From a virus (lineage: Duplodnaviria > Caudoviricetes): a stretch of DNA of 64,000 bases. The translations under genes and the position numbers were made by a program. The notes under the pieces were generated by a model. It did not search any database. It had not been told where the DNA came from and saw only the letters and a program-made list of their open reading frames with translations. The DNA is taken from positions 96,001 through 160,000 of the IMG/VR virus record IMGVR_UViG_3300010163_000002; one strand, given 5' to 3'. This document shows positions 1 to 64,000 of the stretch, in pieces; positions within the stretch are counted from its first letter, which is position 1, and each line of letters begins with the position of its first letter.

Positions 1-22
1 CAATCAACAATTACTATACCTT

Positions 23-35
23 AACAAATAATTAA
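23..35 (+). promoter_or_regulatory. ACA-N6-TAA phage promoter motif
   Basis: AACA-aataat-TAA upstream of 81. Confidence 0.55.
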
Positions 36-80
36 TATGGAAAATACCAGTGAAATTAATATAAGAAAGGAGATATTAAA

Positions 81-809
81 TTGAATAAACAAAGATTAGA
101 AGCAGAAAGATTAATTTATAAAGTTATGGATATATTAGACCCAAGTGGAAAAAATAAAGAATACTGGGTAGAAGAATTTAGTAATATGACAGACGAACAG
201 TTTAAGAAATATATTTCAAAGCATTACCCATTTTATTTCCAAACTGGAGCATTTAAAGAACCAAGAATCAATCAAATAGAAAAAGCATTTAAAGCAATAA
301 ATGTACCGTTATTAGAAAGGGTATATTTACCATATAAATATAAAGACCCAAAGACTGGTAAACCTATAAAAAGTAAACCTTGTTTAGTAGTATACATTCA
401 TATTAAGAGAATGAAACAGCTATTAACCAAAAAGAATGGTATGCAAATATCTGCAGATACTAGAGATATGAAAACTGGATTGCTTACAGGAATAGATAAA
501 AATGGTAAAGAGTCGGATAGGGAATTCGAATCTTTAGCAGTATCTGGATTAGATTATACAGCAAAAGAAATGAGTAGACCAAGAGCAGATGCAATGGATG
601 ATAAAGATGTAATGAATAACACTATTAAAACTTTAGGGCAAGTATCATTGTCGGAATTACCAGAGGATATAGCAGATCCCCTATCAAAGAATCTATTGAA
701 TGCTTATTTTATTGGAGCTCAATTGTACACAAATATTATCAGTAAAGATGATTATATGCTTCCATATACTCTCAAAGATAAAAATAAAAAATTAGAAAGA
801 TTGGATTAA
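81..809 (+). CDS. rpoB: Phage multisubunit RNA polymerase, beta-subunit C-terminal fragment (probably virion RNAP)
   Basis: Segment 'IKRMKQLLTKKN...RDMKTGLLTG..KNGKESDREFESL' resembles the beta C-terminal region (bacterial YMLKL..H...TQQP.GGK...GEME.WAL) as split in phiKZ/AR9-like phages; TTG start with AAGGAG RBS. Confidence 0.65.
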   Translation: MNKQRLEAERLIYKVMDILDPSGKNKEYWVEEFSNMTDEQFKKYISKHYPFYFQTGAFKEPRINQIEKAFKAINVPLLERVYLPYKYKDPKTGKPIKSKPCLVVYIHIKRMKQLLTKKNGMQISADTRDMKTGLLTGIDKNGKESDREFESLAVSGLDYTAKEMSRPRADAMDDKDVMNNTIKTLGQVSLSELPEDIADPLSKNLLNAYFIGAQLYTNIISKDDYMLPYTLKDKNKKLERLD

Positions 810-814
810 AATAC

Positions 815-843
815 ATAGGGTGGAGAGAACCTCTCCACCCTAT
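815..843. terminator. Hairpin terminator between convergent genes
   Basis: ATAGGGTGGAGAG-aac-CTCTCCACCCTAT perfect 13-bp stem. Confidence 0.8.
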
Positions 844-846
844 ACA

Positions 847-1041
847 TTATTTTCTTATATGATCATCTATATTTGCCAGCACAAATATGATAATCCACAT
901 CTGTGCTGCAGCCCATAAAATATACTCAAATCCTAATACCAAATCTGGCAGCCAAACTACAGCTATCGAAAACAGAAAGTTTATAAATAATGCTACCAGT
1001 GTAATACTGATAACAATTCTCTTTTTTGTTTTATTATTCAT
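847..1041 (-). CDS. Small membrane protein (2 TM helices)
   Basis: 64 aa with two hydrophobic stretches; AAGGAGG RBS. Confidence 0.7.
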   Translation of the reverse strand: MNNKTKKRIVISITLVALFINFLFSIAVVWLPDLVLGFEYILWAAAQMWIIIFVLANIDDHIRK

Positions 1042-1060
1042 TTAATTTTCCTCCTTAGTA

Positions 1061-1480
1061 TTAGTGAACTCCTAGTAATGCTCTTTTCTGTAGCTCTCTT
1101 ACCAACTTACAAATAAACTGAGCTTCCTGCGAGTTATCCCTTTTACAGTTATTAATATATGCCAGTTCCTCCTGAGTGAATCTAGAACCATCCAAGAATC
1201 TATACTGGGATTCATTCTGCTTAAATTTATTAAGCATATTCCCTCCAGTATAAATTTTCGTCAATGATGACATCTCAGGATTCTGGCTGATAACGACGAA
1301 TATATTTTCATCGCTATCATATATAATGGCTACTCCATCTCTAATATAGCCTGTTCCAGTAGACTGAGACACAATGTCTCTAATTTCCTGAATATTAAAA
1401 TATTCTGTAAGCCTTATTACTAATTCGAAAATCGGTAACTTAGCCACAGTTATCTGTTTTTGAGGTTTAACGTATTTCAT
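1061..1480 (-). CDS. Hypothetical protein
   Basis: ORF; start moved to MKYVKP, which follows a GGAGG RBS. Confidence 0.7.
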   Translation of the reverse strand: MKYVKPQKQITVAKLPIFELVIRLTEYFNIQEIRDIVSQSTGTGYIRDGVAIIYDSDENIFVVISQNPEMSSLTKIYTGGNMLNKFKQNESQYRFLDGSRFTQEELAYINNCKRDNSQEAQFICKLVRELQKRALLGVH

Positions 1481-1983
1481 AACATTGCACCTCCATTTGT
1501 AAGTCTGGCTGTAACCTTTTTGTAGCAATCTTTACGTACTATATCTTTAAACCAAAAAGATGATTCTTCATGCTCATGGTTTGAGATACTATACGAAATT
1601 TCCTTATTTCCATCGGCATCTTCTTCTGTCTGTTCAATAATATAAAAACCGTCAGGCAAAAACATTAGCGCCATATCTACAGTTACAGCACTAGCTAATC
1701 TGTATCCATCGCTGGTAATAAGAGTTGCTTCCATACAACGCTTTCCGAACATTCCGTTGAATACGGATGCGCGACTAGACCAATATTTATCATTGGCTTC
1801 ATCATACATACTATATCCGACGAAATCACCAATCTGTCCATATAAATATTGTACGCCGTCCTCTTCAAGTATAGTATTCATTGGAATCTTGTCCATTTCT
1901 TTATAAGATTCCTTAAGGTACACTTCAAGTTTGATCATGTTGTTGCCATCGGTGAACAACTTTGTTTCTAAAATGTGCATCAT
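1477..1983 (-). CDS. Hypothetical protein
   Basis: ORF; start moved to MMHILE, which follows an AGGAGG RBS. Confidence 0.7.
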   Translation of the reverse strand: MMHILETKLFTDGNNMIKLEVYLKESYKEMDKIPMNTILEEDGVQYLYGQIGDFVGYSMYDEANDKYWSSRASVFNGMFGKRCMEATLITSDGYRLASAVTVDMALMFLPDGFYIIEQTEEDADGNKEISYSISNHEHEESSFWFKDIVRKDCYKKVTARLTNGGAML

Positions 1984-2138
1984 TTCATTCCCTCCTGTGT
2001 GGTTTAATATTTCATTTGTATCACGGTTATAGTATATTATCAAATATATCATAATTTACAAATAAATATATTACCAAATATTGAAATACGTTAGATTAGA
2101 GCGACGTGAGTATTATTAAGCGAAATATCAAATCTTTT

Positions 2139-2151
2139 GACATTAAATTAA
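2139..2151 (+). promoter_or_regulatory. ACA-N6-TAA phage promoter motif
   Basis: GACA-ttaaat-TAA upstream of 2179. Confidence 0.55.
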
Positions 2152-2178
2152 CTGGATAAAAATAAGGGGGCTAGAACA

Positions 2179-3345
2179 ATGAAAGATACAACAGCCATAT
2201 TGAAAGAAGCTTACCCGGCAATAGAAAATGCTATGAAAAAGAATCTTAATAGCTATAAAAAGTATCTGTCTAATTTCATTAATAATAATTCAGATATTTT
2301 ATATTCAAATATGCCGTCAAAACAATTATATTTTTCACAGAATGATTGTGATGAGTTATTTAAAGCGATTAATGTAAACCCTAGTATTATTACTAGCGCT
2401 ATTGGCCATACATATTATGCAGAAATTGCAAACTTTAATCCAAGATATGCTAAAGATGAAACTACAGTAACATTGATTTGTATTATAAGATATTTTCTGC
2501 TTCATAATATGAAAAAAGAATTAGATTTGGCATTGGTTAATACCGTGTGTAGCGGTAAATATTATCCTAGCATCTGGTATTCATCATTCCCTAAAGCCGC
2601 ACCGAATGAATATGTAATGGATTATGTAATTACTCATATGACCACAAATAAATTTGATATTGTACGTCAGGGTAATGTAATTGGAGCGCTTAAGAGTATT
2701 GCTACAACATGGGTGGAATCTTATAAAGATAGATTTAAGGATTTTCATGATGAAGACGTACAGTACGTAATTCAGCAGTTGCATAATAGAATTAAATCAT
2801 TTATGAATAATATTGCTGAATTATATTATGATGCCAATAAAAATAAAAATGCTTATATTACATATGATTCAGATGATGTATCTGAAGATAATTATCATCT
2901 TGCTAATTCTGATTCCATTATGGTTGATAGATATGCAAGTACAACTATAAATTATATAAATTCTCATGGAATAAACTATAAAGTTTGTAAACTTGCATCA
3001 AATGATCTTGTTAAATTTGATGAGCTTAAGGGAATTATAGATATGCTCTTAAGCGATAAAGATAATATTCCAATGATAAAAGAGTACATTACTCTTATGC
3101 TTGCTTGTTATTATATGGATACTAGAAAGAAGAATATAAATGATATTGAATTTGTATCATATTGTATTACCCCAAAACCAAATAGCAAGAATCAATATCA
3201 TTTGAGAATGAAAGAATTATCAGAAAAAATGCTTATTAATAATGCCGCTAATTTTGCCAGAAGACGTTCCAGAGGTGCTACAGAATCAGCATATTTTAGG
3301 GCATTTAATGCCTATTTCGCCTTACTAATCCAGCAAGCAAATTAA
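2179..3345 (+). CDS. Hypothetical phage protein (helical), late-promoter class
   Basis: 388-aa ORF with RBS, upstream GACA-N6-TAA motif and downstream terminator. Confidence 0.75.
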   Translation: MKDTTAILKEAYPAIENAMKKNLNSYKKYLSNFINNNSDILYSNMPSKQLYFSQNDCDELFKAINVNPSIITSAIGHTYYAEIANFNPRYAKDETTVTLICIIRYFLLHNMKKELDLALVNTVCSGKYYPSIWYSSFPKAAPNEYVMDYVITHMTTNKFDIVRQGNVIGALKSIATTWVESYKDRFKDFHDEDVQYVIQQLHNRIKSFMNNIAELYYDANKNKNAYITYDSDDVSEDNYHLANSDSIMVDRYASTTINYINSHGINYKVCKLASNDLVKFDELKGIIDMLLSDKDNIPMIKEYITLMLACYYMDTRKKNINDIEFVSYCITPKPNSKNQYHLRMKELSEKMLINNAANFARRRSRGATESAYFRAFNAYFALLIQQAN

Positions 3346-3356
3346 AAAAAAAATAT

Positions 3357-3382
3357 ACCGCTAGGCAATTATGCCTAGCGGT
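3357..3382. terminator. Bidirectional hairpin terminator
   Basis: ACCGCTAGGCA-atta-TGCCTAGCGGT between convergent genes, A-tract upstream. Confidence 0.8.
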
Positions 3383-3408
3383 GTTAATATTTAGTTTTAT
3401 TATAATTA

Positions 3409-4080
3409 TTATTCTTTGTTTTTGATCATTACTAAGTTGCCAAGATATTTAGGATCTGATTCATCATCAAAATCCCATGTTTCTTCTTGCATTTCTGTTG
3501 TTATTATAGGAAATGCTTCAACCAACTGCTTAAATTGATGCTCAGATTTTACTGTAGGAAATTTACTTCCTAAGTCTTCTCTGAATTCATCATATGTCAT
3601 TTCGCTTATATCTACAGCATGATATTCAAAATTTTCATTTCTAGATAATATTCCGGAATTTAACCTGTAATGCTCTTGAAATTCTAAGCCATACTCGTAT
3701 GACCATATTTCTATATCAAGTTGTAATCTTTGCGATTCTCTAATTATATGGGAACCAAAGCTATTATTCCCATATGATTTTTGAAAATCATTGAAATATG
3801 TTAATGGTCCAGGAAACATACATACCCATATAGACCATGCAACTTCAAGATCTATTTCAGCATATTTAATTAACCCATGAAGCCATTGCTTTTTTATAAC
3901 TTCCGCTTTAAATACTCTAAAGAAATGCGGTGGATGTGATACATATGGCGCTCCCTGAGTTGCATCTATGTTATTTAAACAACTCATATAATTATAATCC
4001 CCTTGAAGAATTGCTATAAGCTCATCCACATTAGGGGCATAACCTCTTACCCTTAAAGTACCAGTACATATATTAGGCAT
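3409..4080 (-). CDS. Hypothetical protein, possible DUF1281/YubB ferredoxin-like fold
   Basis: MPNxCxGxLxVxG start, 'VAWS' and 'YEYGLEF' motifs. Confidence 0.45.
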   Translation of the reverse strand: MPNICTGTLRVRGYAPNVDELIAILQGDYNYMSCLNNIDATQGAPYVSHPPHFFRVFKAEVIKKQWLHGLIKYAEIDLEVAWSIWVCMFPGPLTYFNDFQKSYGNNSFGSHIIRESQRLQLDIEIWSYEYGLEFQEHYRLNSGILSRNENFEYHAVDISEMTYDEFREDLGSKFPTVKSEHQFKQLVEAFPIITTEMQEETWDFDDESDPKYLGNLVMIKNKE

Positions 4081-4096
4081 AATATTACTATCCTTT

Positions 4097-4543
4097 CTAT
4101 TTATAACATACTACAATTTCTACGTCATATGGGCCAAATATATCTCTTATAATTTCTTTTACTCTACTCCATTCAAGTTTATCCAACCCGCATCCTATGC
4201 GTGGCATAGCGAGATATTTAATATTGTTTTTGTTTACATAATCAGCCAATGCCTCTAATGATAATAAGAAGTCATTATAAGTAGGCTTGTTCCAATAATT
4301 AAGTTTTGTTACCATATTAAGAACCCTATCACATGGCAATACTAAAACATTATTTTTACCAGGATTTGATATCCATTGTTCTATGACATCTCCATACTTA
4401 AGAAGTTTATTTCTCACATTAAATCTTCTATTAAATTCTACAGCTATACCTTTGCCCATTGCTAAATCGGCGCTAATACACTGTACAAAGTAGTATTTTT
4501 CCGGCATATCAAATAAATCCATTTTTCTCTCTTCAAACATCAT
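4097..4543 (-). CDS. Macrodomain protein, TARG1/OARD1(Poa1p)-like ADP-ribosyl hydrolase
   Basis: 'QCISADLAMGKGIAVEF', 'NMVTK', 'LAMPRIGCGLDKLEW' signature motifs. Confidence 0.88.
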   Translation of the reverse strand: MMFEERKMDLFDMPEKYYFVQCISADLAMGKGIAVEFNRRFNVRNKLLKYGDVIEQWISNPGKNNVLVLPCDRVLNMVTKLNYWNKPTYNDFLLSLEALADYVNKNNIKYLAMPRIGCGLDKLEWSRVKEIIRDIFGPYDVEIVVCYK

Positions 4544-4661
4544 AATTTTACCCTCCTATAGTGTAAATTTTTATTACTTACACGTATATAGTATATTATT
4601 ATTTAATTAATTATAAAAAATAATTAACTTATGATTAAATTATATTATTGGAGGTGATATA

Positions 4662-4913
4662 ATGAATAAAATAGATATGATTAAAGATATTATAACTAAT
4701 GAATATAATAGTATTATGAGAAAAATGCCAGACGATATTAGAGATTTAACTAGTAATGTGCATAAATTGTATAGCGCTTGCGAAGTTACCAGAATAGAAT
4801 TTAATTCTATTTATAATTTCATCGTTGAAGAAATAGATTCTAATAAAGCTATTGTCACCGTAATGGATTATAATGGTAGTAAATTTGGGGAGTTTGAATT
4901 CTATTTACAATAA
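4662..4913 (+). CDS. Hypothetical protein
   Basis: 83-aa ORF with GGAGG RBS. Confidence 0.7.
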   Translation: MNKIDMIKDIITNEYNSIMRKMPDDIRDLTSNVHKLYSACEVTRIEFNSIYNFIVEEIDSNKAIVTVMDYNGSKFGEFEFYLQ

Positions 4914-4932
4914 AAAAATAAATATGAGAATG

Positions 4933-4956
4933 CCGGTAGGGATTTCTCCCTACCGG
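4933..4956. terminator. Hairpin terminator (GGGA-TTTC-TCCC family)
   Basis: CCGGTAGGGA-tttc-TCCCTACCGG. Confidence 0.8.
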
Positions 4957-5038
4957 GTATATATTGGTTCGGCAGATCTATATTTTTAATATAGTCCGCC
5001 TTTCATATAATTAGTGTTTTTCATAGGATATTTATGAC

Positions 5039-5305
5039 TTAGCCTACTAATATTTCTTCAGTACGTACTTTTATTCCGCAAACATCTTTGTATGTTTGCG
5101 CCATATGGTATGTATAACCATATTTTTCATAATACATATGTATGTACATATAAGTAGACTGTAGGTCTTCTATGGATTCATCATAAGTCGAATAACTTTC
5201 ACCGTTCATAAGATGCTTATGAAGATTACGATCATTCGTGCTTATACCCATATAAGGGCCAAACCCATACAAAGCTCCAGATGGTTCTTTGATGACCTTA
5301 GTCAT
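5039..5305 (-). CDS. Hypothetical protein
   Basis: 88-aa ORF with GGGAGG RBS. Confidence 0.65.
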   Translation of the reverse strand: MTKVIKEPSGALYGFGPYMGISTNDRNLHKHLMNGESYSTYDESIEDLQSTYMYIHMYYEKYGYTYHMAQTYKDVCGIKVRTEEILVG

Positions 5306-5448
5306 AATGCCACCTCCCTTCTGGAAAATATTTGAAAGATAATATTTCTATCTTTCAAATATATATTATACAATAATTTTGCATAATATAACCAGAAGGT
5401 TAAGTGTGGCATGTCAATATTTATTAAATCAAAAAAATAAATTAAATT

Positions 5449-5474
5449 ACCCGTAGGGATTTCTCCCTACGGGT
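5449..5474. terminator. Hairpin terminator (GGGA-TTTC-TCCC family)
   Basis: ACCCGTAGGGA-tttc-TCCCTACGGGT; exact reverse complement of 43703-43728. Confidence 0.8.
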
Positions 5475-5486
5475 TTTATATTTGTT

Positions 5487-6068
5487 TTATAATGTAATCC
5501 ATCCTTTAAAGAAATCTACTGGAATTTGTTTAATAAATTCGTTTTCATTTTCATCATTATACGAATCAAAGCACCCGACTTCAATAATAAGTTTTTTAAA
5601 GTCTTTTTTAACATCATCTAATGGATAGTTGTCAGTGCTAATTTTACCAATGCAACAATCGCTACAATCTTTATCTGACCAAAAGTAATAATAGTAATTT
5701 CCACATTTTCCTAGCACATGAATATCATCAAATTTAGCAGAAATCCCCAAATTAGTATGAGGTTTTCCTCCGGCATCTATAAGAGAGCAGCTATCTTCCC
5801 AACATAAATAATTTTCACCACGAACTTCAGGATTATAATTTATACGCAAGCTCTTATATCTTCGTGCCATATAAGCGTCAATGATATCTACGTAATTAAT
5901 AAAACCATTTATATATGTGCTAGATACATATGAATATACTACACCTTCTGTTGGTCCTTCCATTAAATCATCATGGTCGGGATAATCAATCCACTCCATT
6001 TCATTTAATTTTTTTGCCTTATAAATACAACCCATGGGTACATTTTCATCTCTAATTATTTTGGCCAT
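5487..6068 (-). CDS. Hypothetical protein
   Basis: 193-aa ORF with GGAGG RBS, downstream of gyrA. Confidence 0.7.
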   Translation of the reverse strand: MAKIIRDENVPMGCIYKAKKLNEMEWIDYPDHDDLMEGPTEGVVYSYVSSTYINGFINYVDIIDAYMARRYKSLRINYNPEVRGENYLCWEDSCSLIDAGGKPHTNLGISAKFDDIHVLGKCGNYYYYFWSDKDCSDCCIGKISTDNYPLDDVKKDFKKLIIEVGCFDSYNDENENEFIKQIPVDFFKGWITL

Positions 6069-6082
6069 ATTTAACCTCCGCT

Positions 6083-8443
6083 TTATTTTCTTATAAGTTC
6101 CGCTTTAATTACTCCATCCTTACAAAGTTTTACACCCTGGCTAAGACTAGAACCAAGCGGTATTGAATCTGTTTCGATTTCTAATACTTCATCTAATCGT
6201 ATTATGCGAATAGTATTATTACATGAGCACGTAAATACATTTTTAATGTAATCGCCTTTAGTAAGTTTGATTATTTTACTACCGGCTTTATTTCTATCGC
6301 TTTGTGGGAATGCTCCTTGACTAATACGATTAAATCTTCCTTTAGCTGTAACAACTACAATATCTTTAGTATCAGACGTAATTACAGAAATTCCATCTAT
6401 AGGCTCGTTAGTTTTCATTGCCTGATTACCAATGGTTGCTCTCTTAAGATATGGTATCTGTTCTATAGGCATTCTCAATGCTTTAGATTTGGTATATACT
6501 ACAATATCAGATTTCTGATTTGCAATTAATATATCACAAATCATATCATTAGGATTAAGTTTAGAATAGATAATACCAGATGGTGTAGCGTTTATTACAT
6601 CGTTTATATCCATTCTTTTAATTAATCCATTTTTACTTATAGTAACCACAAAGTATTTAGATGACTTATTCATCAAATGTTCGGCTATAGGCACATACAT
6701 CACAGTGATAATATTGCTCGTAAGCTTTTTGAGAATTAACCTGATGTCAAACCCAGGACTATTCTTGTCTGTGAATGATATTTTATGAATTGGCATTCTA
6801 AATACTTTTCCCATTTGATCAAATAGTAATATATCTTTACTATTATCACCAACTATAACGCATTTAGCATTATCGCCTTTAAATGTTCTAATTGGCTCTG
6901 CAACCTGAAGCTTCTTAATAAAGTTCTGCTCTGTGATTACAATCTTGAATTCGCCTTCTGGGATATTAGATGCCTGAGATTCTGATATGATTTTAGCCTG
7001 TCTTGGCTTACCATATTTTACTTTTATATCAAGAAGCTCTTGCTCTATCTCCTTATCTATTAAGCTCTGATTTGTAATTATATTAACAAATTCATTAACC
7101 TTATCAAGAAGCATTTTCTGTTCTTCTTTATACTTATTAAGATGGCCCTTAGACAATTTTCTAATTTCAGTGTGCAATACAAATTTAGCCTGTAAATCTG
7201 TTATATTAAGTTTCTTCATTAGCCAATTTATCAAATAGTTTTCATCCATAGATGATTGATTACGAATCATATGAATGATATTTTCCACATCGCCAGATTC
7301 AAGAATCTTAATATAAGTATCAATCTGATGTAATCTTGTCTCTGCTTTCTGAAGCCTGAAATTATATAATCTGAATTTTACCGATCTTCTAAATTCAATA
7401 AAGTTTGCTATATACGCTTTATAGCTTATACGGCCGATTTCAGTTCCATCTATAACAAGCATATTAACCCGCTTGGTATCCTGAAGACCTGCGTTTTTAT
7501 ATAATACCTGCTTTACATATTCTGGATCTGAATGTTTTTTAAGTATAATATGAATATCTAATTGCTCATCAGTAGAATGATCCTGAATGTCAGCAATCTG
7601 AACAAGCTTCTTTTCTTTAATCAAGTCCTCTATCTTTGCTGCTACATTATCATAGAATACTAAATCCGGAGTAGACAGAATATGAAGAATATCAGTATCG
7701 GTTTTAGCATTATGCTCAATTTCGATTTTGCCTCTTTCGGTATAATAGCCAAATCCTGAATTACTTATCTTCTTCCAGTCTGTATCTACTATCTCTGATT
7801 TTTGGCATGGATCTGGTACTAATACTACTTTAGCATTAGGATCGCGCAATACAGCTATAGTGGCATCGATAACCTCACCAAGATTATGTTTTGGAATTTC
7901 AATCTTATCGCCAATTGCAATACCAAAACATCCATTAACCAGAAGCAACGGTACTTTAACCGGTAAATATTCAGGTTGAATAGTGTGATTATCAAATGTA
8001 TTTTCCCAGTCTACAACCTCTCTAAATTCCTGCAGCTCTCCGATTACACATTCCATAGCGAATTTAGATAAATATGATTCTGTATATCTCATCGCTGCCT
8101 GTGGGCCGCCCTGTAAGGAACCGGAGTTTGAATCATAATTAACCAACGGTATTTTAATCTCAAACCAGTTTGTTAATGTTTTCATAGCTCCATATATTGC
8201 ATCATTTCCATGCGGATGATAACTACCCATGACTTGCCCTACAGTACCAGCAGATTTTCTTTTAGATGATATATCTACCGCTTTAATATTATTCCACATT
8301 GTATAAAGTATAGCTCTTTGTACAGGCTTTAATCCATCTTTAATATCTGGAGTAAATCTGTCATATAATATATAGATTGAATATCTTTGCATATTGTCCA
8401 TATATGCTTTCCTTGAATCTATTTTTATAATATTATCTTTCAT
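6083..8443 (-). CDS. gyrA: Type IIA topoisomerase / DNA gyrase subunit A
   Basis: 'DGLKPVQR', 'YHPHG', catalytic 'AAMRYTE', 'LLVNG..GIA', C-terminal beta-pinwheel-type repeats. Confidence 0.93.
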   Translation of the reverse strand: MKDNIIKIDSRKAYMDNMQRYSIYILYDRFTPDIKDGLKPVQRAILYTMWNNIKAVDISSKRKSAGTVGQVMGSYHPHGNDAIYGAMKTLTNWFEIKIPLVNYDSNSGSLQGGPQAAMRYTESYLSKFAMECVIGELQEFREVVDWENTFDNHTIQPEYLPVKVPLLLVNGCFGIAIGDKIEIPKHNLGEVIDATIAVLRDPNAKVVLVPDPCQKSEIVDTDWKKISNSGFGYYTERGKIEIEHNAKTDTDILHILSTPDLVFYDNVAAKIEDLIKEKKLVQIADIQDHSTDEQLDIHIILKKHSDPEYVKQVLYKNAGLQDTKRVNMLVIDGTEIGRISYKAYIANFIEFRRSVKFRLYNFRLQKAETRLHQIDTYIKILESGDVENIIHMIRNQSSMDENYLINWLMKKLNITDLQAKFVLHTEIRKLSKGHLNKYKEEQKMLLDKVNEFVNIITNQSLIDKEIEQELLDIKVKYGKPRQAKIISESQASNIPEGEFKIVITEQNFIKKLQVAEPIRTFKGDNAKCVIVGDNSKDILLFDQMGKVFRMPIHKISFTDKNSPGFDIRLILKKLTSNIITVMYVPIAEHLMNKSSKYFVVTISKNGLIKRMDINDVINATPSGIIYSKLNPNDMICDILIANQKSDIVVYTKSKALRMPIEQIPYLKRATIGNQAMKTNEPIDGISVITSDTKDIVVVTAKGRFNRISQGAFPQSDRNKAGSKIIKLTKGDYIKNVFTCSCNNTIRIIRLDEVLEIETDSIPLGSSLSQGVKLCKDGVIKAELIRK

Positions 8444-8504
8444 TATACTTTACCTCCTTATATTATATATAATATGCGATTATAAACCCATTTTATCAAG
8501 AGGT

Positions 8505-8532
8505 ATCCAGGTAGACCTAAGCCTACCTGGAT
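8505..8532. terminator. Hairpin terminator
   Basis: ATCCAGGTAG-N8-CTACCTGGAT. Confidence 0.7.
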
Positions 8533-8556
8533 TAATACGATGGTTATTGTCTTTTA

Positions 8557-9186
8557 TTAATCAACCTCTTCGGCATCGTACCCATCAATCGGCATACGTT
8601 CTTCGCATGATTCAGCATCACATTCTTCTGTACATGCGTCTACAGGGGCGCCATTCGGCTCTGCACAACCGCGAGTTTCATCAGATGCACTACAGTCGCA
8701 TGCTTCACAGTCACATGAATCGGCATCGCAACTGCACGATTCACCATTGCAATCACATTCCTCAACCTCGTCTTCATCGTATGGAAGGATATTGAACTTA
8801 GTGATTGTTCCGAGTTTACCGCCGTATACAGTACAGATAAGTTCAACACACAGATCGCCGAGATCTTTGATGACATCGCGTACTTTGCTGAAGAGGATGA
8901 TTGTAAATTCCTGCTTTTCAGCATTGTAGTTTTTAACATATCCTGCTGTACAGATGCGGGTATCTTCCTGATTTTCCGGTTCAAGAATGTATCTATATGT
9001 ACCAACCGGTACAGAAATTTTGTTGAATTTCATTTCTGCCAGTACATCAAGAATCTCTTCGATCACGTTGTCGGACAGTGTGCCGTCGAAGATAAGTTTA
9101 GCCTTTACTTCATTCGGATTAGTTTTAGGCTGGGTGTTATGCTTCGGGAATGTGCTGCGTACTTTTGCTTTTTTGTTTTTGTTCAT
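8557..9186 (-). CDS. Hypothetical protein with Cys/acidic-rich C-terminal tail
   Basis: Start MNKNKK follows AGGAGG RBS; tail 'ECDCNGESCSCDADSCDCEACDCS...CTEECDAESCEE'. Confidence 0.7.
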   Translation of the reverse strand: MNKNKKAKVRSTFPKHNTQPKTNPNEVKAKLIFDGTLSDNVIEEILDVLAEMKFNKISVPVGTYRYILEPENQEDTRICTAGYVKNYNAEKQEFTIILFSKVRDVIKDLGDLCVELICTVYGGKLGTITKFNILPYDEDEVEECDCNGESCSCDADSCDCEACDCSASDETRGCAEPNGAPVDACTEECDAESCEERMPIDGYDAEEVD

Positions 9187-9314
9187 GGTGGTTAACCTCC
9201 TGCTTAAGATATGGATTTTAGTTAATTGGTTTAGCATTAAGTAGTTTTCTCATGCTAGTAATTTTATGTACATGATTTCGTTATTTATAAATATTTACAT
9301 TTAATTAAATATTA

Positions 9315-9833
9315 ATGGTAGTGGAGGTGGATAAATTGGCAACATATGGTAGTAAATACCCACAAATTATAACCGATCCAAATGGCAATACCGCCAATTC
9401 AGATACACAAATTATAAGAATGACAGCAGAAATGTTATATGACATCATGCATCATACACATGCTGCTAAAGACATTGAAGGTTATGTCCAGGGTGGTGTT
9501 GATGAAAGTATGAGGCAAACCATAGAAGAACTCAATACCAAAGTTAACAAGCAAGATCAAACTATATCTGAATTAAAAAATACAATAAATTTGCAAGATC
9601 AAGCTATCAAAAAAATGGTTGATGCAATAAAATTACAACAACAAACAATAGACAAGCAGCAAGAAACAATAGAAACATATAAAGGAAGCATCGATAATAT
9701 ATCAAGCGATATTGAATCCATGCAGGATAATAGCGTAAAAATTTCTGATTGGGATGCTACAACTCCTGGCATTCAGGATATAGATGGAAATACAATATCA
9801 GATGGAGAACCGGTGCATGGTACTGAAATTTGA
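9315..9833 (+). CDS. Coiled-coil protein, possibly virion-associated
   Basis: Heptad pattern 'QTIEELNTKVNKQDQTISELKNTINLQDQAIKK'; upstream TACA-N6-TAA; true start may be the TTG after GGAGG. Confidence 0.65.
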   Translation: MVVEVDKLATYGSKYPQIITDPNGNTANSDTQIIRMTAEMLYDIMHHTHAAKDIEGYVQGGVDESMRQTIEELNTKVNKQDQTISELKNTINLQDQAIKKMVDAIKLQQQTIDKQQETIETYKGSIDNISSDIESMQDNSVKISDWDATTPGIQDIDGNTISDGEPVHGTEI

Positions 9834-9852
9834 TAAAAAATAAATATGAATA

Positions 9853-9877
9853 CCGGTAGGGGAAAAATCCCTACCGG
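9853..9877. terminator. Hairpin terminator between convergent genes
   Basis: CCGGTAGGG-gaaaaat-CCCTACCGG. Confidence 0.8.
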
Positions 9878-9889
9878 ATTCTATTTGCT

Positions 9890-12193
9890 TTATATAATAT
9901 CTTCTTTACGAACTTTAATACCTCTGAAAAATACAGATTTATCAGACTGTAATTCAGTAATATATTTAAGTTCAGCTTTACAATCTTCTATTGTATATTG
10001 TTTAAGAGTTCTTCCAAGTCCTGGAATTATAGTTGACTTGCCCAACATCTTAGGGTCCATCTCGCCCAAACCCTTATAACGCGTTAGATTAGAAGGTTCA
10101 AACTCACTAAATAGATTCATCAATCCCAATAAGCTTGTTTGCGCGCCATTTACAACGTAGAATCTATCAGAATTATAAATCATATCTACCAATTCCTTAC
10201 AATCATTTAACATCTGAGCTGTACAGAACATTGTCTGATATTTAAAACCTACCAATCCTCTTATGGTTGTTATACCATTTTCTTTTGTTACTTTAGTAAA
10301 TTTAAACTGTTTCTCTACAACAGATTTAAATTTATTTGCGGATAGTTCTTTATTATATAAAACAAATTCTAGCAAAACAGGATCAATCGCATATGTTAAT
10401 GATACATGATTTATAAATTTTACATAATCAATATTATCATATAATATTTTTGTTATCTCCTGTTTTGTATATTTTCTACCGGTTAAGCTCTTTACTTCGT
10501 TCTCTGCACAAAATATATCCTGTACATATTTAACATAATCTATTTTGTTTTCAAAGAATTTCATTTTGTTCTTATTCAAAGATATTCCGTACAACGGCGG
10601 AGTTGCAGCATATAATTTACCCTGCTCAATAACAAACGGTAAATATCTTAAGAATAAACCAAATACTAAGCATTGAATATGCGCGCCATCTGCATCTGAA
10701 TCTGTTGCTATGATTACTTTAGATGGTCTAAACGCATCCGGATCAAATTTTCTTTGATATCCAGTATAACCACATATTTTGAAAATAGAAGCAACTTCCT
10801 CGTTCTCAAAATACTTTTTAGTCGGTGTAGTGAATGCGTTTATCATTTTACCCCTAATAGGCATAATGCCTTGAGTTGCCTTATCTCTATTATTTTCCAT
10901 GCCAGATGCGGCACTATCGCCCTCTGTTATGATAAGCTCAAATGCCCCTTTATGGTTGGGCTTCTTATACTTAGCCGGCATTCCTGACACTACAGATGAT
11001 GTATATTTGTCAGACATTTTGATTTTTTCACCGTCTGTTTTGATTCTTATTTCGCATACTTCTTTTAAATATTTAGAAATTCTCTGTAAATCTCCAGGAT
11101 TTAATTTTGCCCATTCGTTAAGAGCTCTAAGAGTAACATCATATACGAATGGTTTCATATCTTCCTTAGAAAAGATTTCCTTAGATTGGCCGGTAAACAT
11201 TGGACTAATATGAAAAGCTGACACTACAGCTCTTAGTCCCGTTCTAATATCCTGTGCATTAACTTGAAGTTTTTTGTTATTCGCTAAGTATATTTTGTTC
11301 ATATAATCACGAAAATACTTAACGATAGCATCCAAGAGTCCGTCGATATGTGTACCTGCCGAAGTCGGGCACATATTCGCAAAGCCCAATATATTTGGGT
11401 CGTCCATATTGGCTACGTCGTATGAAAATAATACTTCTATCTTCATCGTACCATTGTCTTCAGAAAAATGTATAGGATTAAAGACCTTCTTTTCGCATAT
11501 GTTATCCATAAGTTCATAAAGGCCATTCTTATTTTCTAATATTTCTTTTCCGGCTCTACCAAATGAATCAATATGATTAAATGTAACAATTGTCCCAATA
11601 ACACAAGTATGAACAATTAACCATATTAAGTTTCTTACTTCATTTACAGAAACCGTAATATCTCCCATCATACCAGACGGGGCAAATGTTGTAATAAGAC
11701 CATGCGACTTAGCATGTTTTCCAATATTCTGTAATCCTTTATTATCTATTACTCCTTCATTAAATACTACTTTAGCAGCCGAACCATCTTCTCTGTATGA
11801 CTCTACAATAAAGAATTTTGATAAATAGTTTGTAATAGTAGCTCCCATACCATTCTTACCAGAACTGTACTCTCCACTACCTTCTTTCTTATCATAATTT
11901 GACGATGAATGCAATATTGAAAATACAGGAACCAAATCATTAAGTTCAATTCCTGGGCCGTTATCTTCAATAATGCACACATGAGACCTTTCATCATATG
12001 ACATGTTAATTTTTTTATCTAACGTCCATCCTTTATTAATGGCATCAGTTGAGTTCTGTAATATTTCTCTGATCATATTAATGAATCCAGCATTACCCAG
12101 AGCACCAATATATACATCAGGCAATTTTCTTACAGCTTCAAGATCGCTTTTAAGGTATTCAATTTTCTTTTGTTTTTTGACTGAATCTGCCAT
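9890..12193 (-). CDS. gyrB: Type IIA topoisomerase / DNA gyrase subunit B
   Basis: GHKL ATPase 'EILQNSTD', 'DNGPGI', 'GKNGMG'; TOPRIM 'EGDSA', 'PIRGK', 'TDSDADGAHI'; 'RYKGLGEM'. Confidence 0.95.
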   Translation of the reverse strand: MADSVKKQKKIEYLKSDLEAVRKLPDVYIGALGNAGFINMIREILQNSTDAINKGWTLDKKINMSYDERSHVCIIEDNGPGIELNDLVPVFSILHSSSNYDKKEGSGEYSSGKNGMGATITNYLSKFFIVESYREDGSAAKVVFNEGVIDNKGLQNIGKHAKSHGLITTFAPSGMMGDITVSVNEVRNLIWLIVHTCVIGTIVTFNHIDSFGRAGKEILENKNGLYELMDNICEKKVFNPIHFSEDNGTMKIEVLFSYDVANMDDPNILGFANMCPTSAGTHIDGLLDAIVKYFRDYMNKIYLANNKKLQVNAQDIRTGLRAVVSAFHISPMFTGQSKEIFSKEDMKPFVYDVTLRALNEWAKLNPGDLQRISKYLKEVCEIRIKTDGEKIKMSDKYTSSVVSGMPAKYKKPNHKGAFELIITEGDSAASGMENNRDKATQGIMPIRGKMINAFTTPTKKYFENEEVASIFKICGYTGYQRKFDPDAFRPSKVIIATDSDADGAHIQCLVFGLFLRYLPFVIEQGKLYAATPPLYGISLNKNKMKFFENKIDYVKYVQDIFCAENEVKSLTGRKYTKQEITKILYDNIDYVKFINHVSLTYAIDPVLLEFVLYNKELSANKFKSVVEKQFKFTKVTKENGITTIRGLVGFKYQTMFCTAQMLNDCKELVDMIYNSDRFYVVNGAQTSLLGLMNLFSEFEPSNLTRYKGLGEMDPKMLGKSTIIPGLGRTLKQYTIEDCKAELKYITELQSDKSVFFRGIKVRKEDII

Positions 12194-12270
12194 TTATAAC
12201 ACTCCTTTCTTTAATTGTTTATTTTAAGGTTTATCGCGTTATAAAAAACAACTTGTTACAATATAATTGA

Positions 12271-12292
12271 GCGGAGGGAGTTATCCCTCCGC
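12271..12292. terminator. Hairpin terminator
   Basis: GCGGAGGGA-gtta-TCCCTCCGC. Confidence 0.75.
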
Positions 12293-12324
12293 CCTACTTT
12301 CTTGTTAAGTCATTATTGTAGATA

Positions 12325-13335
12325 TTAAAGTTCAATCTTCTTTTCAGACTTAACAGTCCCATCAGCCTGCTGTGTTACAGTTGAACCGTTAGGAGTTGTT
12401 CCTCCATTTACCGGCTGCTGCTGCGCAGGTCCATTCATAGGCTGCTGGGGAGTTCCAAATACAGGATTATTCATTGTCTGCTGATTTCCCATTGGGTTCA
12501 TCTGCTGTACATAATATCCCTGCTGGGGCTGACTGTATACAGATCCTCCCATCATATTGTTTGCCTGCTGTACAAACTGCTGATTCGGAGCCATAGGATT
12601 CACACCATATGGAACGCCCTGAGGAGCCTGCATAGGATTTACCATCGGATTAGCAGGCTGCATTGGCTGCTGCTGATACATATTCATTGCCGGATTCATA
12701 GGCTGTGCATAATACCCCTGCTGAGGATAATACTGCTGCGCGTAATACCCCTGAGACGGGCCATATGCCCCACCACCGAACAGACTGTTGTATGCGCTAT
12801 AAACGCCGGCATCATTAGCGTTGAATACTCCATTAGCATGATAATACTTGTTGAAGTTATTCATCGCATACTCATGAATATCCGGATACTTCTGCAACAG
12901 TGGGATCATATTAAACAGATCTCTTGTGAGCTCTGTTGGCAGATCGCCAAGCCATTTTGCATTCTGCATCTGATCCAGAAGCTGATCAACAATATCAATG
13001 ATCTCTTCTTTGGATTTCATTTCCGGTTTCCATCTTACTTGACAGATCGGACAATATACGTCGCCGCTACCATCATTAATCGGCTGCACAACATCTCTAT
13101 GGTTTTCGTCCTTATGTGTACAAATGGACCGGATAACATCGTTCCTGTCTACCGTCAGATTGATCTGTGAAGCATTTGGTCTGCTATTCCTAAGAATCTG
13201 CATTTCCTCTGATGTAAGAGCATTCTGATTAACCGGTGTCGGAATGTTAGCATAACCCATCGGATTATATCCGTACATATACGTGTTAGGGTCATACTGC
13301 TGTGCGTTTGGCTGGTAATAATTCATTACTTCCAT
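12325..13335 (-). CDS. Protein with putative Zn-binding core and Q/P/N/Y/M-rich low-complexity C-terminus
   Basis: 'CTH...CPIC'; roughly 140-aa prion-like tail (YYAQQYYPQQGYYAQPMNPAMNMYQQQ...). Confidence 0.75.
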   Translation of the reverse strand: MEVMNYYQPNAQQYDPNTYMYGYNPMGYANIPTPVNQNALTSEEMQILRNSRPNASQINLTVDRNDVIRSICTHKDENHRDVVQPINDGSGDVYCPICQVRWKPEMKSKEEIIDIVDQLLDQMQNAKWLGDLPTELTRDLFNMIPLLQKYPDIHEYAMNNFNKYYHANGVFNANDAGVYSAYNSLFGGGAYGPSQGYYAQQYYPQQGYYAQPMNPAMNMYQQQPMQPANPMVNPMQAPQGVPYGVNPMAPNQQFVQQANNMMGGSVYSQPQQGYYVQQMNPMGNQQTMNNPVFGTPQQPMNGPAQQQPVNGGTTPNGSTVTQQADGTVKSEKKIEL

Positions 13336-13462
13336 TTTAATTCCTCCTATGTTTTAGATTTTTTATAATGAATATCATAACAGGTATAGAGCATTAACTC
13401 TATACCCAGCTATGATATACAATTACTTCTTTGTTTGCTAATTGATATTTTATCATTTTTAT

Positions 13463-14020
13463 TTACGAATTAGTTTTAGATTCTTCATCCTTAAGTGAGT
13501 TTATATATTTATTACGTTCCCTGACAGATAATGTTTCTTTAAATGGCTCAGTAAATTTACCTTCATAATAGCTGTCATCATCATTGATGGATTTATGACC
13601 ATCAATAATCCCCATCATCTTATTAATATCTGTAGGATACATATTTACACGATTAGGATCAAGAGCTTCTGTAAACATACTGATTATATGCTCTTTATAT
13701 TGAGCACTAATGCATCCGAGCGAATCTATTGATTCTCCCAGCAAGCTAAGTGGTAGTCTTGCTATTTCCATGCCTTGAATACATTCGTAATCATAGGCAA
13801 AGCACGTAAGTTCTCCTTCTGAGTTTTGAGGAGATTGCATTAGTTGAGGGCTGAGTAAGCGATATACATATATGATACCGTTATCATCATCCCATTTTGT
13901 GAATTGTAACTTATTAGTCTCGTCTATAACTCCATTATTATTATCGAGGAATACTCGTACAGGTATATTTTTTCCTGCCTTAAGAGCTGTTCTCATTTTA
14001 ATGAGTTTATCTTTTTCCAT
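13463..14020 (-). CDS. Hypothetical protein
   Basis: 185-aa ORF, AAGGAGG RBS. Confidence 0.75.
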   Translation of the reverse strand: MEKDKLIKMRTALKAGKNIPVRVFLDNNNGVIDETNKLQFTKWDDDNGIIYVYRLLSPQLMQSPQNSEGELTCFAYDYECIQGMEIARLPLSLLGESIDSLGCISAQYKEHIISMFTEALDPNRVNMYPTDINKMMGIIDGHKSINDDDSYYEGKFTEPFKETLSVRERNKYINSLKDEESKTNS

Positions 14021-14047
14021 GTTATTAACCTCCTTAATGAGATAATA

Positions 14048-14073
14048 AACCTAGGGTTAAATAGCCCTAGGTT
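14048..14073. terminator. Hairpin terminator
   Basis: AACCTAGGG-ttaaatag-CCCTAGGTT. Confidence 0.65.
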
Positions 14074-14097
14074 AAATCTGTCGCTTTACCAAAATGT

Positions 14098-14562
14098 TTA
14101 AAGGGCTGAAATCTCCCTGCTATCTATCATTTTGATATTCATTAATGTTATCTCTGGCTCACAGCCCATGCTTACATTTGTAAACATGCTAAGGATAGCC
14201 CCCCAATTCTTACTTCTTGCATTTTGAACAATCTGTTGCTGAGATGCAAATACTCTTTCCTGAATAATGTCCATAGATGGAAACATTTTGACATTTTTAT
14301 TCAGCGCCTCGTTAATATAGAAGTTTAACGAATTTGAAAGTATTGTTGCCTGCACATAATTATCTTGTGCCTCTGCAATACAAGCCTGCAGTACCTGAGG
14401 GTTACGAAAATAATTATAATCCTGAGGCTGAATTAAATCGTATCTTATATCTTTAATGATACGTTTAACATTTCTACGAATGTCATCAATTGCTACTCGA
14501 TTGAAGAAGTTGGGATCATTATTCTGCCCCCTCTTCTCTGTAAAATAACTTGGTCTGGCCAT
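14098..14562 (-). CDS. Hypothetical protein
   Basis: 154-aa ORF, GAGGA RBS. Confidence 0.7.
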   Translation of the reverse strand: MARPSYFTEKRGQNNDPNFFNRVAIDDIRRNVKRIIKDIRYDLIQPQDYNYFRNPQVLQACIAEAQDNYVQATILSNSLNFYINEALNKNVKMFPSMDIIQERVFASQQQIVQNARSKNWGAILSMFTNVSMGCEPEITLMNIKMIDSREISAL

Positions 14563-14580
14563 TTACTTATCCTCCTCTAA

Positions 14581-14946
14581 TTATTCCACCTTACCATATC
14601 TAATTGGCGTATCGTCGCAACATAAAGTAACATTTGGAACCACAGTATAACCTTCTGGTTCGATTCCATTTTGTGCAGCAAACTCATTAGCTTGTTTTTC
14701 AGATTCAAACTCTATGGTTTGTAATGCATCTCCATTACTATACAGCAAATATCCATCAGATATTATATTTTTTATGCAATATAATGTAATATTTTCTATT
14801 GAATCAAAAATATCATCTTCAACTAGTTTTTCTTTGCCGCATTTTGGGCAATAGCCGTAATTCATTCCAGTGAATGAATTTTTCATATCTGGAAGTATAA
14901 AACCACCACAGTTTTTATGGCGTTTTACGATTCTTTTATTTTCCAT
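14581..14946 (-). CDS. Hypothetical protein with N-terminal Zn-ribbon
   Basis: 'HKNCGG...YCPKCG'. Confidence 0.65.
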   Translation of the reverse strand: MENKRIVKRHKNCGGFILPDMKNSFTGMNYGYCPKCGKEKLVEDDIFDSIENITLYCIKNIISDGYLLYSNGDALQTIEFESEKQANEFAAQNGIEPEGYTVVPNVTLCCDDTPIRYGKVE

Positions 14947-14960
14947 TCACTTATCCTCCT

Positions 14961-15377
14961 CTATTTTAACTCATTCATTGATATATTACCATCCATGAAT
15001 GATTCCATACCGACTTTAGCTGAATTATCTACTTCTAAACTAATATCGTTAATACGTTTAAATTCTTCCTCATCCCAATCACCTTTGATATATTCATCAA
15101 TATCAAAGCCATCATCATAGAAGTCTCCCACATATTTCATAAACGCATAAATTGATTTACGCTCATTCAATTTGCAGCTTTCTACAAGAATAAAACTACG
15201 TTCGAAATTTACACTTTCGAAAATGAGACAATCCTTAATCAGCTCGTATGCTGCCGTTCTACCTGTAACAATGTCCCATAAATCTGCAGCATCATTTAAT
15301 GCCAAGCATATTAAGTACTGTTTTAACTCAGGATTTTTCTGAGTATTATCAATAATTCTTACCATTTCTTTACCCAT
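14961..15377 (-). CDS. Hypothetical protein
   Basis: 138-aa ORF, AGGAGG RBS; N-terminal EMVRIID motif. Confidence 0.7.
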   Translation of the reverse strand: MGKEMVRIIDNTQKNPELKQYLICLALNDAADLWDIVTGRTAAYELIKDCLIFESVNFERSFILVESCKLNERKSIYAFMKYVGDFYDDGFDIDEYIKGDWDEEEFKRINDISLEVDNSAKVGMESFMDGNISMNELK

Positions 15378-15448
15378 TATAAATTCCTCCTTTTTATTTA
15401 AACATTATTGTTTTCTTATATCGTTATAATATACTACTAAAACGTATT

Positions 15449-16651
15449 TTACGCTTTTACGTATATTAATGCGGTATCTGCTCTAGATGCACCTACAAGA
15501 TTTAATGCATTTTGGCTAGTTCTTGAGCAATGTTCTTCTATATAAACGACTTTACCCCATTGCCCTCCTTGGCTTAGGTATGTCGTTATGGCATAAGCGA
15601 ATTCAAATAAGTTACCTTTAGTATATTTATTATTTTTTATTGTGTTTCTTATAGTATAATCTGAAGTAATGTATTTATAGTTGCATCTGGAATTAAAGAA
15701 TATAGCGTTTGGAGCCATTTCAGGAGCAAATGTCATACTAAATAATTCCCCATCATAAGATGAAACATCTGGATTCGTTAATACTTTACATATTAATCCA
15801 TTTGTTAGATTTATTTCTGTACCATTGCTTAATGACACCCCTTCAAGCCAATTATTTGATCTAGATACTACTTTTTCTCCAAATTGAGGTAATTCTGATG
15901 TATATCCTTTAAGTGAACGTACACGAGCATTTAATTCATCTCTTGTTTTATTAGTACCGCATATTATTATATCGGCCCATAACAACATATCGTCAGTTAA
16001 TTGATTTCTGTTAATTACCAGGCTATTACCATAATAACCATTTGGTATGCCGTATCCTTGACCAACGCATGTGGCTATATAATTGATATCATCCTTACCA
16101 ATTTGTCTCATGCATTTTGTTAATCTTAGTATTTTGCCACCATTAAGAAATGCTGGTTCGTCTCCTATAGGTGGTAACTGATGTTCGTCACCACATACAA
16201 GAATTTTTATACCAAACTCTTTAATACATTCGCCTATACTTGCTGGCAAGCAATATCCTTCATCTATAACTATAAGTTCTATTTTATCATCAAGCTTATA
16301 ACGTTTACAAAACTTTTGTACCATAATTGGTACATTAAGAAGATTATCGTACATTATATGCCCGTATTTATCTCTCATTGGTTCTCCCACAACATTAAAT
16401 ACCCATGAATGGGCTGTCTTTGCTGTAGGAAAACCTTTCATACGCATTACTAAAGATGCTGTTCCTGTAAAGCTCATAGGCGCAACTTCAGTGTTTAAAT
16501 CTAATCCTAAGGTTTTAACTATTTCCATTAGCACTACAGATTTTCCTGCTCCTGGCACTCCAGCATATTGAAATACTTGATCGCCGCTAAGATGAAACCA
16601 TTTTACAGCTTCTCTCACTATAGTTTTCTGTTCATCATTTAATGTAAACAT
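15449..16651 (-). CDS. RecD/Dda-like superfamily 1B helicase
   Basis: Walker A 'GVPGAGKS', 'IVIDE', 'GDEHQLPP', 'LTKCMRQ', 'FAYAITTYLSQG'. Confidence 0.88.
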   Translation of the reverse strand: MFTLNDEQKTIVREAVKWFHLSGDQVFQYAGVPGAGKSVVLMEIVKTLGLDLNTEVAPMSFTGTASLVMRMKGFPTAKTAHSWVFNVVGEPMRDKYGHIMYDNLLNVPIMVQKFCKRYKLDDKIELIVIDEGYCLPASIGECIKEFGIKILVCGDEHQLPPIGDEPAFLNGGKILRLTKCMRQIGKDDINYIATCVGQGYGIPNGYYGNSLVINRNQLTDDMLLWADIIICGTNKTRDELNARVRSLKGYTSELPQFGEKVVSRSNNWLEGVSLSNGTEINLTNGLICKVLTNPDVSSYDGELFSMTFAPEMAPNAIFFNSRCNYKYITSDYTIRNTIKNNKYTKGNLFEFAYAITTYLSQGGQWGKVVYIEEHCSRTSQNALNLVGASRADTALIYVKA

Positions 16652-17031
16652 ATCAACTCATACCCTTCAGTATTACAGTATTTTTCTATGTCGCATTTAC
16701 GTGCTATGATTACGTCGCCATTTATATTTTTTACCATTATTAGCTCATTAGGATTATTTTTTATTTTATTTGCATCTTTGTTAAATTTGTTGACTACTTT
16801 ATACTTGCCAGGTTTATTAATCAATATAAAATCATCAACTAATTTCTTATGCATACATACTGCATAATTAGTATATTTATATTCTGATTTTTTGCCAAGT
16901 AATTTTTGTATGAAATTTGGTTTTACTAAATTTCTTTCTAGTATTTCATAATATATAATACCATCTTTAGACATTATCATCCTCCTTAATGAGATTATTT
17001 TCTTGATTTTGTGGGAGGTTGTACATCCCAT
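16639..17031 (-). CDS. Hypothetical protein
   Basis: ORF in operon; true start probably at the MIMSKD after AGGAGG. Confidence 0.6.
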   Translation of the reverse strand: MGCTTSHKIKKIISLRRMIMSKDGIIYYEILERNLVKPNFIQKLLGKKSEYKYTNYAVCMHKKLVDDFILINKPGKYKVVNKFNKDANKIKNNPNELIMVKNINGDVIIARKCDIEKYCNTEGYELICLH

Positions 17032-17495
17032 GCGTTAAAATCATATAAATGCTCGGTCTTATTAATTTTACAAATAAGATTGAGTATTCTTAATGATTCG
17101 TTAGTAAATGCTTTTGATTGCATTTGTAATGTTTTGTCGCCTTTAATATAAGACATAACAAAATGCCCTTTATCGCTTCCTGGAATTGGAGATTGATCCA
17201 TTGCTACTATTTCATTGGCAATATGATTTTTAAGATATCTAAATGCAAGTATCTCTGTCAATCGTGGATTTTCAATAAGATTAAAATCAATCTCATTGTG
17301 CTCAAGCACTGGATATTCATAATCGCAATACTTGATAAATTTTTCTTTTATTTGAATAATACTTTGTTCTTCCATGTCATAGATATGATCGTTATCGTCT
17401 ATATCTAATCCTGTCTCTCGCATGAATGCATCATTGAACGCGAGTTTAATATTAAAGAATTCTTTTTCTTTTTTAGTCATTTGTTTACCCTCCAT
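16995..17495 (-). CDS. Hypothetical protein
   Basis: ORF heading the helicase operon. Confidence 0.7.
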   Translation of the reverse strand: MEGKQMTKKEKEFFNIKLAFNDAFMRETGLDIDDNDHIYDMEEQSIIQIKEKFIKYCDYEYPVLEHNEIDFNLIENPRLTEILAFRYLKNHIANEIVAMDQSPIPGSDKGHFVMSYIKGDKTLQMQSKAFTNESLRILNLICKINKTEHLYDFNAWDVQPPTKSRK

Positions 17496-17519
17496 TTTAT
17501 ATTAATCGTTATTTGCTTT

Positions 17520-17532
17520 GACATTGTTATAA
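17520..17532 (+). promoter_or_regulatory. ACA-N6-TAA phage promoter motif
   Basis: GACA-ttgtta-TAA upstream of the baseplate genes. Confidence 0.55.
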
Positions 17533-17535
17533 TAT

Positions 17536-17934
17536 ATGATTTCTATTTATTTTAAAGTACGGAGGCGTATAAAAATGAGCAACTCTAAATATCAGACTGA
17601 AATAGGAATAATTCAGAAAAAAATTTTAGCATTTAAACCATGTTATGCTAAATTGAAAATACCGGCTTTCTTTGGGATGGACGATGAAACTACAGTGGAT
17701 ATTGTAATGCCATTGCATATATCCATAACATATGGTGATGTAGTAATTCCAAAGGGAACCAAAGTAATTATTCAGGCTGTACAAGGAAATTACAATGATT
17801 TAAAAATTATAGGATTTTATGATAAACCAAAAAATTATGACTTCATAAATATGCTTTCTAAATATTTAATTGGAGATCCGCCAGAACCGCATTTACCAAA
17901 AGATTATGGGGTATACCCATATGATGAAGTATAA
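17536..17934 (+). CDS. Putative baseplate/tail-associated protein
   Basis: Late-type promoter motif; 'IPKGTKVIIQAVQGN...IIG' resembles baseplate-spike OB-fold; adjacent to gp53-like gene; likely start MSNSKY. Confidence 0.4.
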   Translation: MISIYFKVRRRIKMSNSKYQTEIGIIQKKILAFKPCYAKLKIPAFFGMDDETTVDIVMPLHISITYGDVVIPKGTKVIIQAVQGNYNDLKIIGFYDKPKNYDFINMLSKYLIGDPPEPHLPKDYGVYPYDEV

Positions 17935-17955
17935 TAAATTTGGAGGTGTAATATT

Positions 17956-18429
17956 ATGGATGCTAGATATGCATATCAAAAACCAGAAAATACATATACT
18001 CTAGATCAATTTATAGCATGTCAATCAGATGAATCATTCTGTTATGCAAATACATCATTCATAGACCAAATTGATAATATTAAATATTGTGCGTATAATG
18101 TGGCATCTGATTATATTGATGAACTGAGAGATGAATACTGCGTTAATGTGGCACTTTCTGAAAATGACGTTATTAGATATAAATATAGACCTAAATTATT
18201 AGCCTATGATGTATATGGCAATCAAGAATTATATTTCTTGATATTAATTATAAATGATATTTGCTCTACCAAAGATTTTACTATGACAAATTTAAAATTG
18301 CCAAATAAAGAAAATATGAAAAATATTTGCACTGCAATTTTTAATGCTAATAGAAAAGATATATTGCTATATAATGATGGCAATATAAGAACAAGTCAGC
18401 AGATAAAAGAAGAGCTAAAAAACATTTAA
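17956..18429 (+). CDS. Baseplate wedge protein, T4 gp53/LysM-like
   Basis: 'YKYRPKLLAYDVYGNQELYFLILIIN' matches the RPxxLAxxxYGxxxLxWxIxxxN pattern. Confidence 0.7.
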   Translation: MDARYAYQKPENTYTLDQFIACQSDESFCYANTSFIDQIDNIKYCAYNVASDYIDELRDEYCVNVALSENDVIRYKYRPKLLAYDVYGNQELYFLILIINDICSTKDFTMTNLKLPNKENMKNICTAIFNANRKDILLYNDGNIRTSQQIKEELKNI

Positions 18430-18442
18430 TTTTGAATTTATA

Positions 18443-18469
18443 ATCCCCATAGCCAATGGCTATGGGGAT
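18443..18469. terminator. Bidirectional hairpin terminator
   Basis: ATCCCCATAGCC-aat-GGCTATGGGGAT between convergent genes. Confidence 0.8.
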
Positions 18470-18473
18470 GTAT

Positions 18474-20252
18474 TTATGCATTTACTATTCTACACATATT
18501 ACCTTTATAGTACTTGTAATGAATATTCTGATTATTATGCATAATCATATACATATTCATAGCAGCAAATGCCGCTGCATTAGCAAACATATTTGTCTCG
18601 CTTTCAGGGAATTTAACATCATTAAATTCTACTATGCGGCCAACTGTGCCATTATTTGTACCCATTCCAGGCAATTCTATGCCTTCACGCATTGTTGTCT
18701 TATGCACAGGCAAAGTTGAGTAGATATCTTCAACAAATTTAATAGTGTTCTTAATATACGGCATATAGCATGTATATAGATCGTTATTAATATAATACCT
18801 ACTTTTAACCCTTTGCATTCCAAGAAATTTATTACCTTCTTTATCATACTCTGGTGCAATAAGACAAATCCAATCACTATTTTCAAGAATAAGGTTAGAT
18901 TCGCCGACATTAGATCTACCAATCAATCTTACCAGATCTGCCTTATTCTTTATACGTGCTTCATCAACAGAATTTGTTGCCACTCTATTAAGCTGAGACG
19001 CAGTAATAACTGGTATGTTTTTAAGTGTAGCAAATGTCTTAAATTCATTAACTACAGCTCCAAGTTGTACTCTTAGATCTCCTCCAAATGTACCCTCAAC
19101 AGATCTGATACGTTTGAGATAGTCCTGCAGTACACATATGACCTCATAGCCTTCATCTTCGAGATCTTCTGTCATTGTATATAAATATGATGTATCTACA
19201 GATAAATTAGGCTTGAATTTTATTATGATATCTATAGGATCATTAGAAGATAAGTGTAAATTACCTTTATTAACAAGTGCGTCCATAATTTCATCTTCGG
19301 AATAATTAAGCATCCCTTCACCAACGCACATGCTAAACAATCTTTCTACTGTTTCTTTAACTCCATTTTCCATTACTAAGAGTACTACGCAAGGCCTTTT
19401 AGTTGGATCTGCGCATTTGTATTCTCTATTATAACGTTTAAGTTGAATGGCCATATCAAGTAGAGTACTAGATTTACCTTCACCGGGTAATCCTAATATT
19501 GTATATACCCTTCCCGATTCAACGCCACCACCAGTCATAAGATTCAAAGCTTGAGTACCAAATTTAAGTTTGTTAGACGGAGAAGATAATTGTTTATACG
19601 TGCTTATCATAGCTTCAACATATCTATCTCCGGATAATGAGAAAGTAATATCTTCCGCTGCTTCTGCTCTGGCTCTTCTGAATTTAACTTGCATGGAGTT
19701 TATCCAGTTTTCAACTTCTCTTAATATTGGCCCTCTGTTAATATAATCAGTAGATTTAAATTTAGTTAATAATGACAAACCTAAATCAATATCATTATAT
19801 ACTATTGCATCTTTAAGTATTTGAGATACAGATTGGTTTACCCAATTAACCTCGTTATTATCCAATTCTGAAAAATCATCCAAAACATTTATACCTAAAC
19901 CACCGGTAATTTGTCTTAAAATCATCTTTCTATTAGTTAGATTATATTTTAATCTTGCTTCTATACCTTTATTGATAAAGTCTATTCTAGCAAGTCTTTC
20001 TTGATCATTATTATAAACATTCATATCTATGGTGAGGAATAAATTACGCAAATTAATCACATTTCCTCTACGAATGTTACGATTTTCAGAAAGTATATAT
20101 GAACACATCAAATCTAATTCTGTGATATCGAAATTTACATCTATTTTAAAATTTTGATTTTTTATTGGTGAATTAGGTTGATACCTCTGCCTTCTATCTT
20201 CCATTCTCTTACCACTCCTTACCCGGACACTAGTATCTTCATGTCCGGGCAT
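18474..20252 (-). CDS. dnaB: DnaB-like replicative helicase
   Basis: Walker A 'GLPGEGKS', 'LVMEN', 'QDYL', 'VITASQLNR', 'VKSRY'. Confidence 0.9.
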   Translation of the reverse strand: MPGHEDTSVRVRSGKRMEDRRQRYQPNSPIKNQNFKIDVNFDITELDLMCSYILSENRNIRRGNVINLRNLFLTIDMNVYNNDQERLARIDFINKGIEARLKYNLTNRKMILRQITGGLGINVLDDFSELDNNEVNWVNQSVSQILKDAIVYNDIDLGLSLLTKFKSTDYINRGPILREVENWINSMQVKFRRARAEAAEDITFSLSGDRYVEAMISTYKQLSSPSNKLKFGTQALNLMTGGGVESGRVYTILGLPGEGKSSTLLDMAIQLKRYNREYKCADPTKRPCVVLLVMENGVKETVERLFSMCVGEGMLNYSEDEIMDALVNKGNLHLSSNDPIDIIIKFKPNLSVDTSYLYTMTEDLEDEGYEVICVLQDYLKRIRSVEGTFGGDLRVQLGAVVNEFKTFATLKNIPVITASQLNRVATNSVDEARIKNKADLVRLIGRSNVGESNLILENSDWICLIAPEYDKEGNKFLGMQRVKSRYYINNDLYTCYMPYIKNTIKFVEDIYSTLPVHKTTMREGIELPGMGTNNGTVGRIVEFNDVKFPESETNMFANAAAFAAMNMYMIMHNNQNIHYKYYKGNMCRIVNA

Positions 20253-20280
20253 ATCATAATATCTAAATTAATTTACTTTA

Positions 20281-20718
20281 TTACTTTTTATCCTTAAATG
20301 CCAATCCAATTTTTCCGCATTCCTCTTTAATTATTTTATCCCTTACCCAATCGTCGCTTTTAACAAAAACCTCGCAATTGTAAAGTATACTTAAAATAAC
20401 ATCGGCTTTAAATTCTATTGCCTTGGATACAAAGTTATTTTTGATGCTGGCTGAGAATCCGCATATAGAAAGGAATATTATTACACATGCTACTATTATT
20501 CCTATATTAAATATCGCATCAGTATTTATTTTTGAAAAGCTTAACAATAGTACTGCCATGCCAATTATGCATGCTATTCTGACTACAAAATCTAATATGC
20601 CATATAATGTATTTATAGAAAATGTGGCCATTATATCAAAATACCTTGATAATCTCACTATTTCATCATCAGCTTCTTCAAGAGTTGTGAATAAGTATTT
20701 CTTTTCATTATCTCCCAT
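20281..20718 (-). CDS. Membrane protein (2 TM)
   Basis: Two long hydrophobic segments. Confidence 0.7.
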   Translation of the reverse strand: MGDNEKKYLFTTLEEADDEIVRLSRYFDIMATFSINTLYGILDFVVRIACIIGMAVLLLSFSKINTDAIFNIGIIVACVIIFLSICGFSASIKNNFVSKAIEFKADVILSILYNCEVFVKSDDWVRDKIIKEECGKIGLAFKDKK

Positions 20719-20720
20719 TT

Positions 20721-21836
20721 TTAGATATCTCCTTCTAATAATTTAATTAATTCGTCTGTTGATATAAAATCATAACCTTCGTTTTGATTTATATACATAA
20801 CAAATTTATCATAATCAGATATTCCATTATCCAAAATATAAGAATATTGTGTATTCTGCTCTAAAATGGTTTGGTCTATCTGTTGCATTTGCTTATCCTT
20901 TTTATCAAGTTCTTGTAACTTAACACTACTAGAGTTTCTAAAGTAATTCCTTACTATAGACATATTCTCTCCAGCATTATTGAATTGCACCCTGATGAAA
21001 TCGATATGCTGTTCTTCTTTAATCATCTTTATATATTCTATAATCTCTCTAGGATCAGAATTAATAAGATGGTTTATATTGATAGTATTGTAAATGTAAC
21101 TATCAATAGGAATTAGTTCAGTATAATGCATTCTTGTTGTTGGATTAAATGCAGTGATTAAGAATCCTTTATCCTGCTCTTCTCCAAATCTGAATCTTAA
21201 TGGGCTACCGTTATAATATGCATATTGCTCATAACATCCTGCAATATGATAATGCCCCATTAGTATTGGGCCTCTGCAATTGCAGAAATTGTTTAATGAA
21301 AATATTGGAGCGTGATTGTTGTTTAAAGTGGCAATTTCTGAACCTTTATAAGATCCTCTAAATGTACCGTGCAGTAAGCATAGATCATATGCTCCAGATT
21401 CAAATAAAAAGCGATTGTATTCTGTCTCTGGTATACCGTATCGTTCCGGTATACATAATATATTCAATCCTTTTATATTTTCAAATTGTATTTGTTCTAC
21501 GATCCTTACGTCTACGTAGGGATTTTGCATATAATGATAGAACAATGATAATTGTCCGCTATCATGGCTTTGAGTACCGTCTATAATAACTAGCGTTGCT
21601 TGTTTGGCAGCGCATAAGTTTACTATATCATCTACTAAATGTAAAGTGTGCGATATTATAGGATTATTGCTCATATATCTAGAATCAAATATATCTCCGC
21701 ATATTGCTAATATATCGAAGTTTATATTTATCAATCTATCTATAAATTGTCTTCTTAATTCGGTATACATATATAGGGGGTCTAACACCCCCATATGTAT
21801 ATCCGCTATAGATACTACAGTAAATGATTCTTTCAT
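20721..21836 (-). CDS. sbcD: SbcD/Mre11-like metallophosphoesterase nuclease
   Basis: 'IADIH', 'GDIFD', 'GTQSHD', 'LLHG', 'GHYH', 'YNGS'. Confidence 0.88.
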   Translation of the reverse strand: MKESFTVVSIADIHMGVLDPLYMYTELRRQFIDRLININFDILAICGDIFDSRYMSNNPIISHTLHLVDDIVNLCAAKQATLVIIDGTQSHDSGQLSLFYHYMQNPYVDVRIVEQIQFENIKGLNILCIPERYGIPETEYNRFLFESGAYDLCLLHGTFRGSYKGSEIATLNNNHAPIFSLNNFCNCRGPILMGHYHIAGCYEQYAYYNGSPLRFRFGEEQDKGFLITAFNPTTRMHYTELIPIDSYIYNTININHLINSDPREIIEYIKMIKEEQHIDFIRVQFNNAGENMSIVRNYFRNSSSVKLQELDKKDKQMQQIDQTILEQNTQYSYILDNGISDYDKFVMYINQNEGYDFISTDELIKLLEGDI

Positions 21837-21839
21837 TGT

Positions 21840-22511
21840 TTAAACCTCATATATCTTTTTTCTTGTAGTTGTAATAGCATAATCAAATAAAGAGCATACC
21901 AAATCCCCGACTTCATCCTCGGTTTTATTATCAGTACGTATCAATGTATTTGTAGGTCTATTTGGATACCATATATTCGACTCAAATGCTTCGCATATCG
22001 TTGAATAAAAATTATAAGTTTCAACATCGTATTTATTTTTCTCATGATCATCGTTTTTCACCCTCTTTATACATGTGCTAGGAGCACATGTTAATACAGC
22101 CTCATAAGCTTTATTTTGAAAATCTTTAATTTGTTCAGTTATGTATTCTATTAATGATTTTGTCAATGTTGCATCTGATCCCCCAACCACGTATTGATAT
22201 ATCATCATTGATGTAATGAATCTATCTAATATTACTACTTTACCCTGATTAAGGGCTGGTATAATATTATTATGTATCATAAGATTTTTACATGAAGAGA
22301 ATAATAATAACTCTGTATTTACATCCATTGTACTATACAGAATGATATTTCTTATTTTTTCTGCTATATGATCTGTCCCTGGGTCTCTTATATATTGAAC
22401 TCCATACCCATCATTATTTAGATAATTTACTAACTTTTTTGCCGCTGTGGTTTTACCTACACCATCAGGCCCCTCAATAATAAAAAGCATTCCTCCGTCA
22501 ATTAATTTCAT
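21840..22511 (-). CDS. tmk: Thymidylate (dTMP/dUMP) kinase
   Basis: P-loop 'IEGPDGVGKTT', 'RDPG', 'ILDRF..S...YQ'. Confidence 0.9.
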   Translation of the reverse strand: MKLIDGGMLFIIEGPDGVGKTTAAKKLVNYLNNDGYGVQYIRDPGTDHIAEKIRNIILYSTMDVNTELLLFSSCKNLMIHNNIIPALNQGKVVILDRFITSMMIYQYVVGGSDATLTKSLIEYITEQIKDFQNKAYEAVLTCAPSTCIKRVKNDDHEKNKYDVETYNFYSTICEAFESNIWYPNRPTNTLIRTDNKTEDEVGDLVCSLFDYAITTTRKKIYEV

Positions 22512-22568
22512 ATTAATTTCCTCCTTTGGTTTATTACTTTTATAATATATGATTAAATTATATTATAC

Positions 22569-22592
22569 CCCGAGAGGTTAATTCCTCTCGGG
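22569..22592. terminator. Hairpin terminator
   Basis: CCCGAGAGG-ttaatt-CCTCTCGGG. Confidence 0.75.
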
Positions 22593-22598
22593 ATTATT

Positions 22599-23102
22599 TT
22601 AAAATCTTTTGTTTTTATAGTAGTATTCGACCAGCTCTGCAACTCCGCTCATTAGACATGATGTAATGAATAGGAATTTTTCCTGGTCGTATATATCCTT
22701 AAATTTATATTCCCCGTCTACAAATGATATATATTCTTTTTCTGATTTAATATGTTGGCCTTTGCGATCAATTTCAATGTTAATTTTTCTTTCATCTTTC
22801 AACATAACAAATCCTATGGCAAATTTATCAGTATCTTTGTAGAATATACTGCATGCATTAAGTTTTGTATAATTTTTGGGCATAGTGCCAAGAAATAGAT
22901 GAAATTGATCATTATTACCATACAGATATGACTCTCTGAGAATATCAATAAATTCTGCTATAGAACACATCTGATTGAATGTCGGGCTAAGAGTTCTGCA
23001 CTTTTTCATTACTTTTCTATATTCTATCCAAGCTTTAAAATCATGCTTTCTTTTCTTTATAATTATAGGCATGGCAAATTCATTTATTATATTTTTATTC
23101 AT
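22599..23102 (-). CDS. Hypothetical protein
   Basis: 167-aa ORF, AGGAGG RBS. Confidence 0.7.
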   Translation of the reverse strand: MNKNIINEFAMPIIIKKRKHDFKAWIEYRKVMKKCRTLSPTFNQMCSIAEFIDILRESYLYGNNDQFHLFLGTMPKNYTKLNACSIFYKDTDKFAIGFVMLKDERKINIEIDRKGQHIKSEKEYISFVDGEYKFKDIYDQEKFLFITSCLMSGVAELVEYYYKNKRF

Positions 23103-23117
23103 CAGTGAATCACCTCC

Positions 23118-23570
23118 TTACGTCATACTTATGTAATTGACATCTGGATCATTGGCCATTTTAATAATGGATGTGAAAAAACTTATTTTAATTAATTCAG
23201 TTATGCATTCCCATTCAACTGAATTAACGCGAGCTACATTTGTATTTTTTAATACGGTATATGATTTATATGGTTTAGAAATCTCAAATTTATTATGCCT
23301 TATTACATAGTAAACATTCGTAGAATTATTTAGTTTGAATCTTATGTAATAGTCATTACATTCTGTTATTGATGAATCTAGGTTTTGGTAGCCTTTGGTT
23401 ACAAATATGAAATTAGACGCCATATCAAATACATCTAAATCATAGAACAATTTCTTGCATTGCCTAAACTTTATTATAGATTTGCGCTTTTTGATAAATC
23501 TCCATATAGGAGTATTATTCATAATAACAGCAGATCTATATAGATTAAGCATCGTCTCTATTGTATTCAT
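23118..23570 (-). CDS. Hypothetical protein
   Basis: 150-aa ORF in operon. Confidence 0.65.
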   Translation of the reverse strand: MNTIETMLNLYRSAVIMNNTPIWRFIKKRKSIIKFRQCKKLFYDLDVFDMASNFIFVTKGYQNLDSSITECNDYYIRFKLNNSTNVYYVIRHNKFEISKPYKSYTVLKNTNVARVNSVEWECITELIKISFFTSIIKMANDPDVNYISMT

Positions 23571-24294
23571 CTAATTTCCTCCATGTTATAGATTTAAATT
23601 CATTTTCTATTTTAGAAATATTATAGTACGAAAAAACTAGAGATAAAAATGCCATCTCACAATCATTTATAAACACCAAATGATCTGGTATATTGAAATT
23701 TAATACGTATTCATTGTACGATATTGCTGATTTAGATAACTGAAGCACTATACAACCATCGACCTCAATTCCTAATACTACTCTAAGCATATATCTATAT
23801 GCTGCAAGCTGCAAAAAATAATTAAATGTAATATGATTACTTGTTTTATAGTCCACCAGATATATTTTACCATTTATACGATAGAGGCCGTCTAATGTTC
23901 CGCCGAAGTACTTACATATCAAAGTCTTTTCATGGAAAATTACCTCAACAGCGTTACCAATTTTCAAAGTATTGAACCATTTTACAAATGAATTAAATGC
24001 AAATTGAGATTCTACTGGTAATGAGCCATTTATTTTATGGCTATCATCTTCAATATACATATCTATATTATTATGACAATGAGATCCTATATTTGCTGAT
24101 GCATTTAATGTTCTTTTGTATGACATATGTTTGAAACCAAGAGAATTGGCCCAGTACATTAAAGAATCTGAATGAATACATCTTTGTATTATTTTTGTGA
24201 CTCTTGGTACCTTAATACCATTATATTCATAATCAGAATCAGTAGTATGTATTGGTTCTATAGTATCTAGCATTGCTATCATTTTATTATTCAT
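23545..24294 (-). CDS. PD-(D/E)XK exonuclease (Cas4/lambda-exo-like phage nuclease)
   Basis: 'VPRVTKII', 'GSHCH', 'GGTLDG...LVDYKTS', 'QLAAY'. Confidence 0.85.
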   Translation of the reverse strand: MNNKMIAMLDTIEPIHTTDSDYEYNGIKVPRVTKIIQRCIHSDSLMYWANSLGFKHMSYKRTLNASANIGSHCHNNIDMYIEDDSHKINGSLPVESQFAFNSFVKWFNTLKIGNAVEVIFHEKTLICKYFGGTLDGLYRINGKIYLVDYKTSNHITFNYFLQLAAYRYMLRVVLGIEVDGCIVLQLSKSAISYNEYVLNFNIPDHLVFINDCEMAFLSLVFSYYNISKIENEFKSITWRKLDEYNRDDA

Positions 24295-24845
24295 TTATTA
24301 TCACTAACCTTTTCTTTTATTTCTCTCTCGTACTCTTCGAATCCTTCCTTGCCAATAGCATCTAAGTTTGTGTACGGAACGAACCAAATGTTTAAGATAA
24401 TCTTTTTAAGGTTATCATTTAGTAGTTTGTCATTTAATGGGTTGTTGCACATATCCACTATTTCATTTAATTTTGCATCAAAATCGTCAGGAAACATCGC
24501 GCTGCATGTCAATAATGATAAAAGTATGTGTTTAACTATCTTTTTTACGAAATCCGTATTTTCGTTGGTGTAAACATACAAAGCCCCGGCAATGACTTGG
24601 CAGCATTCTACAATGTGACGAGACTCAAATATCATTAATGTCATATCTTTAATGGATGGTTTATCCATATATTTATTTAAAACATCGTCGATATTGTGCG
24701 ATAATAATAAATACATTCCGGCAACGGCGTTCATGCTAATACCAAAATCCATTGTATGTACAGGGCAACCGCATTTAATTTGATTCATAAACTCATTATA
24801 ACTCATCTGATTATTATTCATACCCAAAACCTCCGTTATAATCAT
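24291..24845 (-). CDS. Hypothetical protein
   Basis: ORF translationally coupled to the nuclease gene. Confidence 0.65.
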   Translation of the reverse strand: MIITEVLGMNNNQMSYNEFMNQIKCGCPVHTMDFGISMNAVAGMYLLLSHNIDDVLNKYMDKPSIKDMTLMIFESRHIVECCQVIAGALYVYTNENTDFVKKIVKHILLSLLTCSAMFPDDFDAKLNEIVDMCNNPLNDKLLNDNLKKIILNIWFVPYTNLDAIGKEGFEEYEREIKEKVSDNK

Positions 24846-24897
24846 TTTTATTAAATGTCGTACTTAAGATAGATTCCTAATATTAGCGTATCCCTGA

Positions 24898-24910
24898 AAC
24901 ATGATAATAA
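24898..24910 (+). promoter_or_regulatory. ACA-N6-TAA phage promoter motif
   Basis: AACA-tgataa-TAA upstream of the structural operon. Confidence 0.6.
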
Positions 24911-24925
24911 AATCAATAAGGAGGT

Positions 24926-25873
24926 GTGTTTACAATGGCTAAAACATATTCCCAAACGTACTTATTTCGTCAGTATAATGAATATGAAAAGAAAATATAT
25001 GAATTCATTGTGAACTCTGAACGAATTTATACAAAGAGCGCAGAATTTGATGATATACTTTATGATATTAAACGCAGAAGAATTAGTGATCATCTTGCAA
25101 AGATTGTTACATCTGAAAATGTGGTACTTGGTTCTTATCCTGGCAAGAGTTTACCTAAGGCGTTTAAAGTATTTGTTGCAGCAGATGTTAAAGACAGTAA
25201 TAAAGTTAAAGCATTCATTGATGTAAGCGATTGTGTCGTGTATAAGAATGGAGTCTATGTATGTAATAAACTTGATTGGTTAATCAGTTATATTATTAAT
25301 GCAATGACAACGTTTATTTATGTTAAAGCTGAGAATAAGTTGCTAGGCAATGCATCTATCTTAAAGGATGGTTGCGATGCATGGACTAGATGTTTTTCTT
25401 ATATCGTAGATAGAATGTATAAGATTACAACTGTTCCACAGATTAAACGTAGAGTAGATTACTTGTCAGCAATTTATTATCAGGTAAATATAATGTGCAA
25501 AGATTTTGAACATTATGAAGATTCCATCAAGGCTAATGCAATTAGAACATCGGGCATTGACGCAAGAGATGCTAGAGTTGTTGACATTTCTATTGAAGAT
25601 CATGATTTCGATAATATTAATACATTTGTAAATGCATTAGGCAGAATTATGCAGTTTAAGGATATCAAAACAGGTAATATTGTTTCATATTGGATGAATG
25701 CATTTGGACCTGGAACGGTATTCGCTCTTGAATATTTCCCAGCATTTTCTGCTATGATGACTAATACATATGTAGGTGCTTACTTAGATCAGCAGATGAC
25801 AATTGAAAAGGTTGCAGGACAGTCAATGGTTATGTTTACGAAGACTATACTTCAGATAGGAGCGAGCGTGTAA
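24926..25873 (+). CDS. Putative virion structural protein
   Basis: AACA-N6-TAA promoter motif, AAGGAGG RBS (likely start MAKTYS), coupled to the 1494-aa gene. Confidence 0.55.
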   Translation: MFTMAKTYSQTYLFRQYNEYEKKIYEFIVNSERIYTKSAEFDDILYDIKRRRISDHLAKIVTSENVVLGSYPGKSLPKAFKVFVAADVKDSNKVKAFIDVSDCVVYKNGVYVCNKLDWLISYIINAMTTFIYVKAENKLLGNASILKDGCDAWTRCFSYIVDRMYKITTVPQIKRRVDYLSAIYYQVNIMCKDFEHYEDSIKANAIRTSGIDARDARVVDISIEDHDFDNINTFVNALGRIMQFKDIKTGNIVSYWMNAFGPGTVFALEYFPAFSAMMTNTYVGAYLDQQMTIEKVAGQSMVMFTKTILQIGASV

Positions 25874-25874
25874 T

Positions 25875-28800
25875 ATGAAAGATTTGAGCAAAGAAATTGT
25901 GAAAAAGCTCAAAAGTAGCACGTTTAACTCCATATATTTAAACACATTGGCTAAGTTACCTATCGTTGTTACTGAAGAAGGAGCTTTTATCAAAAATGTA
26001 AGTATATCTGGAGGATTAATTACTGAAGTAGATGAAGATACGCATTTGGATCTTCCGGAAAATATAGAACAATGGAGTCATAAGCTTCTCAATGCAGGAT
26101 ACGATCCGGATTCTATAAAGCTGTTGAAAACAACTGTAGAACAACGATTGACTAAGAAATGCAAATTAACAAGTGTCAAAAAGTTCCATTACGATGACGC
26201 TTGGTATTCTTATAGATTTTCATCAGATTATCCAGAAGAAACATTTGGTATTCTTAGATTAGATAACATGCCATTTAGATCTTTTGATAAATTAGAGAAT
26301 AAAAAATCTTTTATTTGTCGTATGGATCAGCTTATGTTTAACGGTCTAATGGAACCATTTATGTTGTTCGTAAACAGAAAATTTGTAAACTGGAATGCAA
26401 TTGATGTGGTATTCGATTGTGATGATGTTTATCTATTATTGCATGGGAAGCAATATAATAACTATAATCTTGATCATTCTGAATTTCATATGGTGATTCT
26501 GCCGTTTAAATGTGAATTTTTGGGATATGAAGACGACGATCTTTGGGATAGGAATCTAGAAGTGTTCACTATGTTTATGCAAGATAGTTTAATTGTAAAT
26601 GATGCTGGTAAAATTCAAATCAAAGTTCCTACAATGTATTCTATCTATAAGTATAAAGGTATGATATATAATGTAGGGGCATGGATGTATAACCAGCATA
26701 GAAAGATTTACATGGGATTACTGTCTGAATCCAGGATTGCCAAACTTAAAAAAATTATTCTTAATAAATACACATATGATGAATCTGGAAATATTATCAA
26801 TATATTCAGTACAAAGTTTAATGCTCTTGATAGAGATAGCTATAATAAGGAAATGTACGATTCCATTTGCCATTGTTCAAAGGAATACCTTGAAGAAAAT
26901 GCTTTATTTAGGTTTAATTCAGATGGTGTTCTTGATATGGAAAATGGCGAAAATATATTAGCTATATTAGACGAGAGCATGACAACTAAAACTGAGTATA
27001 TTGACGGATTTAATGCTGTGCTTGATGAATCATCTATTCGTGAAGCATTATATAGAGAGAACTTCCTTACGTTTAAAGATGGATTATTTAATCCTGAAAC
27101 TAATATAGAAATACATCATAAGAATATAATTACTGTAGATGGTGCTGGGTCGCAGCAAGTTGTTGTTAAGATTTTCATACCTGACGATTTAGAAAAATAT
27201 GTTTGTATTGATGATCCATTTGTACATGAATACATTTCTAAAAGAATGATGGCATACGTAATTGCAAAAAGAGACGGTACAAGACTTTCTGCAATTCTTA
27301 AGAATGGTGATATTATAACAAATATAGATGTCGATAATCTTAAATCTGATGATATGAGAGAAATATTTGCAATCTGCACAGATGGCAAAATATTAAGAAG
27401 CACTGATGATGATGTATTTATAGATATATCTGAAGAATATATACATATGCTTACAAGTTGTGGTGAATGTTTAAATTATTCATATTTTGATAAATTATTA
27501 TATCAGGATAACTACAACCATGCATTCAATAAAACAATGAATTTTAATCCGCTGCTATTTAATGATTTAACAAAAACTACAATAAAATCTACTGTAGTAA
27601 GTGGCAAGACAGCTAATGAATCATTATATTTTGTAGTGGGTAATGAGAATCGTAAAGGACTTAAAATACCAAGATATAGATATAAAGACCATGAGACTTA
27701 TGTTATGGTTTTCCATAATGGCGAGCTAATCGAGACATATAGTAATATGTACGTGGCTCCTAATTATTTCTTTTTACCAGTTGAGAAGGAATTTAATCCT
27801 GGAGATACAATAGAATTTTTATTCTTTACATATTGCGATAATAATGAAATACACTTTACAATGACTGATAATATGATAAGTAAGCTCAAATCAACTCCAG
27901 ACCCTGTATTTCTTAGATCTGATTTACTAGAAGAGTATATTAGATTAGAGGATATGAAGATATTTGCAAAATATCCTGAGGAGATTATGTTTTATAAAGA
28001 GCTTATAGAAGAACGCGACGATATAGCATTTAACGTATCATATAGAGACTCAAAAAATAATTTATTAATATTCAAAGAGGTTGTGATCCCACCATCTAAT
28101 TCTCAAAGTTTATCTAATGAAAAACTTGACGAAGTTGTGGGGGTTGCTCCATTTGATCAAAAGGTTCCAAAGTTAGCAATACATGAGGAGCAATCTGGTA
28201 AAGTTACGCGTGCTGAACTTGAAACATATAATAGAATCATTGAAAATATAGATACAGAAAAAGAAATTAATGCAACTCTTCCTAGAGTTAATCAATTTAC
28301 CGCTGTATCGTCAAAGAAATTCATATACCAAAGAATATATGTGGATCAAAAAGCATATAGACTTAAACTTGATGAAAGATTTAGATACTGCGATAATCAG
28401 AAGCAATATCTATTTTTTATTAATGGTAGAAGAGCTGACGATGATTCATTTCTTATAACTATACCGAAATATAGTAGACCATTTTGGGGAATGTATTTAT
28501 ATACCGTAACATTTGTTAAGCCTACAGACAGAATAGAAGTATTCTATGTTCCCGAGGAATTGGTTAATATTAACACGGAAGAAACTCCTGTAAATATGTA
28601 TGAGAATGGTTATATAGAAACAGAAAAAACTCAACTTGAAGTTCCGTATGTGAGTGATTTTTATTTATTCTTCTTGAATGGTAAAAAGATACCGTCTACC
28701 GACCTTATTACAGTTGACACTCATACATTTAGATTGAAATCTGATCCTAGAACATTTCTTAGATTAAGAGTCAATCCAATATATACATCTACAGATTCAA

Positions 28801-30359
28801 GAATTACTGATTACATGAAGGCTGAGAAGCTTTCTAAATACGATGAATTAATTAAATATATAAAAGACAGCGACAATCTTGGATATGATGAGCTTGATAG
28901 ATTATTCGGAGTTTTTATTAAATTATCAGATAGTGAAAACGATAAGCTTAGATGGAATGTTGCTCGTATAGCAATTATAAATGAAATAGTAAGAGACTTC
29001 TGGGTTACAAGTGGTTATCAATATAATGAAAATCCATTTGTATATGACTATGCTCTTGATGAATATATTATCAAGGATAAGAATGGTAATTACATTTTAC
29101 CTGCACTTGATGCTACTCCTGTAATTAATATATTAAAAAATTATATCAGACTGTTATACTTCCGTACAGAACCTGAAAGCACATCATTCGAAATAGGTAG
29201 TTCTGTATCAAATATAAAATTCTTTTGGGATTTCTCATACCCTATAGGCCAAGCAACTATTCAGCTTGTTAGTCAGTATGTAAATGATAAAGAGATGAAT
29301 ATTAATGCTAGAACCTATAATACCGGTAGCGATGAAATTTCTGAGAATACATCATACCATTTTGTATTTAATACAATGCAAAATACTATTGAAAGAACAG
29401 TTGATATTAAATTCTGTAATGGTATCTATTATGGTACGGTTGATGAAGATATATTACAGCATTATAATACTCAAAGAGTTAAGTTTAATCTTGATGAACT
29501 TATAGCTGTTATTCCTAAAGATAAAATAATACCATCATCAGCAGAGCAGGCTGCTGAAAACGAGAAACTAAGTATTGTACTTAGAGAAAATGATATTATA
29601 AGAAATATCAGTACTCTAGAAGAACTTCTTAATCATAAACCTGATAAATTCGAATGGCCGCCGTGGTTAGTAAATGTAGACGATGAAGAATTATTTGCCA
29701 TCTGTACGGATGGTAGAATTCTTAGAAATTTACGTGTTGATCTTGAAAGTGGTACTGGCGAAGGTGAAGTTGTAGATGAAGCAGGGCTTGCTAAAATACT
29801 ACTTGGTCTTAATGTGGTATATCAAGATGAGGTTGGATTGGATTTCAATACTTATAAGATAGGAAGTAATAACTATTTTGTTTATGCTTGCCCGTCAAGA
29901 TTAGCGTTTGATAGCAAGACTGGAAAATCGGCAATAAAATTCATTATGCCTGATTTGAATGATCCCGATCTTATAGCATATGGTAAGGATGATCATACTA
30001 CACCTGTATATACGGATGGCACATTCGATGATCAGAACTTGCTTGTAAAATTGGAATATTGCAAGATGATTTACCTTGGCGAAATCAATTTTACCAATAG
30101 ATCGGGCTATACAGAACCATATATGATTTGGAGATCTAATGGTTTCTTTACAAGAAAATATGATGACTATAATTTTAAGATGCAAATCTTAAGCGTGAAA
30201 GATTTTGAAAAAACTGATTCTGACAATATTGTCATTGATGAAGATAAACCTAAAGCTGTTGCTAAGAAGACCGGTACCATTAGGTTGGTTAATACATCTT
30301 CCCCTAAACCTACAGATATAAATGATAATATTGTAATGATTGATACTCTTCTTTTCTAA
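25875..30359 (+). CDS. Large putative virion (tail/baseplate) protein, 1494 aa
   Basis: Repeated 'xFxNGxx' beta modules, internal repeat E[IL]FAICTDG[KR]ILR, C-terminal 'NYFVYACP' module. Confidence 0.6.
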   Translation: MKDLSKEIVKKLKSSTFNSIYLNTLAKLPIVVTEEGAFIKNVSISGGLITEVDEDTHLDLPENIEQWSHKLLNAGYDPDSIKLLKTTVEQRLTKKCKLTSVKKFHYDDAWYSYRFSSDYPEETFGILRLDNMPFRSFDKLENKKSFICRMDQLMFNGLMEPFMLFVNRKFVNWNAIDVVFDCDDVYLLLHGKQYNNYNLDHSEFHMVILPFKCEFLGYEDDDLWDRNLEVFTMFMQDSLIVNDAGKIQIKVPTMYSIYKYKGMIYNVGAWMYNQHRKIYMGLLSESRIAKLKKIILNKYTYDESGNIINIFSTKFNALDRDSYNKEMYDSICHCSKEYLEENALFRFNSDGVLDMENGENILAILDESMTTKTEYIDGFNAVLDESSIREALYRENFLTFKDGLFNPETNIEIHHKNIITVDGAGSQQVVVKIFIPDDLEKYVCIDDPFVHEYISKRMMAYVIAKRDGTRLSAILKNGDIITNIDVDNLKSDDMREIFAICTDGKILRSTDDDVFIDISEEYIHMLTSCGECLNYSYFDKLLYQDNYNHAFNKTMNFNPLLFNDLTKTTIKSTVVSGKTANESLYFVVGNENRKGLKIPRYRYKDHETYVMVFHNGELIETYSNMYVAPNYFFLPVEKEFNPGDTIEFLFFTYCDNNEIHFTMTDNMISKLKSTPDPVFLRSDLLEEYIRLEDMKIFAKYPEEIMFYKELIEERDDIAFNVSYRDSKNNLLIFKEVVIPPSNSQSLSNEKLDEVVGVAPFDQKVPKLAIHEEQSGKVTRAELETYNRIIENIDTEKEINATLPRVNQFTAVSSKKFIYQRIYVDQKAYRLKLDERFRYCDNQKQYLFFINGRRADDDSFLITIPKYSRPFWGMYLYTVTFVKPTDRIEVFYVPEELVNINTEETPVNMYENGYIETEKTQLEVPYVSDFYLFFLNGKKIPSTDLITVDTHTFRLKSDPRTFLRLRVNPIYTSTDSRITDYMKAEKLSKYDELIKYIKDSDNLGYDELDRLFGVFIKLSDSENDKLRWNVARIAIINEIVRDFWVTSGYQYNENPFVYDYALDEYIIKDKNGNYILPALDATPVINILKNYIRLLYFRTEPESTSFEIGSSVSNIKFFWDFSYPIGQATIQLVSQYVNDKEMNINARTYNTGSDEISENTSYHFVFNTMQNTIERTVDIKFCNGIYYGTVDEDILQHYNTQRVKFNLDELIAVIPKDKIIPSSAEQAAENEKLSIVLRENDIIRNISTLEELLNHKPDKFEWPPWLVNVDDEELFAICTDGRILRNLRVDLESGTGEGEVVDEAGLAKILLGLNVVYQDEVGLDFNTYKIGSNNYFVYACPSRLAFDSKTGKSAIKFIMPDLNDPDLIAYGKDDHTTPVYTDGTFDDQNLLVKLEYCKMIYLGEINFTNRSGYTEPYMIWRSNGFFTRKYDDYNFKMQILSVKDFEKTDSDNIVIDEDKPKAVAKKTGTIRLVNTSSPKPTDINDNIVMIDTLLF

Positions 30360-30373
30360 AAAATAAAAAGAAC

Positions 30374-30399
30374 AACCAGAGGGATTACTCCCTCTGGTT
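30374..30399. terminator. Bidirectional hairpin terminator
   Basis: AACCAGAGGGA-ttac-TCCCTCTGGTT. Confidence 0.8.
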
Positions 30400-31086
30400 T
30401 AATCTTGATATTTTTTCAGCGTTAATATCTAATATTCTGTCTATTGTACTCTGGCTTGTATAAACCATTTGCATAGCAGGATATAAATCATCATTATACA
30501 TTGGCGGAAGCTGCTTCACCCATTCTAATAAATTTATATATTTAGTTTTACTGTCAGCATATAACTCTATATGCTGCTTATCTGTTAATTTAAAACCAGT
30601 ATTCTGAAAATCTGGCTCAATAAGCGATAAATTTTCACGGATTACAAATATTCCACATTCAGCTTCTTCTTCATATATTAACCATTCTGTTGGTAGTGGA
30701 TTTCTATCTAATATACTTTTATCATAGCTGATTAAAAAGTATATATAACCTGGCGCATAGTAGTATAAATTGTCCTCAATATCATACTCTACATGACCTT
30801 CACAGCAATATACTGTAAAATATCCCTTCTTATTAAGTATTTCTATTGCTTCAGCTATGTTATAATCTATTACTATCATTTTAGTATGCGAACTGCATTC
30901 TTCGCATTGCATATAGTACTCAACATTGGTATCAATATTTTTGTTTGATATAGTTATGCAGTTATTAATATCTGCATAGTGCATTTTAAGACACTTGGGA
31001 CACATAAGTCCAATTTTTCCTTTTTCTTTTGTTCTTAAGCTTTTATTATTTTTAAGTACTCTAATATCTCTAGTTATTTTATCCAT
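30385..31086 (-). CDS. Hypothetical protein with Zn-finger and 'LNKKGYxTxxCCEGH' motif
   Basis: CPKC...CEEC; motif reminiscent of TYW3-like fold phage proteins. Confidence 0.6.
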   Translation of the reverse strand: MDKITRDIRVLKNNKSLRTKEKGKIGLMCPKCLKMHYADINNCITISNKNIDTNVEYYMQCEECSSHTKMIVIDYNIAEAIEILNKKGYFTVYCCEGHVEYDIEDNLYYYAPGYIYFLISYDKSILDRNPLPTEWLIYEEEAECGIFVIRENLSLIEPDFQNTGFKLTDKQHIELYADSKTKYINLLEWVKQLPPMYNDDLYPAMQMVYTSQSTIDRILDINAEKISRLNQRE

Positions 31087-31091
31087 TATTT

Positions 31092-31706
31092 TTATCCCCT
31101 TTCTAATGCTACTATATTAAATCTGTATATTTTGGTGAGCATTTGATTATGTTGCGAGCTAAACAATATTCTTAATTGATATATAACCATATTATTACCT
31201 ATTCTTATATCATTTATGCCATAATAATCAACATGTTGAGATATATAATATTTTTTATAAAATAGCGCAAATTTACCAGAGAAATTTTGTAAATATAGCA
31301 ATGCTTTCATTCTGGTATCAAATATTTTTAGCGATTTGCTTTTACTTTCAATCACATCTATTCCATCCATTAGCATAATATCTACAACTACTTGGAAACA
31401 ATAGCATTTCGCTTTTTGTCCAATAACATGCCTTGGTATAATATACTCGTCATAGTTATATTTTATTATGATATTATAACTATTTTTCCAAGCTTCTTTT
31501 TTGATTACCGCATCAATAGGTTCTGATTTAAAGTTATGAGTGGATGCTATTTTACCTTCCATTTTGTCTGAAAACATCATGCCATCCAATGCAGATAACA
31601 TACTTTTAGTTATTAGTACATCCATAAAATCATCTACTTTAAGTACAAATCGTGCCATATAACCAAGCGGCGGCAATACATTGCACGCTTCTACTCTGTA
31701 TTTCAT
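31092..31706 (-). CDS. Hypothetical protein (paralog array A)
   Basis: ORF with GGAGG RBS. Confidence 0.65.
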   Translation of the reverse strand: MKYRVEACNVLPPLGYMARFVLKVDDFMDVLITKSMLSALDGMMFSDKMEGKIASTHNFKSEPIDAVIKKEAWKNSYNIIIKYNYDEYIIPRHVIGQKAKCYCFQVVVDIMLMDGIDVIESKSKSLKIFDTRMKALLYLQNFSGKFALFYKKYYISQHVDYYGINDIRIGNNMVIYQLRILFSSQHNQMLTKIYRFNIVALERG

Positions 31707-31726
31707 GATACTTATCCTCCGTCTAA

Positions 31727-32110
31727 TTAATTTACTACAATTAACTCTTTAATATATAATGTGTAAGTTAATGAATGTGTTTTATTTCTATCTTCATTGC
31801 CTGTATACTTTATTGTGTGATAAACCAGTATATTACTATCTATATCATCTGCTGATTTATTAACCTCGCAATCCAATACAATGCCAAATCCTTTTAATTG
31901 ATACTCTTTATTTAATAATGCATGTATAGTATCCATAAATTCTTTTGCTTCATCATATTTCTTAAATGCTTTTAAGGCACTATTAGTTTTTCTACCAATT
32001 TTTGTTTCTGTTCCATAAGATACTTGCGATTGTCCTACTAAAAATACTACTTCTTGCTCTGTCATAATATATTTCCTCCTATGTGTTTTATACGTATTTA
32101 TAGTATACAA
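31727..32110 (-). CDS. Hypothetical protein (paralog array A)
   Basis: ORF; likely start MTEQEV after AGGAGG. Confidence 0.65.
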   Translation of the reverse strand: MYTINTYKTHRRKYIMTEQEVVFLVGQSQVSYGTETKIGRKTNSALKAFKKYDEAKEFMDTIHALLNKEYQLKGFGIVLDCEVNKSADDIDSNILVYHTIKYTGNEDRNKTHSLTYTLYIKELIVVN

Positions 32111-32123
32111 TCAAAAAATAAAT

Positions 32124-32147
32124 ACGGGTAGGATAACTCCTACCCGT
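32124..32147. terminator. Hairpin terminator
   Basis: ACGGGTAGGA-taac-TCCTACCCGT. Confidence 0.78.
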
Positions 32148-32155
32148 TAAATTTA

Positions 32156-32842
32156 TCAGATTATGCTATCCTGAAGCCATTCTGCACGAGTAACCGCTGT
32201 GAATATTGTTTCCTCTATTGGACCATGAATAAATATTTCAATAAATTGTGATGCTTCATTTGATGTAACTTTTAATTCCCCATCAAATGTTCCAAATGAA
32301 GCTTTTATGGTCGCTTTGGTTTTATACATTTTTTCGCCCTTCGATAACTCTGATATTATATCTTCCTTCACACTTATGAGGCATATATCATCTTCATTAT
32401 TTAGGGTAAGTATAATTTCTTTTGCATCTGCGTCGCGGTTTACAAATAACCCAAGAGTGGTTTTAAAGTCCAAAATATACAAGTCTAACTTATTTTGCAA
32501 TTCAAAATTTTTCTTAGATTGTTTATTTTCAAATTCTTGTAATTCGATACTTTCAACTGCAAATTCAAGGGTGATTGTATCTCCGTTAGAATTTTCAAAT
32601 ACTTTATTTATTTTGAGCATACGCCCATCACGATATGTAGAATATTTATCGATTTTTTTATATGCTACTGGCTTAAAATCTTCATCATTTTCGCATATTG
32701 CCACAATCTCCGCATATTTTTTGTTTAGTTCTTTATTAGCTTTGTAAAGATCTTCGTATAGTCCTATAATATTATGAGATGTTGATGTTGCTTTATTTTC
32801 AGTTTGCAATATATCGTATTTTGCTAAATATAATTCTTTCAT
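32156..32842 (-). CDS. Hypothetical two-domain protein (paralog array A)
   Basis: ORF with AAGGAGG RBS. Confidence 0.7.
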   Translation of the reverse strand: MKELYLAKYDILQTENKATSTSHNIIGLYEDLYKANKELNKKYAEIVAICENDEDFKPVAYKKIDKYSTYRDGRMLKINKVFENSNGDTITLEFAVESIELQEFENKQSKKNFELQNKLDLYILDFKTTLGLFVNRDADAKEIILTLNNEDDICLISVKEDIISELSKGEKMYKTKATIKASFGTFDGELKVTSNEASQFIEIFIHGPIEETIFTAVTRAEWLQDSII

Positions 32843-32854
32843 AGTAAAACCTCC

Positions 32855-33622
32855 TTAAAATAAAGATTCAAAAATTGAATTAATGCTATAATCTCCATTG
32901 ATTTTTAAAGGAGTTTCATTATAAGCCCATTCTTGTAATAGATGTAATGGAACTGCACAATACAATTTTATAGTAGAATTTGAATCTACTATTTCTATAG
33001 TTAATTTCGCTATTGTCTCTGCAATAAGAAAATCTAAATTAACATCGAATATTTTAGAATCTAAACTTATGCAGCCTTTAATGGAAAATGTTGAACCTTT
33101 AACGCTTGATTGTAATTTGGATACATATTCAGCCCTATCAAATTCAATAGCCTTAAAGTCGTTTTCGCTACTTCTTAATAATTTAAGTATTATTTTATCA
33201 TTAGTTTTACTATAGGCAGACTTAGTAGATAATATAAGTCTAGTTTTTAGCATATCAATAATCTCTTTACTCATTGATTCAGTTGGTGATCCACCAGATA
33301 ATTCGTATACTACTATATAATCACCAATAAACTTTTCCAATATCAATAAGTATGTTATTGTATCTTTACCATCAGCAGACTCTAATACGATTGTACGCAT
33401 CCCGTACAGATTACTAAAAGCAATGATGCGATCAATCGTTGTATCGCTTTTCAATATATAACCATTCTTTATATTCGCATTTACACTATCAGCCATAGGG
33501 TTATCATTGAAATATTTCATAGCATCGTTATAATTATGACCAAAAGTATACATAGAACGATTATTATCTTTATCGTCATTATTGTTTGTTCTGACAAGAC
33601 ACAAAAGCAAATAGTTTTCCAT
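32855..33622 (-). CDS. Hypothetical two-domain protein (paralog array A)
   Basis: ORF with AGGAGG RBS. Confidence 0.7.
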   Translation of the reverse strand: MENYLLLCLVRTNNNDDKDNNRSMYTFGHNYNDAMKYFNDNPMADSVNANIKNGYILKSDTTIDRIIAFSNLYGMRTIVLESADGKDTITYLLILEKFIGDYIVVYELSGGSPTESMSKEIIDMLKTRLILSTKSAYSKTNDKIILKLLRSSENDFKAIEFDRAEYVSKLQSSVKGSTFSIKGCISLDSKIFDVNLDFLIAETIAKLTIEIVDSNSTIKLYCAVPLHLLQEWAYNETPLKINGDYSINSIFESLF

Positions 33623-33685
33623 ATTTTTTCCTCCTAAAAAATAAATATTTTAATACTTTGTACTCCAACGCATATAAATAAAAAA

Positions 33686-33710
33686 ATAAGTAGGGTCTTC
33701 CCCTACTTAT
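33686..33710. terminator. Hairpin terminator
   Basis: ATAAGTAGGG-tcttc-CCCTACTTAT. Confidence 0.7.
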
Positions 33711-34453
33711 ATAATTATGCTTTCTATGAAATCACTCAGCCATTTCTCCTCAAATTCAAAGTTTAGTCTGGCAACAGGATCACATTTAAAAGGATAATCT
33801 TTAGCAATCTCTACCGCTGCGCTAATTTTTTCTTCTTTAATATATCTCATATCCCAAGTAGTTTTGAATCTTGAGTTTAAAGCATAAGCATATCCAAAAA
33901 TTGTATAATATGCCGTTGAATATGAGTGCGATATTATGTCTCTGAGTGAATCGATTGACAGTTCTACACAAATATCAAATGCGATATTACTTATTGTAAA
34001 TACCAATTTTTTATTATGCCTATCATAGCGTAATGATTCTGTAAGCGTATTGTTAGAATTGTTAATTAAATTAATAATATCATCATCTGAGAATTTGCAT
34101 GGTACTGTTGTTAATTTATTAATCTTTTCCACCACAGTAAATGATAAAAATATTGTTTCTTTAGTATTATTAACTTTAATAAATTTTATACATTTCTTAC
34201 ATATAACTCCCTTTTCCAATGATGGCAGATCCCTTTCTTTAACTTCAAATATTTTTGCGTATTTTCCATTAGCAGTTAATATATCTGTCTCGCTCTTAAC
34301 CAAACTATCAACAAGAAATATTGCTGTAAGAATATTGTTAGCTGTAAATTCTGCAATTTCCTCTTCTTTTGATGGTTTGTCGCTGTAAATTTTTCTACAT
34401 TTTACAATATACTTTTTAAAGTTAAAGTTAAGATCGGTAGGTGCATTTGCCAT
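33707..34453 (-). CDS. Hypothetical two-domain protein (paralog array A)
   Basis: Start moved to MANAPT after GAGGAGG; the longer ORF-track start would cross a terminator. Confidence 0.7.
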   Translation of the reverse strand: MANAPTDLNFNFKKYIVKCRKIYSDKPSKEEEIAEFTANNILTAIFLVDSLVKSETDILTANGKYAKIFEVKERDLPSLEKGVICKKCIKFIKVNNTKETIFLSFTVVEKINKLTTVPCKFSDDDIINLINNSNNTLTESLRYDRHNKKLVFTISNIAFDICVELSIDSLRDIISHSYSTAYYTIFGYAYALNSRFKTTWDMRYIKEEKISAAVEIAKDYPFKCDPVARLNFEFEEKWLSDFIESIII

Positions 34454-34533
34454 TTTAGTTTCCTCCTCATGTATAAATATTAACTTGTTTCTATGAATAT
34501 AATATACTATTAAAAAATAATTTTTATCAAATG

Positions 34534-34566
34534 TAAATAGAGGTGGGAAATCCCCACCTCTATTTA
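34534..34566. terminator. Hairpin terminator
   Basis: TAAATAGAGGTGGG-aaatc-CCCACCTCTATTTA. Confidence 0.78.
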
Positions 34567-34572
34567 TTTTTT

Positions 34573-34902
34573 TTATGCTCGCATTACATGGACTCTTAAA
34601 TATTTCCATGGTGATTTTTTAACCTCTTTATGATCAGGGACGATACAGTTAAATTTTTTATATATTAAATTTTTGTATTTCTTACGTACACGCCTCTTCT
34701 TAGAGTACACAGCTAATTGTAGCCACCTATATGGTATTGGATATATATCCATGTTTCTTTTAATCGTTTGTGATCGTAGCCAACGTAATGTTTCATACGA
34801 CGGCATTAAATCATTATACAGCAGCATATTTCTAATAGTATAATCTTCACAACGTAAACCGTAACCTAGTGTTAACATTTTATGCCTCCATTTTGTTTCC
34901 AA
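34573..34902 (-). CDS. Basic hypothetical protein
   Basis: ORF; likely start MLTLGY after GGAGG. Confidence 0.55.
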   Translation of the reverse strand: METKWRHKMLTLGYGLRCEDYTIRNMLLYNDLMPSYETLRWLRSQTIKRNMDIYPIPYRWLQLAVYSKKRRVRKKYKNLIYKKFNCIVPDHKEVKKSPWKYLRVHVMRA

Positions 34903-34985
34903 TATATGGAAAATTTGAAAAAATAGATTAACATTCTTGCCAGAAAGTTAACTAAGTTAATATTAAAATAAGCGTAGGGTATAGC

Positions 34986-35423
34986 CTACGCTTTAGTTTC
35001 ATCATCATAATCCCATTCTATTTCTTCCTTTTTGAAATATAAATTTGTTGTAATATTTATAGCCCTATGGCCTCCATTAGCTACATTTATAAATGCATCT
35101 ACGTAAAATCTTCCAGCCGGCATAATCGCAAACTCATGCATATCAGATGTAATATTATTAGGCGATGTGCCATAGTCAAAATTAATAAGCTGTAGTATTA
35201 TAATGCCTTTTGTATTAAGCCAGCATATAGTATTTTTTGACAAGTCTGGATTTTCAACATGCTTAATAGCAAATTTTAAATTGTACCTCCCGTATTCTGA
35301 TTCAATGTGTACTTTATATTTTGCATTATTATATTCGTGCAGGCAAAATTGAATGGTGTCTAATTTTAAATATTCGTTTTCTATTAACACACTATTTATA
35401 ACTGGATGAAAAAATATCGACAT
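34986..35423 (-). CDS. Hypothetical beta-rich protein (paralog pair B)
   Basis: ORF with AAGGAGG RBS; resembles 35478-35888. Confidence 0.7.
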   Translation of the reverse strand: MSIFFHPVINSVLIENEYLKLDTIQFCLHEYNNAKYKVHIESEYGRYNLKFAIKHVENPDLSKNTICWLNTKGIIILQLINFDYGTSPNNITSDMHEFAIMPAGRFYVDAFINVANGGHRAINITTNLYFKKEEIEWDYDDETKA

Positions 35424-35447
35424 ATATGGCCTCCTTAAAAAATAGAG

Positions 35448-35471
35448 CCCTTCAGGAGTAATCCTGAAGGG
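35448..35471. terminator. Hairpin terminator
   Basis: CCCTTCAGGA-gtaa-TCCTGAAGGG. Confidence 0.78.
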
Positions 35472-35477
35472 TTGTTA

Positions 35478-35888
35478 TTATGCTCTGTATGTGTATACGT
35501 TTGCTGTGATAATTCTGGTGTTTGCGTCGTCGTTAAGCATTTCGAATATAAGATCGAAATAGATATCAGTATCACAGATGTTAGTAAGCTTCGATCTTTT
35601 TGTTGAAAAGATCTGAATACTTCCAGGAGTGCTTAATGTATTGATTACATTAATAAAGATCAGTCCTGTTTTAACATCTATATGCTGTTCCGTTCTAAAT
35701 CGATCATCATTTTGATCTGATTTGAAATCAACAACAATTCCAAACTGCGTCGCTTCCTTTTCATCATCGTAGATTTCATGGTCGAATCTTACGGGATCGT
35801 TATTGCGCGATACTGCATTTTGTGATGAAATCAACTCATAATGATCCCCGATAGATATAAATGCTTTTGCTCCAATAATTTTTGCCAT
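35478..35888 (-). CDS. Hypothetical beta-rich protein (paralog pair B)
   Basis: ORF with AAGGAGG RBS. Confidence 0.7.
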   Translation of the reverse strand: MAKIIGAKAFISIGDHYELISSQNAVSRNNDPVRFDHEIYDDEKEATQFGIVVDFKSDQNDDRFRTEQHIDVKTGLIFINVINTLSTPGSIQIFSTKRSKLTNICDTDIYFDLIFEMLNDDANTRIITANVYTYRA

Positions 35889-35957
35889 GGTATGTTCCTC
35901 CTTAATATGGTTTTACTCTAAAGTTAGCCAGCTATTATTTAATAATGAAATAAAAAA

Positions 35958-35981
35958 TAGAGTGGGATTTCTCCCACTCTA
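35958..35981. terminator. Hairpin terminator (GGGA-TTTC-TCCC family)
   Basis: TAGAGTGGGA-tttc-TCCCACTCTA. Confidence 0.8.
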
Positions 35982-35994
35982 GCATGATTAGATT

Positions 35995-37554
35995 TTATTC
36001 AAATCTATCAATAATGTATTTCATTCTGGTTGTTGCCGTTTCTACTATCAACGCAAAATCCCATGTAGATCCATTACCATACATTAATCCTGCAGCAGCC
36101 TGAGCATCTGCTGGAATATCAGTAATTGGCGTAGATGATGAGTACGACTCAATTACTTTACGTACAGGATATAATTCACTTCTAAGTGACTGCGGGAACA
36201 ACGCTGAGCCACCACTCATAATTTTGTCTCTGCAATCTTTAATAATAAATAATACATAATCGGTATCTTCAGCTAGCATATCGCTTGAACGAGGTACAAT
36301 TGCGATAACTTCGCTTGATGGATTTACGTTAAACTGAGGGCATGTTGCACCGCCATTATAGACATACTGGCATAATGGGTTTCTTGCTTCTTTGGAATCC
36401 CATTTTATTAATGGTTCGGCGTCAGGATCGCATGCTGTTGTTAATGAACAGAAAGGATATCTTCCGTATCCATGCAAAGCAACATTGATTTTCAATGCGT
36501 TTGGCAAAACTGTTTTCATAAACTTTTTAAGCGTAACACGCAGAGGTTTATCAGTAACGTCAACAATGTTATTATTAACTTTATTTTTAGCATCGTCTTT
36601 TGTCCTAACATTAGAAAATACACCGCCATGTTTTTCTGTATCTTTTTCTTCCGGCTTCTTCCAGAAGAATTTGATAACATCGTCAATGGTAGCAATTCTA
36701 CGCTTAAGAGCAGATTCAAGATTAAGATCGGCAATAATCTTTTCAGCTTCTGTTACTAATGTTGATGAAGGAGCCGACTTTGGTCTCATATAATTCATTG
36801 GATCTACTTTTTCGTTGAACCTTTCAATTACAGTGTCATCGTCAATATTATTGATAATATCATCCATTAAAGATCCTTCAACAGATCCGGCAAGGTGATA
36901 TAGAAGGTTATATTTTTCAAAAGCGTATTTCCACAGTTTATTGGTGCGACACTGGCCTTTGGAGTTGTTTACATCATCCATTACTTCTTTAACAGCTTTA
37001 AGAGTGCTTAAAGTATTTTTGTCATGCAGTAATTCTGTTGATGCAATTGCAATTGCACGGTCGATTGCATTTATATATCTATTCAGTGCAAGTCTAACTG
37101 TGCTAAAAATGTGCATACATTCCTCGCTTGTTATTCCGTAGTCAGGAATCAATACATTTCTGCTTATATTAGCATGGAAATGGCTCCATTCTTCAGTTTC
37201 AGCGGTGCCATATTCAATATGGTCTTCGTGCCCAGTTACGTACGTATTGGCATTGCTACATAATACTTGCGTCATTCTGGATGATTCCACTTCTTCATTT
37301 AATGCTCTTACGATGTCTTTAAATACACCGCAAGCAAGATCTTCATTCCATATAATAGATCTTGTAGATCCAGTATCATCTACGTATACAAGAGTTCCAT
37401 ATCTATGGAAGAATCCGCGGCACGTATTACAATTGAAATGCTGTCTGATTTCTCCTTCCGGGATCATAGATAAGTACAAATCAAACAGCGGAGTTCTTAC
37501 ATCTGTTTTAAAGAGTGCAACTCCAGATACTTTGACGTTAACTCTAAGCTCCAT
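35995..37554 (-). CDS. Large-phage hypothetical protein with 'RQHFNCNTCRGF' motif (N-terminus possibly frameshifted)
   Basis: 519-aa ORF; CxxC plus 'WSHFH', 'VDPMNYMRP'; no RBS at this ATG. Confidence 0.7.
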   Translation of the reverse strand: MELRVNVKVSGVALFKTDVRTPLFDLYLSMIPEGEIRQHFNCNTCRGFFHRYGTLVYVDDTGSTRSIIWNEDLACGVFKDIVRALNEEVESSRMTQVLCSNANTYVTGHEDHIEYGTAETEEWSHFHANISRNVLIPDYGITSEECMHIFSTVRLALNRYINAIDRAIAIASTELLHDKNTLSTLKAVKEVMDDVNNSKGQCRTNKLWKYAFEKYNLLYHLAGSVEGSLMDDIINNIDDDTVIERFNEKVDPMNYMRPKSAPSSTLVTEAEKIIADLNLESALKRRIATIDDVIKFFWKKPEEKDTEKHGGVFSNVRTKDDAKNKVNNNIVDVTDKPLRVTLKKFMKTVLPNALKINVALHGYGRYPFCSLTTACDPDAEPLIKWDSKEARNPLCQYVYNGGATCPQFNVNPSSEVIAIVPRSSDMLAEDTDYVLFIIKDCRDKIMSGGSALFPQSLRSELYPVRKVIESYSSSTPITDIPADAQAAAGLMYGNGSTWDFALIVETATTRMKYIIDRFE

Positions 37555-37643
37555 GCGGCAAGATTTTTCATTGTTTTATCATAATCTGCCTTATAAGTAT
37601 TAAGTTCCTCATTTACGTTTGTTTCCATACAAATTTTGCACAT
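37497..37643 (-). CDS. 48-aa ORF, possibly the out-of-frame N-terminus of 35995-37554
   Basis: AAAAGGAGA RBS about 8 nt upstream; MCKICMETNVNEELNTYKADYDKTMKNLAA...; overlaps the next ORF by 58 nt. Confidence 0.45.
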   Translation of the reverse strand: MCKICMETNVNEELNTYKADYDKTMKNLAAWSLELTSKYLELHSLKQM

Positions 37644-37753
37644 ACTTTTTATCTCCTTTTCTTCTTTTTACTATTTTTCTTGTTAAAATTCATTTGTCCT
37701 TCTATTTTACGGCACATATTATTCCTCCCTTCATTCAGCATATCTATATATGG

Positions 37754-38131
37754 TTAAACCCTACCATGCCAATAAGAGCTCAGCGCCTTTTTGATTTTAT
37801 CCTCCATATCATCATTTGAAAATTCTCCAAGCGGAGCGACAGAAATGCGCTGTACTATATCTGAGCCATAATATACACCTTGCATAGTATCTATTCGACA
37901 TATTTTATAAGGTTTAGATAGGATCTCTTTATCATATTTTTCTTCTACCTCTGGATTTGGTAAAGAGATTGCAAACCTCATTTTACCGCACTCTGTAGTA
38001 ACAAGTGTAAATTTATCACCATTAATTATATTTTGGTATTTTCCTGTATTAGGATTTATACGTTCATATAAGAATCTAAGTAAATCTTTTTCATTGATTT
38101 CCCCAAGATATTTAGGTTTTGTTCTACTCAT
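37754..38131 (-). CDS. Protein with domain homologous to the N-terminal part of the DGR target domain (VR-less paralog 2)
   Basis: 'KYLGEINEKDLLRFL...NTGKYQNIINGDKFTLV' aligns with 38142-38690 and with the target; AAAGGAG RBS at MSRTKP. Confidence 0.65.
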   Translation of the reverse strand: MSRTKPKYLGEINEKDLLRFLYERINPNTGKYQNIINGDKFTLVTTECGKMRFAISLPNPEVEEKYDKEILSKPYKICRIDTMQGVYYGSDIVQRISVAPLGEFSNDDMEDKIKKALSSYWHGRV

Positions 38132-38141
38132 ATATTCTCCT

Positions 38142-38690
38142 TTAGTTGTAAATAGGATTTTTCTCACGTATCACCTTATCAAATTTGGTATCTTTATCAG
38201 ATTTACCTTTAAGTATCCATTGAGTATACATGTCTCCAATTGTTTCACATCTTACGTGATAACCTATATCAGGATTAAATCCCATAGATAATACTCTAAC
38301 TTTCACTTTATCGTCGTTATTTACAAGTGTAAATACATCTCCGATTTTTATATTTTCAAATTTTCCAGTGTCAATTTTATGATCTTTTATAAATTGAGAA
38401 ATATTTTCTGGAGTTATTTCTCCAAAGTCTTTTACTTCAAATGATAAATTATTAAGATTCATACTTCCTCCTTTTAAAAATATTGGAGATAAGCCAACCA
38501 TAGAGTAGCAAGCTGGCCTTACAGTAATACGTTCTGCTGATTTATCCCATGATAAATATGGCATATAATGTGGAGCCCATGTATCCTCTGAAAGCCGCTT
38601 ATCAAATTTTTCTATTTTGCTTTTTAATGATACGCATTGCTTAAACTTATGATTCCATCCCTTTATCTTACGGTTTTTCTTTTTTCTCAT
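38142..38690 (-). CDS. Protein with domain homologous to the N-terminal part of the DGR target domain (VR-less paralog 1)
   Basis: 19/52 ungapped identities to target residues encoded at 40307-40462; internal AAAGGAGG RBS before an in-frame ATG at 38462. Confidence 0.7.
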   Translation of the reverse strand: MRKKKNRKIKGWNHKFKQCVSLKSKIEKFDKRLSEDTWAPHYMPYLSWDKSAERITVRPACYSMVGLSPIFLKGGSMNLNNLSFEVKDFGEITPENISQFIKDHKIDTGKFENIKIGDVFTLVNNDDKVKVRVLSMGFNPDIGYHVRCETIGDMYTQWILKGKSDKDTKFDKVIREKNPIYN

Positions 38691-38828
38691 TATTTGCCTC
38701 CTTTGTTTAATATTTTAAAAAGTCCACATAAAGGTATTACTTTATGTCTGGCTATAAATATATTATACATTTCAAATATACTTTTTTACCTGTATAGGTT
38801 CTAATAAAACGTAACAATGTTAGACTCA

Positions 38829-38841
38829 AACATAATGATAA
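38829..38841 (+). promoter_or_regulatory. ACA-N6-TAA phage promoter motif
   Basis: AACA-taatga-TAA upstream of the fibre operon. Confidence 0.6.
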
Positions 38842-38868
38842 TAAAATGTTAAAGGAGGTAGCATTGTT

Positions 38869-40095
38869 ATGGCGATTAATAAGGCCACTTTAGCCAAAGA
38901 GATCGATGGCGTTATAGAGTATATATACCCTAAAACTACTGCTGATCTTGTAGAGTATGATGCGTCTTATACTGTTGAAGAAAAAATTAAACAGTTAGAG
39001 AAAAACATCACTGGCGTCAATGACAGGGTTAGTAATCTGACCACTGGAATTGGAGACGGTAGTATTACATCTGTACTCGATGCTGAGCTTTTGGATATTA
39101 GAATTCCTAATGCCGGTGTAGTCGGAACAGAAGTTAAATATGCATCTGCTGGCGATGCTGTCAGAGGTCAAGTTGGTAAACTTTCTGATGAGATAGGCCA
39201 GAATAGAAGTAATCTTTCTAACGTGAAAGGCAAAGTTGATACTCTTGAGAAAATTGTTTCCTCAATTCAGGGAACCGCTGGAAATTCTAATGCAGAAGTA
39301 GTTGGATTGAGGGTTCCAAATTCTAAAATCAGTGAATTAACATACCAGAATGCCGGAGAGGCTGTAAGAGCACAGTTAGGAATTTTATTTGATAAAATCA
39401 TAGCTACCGATGCAAAAATAAGCACAATGCAAAATGCTTTCCAAGGAGGAGAAGTAAGTTCTGCTGAAGGATTGGAATTGGTAGATATTCGTACTCCTAG
39501 CTATAATGTGGTTCCAGAGGGAACTACGTATAAGACAGCCGGCGAAGCAGTAAGAGCACAGATGGATGCTCTTAATGAAAAAATTGAAGAGGTAAAAGAT
39601 GGGACGTATTATGAACTCCTGTATGTAAATGGAGAGCCTCTCTATACATCAGACGGTGAACCTATACTTGTATCCATCTCTTATAATGAAGTCGGAACAT
39701 CTGATATTTCTGCACTTGAGAAACGTATGAGGCAGGAGCTCAAGGATACGTTGGCTGCCCATACAAGAATTATGCAGCAGACTCTTAATGTAATTAATGA
39801 AGGAATGGAAACAATGCAAAGAAATATCGATATGATATATACCGGAAAATACTGTGAACCGATTATGATCGATGGCGACGAGTGGTATACTTCTGATAAG
39901 CAGCAAATTGTTACTTATACATCAGTTGGAGATTTAGCTCAGGAAGCTATTGACAGAACAGCTCAGTTATTAAGAGGAGAAATCTATCAAGCTAAAGTAT
40001 CTTGTGCAAGAGCTTTAAAAGATTGGGTTATGGATCAGAACATGTTGTTTCTTGTTAATACAGAACCTATAATCGAAGAAGTTACAGCATCTTGA
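38869..40095 (+). CDS. Tail fibre / baseplate-attached fibre protein
   Basis: Three repeats of E-x-x-[DG]-[IL]-R-x-P...Y-x-x-AG[DE]AVR[GA]Q typical of Firmicute phage fibre stems, coiled coils; N-terminal 'IYPKT.ADLV'; late promoter motif. Confidence 0.72.
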   Translation: MAINKATLAKEIDGVIEYIYPKTTADLVEYDASYTVEEKIKQLEKNITGVNDRVSNLTTGIGDGSITSVLDAELLDIRIPNAGVVGTEVKYASAGDAVRGQVGKLSDEIGQNRSNLSNVKGKVDTLEKIVSSIQGTAGNSNAEVVGLRVPNSKISELTYQNAGEAVRAQLGILFDKIIATDAKISTMQNAFQGGEVSSAEGLELVDIRTPSYNVVPEGTTYKTAGEAVRAQMDALNEKIEEVKDGTYYELLYVNGEPLYTSDGEPILVSISYNEVGTSDISALEKRMRQELKDTLAAHTRIMQQTLNVINEGMETMQRNIDMIYTGKYCEPIMIDGDEWYTSDKQQIVTYTSVGDLAQEAIDRTAQLLRGEIYQAKVSCARALKDWVMDQNMLFLVNTEPIIEEVTAS

Positions 40096-40162
40096 TATAT
40101 GTTATGGATTAAAACCAGAAATGGTTTTAATATATAAATTTTTAATAGGAGGTAAACCTACA

Positions 40163-41041
40163 ATGGGCAAAACAATTGCTAATTTAATTCAGGTAAATGA
40201 ATTGACAGCTAATGATGTATTTGTAGTAGGTACGGCCGCCGGCGATCGTAAGGTTCCTTACAATGTGCTGGTGCAGAATACTTCACACAATGCAATCTTT
40301 AGAGGCAAAAATCTTGGAACTGTAACAGCAGCCAACATTGACGCTTTCATTACTCAGCATGGTATTGCTACCGGAGTGTTTAATGATATCTATGTTGGTG
40401 ATTACTTCACTGCATCATATGCCGGAGCAAATACGGTATTCCGTATTGCTGGTATCAACTTCTATAAGAATACTGGTGATACGCAGTTGACTGCTAATCA
40501 TGTAGTTATCGTTCCAGATGGTAACCTTACAACTGCTGCGATGAATTCCACTAATACTACTGGAAAGAGTGCTAATGAAGCTAATACTTCTGAGAAGAGC
40601 GGATTCCTTGGTAGTGATATGTGGAATATTGTACTTCCGGATGTTAATGAGAAGCTTGCTGCTATCTTTGGCGGCCATCTGCTTACTCACAGAGAAATCC
40701 TTTCTAATAGCATGGATGAGAATGCTATTCCGTCTGGAAATCCATCTTGGAAGGGTGCTAGTAACGGATGGGAATGGGTAGATTGTAAGGCAGTTCTTAT
40801 GTCTGAAGTTGAAGTATATGGAGCTCCTGTATGCGGATCTTCGCTGTATGATGTAGGAATTGCAAACTGCATTCTTCCGCTGTTCGTGCTTGAAAAGCGT
40901 TATCTTACAAACAGAAGCTGGTTTTGGCTCAGAGGCGTAGCAAGTTCCGCGAATTTCTGCTATTGCACCAGCTATGGCGTTTCGGTCTGCAATAACGCGT
41001 CTAATGTCCTCGGCGTGCGGCCCCGCTTCCTTTTAGGTTGA
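40163..41041 (+). CDS. DGR target protein: putative receptor-binding protein with C-terminal C-type-lectin-fold (DUF6273-like) variable domain
   Basis: AGGAGG RBS before ATG 40163; 'LMSEVEVYG', 'WFWLRGVASSANFC...NASNVLGVRPRFLLG*'; contains the VR. Confidence 0.88.
   Translation: MGKTIANLIQVNELTANDVFVVGTAAGDRKVPYNVLVQNTSHNAIFRGKNLGTVTAANIDAFITQHGIATGVFNDIYVGDYFTASYAGANTVFRIAGINFYKNTGDTQLTANHVVIVPDGNLTTAAMNSTNTTGKSANEANTSEKSGFLGSDMWNIVLPDVNEKLAAIFGGHLLTHREILSNSMDENAIPSGNPSWKGASNGWEWVDCKAVLMSEVEVYGAPVCGSSLYDVGIANCILPLFVLEKRYLTNRSWFWLRGVASSANFCYCTSYGVSVCNNASNVLGVRPRFLLG
40943..41031 (+). repeat. DGR variable repeat (VR) including GC-rich/IMH end
   Basis: 89-nt ungapped match to 41984-42072 with 15 mismatches, all opposite A in TR. 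Confidence 0.96.
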
Positions 41042-41101
41042 TCCATAGCCCTAAAGCCGCCCGCTGTGTCGGTGCGGCATGGGCTATGAAAGATCAACCT
41101 A
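41034..41101 (+). promoter_or_regulatory. Long hairpin/cruciform immediately 3' of VR (DGR target-recognition element)
   Basis: Nested arms TAGGTTGATC/GATCAACCTA, CATAGCCC/GGGCTATG, GCCGC/GCGGC, CCG/CGG. Confidence 0.75.
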
Positions 41102-41139
41102 CAACGATAGCATATAAAATGTAAAAATATACCATATAA

Positions 41140-41152
41140 AACACTCTAATAA
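41140..41152 (+). promoter_or_regulatory. Putative phage RNAP promoter (AACA-N6-TAA) upstream of avd
   Basis: AACA-ctctaa-TAA, same motif as upstream of ten other plus-strand operons. Confidence 0.55.
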
Positions 41153-41280
41153 TATATGCTATGAGATATATTCTGGTCTTCTTATATAGCATGGCATGTA
41201 TTATCGTTATCCACATCCTTTTTGATTACGGGCGAGGTAAAACTCGCCTGTAATAATAAATATTATAAGAGGTTGAAACT

Positions 41281-41985
41281 ATGTCTGTTCCTGTTTATAG
41301 AAGAAATGAATCTAAATTGGAGTTTTACGAAAATTTCTTTAAGCTTAGAAGAGAAGTTTTACTTCTGTTAGCTAGGGATTTCGGAATTAAAGCTAGAACG
41401 TATGACGTAAATCTTGTGTCTGACATTTATGGCTTAAATAATCATGATAGAAATGAACTAATGGATATAGGGCAAAGAAATAATATCACCGGGTTTAATG
41501 TTGATAAGATCCCTATGTGGTTAATCGAGAATTGGCGGTATGAGATAATGAACATTTTAAATAATATTGGGATCGCCATTAACTGTGCTAATGCTATTTA
41601 CATAGTTAATCTTCCCGAATATTATGATAGACGGAATTTTCTTAATCATGCTATAGGATATTGCATGGCTCTTCAGGATAAGCTGAATGAAATCATAGTT
41701 TGCTTAAAAGATGTCAAATTAGGTGCGTATGAAAACGTATATAAGTTGATAGTTAGCGAAATAAGATTGTTAAAAGCTTTAAGGAGAAGTGACAATAAAC
41801 TATATAAAAAGTATGAGAATACTTTTCCGTACTACAATGGTTCGTTTTATTACAATGCTCCGCCTGTCCCGCCAACGTATATGTATGACGTTGAGAATGG
41901 CTCGGTAAATCGAGTCATGCTGGACATGTGCAAAATAGTTGATAAGAAAACAACCCCGTTTAAATCTCTGGGCATAGCTGCATAA
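41281..41985 (+). CDS. avd: DGR accessory variability determinant (Avd-like four-helix bundle) with C-terminal extension
   Basis: Position between VR and TR; 'MSVPVYRRNESKLEF', 'AN.IY.....EY.DRR.FLNHAIGYC..L', 'EIRLLKALRRSDNK'. Confidence 0.85.
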   Translation: MSVPVYRRNESKLEFYENFFKLRREVLLLLARDFGIKARTYDVNLVSDIYGLNNHDRNELMDIGQRNNITGFNVDKIPMWLIENWRYEIMNILNNIGIAINCANAIYIVNLPEYYDRRNFLNHAIGYCMALQDKLNEIIVCLKDVKLGAYENVYKLIVSEIRLLKALRRSDNKLYKKYENTFPYYNGSFYYNAPPVPPTYMYDVENGSVNRVMLDMCKIVDKKTTPFKSLGIAA

Positions 41986-42072
41986 TTCCACGAATTTCTG
42001 CAATTGCAACAACAATGGCAATTCGAACTACAATAACGCGTCTAATGTCAACGGCGTGCGGCCCCGATTACT
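41984..42072 (+). repeat. DGR template repeat (TR)
   Basis: Non-coding, 12 AAY codons in the VR frame, 28 adenines; begins at the avd stop codon. Confidence 0.96.
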
Positions 42073-42209
42073 GCCGGTATAACCAGAGGGTTATATTGGA
42101 GAGTAAGGAGCTTATGCCCATCCTCTCGTTCATACGAACGTTTGGTGAATTATTACTCGGAACCCGGATACGTCCGATGGTTTAATTTTTGTTTTGGTTG
42201 GTGCTATAG
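42073..42209 (+). ncRNA. Structured 3' spacer of the DGR template RNA
   Basis: Hairpins at 42074-42099, 42127-42140 (CGTTC-atac-GAACG) and 42165-42176 (CGGA-tacg-TCCG) between TR and RT. Confidence 0.55.
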
Positions 42210-43400
42210 ATGTATGAAGCAATCTGTTTAATTGATAATTTATATGACGGATTTAGAGATGTTAGGTCTAAAAGCGGATGGAAACCTGAAACTCAACGGT
42301 ATTCTATGTATATGATGCCTAATCTTATTGAATTGAGAGATTCATTAGTTAATGGTACGTATAGACCTACTCCTCCAAATGGCTTTATTCAAAATGAGAG
42401 AGGAAAACCTAGATGGATAGAGTCAAGGTGCGTTAACGATAGAATCGTTAATAAAGTGGTGCATGATCATGAGATCATGCCAGCCATATTTCCAAAACTT
42501 ATATATGATAATGCCGCGTCTATAGAAAACAGAGGAACAGATTTCTTCAGGCGTAGATTGTTGTACCATCTTTCTAGTTTTGCTGCAGAACATGGAACAG
42601 ACGGTTATATTCTATTAATAGATTTTAAGAAATTCTTTGATAATATCAGACATGATGATCTAATACTGATGTTCAGACAGGTGATTTCTGATCCAAGATC
42701 GATGCGCCTTATTGAGATGATGATTAGATCTAATAGAGTTGATGTTTCATACATGAGTGATGAAGAGTATGCCAATTGCATGAATGTACCGTTCAATAAC
42801 CTTGAGTATCGTCAGAAAATTGTTTCTGGCGAATATAAAGCAACTGGCGAACGGTTTATGAATAAGTACATGGGGATTGGCAGCCAGATAAGTCAGGATG
42901 CTGGTATTTATTATCCTCATGATATAGATAATTATTGCAAGATAGTGAGGGGCGTTAAGGGTTATGGAAGATATATGGATGATTCTTATGCCATTCATCA
43001 TTCTAAAGAATTCTTATGGGATTTATTGATGCATATAAAAGAAATATGTATTACCCTTGGAATATTTTTGAATGAACAAAAGACTCAGATTGTAAATCTC
43101 AAACATGAATTTACAATATTACATACAAGATATAAGCTACATGAAAATGGAGATGTTTCAATAATCGCTGATTCTGATTCATTCAGCAGAGAACGCCGTA
43201 AGCTTAATAAGCAAGCTGATATGTTGAATGAAGGTTATGAAAGAATATCATATGATATTATTCGTAATCAATATAACTCATGGAGAGGAAATATTGTTAG
43301 AACAGCTAATGGTAGAAATATAGAACCATTACAAAGGATGGATAATCATTTTAATGAATTATTCATCGAACCATTCGCTAATGGCCAAATAATTATATAG
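42210..43400 (+). CDS. DGR reverse transcriptase
   Basis: 'ERGKPRWI...NDRIV', 'DFKKFFDNIRH', DGR-type 'GIGSQISQ', catalytic 'RYMDD'; no maturase/endonuclease domain. Confidence 0.95.
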   Translation: MYEAICLIDNLYDGFRDVRSKSGWKPETQRYSMYMMPNLIELRDSLVNGTYRPTPPNGFIQNERGKPRWIESRCVNDRIVNKVVHDHEIMPAIFPKLIYDNAASIENRGTDFFRRRLLYHLSSFAAEHGTDGYILLIDFKKFFDNIRHDDLILMFRQVISDPRSMRLIEMMIRSNRVDVSYMSDEEYANCMNVPFNNLEYRQKIVSGEYKATGERFMNKYMGIGSQISQDAGIYYPHDIDNYCKIVRGVKGYGRYMDDSYAIHHSKEFLWDLLMHIKEICITLGIFLNEQKTQIVNLKHEFTILHTRYKLHENGDVSIIADSDSFSRERRKLNKQADMLNEGYERISYDIIRNQYNSWRGNIVRTANGRNIEPLQRMDNHFNELFIEPFANGQIII

Positions 43401-43413
43401 GAGGTATATTAAA

Positions 43414-43665
43414 ATGGCTAGAACTTCTGCTGATATCCAGCGCGAAATCGATGTATTGCTTAACAGGTTGTCTGCTAACTCTTCAGATATTGGTGATTGG
43501 AAGGTCACTAAGATTTATGAAGCAAGACTTCTGAATAATCCCGATCCTTATGATACTGCTGCTCTTATTGCTGAGCGGCAGGCTGTACGTGATCAGATTA
43601 ATACTCTGCAGGAAGAACTGAAGACTGTTCAGTCGGCAGAATCTCATAATATCCAGTATGAGTAA
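43414..43665 (+). CDS. Small tail-fibre-associated protein (putative assembly chaperone)
   Basis: 'DWKVTKIYEA...PYD...ERQAVRDQINTLQ' pattern seen in small proteins beside phage fibre genes; AGGAGG RBS. Confidence 0.55.
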   Translation: MARTSADIQREIDVLLNRLSANSSDIGDWKVTKIYEARLLNNPDPYDTAALIAERQAVRDQINTLQEELKTVQSAESHNIQYE

Positions 43666-43702
43666 TTAATAATTTACAGTATTTTGCCATAATATAAAAT
43701 AC

Positions 43703-43728
43703 ACCCGTAGGGAGAAATCCCTACGGGT
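43703..43728. terminator. Bidirectional terminator closing the fibre/DGR operon
   Basis: ACCCGTAGGGA-gaaa-TCCCTACGGGT. Confidence 0.82.
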
Positions 43729-43735
43729 TTAATAT

Positions 43736-44332
43736 TTATCTGTTATAACCAAGCTTTCTCAAATGTTTGCTTACTGTGGAAGCGCATCTATCGCATTCTT
43801 CCGCAATTTTAGCATATGTATAACCTTTATTAAATAATTTAATAAATTTATTCACTTCTTCATTTGTTACTCTATTAGAAGTTCTCTTTAGAGTTTCACT
43901 GTTTTTCATACGATATTTAATTGTGTTTTCCGATATATTCAGCTCTTCAGCAATGGTTTTTATATAGCAACCGTCTTTAACCATACTATTTAATTTTTTA
44001 ATCTGTTTATCTGTTAATTTGTTTTTGGAGTTAATCTTTATTTTAGCTGGAGATTTTAATCTTGCACGCACACAACTACGGCTTTTTCCTAAAGCATTAG
44101 CAATTTGTGACAATGATAACCCTGCACTTCTCATTGCTAACATTTCTTCTCGTTCCGATTCAGTTGTTATATTATTATAGGTAGTTATTGCGTTATATAC
44201 TTCAATTTGAGATAATTTAGTCTTTTTGGCGATTTCATCAATATAATAACCAGAATTACGATACATAACGCAAATCCTTTTATTATACGATTCTATAGAT
44301 TCTCCCTTTTTTCTTCTTGGTTTTCCTAACAT
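43736..44332 (-). CDS. Multi-HTH DNA-binding protein
   Basis: Four HTH-like repeats: 'GYYIDEIAKK', 'GLSLSQIANALG', 'GCYIKTIAEELN', 'GYTYAKIAEEC'. Confidence 0.8.
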   Translation of the reverse strand: MLGKPRRKKGESIESYNKRICVMYRNSGYYIDEIAKKTKLSQIEVYNAITTYNNITTESEREEMLAMRSAGLSLSQIANALGKSRSCVRARLKSPAKIKINSKNKLTDKQIKKLNSMVKDGCYIKTIAEELNISENTIKYRMKNSETLKRTSNRVTNEEVNKFIKLFNKGYTYAKIAEECDRCASTVSKHLRKLGYNR

Positions 44333-44384
44333 AGTTAAATTTACCTCCTTAGAAAACTTAGTATTATTTAGATGTAAATATAAC

Positions 44385-44408
44385 CACGGCGGGGCAGTTC
44401 CCGCCGTG
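44385..44408. terminator. Hairpin terminator
   Basis: CACGGCGGG-gcagtt-CCCGCCGTG. Confidence 0.75.
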
Positions 44409-44416
44409 ATAATACT

Positions 44417-45640
44417 TTATTTAAGAGAAAGCACTTCTTCAGGATCGATTTCATTTAATGCTAATGTGCTATCATGGAATGCTTTCATAGCTTTATTCTT
44501 TACAGACGACATCATAACCATAGATACGAGGCCTACATTCTCTATACCAGCTCTTCTGAATAATGTACCAGCACACGTTTCACATATGCATCCATCTTGT
44601 GTTCTAGCGCATAGAGAAGAATATCTCATTTTAACAGTTTTACCAATAAGGGAATCCATATTATCAGATGTAATCTCTATAGGATTCCCCGATGAATTAA
44701 TATAGTATGAATACATCCAGCTTTTGATATTTTTATTTGTTAATGTGACATCAATTGTTCTCTTTGTACCGCAATCTGTATGCGGTATAATTTTAATATG
44801 CTGAGTAGCGCGAGTAAATAATTTTTCGTTATATCCGCCATATCTTGTCTTTTGTGACCTTGAATATGGTCCGCCAACTGCAGCATCATTTGTTTTAGCA
44901 AAATCTTTAGGATCAAGACCAGAAATATATGAACTTCCGACATAATCATATGAACCATCTGTCTTTTTAATTGATCCCTTAAGAAGATACATATTCTTAA
45001 AATTATTTCCCCACTTAGAACGTGCTCCTGAATTATACATATCTGCTGATTCAGAATCTTTTAATTCTTCTTTAGCAAAATCAATTAACTCATTCTCTAT
45101 CTTTTTAATCGCTTCTAGGTCTCCATCCTCTAACTCTTTAGCGTATTTTGCTTCAAGTTCTTTCTTTTTCTTCTCTGCTTTTGTTGTAATAAGAAGAATA
45201 TCCATATCATGAGATGGGCATAATGCAGACGCACAACTCATTAATATTTGGGTTTGCATTATAAAGTCTTTTACTTGATCTATAGTTACTTTTTCTTCAA
45301 GAAGAGCATACGATATCTTTTCGTTTATTTTATCGTATGTTTTATCTGTTACTGTTTCATTCACATACCCAAGTATATCAGCCATTGGTTCAATAAATGA
45401 TTTATTGAATAACCATAATCCAACTGTAGTAGTAAAAGAGTTTTTATTTTTCTTTTTATTGCCGTAATATCCTTTAGGAATTACTATGGTATCATATGTA
45501 TTGAACATTGGGCCGTCCCCATAATCTGCGAACCACTCCATTATTTTAGATTTCTCACATGCCTCATCATGAGTTAATGATAAGATCTCTTCAACATCTT
45601 TTGGATTATCTATAATATTGCTCACTCGCTTATTAGCCAT
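44417..45640 (-). CDS. rpoC: Phage RNA polymerase beta' subunit, C-terminal part (probably virion RNAP)
   Basis: 'TTVG...FN', 'SGARS', bridge-helix-like 'KTRYGGY', Zn site 'DCGT...C....ICETCAG', 'MKAFH'. Confidence 0.8.
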   Translation of the reverse strand: MANKRVSNIIDNPKDVEEILSLTHDEACEKSKIMEWFADYGDGPMFNTYDTIVIPKGYYGNKKKNKNSFTTTVGLWLFNKSFIEPMADILGYVNETVTDKTYDKINEKISYALLEEKVTIDQVKDFIMQTQILMSCASALCPSHDMDILLITTKAEKKKKELEAKYAKELEDGDLEAIKKIENELIDFAKEELKDSESADMYNSGARSKWGNNFKNMYLLKGSIKKTDGSYDYVGSSYISGLDPKDFAKTNDAAVGGPYSRSQKTRYGGYNEKLFTRATQHIKIIPHTDCGTKRTIDVTLTNKNIKSWMYSYYINSSGNPIEITSDNMDSLIGKTVKMRYSSLCARTQDGCICETCAGTLFRRAGIENVGLVSMVMMSSVKNKAMKAFHDSTLALNEIDPEEVLSLK

Positions 45641-45664
45641 AGTGCACCTCCTATAACTCTCATT

Positions 45665-45677
45665 TTAATGAAATGTC
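45665..45677 (-). promoter_or_regulatory. ACA-N6-TAA phage promoter motif
   Basis: GACA-tttcat-TAA on the minus strand upstream of the beta' gene at 45640. Confidence 0.55.
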
Positions 45678-45848
45678 AATAGCTCTAAATCATATAAATA
45701 AGTCATATAATAACTTTATATTGCTATATATTGTATTATTGTGCTTTATATAAGCTATAAATTATAATAAATTAGTTCATGATTGGGTCTTTATTGTTGG
45801 TAATACATTTTAGTAACAATCACTAGATAGAGGAGGATTTAACTAATC

Positions 45849-46067
45849 ATGGATACAAATAATAAAGTAATCTTATATTCTACTGGGTGCCCTAAATGCA
45901 AAGTGCTTAAAAAGAAACTGGATTCTTCTACACTTGAGTACGTAGAGGTTAATGATAAAGAGGAAATGGAGAAATTATCAATTGATTCTGTCCCTGTGTT
46001 GTCTGTATATGGAAAATTACTGAAATTTTCTGATGCTGTAAAATATGTGAATGAATATATTAAATAA
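45849..46067 (+). CDS. nrdH: NrdH/glutaredoxin-like redoxin
   Basis: 'LYSTGCPKC', 'SVPVL'; first gene of the nrd operon. Confidence 0.8.
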   Translation: MDTNNKVILYSTGCPKCKVLKKKLDSSTLEYVEVNDKEEMEKLSIDSVPVLSVYGKLLKFSDAVKYVNEYIK

Positions 46068-46084
46068 ATGGAGGTAAAGTAACG

Positions 46085-48004
46085 ATGTATAATATTCCGA
46101 TAAAACTTAACAGAGATTTTGAAAGTTCAATTTGTCACGCTAAAAGTAAGTATGGGGAGGACTTTGAAATTCTTAATGGGTTTCATGAATCTCAGGTAAA
46201 CTTCTCGGACTTTATTGATGGTTTCATTGATAAGAATGTAGCAGATGTTACTATCGATGCAAATGCAAATGCTTCCCATAAAGATATCAGATCTTTATTA
46301 TCAGAGAAAGGTAAATCGCACGATAAGCTTTTTGCTTTCAGTAAAATCTTTTATGAAATGAAAAAGAAATGGGGATTATGGACGGCGAGAACATGGCTCG
46401 ATACAGAGTATTCTGGAGGATTTTATTTGCATGATGCGCCATCAACATCTTACATGCCATATTGTTATGCTTATGATCTGTGCAGATTGGCTGAAGAAGG
46501 TTTATTCTTCTTAAAAAATTACAATGCCGAACCTCCAAAACATTTGACTACATTTTTGGATGATGTAATTGAATATATAAGTTACATGAGTAACAGATCT
46601 TCCGGCGCTGTTGGTATTCCAAATGTTCTTGTATGGACTTTCTATTTTTGGAAGCATGATATTAAAACTGGCCATGTTATTAAAGACCCGGATTATTATG
46701 TAAGACAAATTTTCCAGAAATTGATTTATAGATTAAATCAGCCGTTTATGAGAATTGATCAATCTGCATTTGTTAACATGTCAATTTTTGATAGAGAATA
46801 CGCAGAAGCTCTATTTGGCGGGCTGGAGTATCCTGATGGTACATTCTTCATTGATTATATAGATGAGTTTATGGAACACCAGAAAATATTCATGGATGTT
46901 GTATCTGAAATCCGTAGTGTCAATATGTTTACTTTTCCGATTTTAACATATTCTCTTCTTTATAAGAATGGGAAGTTTGTTGATGAAGAATTTGCTCGTT
47001 GGTGCTCTGATCATAATACTTTATGGAATGATTCTAATTTCTTTATTAGTGGCGATGTAACCACATTGAGTAATTGCTGCAGATTGTTAAGCGATACCAG
47101 CAAGTTAAGTGGGTTCATTAATTCTATTGGGGGTACAGCGCTTTCAATTGGTTCTATCAAGGTAAATACAATTAATCTTGTTAGAATAGCATATGAATCT
47201 AATTGCGATGAGGAAGAATATCTCAGGATATTGAGAGATAGAACGGAATTATGTTGTAAGACATTGGATACAGTAAGACATATTATCAAACGTAATATTG
47301 AAAAAGGGCTGCTTCCAAACTATCAGGATGGCGCTATTGAAATAGATAAACAATATTGTACTATCGGAATTCTTGGTATGTATGAAGTAATTGAAAAATT
47401 CGGTTACATTAAAAGAGATGAATTTGGGTACGTATATTATACAAATAAGGGAATGGAATTTGCTTGTAAAATCTTTGATGTATTAAATGATGTTAAAGAT
47501 AATTTTACCAAAGAATATTCATTCAACATCGAAAGTGTTCCTGCTGAACGCGCTGCAGTAATTCTTTGTCAGAAAGACAATCTTATATATGGAAATAATG
47601 ACAAATTCATTTATTCCAATCAGTGGATTCCTCTCAGTGAAAAATGTACTATTCAGGAAAAGCTTAGAACAGCAGCGGTTCTTGATAATAAGTGTTCTGG
47701 TGGTTCCATTGCGCATATTAATCTTGAATCTAACTTCCCGAATAAAGATTCTGCATGGAAGGCATTAAATAATATCGCTCAGTCTGGAGTAATTTATTTT
47801 GCTTTTAATACAAGAATCAATGAATGTAAAAATCATCATGGATTTGTTGGAACTGATCATTGCCCTGAATGCGGCGAAGTAGTATATGATACATACCAAA
47901 GAATTGTAGGATATCTTGTACCGACAAGAGCATATTCTAAGGATAGATTTAAAGAATTCACAACCAGAAAATGGTATGAGTATGCAGAAATGTTAGGAGA
48001 ATAA
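46085..48004 (+). CDS. nrdD: Anaerobic (class III) ribonucleoside-triphosphate reductase, no ATP-cone
   Basis: 'YLHD', 'PYC', 'TFPI', 'SNCCRL', 'PAE', 'SGGSI.H', Zn site 'CKNHH...CPECG', glycyl radical 'RIVGYL'. Confidence 0.93.
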   Translation: MYNIPIKLNRDFESSICHAKSKYGEDFEILNGFHESQVNFSDFIDGFIDKNVADVTIDANANASHKDIRSLLSEKGKSHDKLFAFSKIFYEMKKKWGLWTARTWLDTEYSGGFYLHDAPSTSYMPYCYAYDLCRLAEEGLFFLKNYNAEPPKHLTTFLDDVIEYISYMSNRSSGAVGIPNVLVWTFYFWKHDIKTGHVIKDPDYYVRQIFQKLIYRLNQPFMRIDQSAFVNMSIFDREYAEALFGGLEYPDGTFFIDYIDEFMEHQKIFMDVVSEIRSVNMFTFPILTYSLLYKNGKFVDEEFARWCSDHNTLWNDSNFFISGDVTTLSNCCRLLSDTSKLSGFINSIGGTALSIGSIKVNTINLVRIAYESNCDEEEYLRILRDRTELCCKTLDTVRHIIKRNIEKGLLPNYQDGAIEIDKQYCTIGILGMYEVIEKFGYIKRDEFGYVYYTNKGMEFACKIFDVLNDVKDNFTKEYSFNIESVPAERAAVILCQKDNLIYGNNDKFIYSNQWIPLSEKCTIQEKLRTAAVLDNKCSGGSIAHINLESNFPNKDSAWKALNNIAQSGVIYFAFNTRINECKNHHGFVGTDHCPECGEVVYDTYQRIVGYLVPTRAYSKDRFKEFTTRKWYEYAEMLGE

Positions 48005-48007
48005 AAT

Positions 48008-48490
48008 ATGAGTTTAAAAATTAAATTGCTTGATATAAAAGACGAAGATTTTGTAAACTATAAGAAGGCGTCTATGTACATAGCATTCCCGCATTGTAGT
48101 TTTAAATGCGGTTGTGATTTATGTCAGAATTATGCATTGTCAAAGCAGACTCCTGTAGAGATTTCTATGGATGCTATCGTAGATAGATACGTTAACAATC
48201 CTATAACTGAAGCTATAGTGTTTGCTGGGTTGGAACCATTTAACGATGAAGTAGATTTAATTAATTTAATATCATCATTTAGAAAAAAAACTGATGATGA
48301 TATTGTTATATATACCGGGTTTAATAAGGAGGAAATTAAAAACTACATTGATTGTTTCATTAATATTCTTGGATTTAAGAATATCATTATTAAATATGGT
48401 AGATATATTCCTAATCAAACTCCTCATAAAGATGAAGTATTAGGAGTTAATCTTGCTTCAGATAATCAGTATGCAGAAAGGATTTGTTAG
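48008..48490 (+). CDS. nrdG: Class III RNR activase (radical SAM)
   Basis: 'HCSFKCGCDLCQN', 'GLEPF', 'YTG', 'KYGRY', 'SDNQ'. Confidence 0.88.
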   Translation: MSLKIKLLDIKDEDFVNYKKASMYIAFPHCSFKCGCDLCQNYALSKQTPVEISMDAIVDRYVNNPITEAIVFAGLEPFNDEVDLINLISSFRKKTDDDIVIYTGFNKEEIKNYIDCFINILGFKNIIIKYGRYIPNQTPHKDEVLGVNLASDNQYAERIC

Positions 48491-48491
48491 C

Positions 48492-48674
48492 ATGAGGATC
48501 GTAGAAAATAGTGATAGAGAATTGGTAAATGATATCAGAAAACAGCTTAAAGAAAACGGCGGTTACTGCCCATGCAGAATTCAGAAAATTCCTGAAAATA
48601 AATGCATGTGTAAGGAATTTAGAGAGCAGGAAGAAGGAGAATGCCATTGTGGTTTATACATAAAGTATAAATAA
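48492..48674 (+). CDS. Ferredoxin:thioredoxin reductase catalytic-subunit-like protein
   Basis: Three Cys-x-Cys motifs 'GYCPC', 'CMC', 'GECHCGLY' as in the FTR catalytic subunit. Confidence 0.8.
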   Translation: MRIVENSDRELVNDIRKQLKENGGYCPCRIQKIPENKCMCKEFREQEEGECHCGLYIKYK

Positions 48675-48684
48675 TAATTCGTAT

Positions 48685-48710
48685 TAGAGGGTGGTTAATT
48701 CCACCCTCTA
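48685..48710. terminator. Hairpin terminator
   Basis: TAGAGGGTGG-ttaatt-CCACCCTCTA. Confidence 0.8.
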
Positions 48711-48824
48711 TAAATTATTTGAAAATAATATAATATATCTCTGTAGTAAAATATTATAAAGCCGAATAATTAAAAATAATTTATCCGGTTACAATGTAAT
48801 AATAAGAAAGGAGGATATTTAAGT

Positions 48825-50345
48825 ATGGACAACGATAAGAAGGTTGATGGGCCAAATATAGTTTTGCAATATCCATTCAACGACAAATACGATTATGAGA
48901 CAGAGTTAAATAGAATAGATCTTGATAAGCGTAGAGTAGAGAATATTAAAACTGGTAAAGGTTTTATTATTTCCTCGCCAAGAAGTATCAAGAAAGATAT
49001 TAAAAATCAGGAGGGTATATTTTCAAGTAGATACGGATCAAATTCCATTTCTGATGTAGATTCTTTCAATGGCAGATACCGTTGTAAATGCGGTAGAAAG
49101 AGAGGGTCTATTAATCACGGCGATTTATGTTTAGTATGTGGCGAAAGAGTTAGGTTAGTTGATGATGATGTATCAATTAAAGGATATTTAGTTCTTAAAG
49201 ATCCGTATTGGATTATACATCCAAATATTTATTGTGCATTGGAGGCATTCATTGGAGCCACAAGATTAAACAGAATTATAGAACCAGAAGTCAATATAGA
49301 CTGTAATGGCGCTGTTATTAATACTGCTTCTACAAAAAAGAATGAACCATTTAAGGGTATTGGATTGATAGAATTTCATGATAGATTTGATGAAATTATG
49401 AATTTCTATTTATCAAAATATCCTGGAAAGAAGAATTACTATGATAGTATTATGAGTGCGAGAGATATAGTATTTACTCATACTATTAGCGTATATTCAT
49501 CTTTACTGAGACCGTCTCGTCTTGATAATGGTTCATTAAGATACGAGGCATGCAATGAGCAATTTAATATGCTGGCTTCATTGGTATACAGGGTAAATAA
49601 TGATAAACTTCATATGAATCGTAAGATTAAAGAAAAGTATGAATTGCTCTATGATATCCAGTGCCAGCTTAATTCTGTTTATATAGAATTAAAGAATATT
49701 TTAAGTAAAAAGAAAGGCGATATTAGATCATCAATTGGAGGTCGATTTTGCTTTAGTGAGCGTAGCGTGATTAGGCAGGATGTTAATTTAATGCCAGATC
49801 AAATTCGTCTTCCATTTCATGGATTATGCGAATTATTACAACAGGTTATTATTAATATCCTTGTAAAAACATACAACTTTAGCTATGCTAAAGCATATAA
49901 GAAATGGTATAAGGCTCAGGTTACTGGGCATGATCAAGTTGTTTATGATATTATAAATGGTTTGATACATGATTCACCTGGAGGATTGCCATTTATTATT
50001 AATAGAAATCCAACTATCTCGTACGGTGGCGTACTTATGGTAAGATGTATTGGTATTAATATGGATTTTACTATGAGTATTTCATTATTAATATTGAAAC
50101 TGTTAGCAGCAGATTTCGATGGAGATACACTTAATATTCTCTATTTGCTTAATCAGGAATTTATCAAAATAGCAGAAGAGGTTATTAATCCAAGACAGAT
50201 GTTTATATCTAGGAATGATGGTATGTGCAATTCAGACCTTCTTCATTCTAGAGATGTAATCATAAACGCAAATGCTCTTAAGAATTTGTATGTATATTCC
50301 AATGGAGAATTAGAACAAATTAGAGCCATGCAAAATATAAACTAA
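48825..50345 (+). CDS. rpoC: Phage RNA polymerase beta' subunit, N-terminal/catalytic part (probably non-virion RNAP)
   Basis: Zn motif 'CKCG...CLVC', 'KKG.IR', 'RSVI', 'NRNPTI', catalytic 'AADFDGD'. Confidence 0.92.
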   Translation: MDNDKKVDGPNIVLQYPFNDKYDYETELNRIDLDKRRVENIKTGKGFIISSPRSIKKDIKNQEGIFSSRYGSNSISDVDSFNGRYRCKCGRKRGSINHGDLCLVCGERVRLVDDDVSIKGYLVLKDPYWIIHPNIYCALEAFIGATRLNRIIEPEVNIDCNGAVINTASTKKNEPFKGIGLIEFHDRFDEIMNFYLSKYPGKKNYYDSIMSARDIVFTHTISVYSSLLRPSRLDNGSLRYEACNEQFNMLASLVYRVNNDKLHMNRKIKEKYELLYDIQCQLNSVYIELKNILSKKKGDIRSSIGGRFCFSERSVIRQDVNLMPDQIRLPFHGLCELLQQVIINILVKTYNFSYAKAYKKWYKAQVTGHDQVVYDIINGLIHDSPGGLPFIINRNPTISYGGVLMVRCIGINMDFTMSISLLILKLLAADFDGDTLNILYLLNQEFIKIAEEVINPRQMFISRNDGMCNSDLLHSRDVIINANALKNLYVYSNGELEQIRAMQNIN

Positions 50346-50364
50346 AAAATGGAGGAATAAGAAA

Positions 50365-50961
50365 ATGAATAAAAACAAAAATGCAAAATCCGCAGTAGAA
50401 GAGGTGCACGTTATGCTCGATCGTGCTTTAAATGAAATGGTTAGTAATGGGTTAGAAGTTGATGGGCGACTAGACATTATTGATCCAAATACAAATGAAA
50501 AATGCTCTGTGTATGTAGGCAAAGATCCCACGTACGACCCCGATTTTGAAGATGCTGTATGTGGCGATGATTATGATGAGATTGAAAGTACAAAACCCGA
50601 GACAGAATGTGAGTGCCAGGACGATGAAACAGCGTTTATCGATGCGGTACAGGATATATTCATGCACGGATTATCGGATCATAATAGCGCCATTGGCACT
50701 ATAAGAAGGGATAATATTAATAAGTTCTTTAATGATTGTGGAATTGTATTTCCAAATACAAACGAGATTAAATTTGAAAATAGATGTTTATCAGATGGGC
50801 AGCTTGATATGGTTGATAACATTAGGTCTAATAATGTTATTGTTACTGAATATTTAACGGAAGTATTCAGACGCGGATTATCAGCATTGCTTGAATATAA
50901 CACACAGGCAATGATACGGTATCATAATATGTGCTCAATTGTTGAAAAGGAGGACAAATAA
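50365..50961 (+). CDS. Hypothetical acidic protein
   Basis: 198-aa ORF, GGAGG RBS; C-terminal NMCSIVE motif. Confidence 0.7.
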   Translation: MNKNKNAKSAVEEVHVMLDRALNEMVSNGLEVDGRLDIIDPNTNEKCSVYVGKDPTYDPDFEDAVCGDDYDEIESTKPETECECQDDETAFIDAVQDIFMHGLSDHNSAIGTIRRDNINKFFNDCGIVFPNTNEIKFENRCLSDGQLDMVDNIRSNNVIVTEYLTEVFRRGLSALLEYNTQAMIRYHNMCSIVEKEDK

Positions 50962-51218
50962 TGCCAAGATTTTCTGTCGGAGATATTGTAGAGGTAGCAG
51001 ATAAAATAGATCCAGAGAACCAACCAACTGTTACAGCTACAGTAAAATATGTAGAGCCAGATGATGAGATCGAAGGCTTGTACTGGCTTTATCTTTTAGC
51101 TGACGAAGAAGTTCTTAATGCTATTGTAGATGATAATCCTGCAGTTGGCAATTATTGGACTATAATTGAAGATTGCAGCAATTATATCAGATTACTCAGT
51201 AAAGCAACTATGATGTAG
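50961..51218 (+). CDS. Small SH3/KOW-like hypothetical protein
   Basis: 'FSVGDIVEV' start; AGGAGG RBS; TAATG coupling. Confidence 0.6.
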   Translation: MPRFSVGDIVEVADKIDPENQPTVTATVKYVEPDDEIEGLYWLYLLADEEVLNAIVDDNPAVGNYWTIIEDCSNYIRLLSKATMM

Positions 51219-51228
51219 TAAATAAATT

Positions 51229-51249
51229 GGGGAGGAATAAATCCTCCCC
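51229..51249 (+). terminator. Rho-independent terminator
   Basis: GGGGAGGA-ataaa-TCCTCCCC followed by a T-tract. Confidence 0.8.
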
Positions 51250-51312
51250 GGTTTTATTTTTTATAAAATATATAATAACGGTATATTATACATAAGAAAG
51301 GAGGAATTAAAA

Positions 51313-51981
51313 ATGACGAATACATTAGAAATTTGTACTGATGCCAGTATCAAGACATTCAGAAATGGTAGAGTTTTTGGGTGTTCTGGGGCACTAAGCA
51401 TCACAACTATGGAACAAGAGTATTTAATTACTCAAGATACCACTAATAACAGATCAGAATTATTAGGGGTATTATTAGGATTACAACTTGGCAAGAAAAT
51501 TATTGACAGACAGCCGGGCGTGTTTAATTATATTTGTATTTATTCTGATAGCCAATTTGCGATTTTTGGGTTGACTAGATGGATGGACGGATGGTTAAAA
51601 ACAAAAGATGCAAATGGCATTATGTATGGTAGTAATGGTAAAGCAATAAAAAATCAGGAGCTATTCATGTGCATATTGTCTTATATAACAAGTAATAACC
51701 TTAAAGTTATATTTAGACATTGTTCTGGGCATGTGAGGTTCACAAGTCCTAAAATGTTAAAATTAGCTAATGATGCATTTTATAGATCCAATGGCATGTA
51801 TCTTAGACCAGAAGATATCTATAAAATATCATACTACAATTCAATTGTAGATAATACCACAAGGCAAAAACTACAGACAATAAATCCAGATGCGTATCCG
51901 ATTATGGATTATACTGAGGACTATCGGAATATGACTAAGTATATAATTCCGAATAATTATAAAGACTATTTAGGAGTATAA
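51313..51981 (+). CDS. rnhA: Ribonuclease HI
   Basis: 'CTDAS', 'TNNRSEL', 'YSDSQF', 'IKNQEL', 'HCSGH', 'N..VD'. Confidence 0.9.
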   Translation: MTNTLEICTDASIKTFRNGRVFGCSGALSITTMEQEYLITQDTTNNRSELLGVLLGLQLGKKIIDRQPGVFNYICIYSDSQFAIFGLTRWMDGWLKTKDANGIMYGSNGKAIKNQELFMCILSYITSNNLKVIFRHCSGHVRFTSPKMLKLANDAFYRSNGMYLRPEDIYKISYYNSIVDNTTRQKLQTINPDAYPIMDYTEDYRNMTKYIIPNNYKDYLGV

Positions 51982-51986
51982 ATATT

Positions 51987-53045
51987 ATGAATATACCACA
52001 GCAAAATATGATGGATATGATTCAAAATGGCGCATTTGGAACCACATCGCCATTCATGAATCCACCAGAGTATCAACCTCAAGGTAATATGATACCGTTT
52101 GGAGGTTATAACGTATATCAACAACCGCAGCAATATAGTTATTATAACAATAATTTATATGGCGGTCAAAATAATCAAAATTTTATATTTCAACCAGTTA
52201 ATGGTGGATATAATCCGCCATCGCCTTATGGAAATATTAGCCCATATCAACAACAGGGTAGTTATAGTAATCCATATGGTAATATATTTACACCACAATA
52301 CCAACAGCAACCATACCCTACGTCATATTATAGTTCGTATGGTTATCAGTCTTATTATTCTCCATTGGCTATAGCCAAAATGCAAGAAGAACAGACTAAT
52401 ATGTTTAAACTTAAATGTCGCATAGTTAATAGTTTTTTCGGAAAAGAAACAAATGAAAAAATGTTAGATGCTATGTGTAATGCTCAAAACCAAACTTATA
52501 ATAAGACAGCGGAGCAAATTCAAGATGAAGAAGATATAAGATTTGTAATGCACTTATCAGATATATCGAATGGGCTAGTTCCAGAATCTGAAATAGCAAT
52601 AGATAGAGCTGGAAAAATGATAAATTTGATGAGTTATAATCTTCATAAGGAATTCGATAATCATTCATTATGTCAATTCCTAGAAGAAGATTTATGGAGA
52701 TTGCAAAGAGATAATTGGGTTAGAGAAAATATTCAACTCAATAATGATAGAAACTTGTCTAAAGTTTATAATAGCAGTGATTATAATGAATTATTAAGAT
52801 TGCATAACAGTTCAAATAGTCCATATACTTCACAGTTATTAGATAATTCTAGATATGATAATAATCTTGATGATTTAGAACTTGGCGTGCAAAGCGCAAT
52901 GGATAGAGCTAGACGAAGGCAAGCTATTCTTGAAGGCAGAATACCAGAGTTAGTATCATCGGAAGAAGCACAACAGAGAAGGGGGTTATTTACGCAATCG
53001 TTAATGCAGCAAATCTATAGGAAAGGAGCGTCTACCAATGTCTAG
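51987..53045 (+). CDS. Protein with N-terminal Q/Y/N/P/S-rich low-complexity domain
   Basis: About 125 aa of 'YQQPQQYSYYNNN...PYQQQGSYSNPYG...' followed by a helical domain. Confidence 0.75.
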   Translation: MNIPQQNMMDMIQNGAFGTTSPFMNPPEYQPQGNMIPFGGYNVYQQPQQYSYYNNNLYGGQNNQNFIFQPVNGGYNPPSPYGNISPYQQQGSYSNPYGNIFTPQYQQQPYPTSYYSSYGYQSYYSPLAIAKMQEEQTNMFKLKCRIVNSFFGKETNEKMLDAMCNAQNQTYNKTAEQIQDEEDIRFVMHLSDISNGLVPESEIAIDRAGKMINLMSYNLHKEFDNHSLCQFLEEDLWRLQRDNWVRENIQLNNDRNLSKVYNSSDYNELLRLHNSSNSPYTSQLLDNSRYDNNLDDLELGVQSAMDRARRRQAILEGRIPELVSSEEAQQRRGLFTQSLMQQIYRKGASTNV

Positions 53046-54675
53046 AGTGTCTTTAATCGAGCAATTATATGCGCCGAAAAAGAAGAGTGCTCTAGAGTTT
53101 AACTATGATGCTTTATGGGCACCGCCAATAGGGTGTTTATTATCCCAGAGTGATTTAGGGGATTTACATTATATTGCATCTTCGTTGAAATATAATGGAA
53201 ATATAGAAAAGAAGTACGAGCTTATAGATACTGTGATGAAACGAAGAGGTTTTCGTAGAGGAAATTGCGGTACTAATCGAGTGGTTTATAACTTCTTAGA
53301 AGATCAAAGATTTTGTTTTAAGGTTGCTTTAGACAGAGTTGGAATGAAAGATTCCCCTGCAGAGTTCATAAACCAGGAGTATTTCAAACCATTCTGTTGT
53401 AAAATATTTGAAGTAGATCAATCAGGAGTTGTAGGATCAGTAGAAAGGGTGAATCCTATATCATCATTAGAAGAATTTTTATCTATAGCAGATGATATTT
53501 TCAATATGATGATAACTAAAATTATAGGAAAATATGTTGTAGATGATTTAGGTACTGAAAAATTTATGAATTATGGAATAAGATATAATTCTAATGGCGT
53601 AGCATTTGGGCCTGTAGTTATAGATTTTCCATACGCATATAAATTAGACGGAGCTAAACTTATATGTAGAAAACCAGTACAAACAAAATACGGTATGACT
53701 CCATGTGGAGGAGAAATAGATTATGATGCTGGATTGAATCGTATGATGTGCACTAAATGTGGCAGAACATACACAGCGAAAGAATTATCTCAGGATGATT
53801 CAAATGTAATAAAATTCTATTCAGGAGATGTGAAAGGAGATCATAAAATGAGAGTAAGAGTTATAAGAAGATCAGATAGATCTGTTGTAAAGGATAGCGG
53901 TAGAAGTTCAAATGTATATTTATCAGAAGAAGATTTTAGATCTTCATATGGTAAGTTTGTAAATGAAACGCTTGAACCGACGCCTGTAGTAGAGACAATA
54001 AACAATAGGGCCGAACCTATCAAGAAATTTAGAGATAGATATTATACAAGTCTTCAGGTTGAAGCATTTAATAAAAGTCAGGAAGCTATGAAAGCAGCTT
54101 ATGATCAGCCATCAAATCCTGTAGTTAAAACTATTAAAGAATCAGGTTTTAATTCTATTGAATACGGACAGCCGGGAGGGCTAGAAAATTACGTTAGCCC
54201 AGAGCCAACACCTGTGATTGAAACTGTAAATACCAATTTATTCTCATTGGTTCAGGATACTTTAGAGCAGGATGAAGAGGCCGACATTGTTGAATCTGAA
54301 GTTGATAATAACGTAGAAGATGATGATAGGACTTGGCTTAATTTAAAAGACGAAGAAGGAGACGGCGATCTTATCAAGGCTATAGTAGATACGGTTGTAG
54401 ATGCAGCTAAGGATTGCATTAAAGAGAAAGACGAAAAAGCAATTCAATATTCTATAGAGCAGGATGAATATAATGATCAATCAGATCAGATAGATGAGCC
54501 GGAGTCTGGATTGTATGATGAGTATAATTATGAAAATCAGGACGATTACGATGATGGATCGGAAGAATACAGCGCGTATATTAAAGAAGATAATAAACGC
54601 AACAAAAGAGATAATAAAAGAGAACAAAGTATCAGAGCAAAAAAGAATAAATATGGCGATATGAGCCAATATTAA
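53038..54675 (+). CDS. Protein-kinase-like enzyme with Zn-finger and acidic tail
   Basis: 'CGTNRVVY' (Gly loop), 'FKVA' (Lys), 'PAEF' (helix C), 'DDLG....NYG' (catalytic loop), 'VVIDF'; 'CGG...CTKCG'. Confidence 0.68.
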   Translation: MSRVSLIEQLYAPKKKSALEFNYDALWAPPIGCLLSQSDLGDLHYIASSLKYNGNIEKKYELIDTVMKRRGFRRGNCGTNRVVYNFLEDQRFCFKVALDRVGMKDSPAEFINQEYFKPFCCKIFEVDQSGVVGSVERVNPISSLEEFLSIADDIFNMMITKIIGKYVVDDLGTEKFMNYGIRYNSNGVAFGPVVIDFPYAYKLDGAKLICRKPVQTKYGMTPCGGEIDYDAGLNRMMCTKCGRTYTAKELSQDDSNVIKFYSGDVKGDHKMRVRVIRRSDRSVVKDSGRSSNVYLSEEDFRSSYGKFVNETLEPTPVVETINNRAEPIKKFRDRYYTSLQVEAFNKSQEAMKAAYDQPSNPVVKTIKESGFNSIEYGQPGGLENYVSPEPTPVIETVNTNLFSLVQDTLEQDEEADIVESEVDNNVEDDDRTWLNLKDEEGDGDLIKAIVDTVVDAAKDCIKEKDEKAIQYSIEQDEYNDQSDQIDEPESGLYDEYNYENQDDYDDGSEEYSAYIKEDNKRNKRDNKREQSIRAKKNKYGDMSQY

Positions 54676-54682
54676 CTAGGAG

Positions 54683-55354
54683 GTGCTGATTATGTTTAAC
54701 AATCACACTATGTCAGTAGTCACAGATTTAGGAGAAATAGCAAATGTAATTAACAATATTGATTATATTGCTGTGGCAGCAATTACAACAAGCGATTATC
54801 CAAAATTACCAAATATCTATAATGCAACTATTCTTATGCCACCTACAGAAATATTAATGAAATGGGCGGAAGGCGATCCATATATTATGCAGAATCAGTA
54901 TCCTGCATATCTGAACAGCCAATGTCCTGATGATATGATAGTTGCTTTATTGGCTCTATTGACTAAAAAGAATGTGATACTATATATGCCAATGGATGAA
55001 TTTAATGTATTTGGTATGATGTTGCTTAACCATATATACTTTTCATATGGTATCACATGCAATACACCAACTACAAGGTTCGACGTTGATGCAACAAGAA
55101 TACCGCTGTTATTGTGCAAGTTCTATATGATAGACGCTATGAGCTCGCAGGATCTTTTAGCATCATATCCTGCCAATTCGCCATTACCATATTTTGTTAT
55201 AAACAAGCTTGCTGAGGAATTGCATCCATTTAGTTATCCAGTTACGTTTAATGAATATGCAGATTATTTTAATAATCTTAATGCTTCTAAAGGTAACAAT
55301 ATCGTTCATCCGTCTATGGTTAAGGTGGTAGATAAAAATGATAATCTTCATTGA
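54683..55354 (+). CDS. Hypothetical protein (paralog pair C)
   Basis: AGGAGG RBS; resembles 55338-55868; C-terminal SMVKVVD motif. Confidence 0.7.
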   Translation: MLIMFNNHTMSVVTDLGEIANVINNIDYIAVAAITTSDYPKLPNIYNATILMPPTEILMKWAEGDPYIMQNQYPAYLNSQCPDDMIVALLALLTKKNVILYMPMDEFNVFGMMLLNHIYFSYGITCNTPTTRFDVDATRIPLLLCKFYMIDAMSSQDLLASYPANSPLPYFVINKLAEELHPFSYPVTFNEYADYFNNLNASKGNNIVHPSMVKVVDKNDNLH

Positions 55355-55868
55355 TAATCCGACGCTTATCAACGCATTAAGTTACAAGTTTGCAGGCAGG
55401 AAAATAGAAGTGTTGAACTTATCTTCGCTGTATAGCGGATATATAAATATAACAAATCTTATAGCTAATTTGGCTCCGATAAATACTACCGGAGTCGCAA
55501 TGCCTGAATTTGTAAATTCATATGATTTTGATATGCAATATGCATCCGCTATATTTAATAATCCAAGTTTGTATGAATCATTTATGAATATAATGATAAG
55601 AGCATATGAAGGTTATGTGGTATGCATATTAGTTCAAAGAGATCCGTATAGAGACGCTGTTATGGAATCTTTAATCAAACTTATTCAGCAAAGATATGGT
55701 TATAGTTGCTGGATAATTGAAGATGAAGGAGATGCAGATGTGATATATGAGCAAATGTTAAATCCTTATGGCATAATGACATTAGATCAAGATATACGTG
55801 TATATAATGATGCGTATGCTAAAGGTATGGTTAACGGAGGCATTTTACCAAATATATGCGTTGAGTAG
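55338..55868 (+). CDS. Hypothetical protein (paralog pair C)
   Basis: 'LIKLIQQRYGYSC' versus 'LLNHIYFSYGITC' in the upstream gene. Confidence 0.7.
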   Translation: MIIFIDNPTLINALSYKFAGRKIEVLNLSSLYSGYINITNLIANLAPINTTGVAMPEFVNSYDFDMQYASAIFNNPSLYESFMNIMIRAYEGYVVCILVQRDPYRDAVMESLIKLIQQRYGYSCWIIEDEGDADVIYEQMLNPYGIMTLDQDIRVYNDAYAKGMVNGGILPNICVE

Positions 55869-55872
55869 TATC

Positions 55873-55904
55873 ATATTAGGGAGTCTTAATTGGCTCCCTG
55901 ATAT
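55873..55904 (+). terminator. Rho-independent terminator
   Basis: ATATTAGGGAGTC-ttaatt-GGCTCCCTGATAT then T-tract. Confidence 0.72.
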
Positions 55905-55951
55905 TTTTTATAAAATAAGCTTGACATCATAATAATTAAGGAGGTGCTAAG

Positions 55952-56647
55952 ATGCTTAATCAAACAGATATAGATAAAATTATGCAAGATATATTAGAAG
56001 GTAAAAAAGTATATCTTTATTACACTGCCCATATGATTGAGGGTAGAGAAACTAATATTCTTGATGAGCATATGTATAAAAGTGTATCGCGTTTTAAAAT
56101 TGTTAAAGTAAAAGTAAATAATGTATGTAACGCATATTTTGAAAAGTTGAATTTCTTAAATCATCCAGAGCAATATCATGTAGAAGAAGAGGAATGTTAC
56201 TACACATTTGGCTCTAAATATATACATTATTTTTCAGTAAAAAATTCTGATAAAAAATCTTATAGCAAGGATATTAATCCTAGAACGCCTTCAAATATTT
56301 ACGGATATAGAAGAGAAATATTTGAAAATGGTGTACTTATTAGTGAGTATAATGATCCTAGCCCTGTAAAAGAAGTGTATACTAATAATCCAAAATTTGG
56401 AACTTATCCTCAATCTAAAGTAATTGATATGATAAATAAAGGTGGTTTATCATGGAAATATCTTAAGTTAAATAATCCTGCGCTTGTTGATGGGATAGAC
56501 TATAATTATGTAACATCTGATTGGTATATATTGGATCTTGAAAATTATCCAATGATAGAAAAACCATTAATCAATACCAAACAGTATAGTGGCTATTTTA
56601 TGACTCTGGAAGGAGCATTTAGATATATTGAACAACTTCAAGCATAA
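55952..56647 (+). CDS. Hypothetical protein
   Basis: 231-aa ORF, AAGGAGG RBS, GACA-N6-TAA upstream. Confidence 0.72.
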   Translation: MLNQTDIDKIMQDILEGKKVYLYYTAHMIEGRETNILDEHMYKSVSRFKIVKVKVNNVCNAYFEKLNFLNHPEQYHVEEEECYYTFGSKYIHYFSVKNSDKKSYSKDINPRTPSNIYGYRREIFENGVLISEYNDPSPVKEVYTNNPKFGTYPQSKVIDMINKGGLSWKYLKLNNPALVDGIDYNYVTSDWYILDLENYPMIEKPLINTKQYSGYFMTLEGAFRYIEQLQA

Positions 56648-56654
56648 ATATTAC

Positions 56655-56679
56655 AGTGGAAGGATATTATCCTTCCACT
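56655..56679. terminator. Hairpin terminator
   Basis: AGTGGAAGGATA-t-TATCCTTCCACT. Confidence 0.7.
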
Positions 56680-56704
56680 AAATTTCTATAGGAGGTTAAA
56701 TAAT

Positions 56705-57538
56705 ATGAAAGCTATAGTGGCAACAGATAAAATGTGGGGGATTGGTAAAGATGGTAAACTATTATTTAATATAAAAGAAGATATGGAATTCTTCAAGACT
56801 ATAACATGCGGTAAAATTATAGTAATGGGCCGTAAAACATATGAATCCATCGGTAAAGCCCTTCCAGGCAGAATCAACTTTATTGTTACAAATAATGCAG
56901 AATACAAGAAGCTTAATGAACACTTTATTGAATTTGGAACTCTTGAAGAAATAAATTATGCTATTAAGCAATTTGACACCGATGATGTGTTTATTATTGG
57001 CGGGGAATCTATATATAAGAAATTTTTAAACAGATGCGATACAGTATATCATACAAAATATGATGCTGTTATTGATTCTGATGCAGAAATGCCAAATCTT
57101 GCATTCAATAATTTTGAATATATTAAAACTATAAGAAGCGCAAATTATTTTGGAATTGATTATACAATAAATATATGGAAACCATGCGGTCCTAAAGGCC
57201 ATAAAGGCGTAATAAATGTAGTACAGGATAAAAATATTCATTATATGTATACAGATGATTTTAATTATTATTTTGATGTGTATCAGGGAACAGAAATTAC
57301 TGATATGAAATATGTACAGTCTGTTGCATATGATTTATTATCATGGAATTTTATTTATTCAACTGATAAAATATCAGATGGGTTGTATCGTACAATAAGT
57401 GTACCTAAGAATGCAATATATGGTAATAAAAGGTGTGGAGGAATATCAACAGAATGTTTTGGGGCATTTGGAGGTTCAGAAGATGAATCTAGACTTAATC
57501 TTATACGACTCATTAAGTCTATTATTAACCATGAATAA
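56705..57538 (+). CDS. folA: Dihydrofolate reductase with an unknown C-terminal domain
   Basis: 'AIVATDKMWGIGKDGKL', 'EDMEFFK', 'VMGRKTYESI..ALPGR', 'FIIGGESIY'; about 115 extra C-terminal aa. Confidence 0.9.
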   Translation: MKAIVATDKMWGIGKDGKLLFNIKEDMEFFKTITCGKIIVMGRKTYESIGKALPGRINFIVTNNAEYKKLNEHFIEFGTLEEINYAIKQFDTDDVFIIGGESIYKKFLNRCDTVYHTKYDAVIDSDAEMPNLAFNNFEYIKTIRSANYFGIDYTINIWKPCGPKGHKGVINVVQDKNIHYMYTDDFNYYFDVYQGTEITDMKYVQSVAYDLLSWNFIYSTDKISDGLYRTISVPKNAIYGNKRCGGISTECFGAFGGSEDESRLNLIRLIKSIINHE

Positions 57539-57572
57539 TAATATAATATCTTTGTAAGGAGGCGAAGATATT

Positions 57573-58370
57573 ATGTTATATGACAAAACTAATTATACTG
57601 CTGATATATCATATCTTAATAATATATTCATTACAGAATATGATATATCAAAATGTAATATAAATGTTTTATTTACTAAAGGTATTATAGATAAAAACAC
57701 ATATAATTATTTGTATAATGCAGAACGTATGGTACGTCAGGTATACGTTGGCAAACTACAGAAAGATAAGAGCGTGGCTGATGCTCTTAAGTCTGGTATA
57801 ATAGAAGCAAAGAGGATGCTTTTTGAAGCTAATAACTTGCATGATAGAGATATATTAAGTATAAAGAATGATGCTGTATTTGTGATCAACAGAAAACTAC
57901 AAACAACTCAATTTGGTTTAATTAAGTTTACACCTAAAGGAGTTTATACATCATTCTATAAACTTAGGGGATTAGAAGCATATTATTACTATAACAATAT
58001 AAACAAAAATGAGTATATAGAAATTAAAGGGATGTCTGATAAAAATTTGGTATTGCATGAAAATTATTTCTTACAATTCTTAAAAGATGTATTCTATACA
58101 ATTCAGACAGTTGGCCCGGAGATAGCTTTAAGATTAATAAAAGATTTCTATATGCAATATACATCCATGCAATTACCAGTAGAATATTATAGGATGTTTG
58201 ACGCTAGTTCAGAATATCATTACATGTTTAAAACTGGTATTGGTACAGGGTTCAATATTAATTATATACCGGAGAATAGCAAAATGGCAATAGATAAATC
58301 TTATAATCTTAGTATTATTATGCAAATGCAAAGATATGTAGTGTCTATGTACTTTAATAAGTATAAATAA
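57573..58370 (+). CDS. Hypothetical protein with family-B polymerase palm-like motifs
   Basis: 'EYDISKCN' (motif A-like) and 'SIKNDAVF' (motif C-like). Confidence 0.45.
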   Translation: MLYDKTNYTADISYLNNIFITEYDISKCNINVLFTKGIIDKNTYNYLYNAERMVRQVYVGKLQKDKSVADALKSGIIEAKRMLFEANNLHDRDILSIKNDAVFVINRKLQTTQFGLIKFTPKGVYTSFYKLRGLEAYYYYNNINKNEYIEIKGMSDKNLVLHENYFLQFLKDVFYTIQTVGPEIALRLIKDFYMQYTSMQLPVEYYRMFDASSEYHYMFKTGIGTGFNINYIPENSKMAIDKSYNLSIIMQMQRYVVSMYFNKYK

Positions 58371-58372
58371 AA

Positions 58373-58398
58373 TACCAGAGGGAGCGATCCCTCTGGTA
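58373..58398. terminator. Bidirectional hairpin terminator
   Basis: TACCAGAGGGA-gcga-TCCCTCTGGTA. Confidence 0.8.
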
Positions 58399-58410
58399 CA
58401 AATTTATCAT

Positions 58411-58806
58411 TTACAATAAATTATTTTCTGTAAGTACACGTTTAGTAGCAAGTTGAAAAACTCTATTATTAATAAATTCATTTGTTCCTGATATTCCATA
58501 TGTATATGCAAGTTTTATGTATAATTCCTTTGTTATATTAATACTTACTAAATAATTAATAATCGTAATATATTTTTTCATTTCTTTTTTATATTCATTA
58601 GATGAAGTAATATCTGGCCGATTATTAAATTTTGGTATTAAATTTTCATGTTCATGTATTGTCTTCTCAATAATAGAGTTCAATTCATTAGTATAATTAA
58701 CAATAATTCGATTTTTATACTTATCAAAAATTCCAATATAATCAAGAGTCGCTATAGCAAATAAAAATATACCAACTGAAAATCCTATTACTAGTAAAAT
58801 CGACAT
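58411..58806 (-). CDS. Single-TM membrane protein (paralog triplet D)
   Basis: N-terminal TM; 'LNSIIEKTI', 'ELYIKLAYTYG', 'INNRV'. Confidence 0.72.
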   Translation of the reverse strand: MSILLVIGFSVGIFLFAIATLDYIGIFDKYKNRIIVNYTNELNSIIEKTIHEHENLIPKFNNRPDITSSNEYKKEMKKYITIINYLVSINITKELYIKLAYTYGISGTNEFINNRVFQLATKRVLTENNLL

Positions 58807-58867
58807 TTATTTTCCCACCTTATTATTTTTATATTTTAACAAAAGTATATATTCAAGCTTTTTTGCA

Positions 58868-59263
58868 TTATAATTTTGACTCTATTGATGTCATTATATA
58901 ATTTGTTACCGCATATATTATTCTATTTTTAATAACTTGGTCTGCTTTTGGTATACCATATAATAAAACCAAATTTTTATATAATTCAGTTGGCATATCA
59001 CACATGATATCGGTATTAATATACATGGCATATTTTGCAATTTCTTTTTTAAACTTATCTGACATTATATTGCCATCTATTGTAGAAAGCATTGAATCAT
59101 ATTTATATATAGAATTATCAATTACCGCATCTAATCTAGCAATAGTCTCTTGTTCATTGCATGATGATTTATTGCCTTTACTCAAAAATTTAATTTGTTT
59201 GGTAATTATTATTGCAAAAATTAAAATTAATAATATTGTAAATACGTAATATATTGCAGCCAT
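58868..59263 (-). CDS. Single-TM membrane protein (paralog triplet D)
   Basis: N-terminal TM; 'LDAVIDNSI', 'ELYKNLVLLYG', 'IKNRI'. Confidence 0.72.
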   Translation of the reverse strand: MAAIYYVFTILLILIFAIIITKQIKFLSKGNKSSCNEQETIARLDAVIDNSIYKYDSMLSTIDGNIMSDKFKKEIAKYAMYINTDIMCDMPTELYKNLVLLYGIPKADQVIKNRIIYAVTNYIMTSIESKL

Positions 59264-59266
59264 TAT

Positions 59267-59713
59267 TTATTTTTTACCCTCCTTATTATTTGCCATATTG
59301 AATGAAAGTATGAATTCAAGCTCTTTTGCATATACTCTTGACCCTATTGCTTTTCCTATATAATCTGAATCATATAATAATGCAAGCTGACGCTGCAGTG
59401 TACTTGAAATTTTTTCTGTTACTTTTTCTGTAACATATTCGGTCATTTCTTTTTCGGCCTTGTTATTTATGTAGTACAAGTTTTTAGGTTTTAGTTGATA
59501 TAATACATATTCGTCTATGGTTTCGTCAATTATATAATCAAGATGCCCTATAATTTCTTCTTCAGAGTATTTTGTTGATACCAGTTTTAAGCTGCTATCA
59601 TTGTCAAACTTTAATGCTAAAATATTAGTGATAATATTTGTAAATTTATTTATCACAATAAGTAATAAATACAACCATACAAGCAAAATTATTTTAATTA
59701 CTAAAGATTCCAT
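59267..59713 (-). CDS. Single-TM membrane protein (paralog triplet D)
   Basis: N-terminal TM; 'LDYIIDETI', 'TLQRQLALLYD', 'IGSRV'. Confidence 0.72.
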   Translation of the reverse strand: MESLVIKIILLVWLYLLLIVINKFTNIITNILALKFDNDSSLKLVSTKYSEEEIIGHLDYIIDETIDEYVLYQLKPKNLYYINNKAEKEMTEYVTEKVTEKISSTLQRQLALLYDSDYIGKAIGSRVYAKELEFILSFNMANNKEGKK

Positions 59714-59714
59714 A

Positions 59715-59888
59715 TTAGTCTCCTTTCGGTAATGCGTAATGATCTATTTCTGTTATTCCATTTGGGTACTTTGTAATCTGTTTAACTAATTTATTATCTA
59801 CATATTTACTTTCTTCTATGAAACCATCTGGGTGTTGCTCGAATATAACATTTCCATTTTCATCTTTCTTTACTATATTATTTTCCAT
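59715..59888 (-). CDS. Small hypothetical protein (57 aa, not in the ORF track)
   Basis: MENNIVKKDENGNVIFEQHPDGF...; GAGGGG RBS; fills the operon gap. Confidence 0.6.
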   Translation of the reverse strand: MENNIVKKDENGNVIFEQHPDGFIEESKYVDNKLVKQITKYPNGITEIDHYALPKGD

Positions 59889-60195
59889 TGTTCCCCTCGC
59901 TTTTCAACCTATTTTTGAACCATCGTTTCATTTTTCTTATTTTATTGCTTTTAATAGCCTTTGTATGCTCAATAGAATACATTGGTAAAACATTTCTTTT
60001 TTGCAGTTCTTCTATCAGCGCATCTACATGATAAAATTCTGTCATTATATCATCGGCATTTGTGGAAGATATATTATGTGGATTATGTGCGTCTAATCCA
60101 AATCTTAATGCTTTTGATACTGCTTGAGTTACCTCTGCGCATTCTTCCATTATGCCAATTAATAATTCTTCATTACTTATCAATTTAAACACCAC
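59878..60195 (-). CDS. MazG-like NTP pyrophosphohydrolase-fold protein
   Basis: 'MEECAEVTQAVSKALRFG' and 'TEFYHV' MazG-type helices. Confidence 0.7.
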   Translation of the reverse strand: MVFKLISNEELLIGIMEECAEVTQAVSKALRFGLDAHNPHNISSTNADDIMTEFYHVDALIEELQKRNVLPMYSIEHTKAIKSNKIRKMKRWFKNRLKSEGNNGK

Positions 60196-60268
60196 CTTTA
60201 ATAAATTTATTTAATTGTTTGGGGATTCTTAAACATCAAAATAATGTAATATAAAGGAGGGTGTTAAT

Positions 60269-60892
60269 ATGATTACAGAGCAAAATAACCCCGTATTAGC
60301 AGATCCAGCTAGCGATTATATATTAACAATGGCAGTTACCCGGTCAGCATTATATGATACAGAAGTGTACTCTAGATTCATTTATTCATGCGAAAATACA
60401 TTTAGAAATTCATTGTTCTATAAAGGATACAAGAATTTTCTAATGAATATGGGATTTGATAGGGATCAGAATATGCCAGGAATTACATCAGATATGGCTA
60501 CTATTGAACTACATCATCATTTTCCAACGTTAAAACAGGCAGCTATTATGATTACTGAACATCTTCTTAATATTAAAGGTTGCGCCACAACATTTGAAGT
60601 TGTTCAGTTATTAGAGCAGGCTCATAGAAAAAATTGGTTTTCTGTAATATTTTTATCAACCACAAATCACCAGGCCCATCATGATAATCCATCTGATTTT
60701 ATTTCATTAAAACAATGTGTTGGAGATGGAATTAAATTTATAGATGCATATATAGATGGTATGACCCTTGATATTTGTTTTAATATGCTTCTACAATTTA
60801 AGCAAGAAGAGCAATACGGGGGTTCATTTAATCCTAAGATGGTTAAAGCAAGAGATCAGATTGTGGACTGGTCTATTAAGAATCCTTATTAA
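60269..60892 (+). CDS. Hypothetical protein, HNH-like motif
   Basis: 'TIELHHH', 'LSTTNHQAHH'; AACA-N6-TAA upstream. Confidence 0.55.
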   Translation: MITEQNNPVLADPASDYILTMAVTRSALYDTEVYSRFIYSCENTFRNSLFYKGYKNFLMNMGFDRDQNMPGITSDMATIELHHHFPTLKQAAIMITEHLLNIKGCATTFEVVQLLEQAHRKNWFSVIFLSTTNHQAHHDNPSDFISLKQCVGDGIKFIDAYIDGMTLDICFNMLLQFKQEEQYGGSFNPKMVKARDQIVDWSIKNPY

Positions 60893-60897
60893 TATAT

Positions 60898-60921
60898 GGG
60901 AGAGGGTTAATTCCCTCTCCC
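60898..60921. terminator. Hairpin terminator
   Basis: GGGAGAGGG-ttaatt-CCCTCTCCC. Confidence 0.78.
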
Positions 60922-60981
60922 TGAAAAGTTTGTTATTATTATTTATATAATATAATAGTAGATAAAAGGAAAATATATTAA

Positions 60982-61293
60982 TTGGGTAGTCGCTTGAGGC
61001 CCGTTATAAGCGAGAAAGAGGAACTTATGAAAGTAAGTAAAAAAGCAGAAGGAGTATTTTGGGTTTTTTGGAATTATGCTAATATGTCAATAGATGTATT
61101 GCGTAAATATAAAAAATATAAAGAAGCAGATAATCTATATCATGAAATGGATAAATGCAATGATGAGTATATCGTTGCAATTGGAGATTTATTTCTTCAC
61201 GACAATTCAGATAAAGCTAGACAATTTATTGTTAAATATGAAGAATATATTGATAAAATTAAAGTTTACCTTAAATCTAAAGGTAAACTATAA
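60982..61293 (+). CDS. Hypothetical protein
   Basis: ORF; likely start MKVSKK after AGAGGA. Confidence 0.6.
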   Translation: MGSRLRPVISEKEELMKVSKKAEGVFWVFWNYANMSIDVLRKYKKYKEADNLYHEMDKCNDEYIVAIGDLFLHDNSDKARQFIVKYEEYIDKIKVYLKSKGKL

Positions 61294-61297
61294 GTAT

Positions 61298-61331
61298 TAC
61301 ATAAAGCCGGTGCGACAATCGGCTTTATGTA
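61298..61331. terminator. Hairpin terminator
   Basis: TACATAAAGCCG-N10-CGGCTTTATGTA. Confidence 0.65.
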
Positions 61332-61361
61332 TCCTCAAATCTCTTATTTTTTTTATCTGAT

Positions 61362-61374
61362 GACATGAAATTAA
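61362..61374 (+). promoter_or_regulatory. ACA-N6-TAA phage promoter motif
   Basis: GACA-tgaaat-TAA upstream of 61403. Confidence 0.55.
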
Positions 61375-61402
61375 ATATCTATAGAAAGGGGTGTTAAAAG
61401 CG

Positions 61403-64000
61403 ATGATATATCCCGATAAAACCATGACCGATAATGCATTTCTTGATAATGTAATTTATTATGCTAAATTAATGGCATTAAATTGTACGGTAAAAGATCA
61501 AGAAGAAGCATTATCCTATGAAACTCCTGAAAGCCTTAAGGCTAGAGAATTACTTATAGCATCGGTTGAGGGAACTTCAATATATGAAATGTATCCGTCT
61601 ATACCAAAAGATATCATTGAGAAGTATATTACTCTTAGGAGTAATCTTGATATATATGCTGAAAGTAATGAAGCACTTAAAACTCATATGAATTCTTTTA
61701 GCTTATACAAGAGAACAGAGATTATGGATAAAATTTCTAAGGCTGCATGCAAAGTATATGTAGATCATTATGAAATTATGACAGAGTATCTTAATGAGAT
61801 TGAGGATACATGGTTTGCTGATAATAAGAATTTATATGATAAGTGTAAAAAACTTTCTGCAACATATGAAGATTTATATAATGCATTGCCAGAAAAAACA
61901 AAACATAGAATTCTTAAGACTTACATAAATAATTATGACGATACAGATCTTGAAGCATTAGCAAAAGATTTGGATTTATTTAAAGAGTATATTGCTAATC
62001 GTTCAGATTCAGCAATTGATGAAGAAATATTGAAAATAAATAATGCTATGCGCGACGTATTTGTTAGCCATTATGATATAATGGTAATGAGAGGATATGT
62101 CAAGAACGATAGCACTACATGGAGAAAATATATTGATGAGGTTAAAACTTATAAAAAGTGTTTAGCTGGAACAGCTTCATACTACGAACTATATGATTTA
62201 TTTCCAAAAGATGAATTGGAAATTGTTCTTAATGAGTGCCTTGGTAATACTGTAGTTGTTACATATAATCTATTAAATTCTGTCAATATGCTTGATGGAT
62301 ATATAAAGACAATATCGCAGACTCCCAAAGATGATGCAGAAAAACTTAATAAAGCTATGACCGCTAAATATATTGCCAACTACAGCATGTATATGAACTA
62401 TGAAATGTATATGCTGTGTATAGATGATTTGGTAGATTATTACAAATTATCCGAATATTTGCCATATGAAACAAGAAAAATGGTTATAAATACGCAGGTA
62501 AAAGAAATAACTAATATTCAAGTGTATGCGGAATCTAAGAATATGCTTAATTCATTTCTTGCTACACTGCCTAGAGATGAATGTAAAAGAATTAAGGATG
62601 CTATATTAAAAGATATGCAGGAATGGTATCCTAAACATCATATAGAAAAGAATAATTACTATAGAGCATTAATAGGTTTACCGCCTATGGAAAATGGAGT
62701 GGCATTTGAAGATACCCTATCTCATACATGGAATCAAGAAGAACGTTCATTTAGAGAATTTGGTAAGAGGTTTTTGAATATGCTTCCAGAAGATTTATAT
62801 CCTGGAGCTCATTGGAGGCAAAATCTATATGAGTTTGATTCATATGATATGGGTATACTTAATCAATATGGAGTAATAGATGCATGGATTGCTGCAGCAG
62901 GCGCTAATATAAACGATATTCGCTATAGATATTTAAAGTATCTTGGTGATAGTAAACTTGATATTTACATATGCAGCAAAGCAATGGAGTTCCAATTGAT
63001 TGGAGTTCCTACAATAGATGATACTTTGTTTAAACGTAAATTTATAGATAAATTTACTGTAAATAGAGACTATGTAATCAGAACAGTTTACTCCGATGCA
63101 CACAAGTTTCAGTCTGATTATTATAATAAATTTATTATTATTTTTATATTAATGAATACCATTATGGATCTTTGCACAGATATACCAGAATATATTATCA
63201 ACAGAGATGTATTTGATTCAAGATGTGTTAAATATTTATTTGAATCATTTGGAATTCCGTACTATTCTGAAATACCGTTTAAGTATCAGAAAGCAATGCT
63301 TAAAAATCTTAATACTTTGATTAAATACAAATCAAGTACTAGAAATATGATTGATATATGCTCTTTATTTGGTTTTTCTGATGTAAGAGTATTTGGATAT
63401 TATCTATTTAAACAAATGAATGTAGACCCACATACGGGAGAATATTTATTTGAGGATGCAAGTCAAATAGATTATAGTCTTGACGATCTTTATGTTAGAG
63501 ATGCTAATGGAGAGATTGTTGATTATACAGGCATTAGATATTCAAGATTATCAACTTATCGTCATTATGATGAAGATAAATATACTAAACAAATTACCAT
63601 ACAAAATGAAGATGGTACATCAACAACAAAGCGCATTATTAGAAATGATGCTAATGTGTATATAAAAGATCCAGTATCTAATGAATATATTTCATTAAAA
63701 GATGCTGATTATTTTAAAAAAATAAAAGCAGATGTTAAACCTGCAGACCTTAAGTTTATTAAAGTTCCGGTAGATGAACAATTAACAGAATATAAGAATG
63801 ATCCAGATTATCTAGTTAACTATGATGAGATGGTTTATCAAGATGAGGGTAATACATGGGATGCTGGAGAAGATCATTGGAAACTCAGGCAAGATATTCT
63901 TGACTATGAGTTTAATGCTGTCAAAAGCAAATATATTTCTGTAGAAACAGTAACAGAAATGACAGAATTATCATTCCAGGTTTCATACTTCTATAATCTA
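61403..64000 (+). CDS. Large putative virion/baseplate protein, truncated by the window end (not in the ORF track)
   Basis: ATG after AAAGGGG with GACA-N6-TAA upstream; reads MIYPDKTMTDNAFLDNVIYY..., 'EKNNYYRALIGLPP', 'LIKYKSSTRNMIDICSLFGF'; appears open to 64000 (spot-checked, not every codon). Confidence 0.7.
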   Translation, partial: MIYPDKTMTDNAFLDNVIYYAKLMALNCTVKDQEEALSYETPESLKARELLIASVEGTSIYEMYPSIPKDIIEKYITLRSNLDIYAESNEALKTHMNSFSLYKRTEIMDKISKAACKVYVDHYEIMTEYLNEIEDTWFADNKNLYDKCKKLSATYEDLYNALPEKTKHRILKTYINNYDDTDLEALAKDLDLFKEYIANRSDSAIDEEILKINNAMRDVFVSHYDIMVMRGYVKNDSTTWRKYIDEVKTYKKCLAGTASYYELYDLFPKDELEIVLNECLGNTVVVTYNLLNSVNMLDGYIKTISQTPKDDAEKLNKAMTAKYIANYSMYMNYEMYMLCIDDLVDYYKLSEYLPYETRKMVINTQVKEITNIQVYAESKNMLNSFLATLPRDECKRIKDAILKDMQEWYPKHHIEKNNYYRALIGLPPMENGVAFEDTLSHTWNQEERSFREFGKRFLNMLPEDLYPGAHWRQNLYEFDSYDMGILNQYGVIDAWIAAAGANINDIRYRYLKYLGDSKLDIYICSKAMEFQLIGVPTIDDTLFKRKFIDKFTVNRDYVIRTVYSDAHKFQSDYYNKFIIIFILMNTIMDLCTDIPEYIINRDVFDSRCVKYLFESFGIPYYSEIPFKYQKAMLKNLNTLIKYKSSTRNMIDICSLFGFSDVRVFGYYLFKQMNVDPHTGEYLFEDASQIDYSLDDLYVRDANGEIVDYTGIRYSRLSTYRHYDEDKYTKQITIQNEDGTSTTKRIIRNDANVYIKDPVSNEYISLKDADYFKKIKADVKPADLKFIKVPVDEQLTEYKNDPDYLVNYDEMVYQDEGNTWDAGEDHWKLRQDILDYEFNAVKSKYISVETVTEMTELSFQVSYFYNL

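Follow-up and report, generated by a model that had tools for sequence, protein, structure and literature searches.

Two small genes divergent from a phage DGR operon are probably truncated, lineage-specific paralogs of its target protein

The small single-domain C-type lectin (CLec) targets of gut-phage DGRs include a DUF6273-like 'tgt2' type of 234-294 aa (PMC10743442), and in cyanobacteria there are CLec paralogs of DGR variable proteins that escape diversification, some of which retain remnants of TR-VR homology (PMC7517822). The DGR target described here (P0001) resembles the tgt2 targets in its length of 292 aa, C-terminal VR, CLec fold and weak DUF6273 match, with Mtd of the Bordetella phage BPP-1 and TvpA of Treponema denticola as more distant likenesses by fold. 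It lies in a rightward operon within a window of 64,000 nt (the whole stretch of jumbo-phage DNA analysed), together with the following features:

38869-40095, plus strand: fibre gene, 408 aa, heading the fibre-DGR operon
40163-41041, plus strand: DGR target P0001, with AGGAGG before ATG 40163
40945-41031, plus strand: VR, with 84% identity to the TR and the sole VR within the window
41281-41985, plus strand: 234-aa accessory gene in the Avd position, conserved with the cassette
41986-42072, plus strand: TR
42210-43400, plus strand: DGR reverse transcriptase (RVT_1 5.5e-14; phrog_1423 3e-58)

All mismatches between TR and VR fall on TR adenines (14/14), as expected of a genuine DGR, and 9 further TR-adenine positions of the VR differ in one metagenome run. 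The fibre gene has weak coiled-coil and tail matches, the accessory gene has no Pfam match, and a megablast search of positions 37000-44000 against GenBank phages returned no match. The frame of the target is open from 40121, and the protein consists of an N-terminal anchor, a module (40283-40462) and a VR-bearing CLec body. There are more than 436 homologs, mostly of 293 aa, in which the N-terminal core module follows the pattern HN.IFRGKNLG ... TGxFxDLyvGDyFT ... RiAGF; full-length members lacking the anchor include P0011 (256 aa, from a fibre cluster that has no RT) and P0125 (233 aa). In VIA-align comparisons, the AF2 model of the target (pLDDT 87.4) found its matches over residues ~90-306: 9qa6 gave a Z of 12.8 (172 aligned, rmsd 2.9), followed by the Lcl C-terminal domain with 7.2, TvpA with 5.6 and Mtd with 4.4, and numerous CTLDs reached Z 4-5.5. 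The structural match covers the domain, placing the target in the C-type lectin fold.

To the left of the fibre gene, two genes form a tandem pair on the minus strand which heads a leftward operon, confirming the divergent position given to them in an earlier note on this DNA:

38142-38690, minus strand: P0002, 182-aa ORF, with SD AAAGGAGG 6 nt before ATG 38690
38142-38462, minus strand: candidate 106-aa in-frame isoform of P0002 from M77, with AAGGAGG 4 nt before ATG 38462
37754-38131, minus strand: P0003, 125-aa ORF (137 aa from GTG 38167), with SD AAAGGAG before ATG 38131

P0002 and P0003 share a module of ~60-90 residues with the start of the target's conserved core. In P0002 this occupies residues ~77-165, preceded by a unique basic N-terminal extension (residues 1-76), and in P0003 a weaker copy at residues ~6-50 is followed by an unrelated tail. 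The ungapped alignment of target residues 63-114 (40307-40462) with P0002 residues 87-138 (38277-38432, minus strand) indeed has 19/52 identities, 17 of them in the first 35 (hand count), and in Smith-Waterman comparisons with 2000 shuffles per pair the target-P0002 similarity proved significant (z=14.4, 0/2000), as did that between P0002 and P0003 (z=7.5, 0/2000; ~39% identity). BLASTP gave E=8e-6 for target versus P0002 and E=7e-6 for P0002 versus P0003. The target-P0003 comparison is not significant alone (z=1.9, 112/2000), and P0003 is tied to its own target only via the intermediates P0002 and P0125 (z=5.8 for the latter, 0/2000; versus P0009 z=4.4, 4/2000). With hhalign, a profile of 46 target-family proteins matched P0002 residues 77-140 at E=2.3e-6 and a probability of 89%, which makes P0002 a bearer of the family module; the case for P0003 is weaker, with only E=0.042. 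The BLASTP match of P0002 with family member P0124 reached 1e-13, and a phmmer search with the P0002 module retrieved 198/216 family members at E<=10. The identities are concentrated in columns conserved across the family (p=0.007 and 0.002 by permutation), which is partly an aligner effect, and the near-invariant 'RG' of FRGKNLG is missing from both proteins. Chance similarity or an annotation artefact, with no real paralogy, would agree with the P0003-target comparison, but is contradicted by the target-P0002, P0002-P0003 and P0003-P0125 z scores, the P0124 match and the profile E value of P0002, and is hardly credible; for P0002 it is already refuted by these sequence comparisons. The proposed paralogy with the target is thus upheld for both genes, for P0003 by way of P0002 and P0125.

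What is shared falls short of the 'DGR target domain' of the earlier note. Since the CLec-fold matches on the target model begin only at residues ~89-106, the module represents the pre-CLec extension and the first CLec hairpin alone, and both P0002 and P0003 end 40-75 residues past it. HMMs of the middle of the family (columns 116-261) and of its last 45 columns (262-306) scored at shuffle level on both proteins, consistent with the noted lack of the C-terminal WFWLR/VR part, and no TR/VR DNA homology was found in 37600-38900 on either strand (best match 11 nt). P0002 and P0003 thus have neither a VR with a cognate TR nor a complete CLec/DUF6273-type fold: lacking VR or TR homology, they cannot be rewritten by the DGR retroelement, and lacking the CLec body, VR and ligand-binding surface, they cannot be variable proteins. 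Compared with the tgt2 targets, Mtd and TvpA, they share the start-proximal module of the target but stop after the first hairpin.

With regard to their closest relatives, P0002 scored 37-41 bits against P0124, P0125, P0011 and P0009, versus 26 bits for the neighbouring target (rank 24). P0011 and P0125, which are among the highest-scoring matches, resemble the P0002 module in beginning with Met, 7-10 residues and then K-x-L/F-G, and in the subclade-specific 'FIxDH' insertion, whereas they differ from P0002 and P0003 in running through a complete CLec body to a GVRPRFxxG end. M77 of P0002 is the exact point where these anchor-less members start, and P0003 as started from ATG 38131 shares their N-terminal layout, its SD overlapping the P0002 stop. 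The internal RBS reported ahead of ATG 38462 is present (AAAGGAGG). There are 25 AAGGAGG sites in the window, of which 21/25 precede ORF starts (84% specificity for gene starts), and the one at ATG 38462 is the only site (1/25) inside a longer open frame; these sequence signals suggest that the 106-aa start may be used.

P0002 and P0003 look like real genes: both have SD sites, their codon usage resembles that of coding DNA, and their frames are intact. Codon-usage log-odds were +0.34 bits/codon for P0002 in the annotated frame and negative in the other five, and +0.30 for P0003, with positive values also in the N-terminal part of P0002 and the tail of P0003, in the annotated frames only. Both ORFs are intact in >99%-identical contigs from gut metagenomes of three studies; the host is probably an anaerobe from the gut of a rodent or another animal. 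The population SNPs, 4 nonsynonymous versus 2 synonymous (pN/pS ~0.5, like neighbouring genes), are few and come from low-depth contigs, and one of them (G137E) strikes a family-conserved glycine. Alternatively, the pair could be what is left of a target gene that was duplicated or inverted, now decaying and without function, still open by chance, and untranslated or translated without consequence. Such decay would suit orphans of a single lineage, cut inside a fold so that the first hairpin has lost the parts it would normally pair with, and the nonsynonymous variants including that at the conserved glycine; antisense ORFs of 132-133 aa also arise by chance in the window. It is at odds with codon usage that looks coding throughout and in no frame but the annotated one, with strong, well-spaced SD sites of a motif so specific for gene starts, with retained identities on conserved columns, and with two copies which have diverged to ~39% identity and yet both remain open in a genome of 31% GC, and we consider it unlikely.

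P0002 and P0003 appear to be confined to one phage lineage. An exhaustive search of 1.84 billion representatives returned nothing beyond P0002 and two full-length members of the family. Only full-length copies and no stand-alone module were present at 86 loci around family members (flanks searched), as was the case for five whole phage genomes of 133-250 kb, while the phage's own genome contains no further module copy; a weak family match at C1:78653-78925 lies within an SMC/Rad50-like coiled-coil ATPase and is spurious. An IMG/VR pattern scan found no relatives of P0002 or of its 519-aa neighbour, and Pfam and PHROGs gave no match for P0002 or P0003. As the searches for stand-alone modules covered flanks, five genomes and a P0002-based query, analogous fragments may exist in other phages. 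Two related jumbo-phage contigs (L004 and L005) share the fibre N-terminus, target, 234-aa accessory gene, RT and an 83-aa gene, with 64% identity over the N-terminal 109 aa of the fibre to that preceding the target in L005. Neither contig has a P0002 or P0003 homolog within ~7-8 kb on each side of the target, and the two small minus-strand genes that occupy this place in L005 (139 and 140 aa) are unrelated to P0002 and P0003. The two genes hence show neither co-occurrence nor synteny with the cassette. The earlier note had envisaged DGR accessories acting as partner subunits, chaperones, decoys or dominant-negative regulators, and had named a lack of co-occurrence with the target in related genomes as a refutation; no co-occurrence was found in L004, L005, the 86 loci or the five genomes, and the proposal is not supported. 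Restriction to one lineage also makes a general role in DGR biology less likely.

The same results weigh on the possibility that P0002 and P0003 work together with the diversified receptor-binding protein or compete with it, either as caps, placeholders or dominant-negatives at a shared docking site or by co-assembly. Because the anchor-less members have only the module before the CLec body, its first part may dock the protein on fibre or tail, and a partner role would be in keeping with two genes that look real, adjoin the fibre-target operon and retain conserved family motif residues, with the start of anchor-less full-length members at the module, and with an internal P0002 start that would yield a module-only protein. 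Yet there is no co-occurrence with the cassette in relatives and there are no orthologs anywhere, the near-invariant 'RG' is gone from both, the pair is transcribed in the opposite direction together with genes that have no known or evidently structural function, and docking by the module is itself presumed, making this an improbable reading. We are more doubtful still of a scheme in which P0002 (as 182-aa and 106-aa isoforms) and P0003 would be expressed mini-proteins with a docking subdomain, competing for the fibre site or co-assembling and so tuning the number of variable heads per virion. When the target core (55-306) and P0002 (77-182) were modelled as a complex, the score was 0.01 and the mark 0.32, which counts neither way. 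Binding to fibre or target, if true, would make them the first example of a non-variable fragment that modulates a receptor protein diversified by a DGR.

We favour, with a probability of roughly 60%, the interpretation that P0002 and P0003 are truncated paralogs peculiar to this lineage, descended from a family member without the anchor, and are likely translated recent gene fragments rather than DGR components, the latter because they have no VR/TR homology and do not travel with the cassette. Of the options in the earlier note, its fallback of repurposed duplication relics comes closest to the evidence. Being confined to one lineage and lying outside the conserved cassette, the two would be young gene fragments and not a new class of accessory, and we infer no dedicated DGR role for them. 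Their ancestor would have been a member of the target's CLec receptor-binding-protein family, most likely anchor-less like P0011 and P0125, which may have been duplicated or captured and subsequently truncated. Each copy would have preserved the ancestral start site and some ~60-90 residues from there on (strand, helix, TGxF..I..GD.FT loop and first CLec beta-hairpin), lost the CLec body and VR, and acquired a short unrelated tail, while P0002 would also have acquired its 76-residue N-terminal extension, with the old start remaining as internal RBS and ATG. Both are probably translated, and any activity would have to act through the retained start-proximal subdomain. Like the cyanobacterial paralogs (PMC7517822), they would be DGR-target paralogs from within-genome duplication that are not diversified by the element; however, the cyanobacterial proteins retain a complete CLec domain, in many cases joined to other domains, and recur across genomes, whereas P0002 and P0003 retain about one quarter of the core, from its N-terminal end, in one phage lineage only. 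Even if merely truncated paralogs, they would provide a clean small example of phage receptor-protein loci shedding open, translatable fragments as raw material for new genes, and they mark the start-proximal ~60 residues of a very large gut-phage receptor-binding-protein family as a separable unit.

The structure model of P0002 was built with guidance from a family alignment and has high confidence over residues 81-150, which owing to this guidance is not independent evidence of an autonomous fold. Its best match in a PDB fold search (Z 6.0) is at noise level, BFVD gave only E>=0.003 and TM<=0.26, and the nearest Atlas rows were phage Mtd_N/DUF6273 proteins (TM 0.41), as expected from the guided alignment, with ASCH/DUF3850 rows weak; language-model look-alikes provided nothing usable. 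Three short resemblances were also considered and set aside. The N-terminal 76 residues of P0002 as a relic of the family C-terminus ('GLSPIFLKG' versus 'GVRPRFLLG') scored 0.2 bits with the C-terminal HMM, equalled by 17/300 shuffles, and the P0003 tail as a continuation of the family middle ('YYGSD' versus 'GYxGSDM') scored 1.1 bits, equalled by 2/300 shuffles and too weak. The 'FLIGG/FLKGG' match between target and P0002 simply reflects the SD regions of both genes being translated in frame.

The DGR adjoining the open reading frames P0002 and P0003 is real, and the features considered here are as follows:
37754-38131, minus strand: P0003, 125 aa
38142-38690, minus strand: P0002, 182 aa
38869-40095, plus strand: fibre gene
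40163-41041, plus strand: target, the DGR variable protein gene (292 aa, CLec receptor-binding-protein family), with AGGAGG ahead of its ATG at 40163
40945-41031: VR, 84% identical to TR, with 14/14 mismatches at TR adenines
41281-41985: 234-aa accessory gene at the Avd position
41986-42072: TR, starting right at the stop codon of the 234-aa gene
42210-43400: RT (RVT_1, 5.5e-14; phrog_1423, 3e-58)
44417-45640: split multisubunit RNA polymerase beta subunit

The split RNA polymerase subunit identifies the virus as a jumbo phage. Its IMG/VR record is 248,905 bp long with direct terminal repeats (the window, with a GC content of ~31%, is bases 96001-160000), and three studies of gut metagenomes, rat gut among them, contain near-identical contigs at low depth. 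The VR of one rat-gut run departs from that of the window at nine positions (40952, 40968, 40971, 40973, 40980, 40985, 40994, 40995 and 41003), all nine at TR adenines, and the target flanks have scattered SNPs only, which suggests DGR activity in natural populations. The 234-aa gene is about double the usual Avd size, has no match in Pfam or PHROG, and shares 53-54% identity with its counterpart in two related cassettes. The cassette (38869-43665: fibre N-terminus, target, 234-aa accessory, TR, RT and 83-aa protein) is a mobile module, found at 50-65% identity in other jumbo-phage contigs with unrelated flanks. Since the RT-less, anchor-less full-length family member P0011 in another contig (L006) is likewise followed by a homolog of the 83-aa protein, this protein may be a companion of the receptor protein and not of the retroelement.

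The alignment of target and P0002 described in the earlier note was exact (19/52 identities, gapless, 17 in the first 35), and the two proteins scored 8e-6 in BLASTP and z=14.4 in Smith-Waterman comparison (2000 shuffles, as for the following pairs unless stated). P0002 and P0003 matched each other at 7e-6 and z=7.5, respectively; target against P0003 alone was non-significant (z=1.9), and P0003 reached z=5.8 and z=4.4 in shuffles with the family members P0125 and P0009. Residues 77-140 of P0002 were matched by a 46-sequence target-family profile (E=2.3e-6), and the family member P0124 matched P0002 at 1e-13 over 93 residues. For the middle and C-terminal parts of the family nothing above shuffle level was found in P0002 or P0003, and neither has DNA homology to TR or VR, in agreement with their proposed VR-less status; beyond the shared piece their tails are unrelated.

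The target family comprises >436 proteins in a word-based search, with at least 469 confirmed stretches in IMG/VR, and combines variable N-terminal anchors with a conserved core always opening with HN.IFRGKNLG. Modelled by AF2 with high confidence (pLDDT 87.4), the target matches C-type-lectin-fold structures (9qa6, Z 12.8; Lcl, 7.2; TvpA, 5.6; Mtd, 4.4; and many CTLDs) from residues ~89-106 to the C-terminus. As these matches begin only there, the shared module (residues ~57-114) is, according to the model, a strand-helix-loop extension before the CLec fold plus the first beta-hairpin of that fold, and not the whole "DGR target domain" it had been called. Homology of P0002 may reach about family position 135; its own model, built with family sequences as guide, has a pLDDT of 80-94 over residues 81-150, and a search of known folds gave no clear match. 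Among solved structures the target is matched best by PDB 9qa6 (20% identity), which represents an N-terminal region, residues 32-283, of the IgA peptidase of Thomasclavelia ramosa; this protease of a gut bacterium and the gut-phage receptor-protein family appear to share the same DUF6273-like CLec module.

Several features suggest that P0002 and P0003 are genes. P0002 has AAAGGAGG 6 nt upstream of ATG 38690, and the AAAGGAG before ATG 38131 of P0003 overlaps the P0002 stop, which would couple both in a single leftward operon. Codon-usage log-odds, trained on the 20 longest ORFs of the window, were positive in the annotated frame only, both for P0002 (+0.34; N-terminal part +0.22, module part +0.43) and P0003 (+0.30; tail +0.20), compared with +0.46 for the fibre and +0.29 for the target. 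Identities to the family consensus are enriched at conserved family columns (p=0.007 and 0.002, with a contribution from aligner bias), and both frames are intact in >99%-identical metagenome contigs, where the six SNPs (4 nonsynonymous, 2 synonymous) resemble those of neighbouring genes but are too few for a verdict. These coding-like features argue against P0002 and P0003 being pure relics, although that explanation keeps some weight. The predicted internal RBS of P0002 is indeed present, as AAGGAGG before M77; 21 of the 25 AAGGAGG sites in the window precede an ORF start, and this is the sole one inside a longer open frame. The M77 and ATG 38131 starts share their N-terminal layout (Met, 7-10 residues, then K-x-L/F-G) with the anchor-less full-length P0011 and P0125, and thus the internal site appears to represent the fragment's ancestral start, which may still yield a 106-aa isoform.

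P0002 and P0003 are singletons in a 5.8-billion-protein collection, and an exhaustive HMMER search of 1.84 billion representatives returned P0002 itself and two full-length family proteins only. No further module copy was found in the phage's own genome, P0002 was the only truncated module ORF in 86 loci around family members (six-frame ORFs, flanks ≤10 kb), and five near-complete phage genomes (133-250 kb) contain exactly one module each, within a 264-524-aa frame. It is conceivable that P0002 and P0003 are docking competitors or partners, as anchor-less members have just the module ahead of the CLec body, and this reading keeps some weight; however, it gained no positive support and does not pass the co-occurrence test. 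The jumbo-phage contigs L004 and L005 have the whole cassette in common at 50-65% identity (fibre N-terminus, target, 234-aa accessory, RT and 83-aa gene, with different flanks), yet contain no P0002 or P0003 homologs within ~7-8 kb on either side of the target, and L005 has unrelated small genes at the equivalent position, which goes against the functional partners envisaged in the earlier note. P0002 scores higher with P0124, P0125, P0011 and P0009 than with the neighbouring target (rank 24) and has the FIxDH insertion typical of the jumbo-phage subclade, and therefore has not been newly copied from the gene next to it. P0002 is either an older derivative or was captured from a related gene of the family, probably one that lacks the anchor, and P0003 is a further diverged tandem copy. 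The most economical reading, which we consider about 60% probable, is that P0002 and P0003 are two lineage-specific, probably translated, truncated paralogs and not DGR components.

Mosaic evolution of phage receptor-protein loci ordinarily produces gene fragments. In cyanobacteria, full-length CLec paralogs of DGR targets that are not diversified have been described (PMC7517822), as have, in gut phages, small CLec targets with a single domain, of the DUF6273 type (PMC10743442). Unlike the full-length cyanobacterial paralogs, P0002 and P0003 represent a fragment only, and no such fragment-only paralogs were found in the literature searched.

Full-length duplication in the receptor-protein family is exemplified by an 87 kb IMG/VR contig (L083) with two divergent full-length family genes (15550-16380, minus strand; 17014-17796, plus strand). 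Between the DGR and the RNA polymerase gene of the window lies a 198-aa protein gene (43736-44332, minus strand) with several tandem helix-turn-helix units (HTH_38, 2e-19; HTH_23; Sigma70_r4). Contigs of two runs have an extra A behind 37528, which would fuse a 48-aa ORF (37643-37497) and the 519-aa phrog_1735 gene (35995-37554, minus strand) into one longer frame, and the window may contain a frameshift or assembly error here. Finally, three runs have a 1-nt deletion at 37698, inside a tiny basic ORF after P0003.

Follow-up and report, generated by a model that had tools for sequence, protein, structure and literature searches.

A BPP-1-like diversity-generating retroelement with a predicted lectin-fold target in an RNA polymerase-encoding jumbo phage

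Diversity-generating retroelements (DGRs) abound in gut phages, including those with a lytic lifestyle. The window analyzed here, a 64,000-nt stretch of the phage record IMGVR_UViG_3300010163_000002, carries a DGR-like cassette in what a sequence-only reading took to be a jumbo phage encoding its own RNA polymerase (RNAP). This raises the question of whether the cassette is an intact DGR that belongs to this genome, and which kind of protein it would diversify. The features of the locus, in positions of the window, are as follows.

38869..40095, plus strand: acidic protein of 408 aa (P0004), upstream of the target, containing three internal repeats, each with an AGEAVRAQ-like motif at its end
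40163..41041, plus strand: DGR target gene, 292 aa, with ATG at 40163 and a frame open from 40121
40943..41031, plus strand: variable repeat (VR), in ungapped 89-nt alignment with the template repeat
41012..41025, plus strand: GC-rich IMH-like block GGCGTGCGGCCCCG, 14 nt, at the 3ʹ end of the VR, identified by direct reading
41034..41101, plus strand: long GC-cored hairpin, a cruciform candidate, beginning 3 nt past the VR and spanning the target stop codon
41281..41985, plus strand: accessory protein, 234 aa, pI 8.9, between the target and the template repeat
41984..42072, plus strand: template repeat (TR), beginning at the stop codon of the accessory gene
42073..42209, plus strand: TR-RT spacer, 137 nt, presumably part of the DGR RNA
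42210..43400, plus strand: DGR reverse transcriptase (RT), 396 aa (RVT_1, 5.5e-14; phrog_1423, 3e-58)
43414..43665, plus strand: small acidic helical protein, 83 aa (phrog_17180), 3ʹ of the RT
43703..43728, unstranded: bidirectional terminator-like stem-loop (11-bp stem, 7 GC pairs, T-rich tails on both strands) that closes the unit

When the TR was compared with the VR, all 15 mismatches fell at TR adenines and the other 61 positions, none of them an A, were identical, a pattern that speaks against a long-inactive DGR. The probability that 15/15 mismatches fall by chance on 28 A among 89 positions is P = 9.8e-10. The TR contains 12 AAY codons in the target frame, no stop codon is reachable by A mutagenesis, and the theoretical protein repertoire amounts to 1.3e14 variants from the AAY codons alone and 4e15 overall. 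The repeat coordinates, the gapless alignment with 15 A-only mismatches, and the counts of 28 A and 12 AAY codons given by the sequence-only reading were exact on re-check, and its figure of about 10^14 stop-free variants from these codons agrees with the computed value. The VR forms the final 30 codons of the target ORF, in frame, and this ORF is intact. Remote VRs elsewhere in the genome had also been raised, and a whole-genome scan tolerant of A changes returned the TR and the single VR at 40943-41031, with no third copy. A second copy of the exact TR was absent from IMG/VR and JGI metagenome contigs.

The RT is the sole one in the genome. As the sequence-only reading had claimed, it carries GxxxSQ and YMDD motifs; the intact IGSQISQ and YMDD fit the DGR-clade patterns [LIV]GxxxSQ and YxDD. 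All examined RTs of 34-59% identity to it adjoin A-only TR/VR pairs. The TR-RT spacer had no Rfam family match and contains a hairpin, CCGGA-UACG-UCCG, at about 42163-42180, in which 9 of 12 predicted pairs were kept through two-sided changes in an alignment of seven loci. At the other end of the mutagenic path, the IMH-like block GGCGTGCGGCCCCG also occurs in the TR at 42053-42066, and TR/VR homology stops 6 nt past this 14-nt block. The A that follows it in the TR was replaced in the VR by C at 5 of 7 related loci and by T at 2 of 7, a substitution that is compatible with an IMH/IMH* boundary and falls short of proving one. The hairpin claimed to follow the VR proved to be real, with a DNA fold of -25 to -27 kcal/mol (z from -4.8 to -6.7, the latter for a fold of -25 kcal/mol) and 0 of 200 shuffles as good, and GC-rich hairpins occur at the equivalent position in L012, L009, L003, and L005, so that the position is conserved across five loci. 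The terminator proposed at the end of the unit likewise corresponds to the terminator-like stem at 43703-43728.

The gene between the VR and the TR had been called avd. Its position and its pI of 8.9 suit that name, which stood only at the level of the fold; its length of 234 aa is about twice the normal Avd size. PF05635 (Avd) had no match in 60 members of the accessory family, and Pfam, PDB-sequence, and hhalign comparisons yielded no sequence link to Avd (hhalign probability against BPP-1 Avd, 0.06). The AF2 model places helices at residues 12-31, 79-105, 111-141, and 151-179, with an insert at about 32-78 and a disordered C-terminal tail at 182-234. Compared with Avd structures, the model scored Z 12.2 to 4dwl and 12.4 to 8ub7_B, with an rmsd of 2.1-2.3 over 107-112 residues; VIA scores to 2gsc, 2rld, 8ub7_B, and 4dwl were Z 12.2-13.1, although helical bundles give a high background Z, and the Foldseek match to 2rld had a probability of 0.99. 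As modeled, the accessory protein is an Avd-like four-helix bundle at the fold level only, and it would be atypical for an Avd. Its family comprises 1537 representative clusters, and its gene has the same position in every related locus. The C-terminal tail contains LDMCKIV, matching an MCxIV tag that is common to the DNA polymerase, helicases, and RNAP subunit of this phage.

For the target gene, a ribosome-binding site (AGGAGG at 40147-40152) lies ahead of the ATG at 40163, from which the protein would have 292 aa, compared with 293 aa in homologues; both points make this ATG the probable start and disfavor a start at 40121. The 436 homologues are mostly of 293 aa, and the target's own cluster has one member only. 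The protein is laid out as a short N-terminal adaptor followed by a C-type lectin-like domain (CTLD) that ends in the VR. Pfam gave no family beyond a sub-threshold DUF6273 match. In the AF2 model (pLDDT 82), residues 78-306 match CTLDs, in keeping with the C-type lectin fold predicted by the sequence-only reading. CTLDs dominate the match list, which includes 9qa6 (Z 13.0), 4eps (Z 8.5), many lectins (Z 5-6), and the Treponema denticola protein TvpA (2y3c, Z 5.7). The best match, 9qa6, comes from the IgA peptidase of Thomasclavelia ramosa (N-terminal domain, 21% identity). In its predicted structure, the target's C-terminal domain takes a C-type lectin fold, and the C-terminal strands of this fold contain the VR.

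All five genes lie on the plus strand as a closed unit of their own, flanked by minus-strand non-structural genes, and no larger recognizable tail operon extends around them; the flanking genes encode an HTH protein, an RNAP subunit, NrdD, and unknowns, and none is a tail gene. Neither Pfam nor PHROG returned a named tail-fibre family for any gene of the unit, and the description of the locus as a tail-fibre operon was not borne out. The 408-aa protein matched no Pfam or PHROG family, and an atlas search gave sub-threshold tail-fibre leads only. In L012 and L009, the product of the gene directly upstream of the target begins with a segment 55-64% identical to the N-terminal 60-110 aa of this protein, and the segment is also found on three further L009 proteins, one of which has a faint Fibritin_C match. 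We infer that this protein may be a fibre shaft or adaptor. Homologues of the 83-aa protein follow the RT in L012, L009, L006, and L003; in L004 and the DGR-less L010 and L011, they come immediately after the target or its paralogues. Judged from this gene order, the small gene travels with the target rather than with the RT. The earlier proposal that the accessory-TR-RT segment was inserted between the target and its small partner fits L010 and L011 (no DGR within 8 kb) and L004, where the small gene comes directly after the target.

Seven related loci have the same gene order and A-only TR/VR pairs. L012, on a 179-kb contig, and L009, on a 248-kb contig, have all five genes in common with this unit at 52-64% identity. 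The L012 target (cluster P0013) is 61% identical to that of this phage, and among 11 natural variants of it, VR differences occur at 14 codons. Each of these codons has an A in the L012 TR, and the non-A codons in between are invariant.

The order target, accessory, TR, and RT bears out the BPP-1-type architecture claimed for the locus; it is that of the BPP-1 DGR (mtd-avd-TR-brt), architecture B1, the commonest known layout (Wu et al. 2018, PMC5758913). The likeness to BPP-1 extends to a lectin-fold target with the VR at its 3ʹ end, the accessory (avd) stop that abuts the TR, the TR-RT spacer (137 nt here and 144 nt in BPP-1), the GC-rich block and hairpin after the VR, the adenine-only mismatches, and the AAY-rich TR. 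In contrast, the RT is just 23% identical to Brt over the N-terminal 200 aa, the accessory protein has 234 aa with no sequence similarity to the 128-aa Avd, a small fifth gene follows the RT in the present unit, and the DGR resides in an RNAP-encoding phage of 249 kb rather than in a temperate podovirus of 42 kb. The nearest RTs were found in small gut Clostridia phages, namely Roseburia phage Shimadzu, Acutalibacter phage Fontainebleau, Faecalibacterium phages, and L003, L005, and L006, with 34% identity to the isolates and 39-42% to the three IMG/VR loci. Their DGRs resemble the present one in target family, accessory family (about 180 aa), spacer hairpin, and gene order, but their genomes are 25-62 kb, the cassette there ends a recognizable tail module, and their accessory proteins have neither the C-terminal tail nor the tag. 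TvpA of T. denticola and other DGR proteins with a C-type lectin/FGE fold belong to the same fold class as the target, with variable residues at the C-terminal end of the domain, although the similarity of TvpA itself to the target model is weak.

The assembly closes on a 115-bp overlap into a circle of 248,790 bp, and its split multisubunit beta/beta' RNAP genes matched phrog_2962, phrog_2987, and phrog_3015 at 1e-50 to 8.5e-73, which upheld the RNAP-encoding jumbo phage of the sequence-only reading. Genome size (about 250 kb) and split RNAP genes are shared with AR9/PBS1-type and Staphylococcus (MarsHill group) jumbo phages; RNAP subunit identity was 36.6% to AR9/PBS1 of Bacillus, the best cultured matches, and 32% to the Staphylococcus phages. 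The latter carry an RT that is not part of a DGR according to the authors (bioRxiv 10.1101/2020.12.14.422802; PMC10638138). The 60 GenBank phage records listed, out of 64 with an RT similar to the present one, are all below 200 kb. Of the label phiKZ/AR9-like, the AR9 part stood in so far as AR9/PBS1 RNAP is nearest among cultured phages. The phiKZ part was not shown: chimallin (gp054) of phiKZ, used as the only query sequence and with no positive control, did not match anything in the genome. In addition, the genome encodes ThyA and dUTPase, and AR9-type uracil DNA is therefore probably not used. A tyrosine recombinase is encoded as well, and the presumably lytic lifestyle is unproven.

A cassette of this kind could have been joined to jumbo-phage sequence from a small gut phage during assembly. 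Among the GenBank matches listed, the closest phage RTs belong to Clostridia phages of 39-62 kb, and the GC content of the target (42%) is above that of the genome (33%). Nevertheless, such a chimera is extremely unlikely. The contig is self-closing, the RT and accessory genes have a GC content of 33-34% compared with 32.7% for the genome, and the accessory tail bears the genome's own MCxIV tag; for these reasons, we take the DGR cassette to be a resident gene set of the jumbo phage. The module also recurs on the independent 179- and 248-kb assemblies, a variant of the L012 target sits on a 252-kb contig, the accessory homologue P0191 is on contigs of 0.2-1 Mb, and another RNAP-encoding phage, of 229 kb, likewise has a DGR. 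It is also improbable, if less so, that the cassette is a fossil that diversified its VR in the past and no longer works in this phage. The single-member target cluster, the lack of a second TR copy in IMG/VR and JGI metagenome contigs, and the atypical accessory protein would suit a fossil, but all ORFs are intact, the RT keeps its catalytic motifs, not one non-A difference has accumulated over 89 nt, conservation extends to the structured elements of RNA and DNA, and the sister cassette (52-61% identity) is demonstrably variable in nature. By analogy, we infer that the DGR may be currently active in this phage.

More weight must be given to the possibility that the DGR is real and diversifies some other exposed protein with a lectin fold rather than the host-receptor-binding tail fibre; this protein could decorate the capsid or whiskers, for example, or act as an adhesin that binds non-host ligands, e.g., mucus glycans. 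The target and the 408-aa upstream protein have no tail-fibre family match, the unit is placed among non-structural genes, the best structural match is a bacterial IgA peptidase domain and no phage fibre, and L007, a related DGR, includes a second target that weakly matches a Hoc-like head-decoration protein. Moreover, phage DGR targets with a lectin fold outside the tail have been described (PMC10743442). We still regard this as unlikely because of the context in relatives: in L003 and L005, target homologues mark the distal end of the tail module, and in L010 they are neighbors of Peptidase_S74 and YadA-like fibre genes; some homologues carry a fused tail Collar domain (PF07484), and the modular N-terminal adaptor of the upstream protein is common to several L009 neighbors, as in fibre sets. 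This context suggests that the target is most likely a virion receptor-binding protein with the CTLD as its tip, possibly in a tail fibre.

Taken together, we consider it highly probable that the 248.8-kb AR9/PBS1-like RNAP jumbo phage carries an intact BPP-1-like DGR as a resident set that diversifies a lectin-fold target. By analogy with BPP-1, the accessory-TR-spacer-RT region would be transcribed, and the RT and the Avd-like four-helix-bundle protein would bind the TR-spacer RNA, including the conserved UACG hairpin. The RT would then copy the TR into cDNA with misincorporation opposite adenines, and this cDNA would replace the VR, up to a 3ʹ limit that the GC-rich IMH-like block and the downstream hairpin would define. 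About 14 codons, 12 of them AAY, would be randomized in the last strands of the C-type lectin-like domain, and the phage population might thereby sample many binding specificities through its receptor-binding tip. The locus would be an ordinary DGR with a canonical mechanism in an unusual host genome, and one feature of its helper protein is odd.

The cassette is a canonical DGR in a little-noted context. Its elements are arranged as follows:

38869-43665 (+), the five-gene unit: 408-aa upstream protein, target, accessory, RT and 83-aa gene
40163 (+), ATG behind AGGAGG, the most likely start of the target
40943-41031 (+), VR, the final 30 codons of the intact target ORF
41281-41985 (+), accessory gene, 234 aa
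41984-42072 (+), TR
about 42163-42180, hairpin in the spacer between TR and RT
42210-43400 (+), RT

The TR and VR could be aligned over 89 nt without a gap and differed at 15 positions, every one of them an adenine in the TR, with no difference at the 61 non-A positions; the chance that 15 of 15 mismatches fall on the 28 adenines among 89 positions is 9.8e-10. This pair had been picked out in the sequence-only reading, whose coordinates, ungapped length and A-only mismatches were all exact. The TR contains 12 AAY codons, no substitution at an A can produce a stop codon, and its theoretical repertoire is about 4e15 proteins. A whole-record scan for remote VRs (248,905 bp, tolerating any change at A), as that reading had suggested, returned only the TR and the VR. 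No second copy of the exact TR was found in IMG/VR or JGI metagenome contigs, and the cassette DNA had no match among GenBank phages. The RT, which is the sole one in the genome, matches RVT_1 and phrog_1423 (3e-58) and carries the motifs IGSQISQ and YMDD.

Starting at 40163, the target has 292 aa, compared with 293 aa in its homologues. A C-type lectin fold had been anticipated for it, and the AlphaFold model (pLDDT 82) agrees, with a predicted C-type lectin-like domain (CTLD) from about residue 78 to the end. An unbiased structure search with this model returned mainly CTLDs, among them the DGR variable protein TvpA (Z 5.7); the best match was the N-terminal domain of an IgA peptidase (Z 13.0). 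In Pfam, NCBIfam and PDB-sequence searches, the target, the upstream 408-aa protein and the small 83-aa protein gave no informative match. The few relatives of the 408-aa protein share its N-terminal module only, and the tail-fibre leads from homologue and atlas searches were sub-threshold. The predicted complex of the target lectin domain and the 83-aa protein scored 0.00, which weighs neither way on binding. Immediately upstream of the unit, two short ORFs on the minus strand, 38142-38690 (-) and 37754-38167 (-), have a segment of about 60 aa in common with the beginning of the target's lectin domain; the 182-aa minus-strand ORF matches the target with E 8e-6 and the target of the related locus L012 with 5e-11, and the two ORFs match each other with E 7e-6. 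Both are partial paralogues without a VR.

Near the 3ʹ end of the VR there is a GC block of 14 nt, and the TR/VR homology stops 6 nt beyond it. In every one of the seven loci compared, the VR has another base in place of the A that directly follows this block in the TR. An IMH/IMH* boundary after the block, which had been guessed at from the last mismatches, would fit this replacement, which falls short of proof. A long, GC-cored hairpin begins 3 nt past the VR (z -6.7) and has a counterpart at the equal position in four related loci. In the TR-RT spacer, the hairpin CCGGA-UACG-UCCG kept 9 of its 12 predicted pairs through two-sided changes among seven loci whose RTs are 34-59% identical; we infer that this hairpin probably belongs to the DGR RNA recognised by the RT complex. 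No Rfam match was found within 38.8-43.8 kb. As in the BPP-1 DGR, where the avd stop abuts the TR, the accessory stop abuts the TR here; the spacer before the RT is 144 nt in BPP-1 and 137 nt in this cassette, whereas the BPP-1 Avd has only 128 aa against the 234 aa of the accessory protein.

The accessory gene had been called avd. Its model consists of four long helices; an insert spans about residues 32-78, and from residue 182 onwards the tail is disordered. Four of the model's six best structure matches are Avd-family bundles, although such helical bundles can reach Z values of this size by chance in the search tool used.

Avd-family structure matches of the accessory model
2gsc, Avd-family bundle: Z 13.1
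2rld, Avd-family bundle: Z 12.4
8ub7, Avd chain of a DGR ribonucleoprotein: Z 12.4
4dwl, Avd-family bundle: Z 12.2, rmsd 2.1 Å over 107 residues

No match to the accessory protein was obtained in Pfam, NCBIfam or PDB-sequence searches, its family profile (60 members) had no sequence link in PDB sequences or Pfam, and hhalign of the family against BPP-1 Avd gave a probability of 0.06. Because there is no sequence link to Avd and the Z values are attainable by chance for helical bundles, the accessory protein is, as modelled, Avd-like in fold and position only; the name avd thus holds for position and predicted fold but not for sequence or length. The protein is moderately basic (pI 8.9); the pI of Avd is 9.5 according to Wu et al. 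(PMC5758913). The accessory family comprises 1537 representative clusters with a core of about 180 aa. Pfam's Avd model detected none of the 60 members of this family that were scanned (alignment A6), so annotation pipelines that require Avd would miss or mislabel such cassettes.

Natural variation could be followed in a sister lineage, represented by L012, whose target is 61% identical to that of the window. At 90% identity, the cluster around the L012 target contains 11 natural variants from different samples. Among them, 14 VR codons differ, and all 14 have an A in the L012 TR, while the intervening non-A codons of the VR are all invariant; the other 258 residues have only 15 variable columns. 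This restriction to A codons indicates, from sequence comparison, that the sister cassette is active in nature.

An exact overlap of 115 bp closes the record, making the assembly a complete circle of 248,790 bp. The cassette is neighboured by a helix-turn-helix (HTH) protein, an RNAP beta-type subunit (phrog_2962, 8.5e-73), NrdD and a second RNAP piece (phrog_2987), and among cultured phages the RNAP subunit is closest to those of Bacillus phages AR9/PBS1 (36.6%) and Staphylococcus jumbo phages (32%). The circle and its RNAP subunit genes confirm a jumbo phage with its own RNAP, as had been proposed. Two further labels, phiKZ-like and lytic, found no support: a single-sequence search of the genome for phiKZ chimallin, run without a positive control, had no match, and the genome encodes a tyrosine recombinase (G000:C1:192857-193342; Phage_integrase, 2.6e-37), a relative of which is encoded close to the L012 DGR. 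The genome also encodes ThyA (G000:C1:180854-181630) and a dUTPase (G000:C1:9527-9859). AR9-type uracil DNA was judged unlikely on this account, and thymine DNA is probable.

The five genes form a separate plus-strand unit flanked by minus-strand genes, with a bidirectional terminator at its end. No recognised tail gene adjoins the unit, which stands alone rather than in a larger, recognisable tail-fibre operon such as had been envisaged. Between the terminator and the RNAP subunit gene, at 43736-44332 (-), sits the HTH protein, 198 aa of several tandem HTH units (HTH_38, HTH_23, Sigma70_r4 and resolvase-type matches). A sigma-70 promoter scan found sites no more numerous than in shuffled sequence. 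A candidate late-promoter word, AACAATGTTAGA, occurs at 38813-38824, some 45 nt ahead of the gene for the 408-aa protein; the pattern AACA-N-TGTTA-[GT]-A has just one other match in the genome.

Eight further loci were recovered by RT- and target-based searches. Those recovered with an RT, L003-L007 through the RT and L009 and L012 through the target, each have an A-only TR/VR pair just upstream of the RT. All five genes of the window unit are present, at 52-64% identity, in L012 (179-kb contig) and L009 (248-kb contig); P0191, a tag-bearing accessory homologue, was found on contigs of up to 0.2-1 Mb whose gene order resembles that of L009; and L004 is an IMG/VR phage of 229 kb (97% complete) with both a DGR and an RNAP subunit. 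An accident of assembly can be set aside, since the same module stands on the L009, L012 and P0191 contigs and L004 pairs a DGR with RNAP. Judged from these comparisons, the DGR recurs among such jumbo phages and is probably inherited in them.

In small phages, the target homologue closes the tail module: L003 has tape measure, minor tail and tail proteins followed by the target, and L005 a tail fibre protein followed by the target. In L010, a 65%-identical target adjoins Peptidase_S74 and YadA-like genes, and some target homologues are fused to a tail Collar domain. The context in these relatives supports, without proving, a receptor-binding role for the target. In L004, and also in L010/L011, which have no DGR within 8 kb, the next gene after the target is the 83-aa one. 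The sequence-only reading had placed accessory, TR and RT as an insert between the target and its partner gene, and these arrangements fit; by gene order, the three may have been inserted there, or the state of the relatives may have arisen by loss. In L010 (L010:8001-9150) and L011, on contigs of 269 kb and 92 kb, the target C-terminus is VR-like and the small partner gene is directly next to it. No accessory gene, TR or RT was found within 8 kb of these targets, so their DGR is either lost or remote.

The C-terminal tail of the accessory protein carries a short motif that recurs in its own genome. Of 241 ORFs, 9 have M-[CV]-x-[IV]-[IV] among their final 35 residues, where 0.44 would be expected from shuffled sequences (maximum 2). 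Three of the nine are unannotated proteins; the other six have an assigned function, all of them acting on nucleic acids, and comprise a DNA polymerase, two helicases, an RNAP subunit, an HNH endonuclease and the DGR accessory. Four lie inside the window:

18474-20252, tag-bearing ORF
41281-41985 (+), accessory
50365-50961, tag-bearing ORF
54683-55354, tag-bearing ORF

By sharing this tag with the genome's own proteins, the accessory links the cassette to the genome, which argues against chimerism. The accessory tag is LDMCKIV (form x-M-C-x-I/V-I/V); its orthologues carry REMCIIV in L009 and NDMCVIV in L012, P0007 and P0191 have the tag too, and P0207 has it loosely, while the remainder of the tail is variable among the orthologues that keep it. 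None of the 75 short family members has the tag in its tail, and none of the 153 members examined has it in the core (first 180 residues). It is possible, but in our estimate rather unlikely, that the accessory of this jumbo-phage lineage gained a tail whose tag docks or sorts the Avd-like/RT complex to a replication-transcription hub or compartment, coupling mutagenic retrohoming to replicating DNA. The tag could bring proteins to a shared hub, for example a clamp-like partner, or into a replication compartment; searches of the genome for a T4-type clamp (PF02916) and DnaN (PF00712) gave no match. If true, tag-coupled retrohoming would be an adaptation undescribed for DGRs, and of the cassette's features only the extended helper protein with its tag might prove new.

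The workings of DGRs are well known from one small temperate phage, and tens of thousands are catalogued in gut viromes. Large phages that bring their own transcription machinery are often taken to be strictly lytic. Gut phages carry DGRs in abundance, lytic and crAss-like phages included (PMC8241571, PMC12636319, PMC8143477, PMC11054128), and the target-accessory-TR-RT architecture is the commonest DGR layout (PMC5758913). In the literature searched, no paper came up that reports a DGR from an RNAP-encoding jumbo phage: DGRs are unmentioned by Al-Shayeb et al., and the RT of Staphylococcus jumbo phages is explicitly not of a DGR according to its authors (bioRxiv 10.1101/2020.12.14.422802; PMC10638138). 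The largest GenBank phage record with a similar RT is 137 kb among the matches listed (60 of 64).

The lineage shows that large RNAP-encoding phages keep a DGR as a stable module, probably vertically inherited. The accessory family of about 180 aa, with more than 1,500 clusters, is invisible to the Pfam Avd model, and its cassettes would be mislabelled by pipelines that require Avd. How the cDNA gets to the VR and takes its place is the least understood step of DGRs, and the lineage offers two testable handles on it, the compact conserved spacer hairpin and the helper tail with its replication-protein tag.
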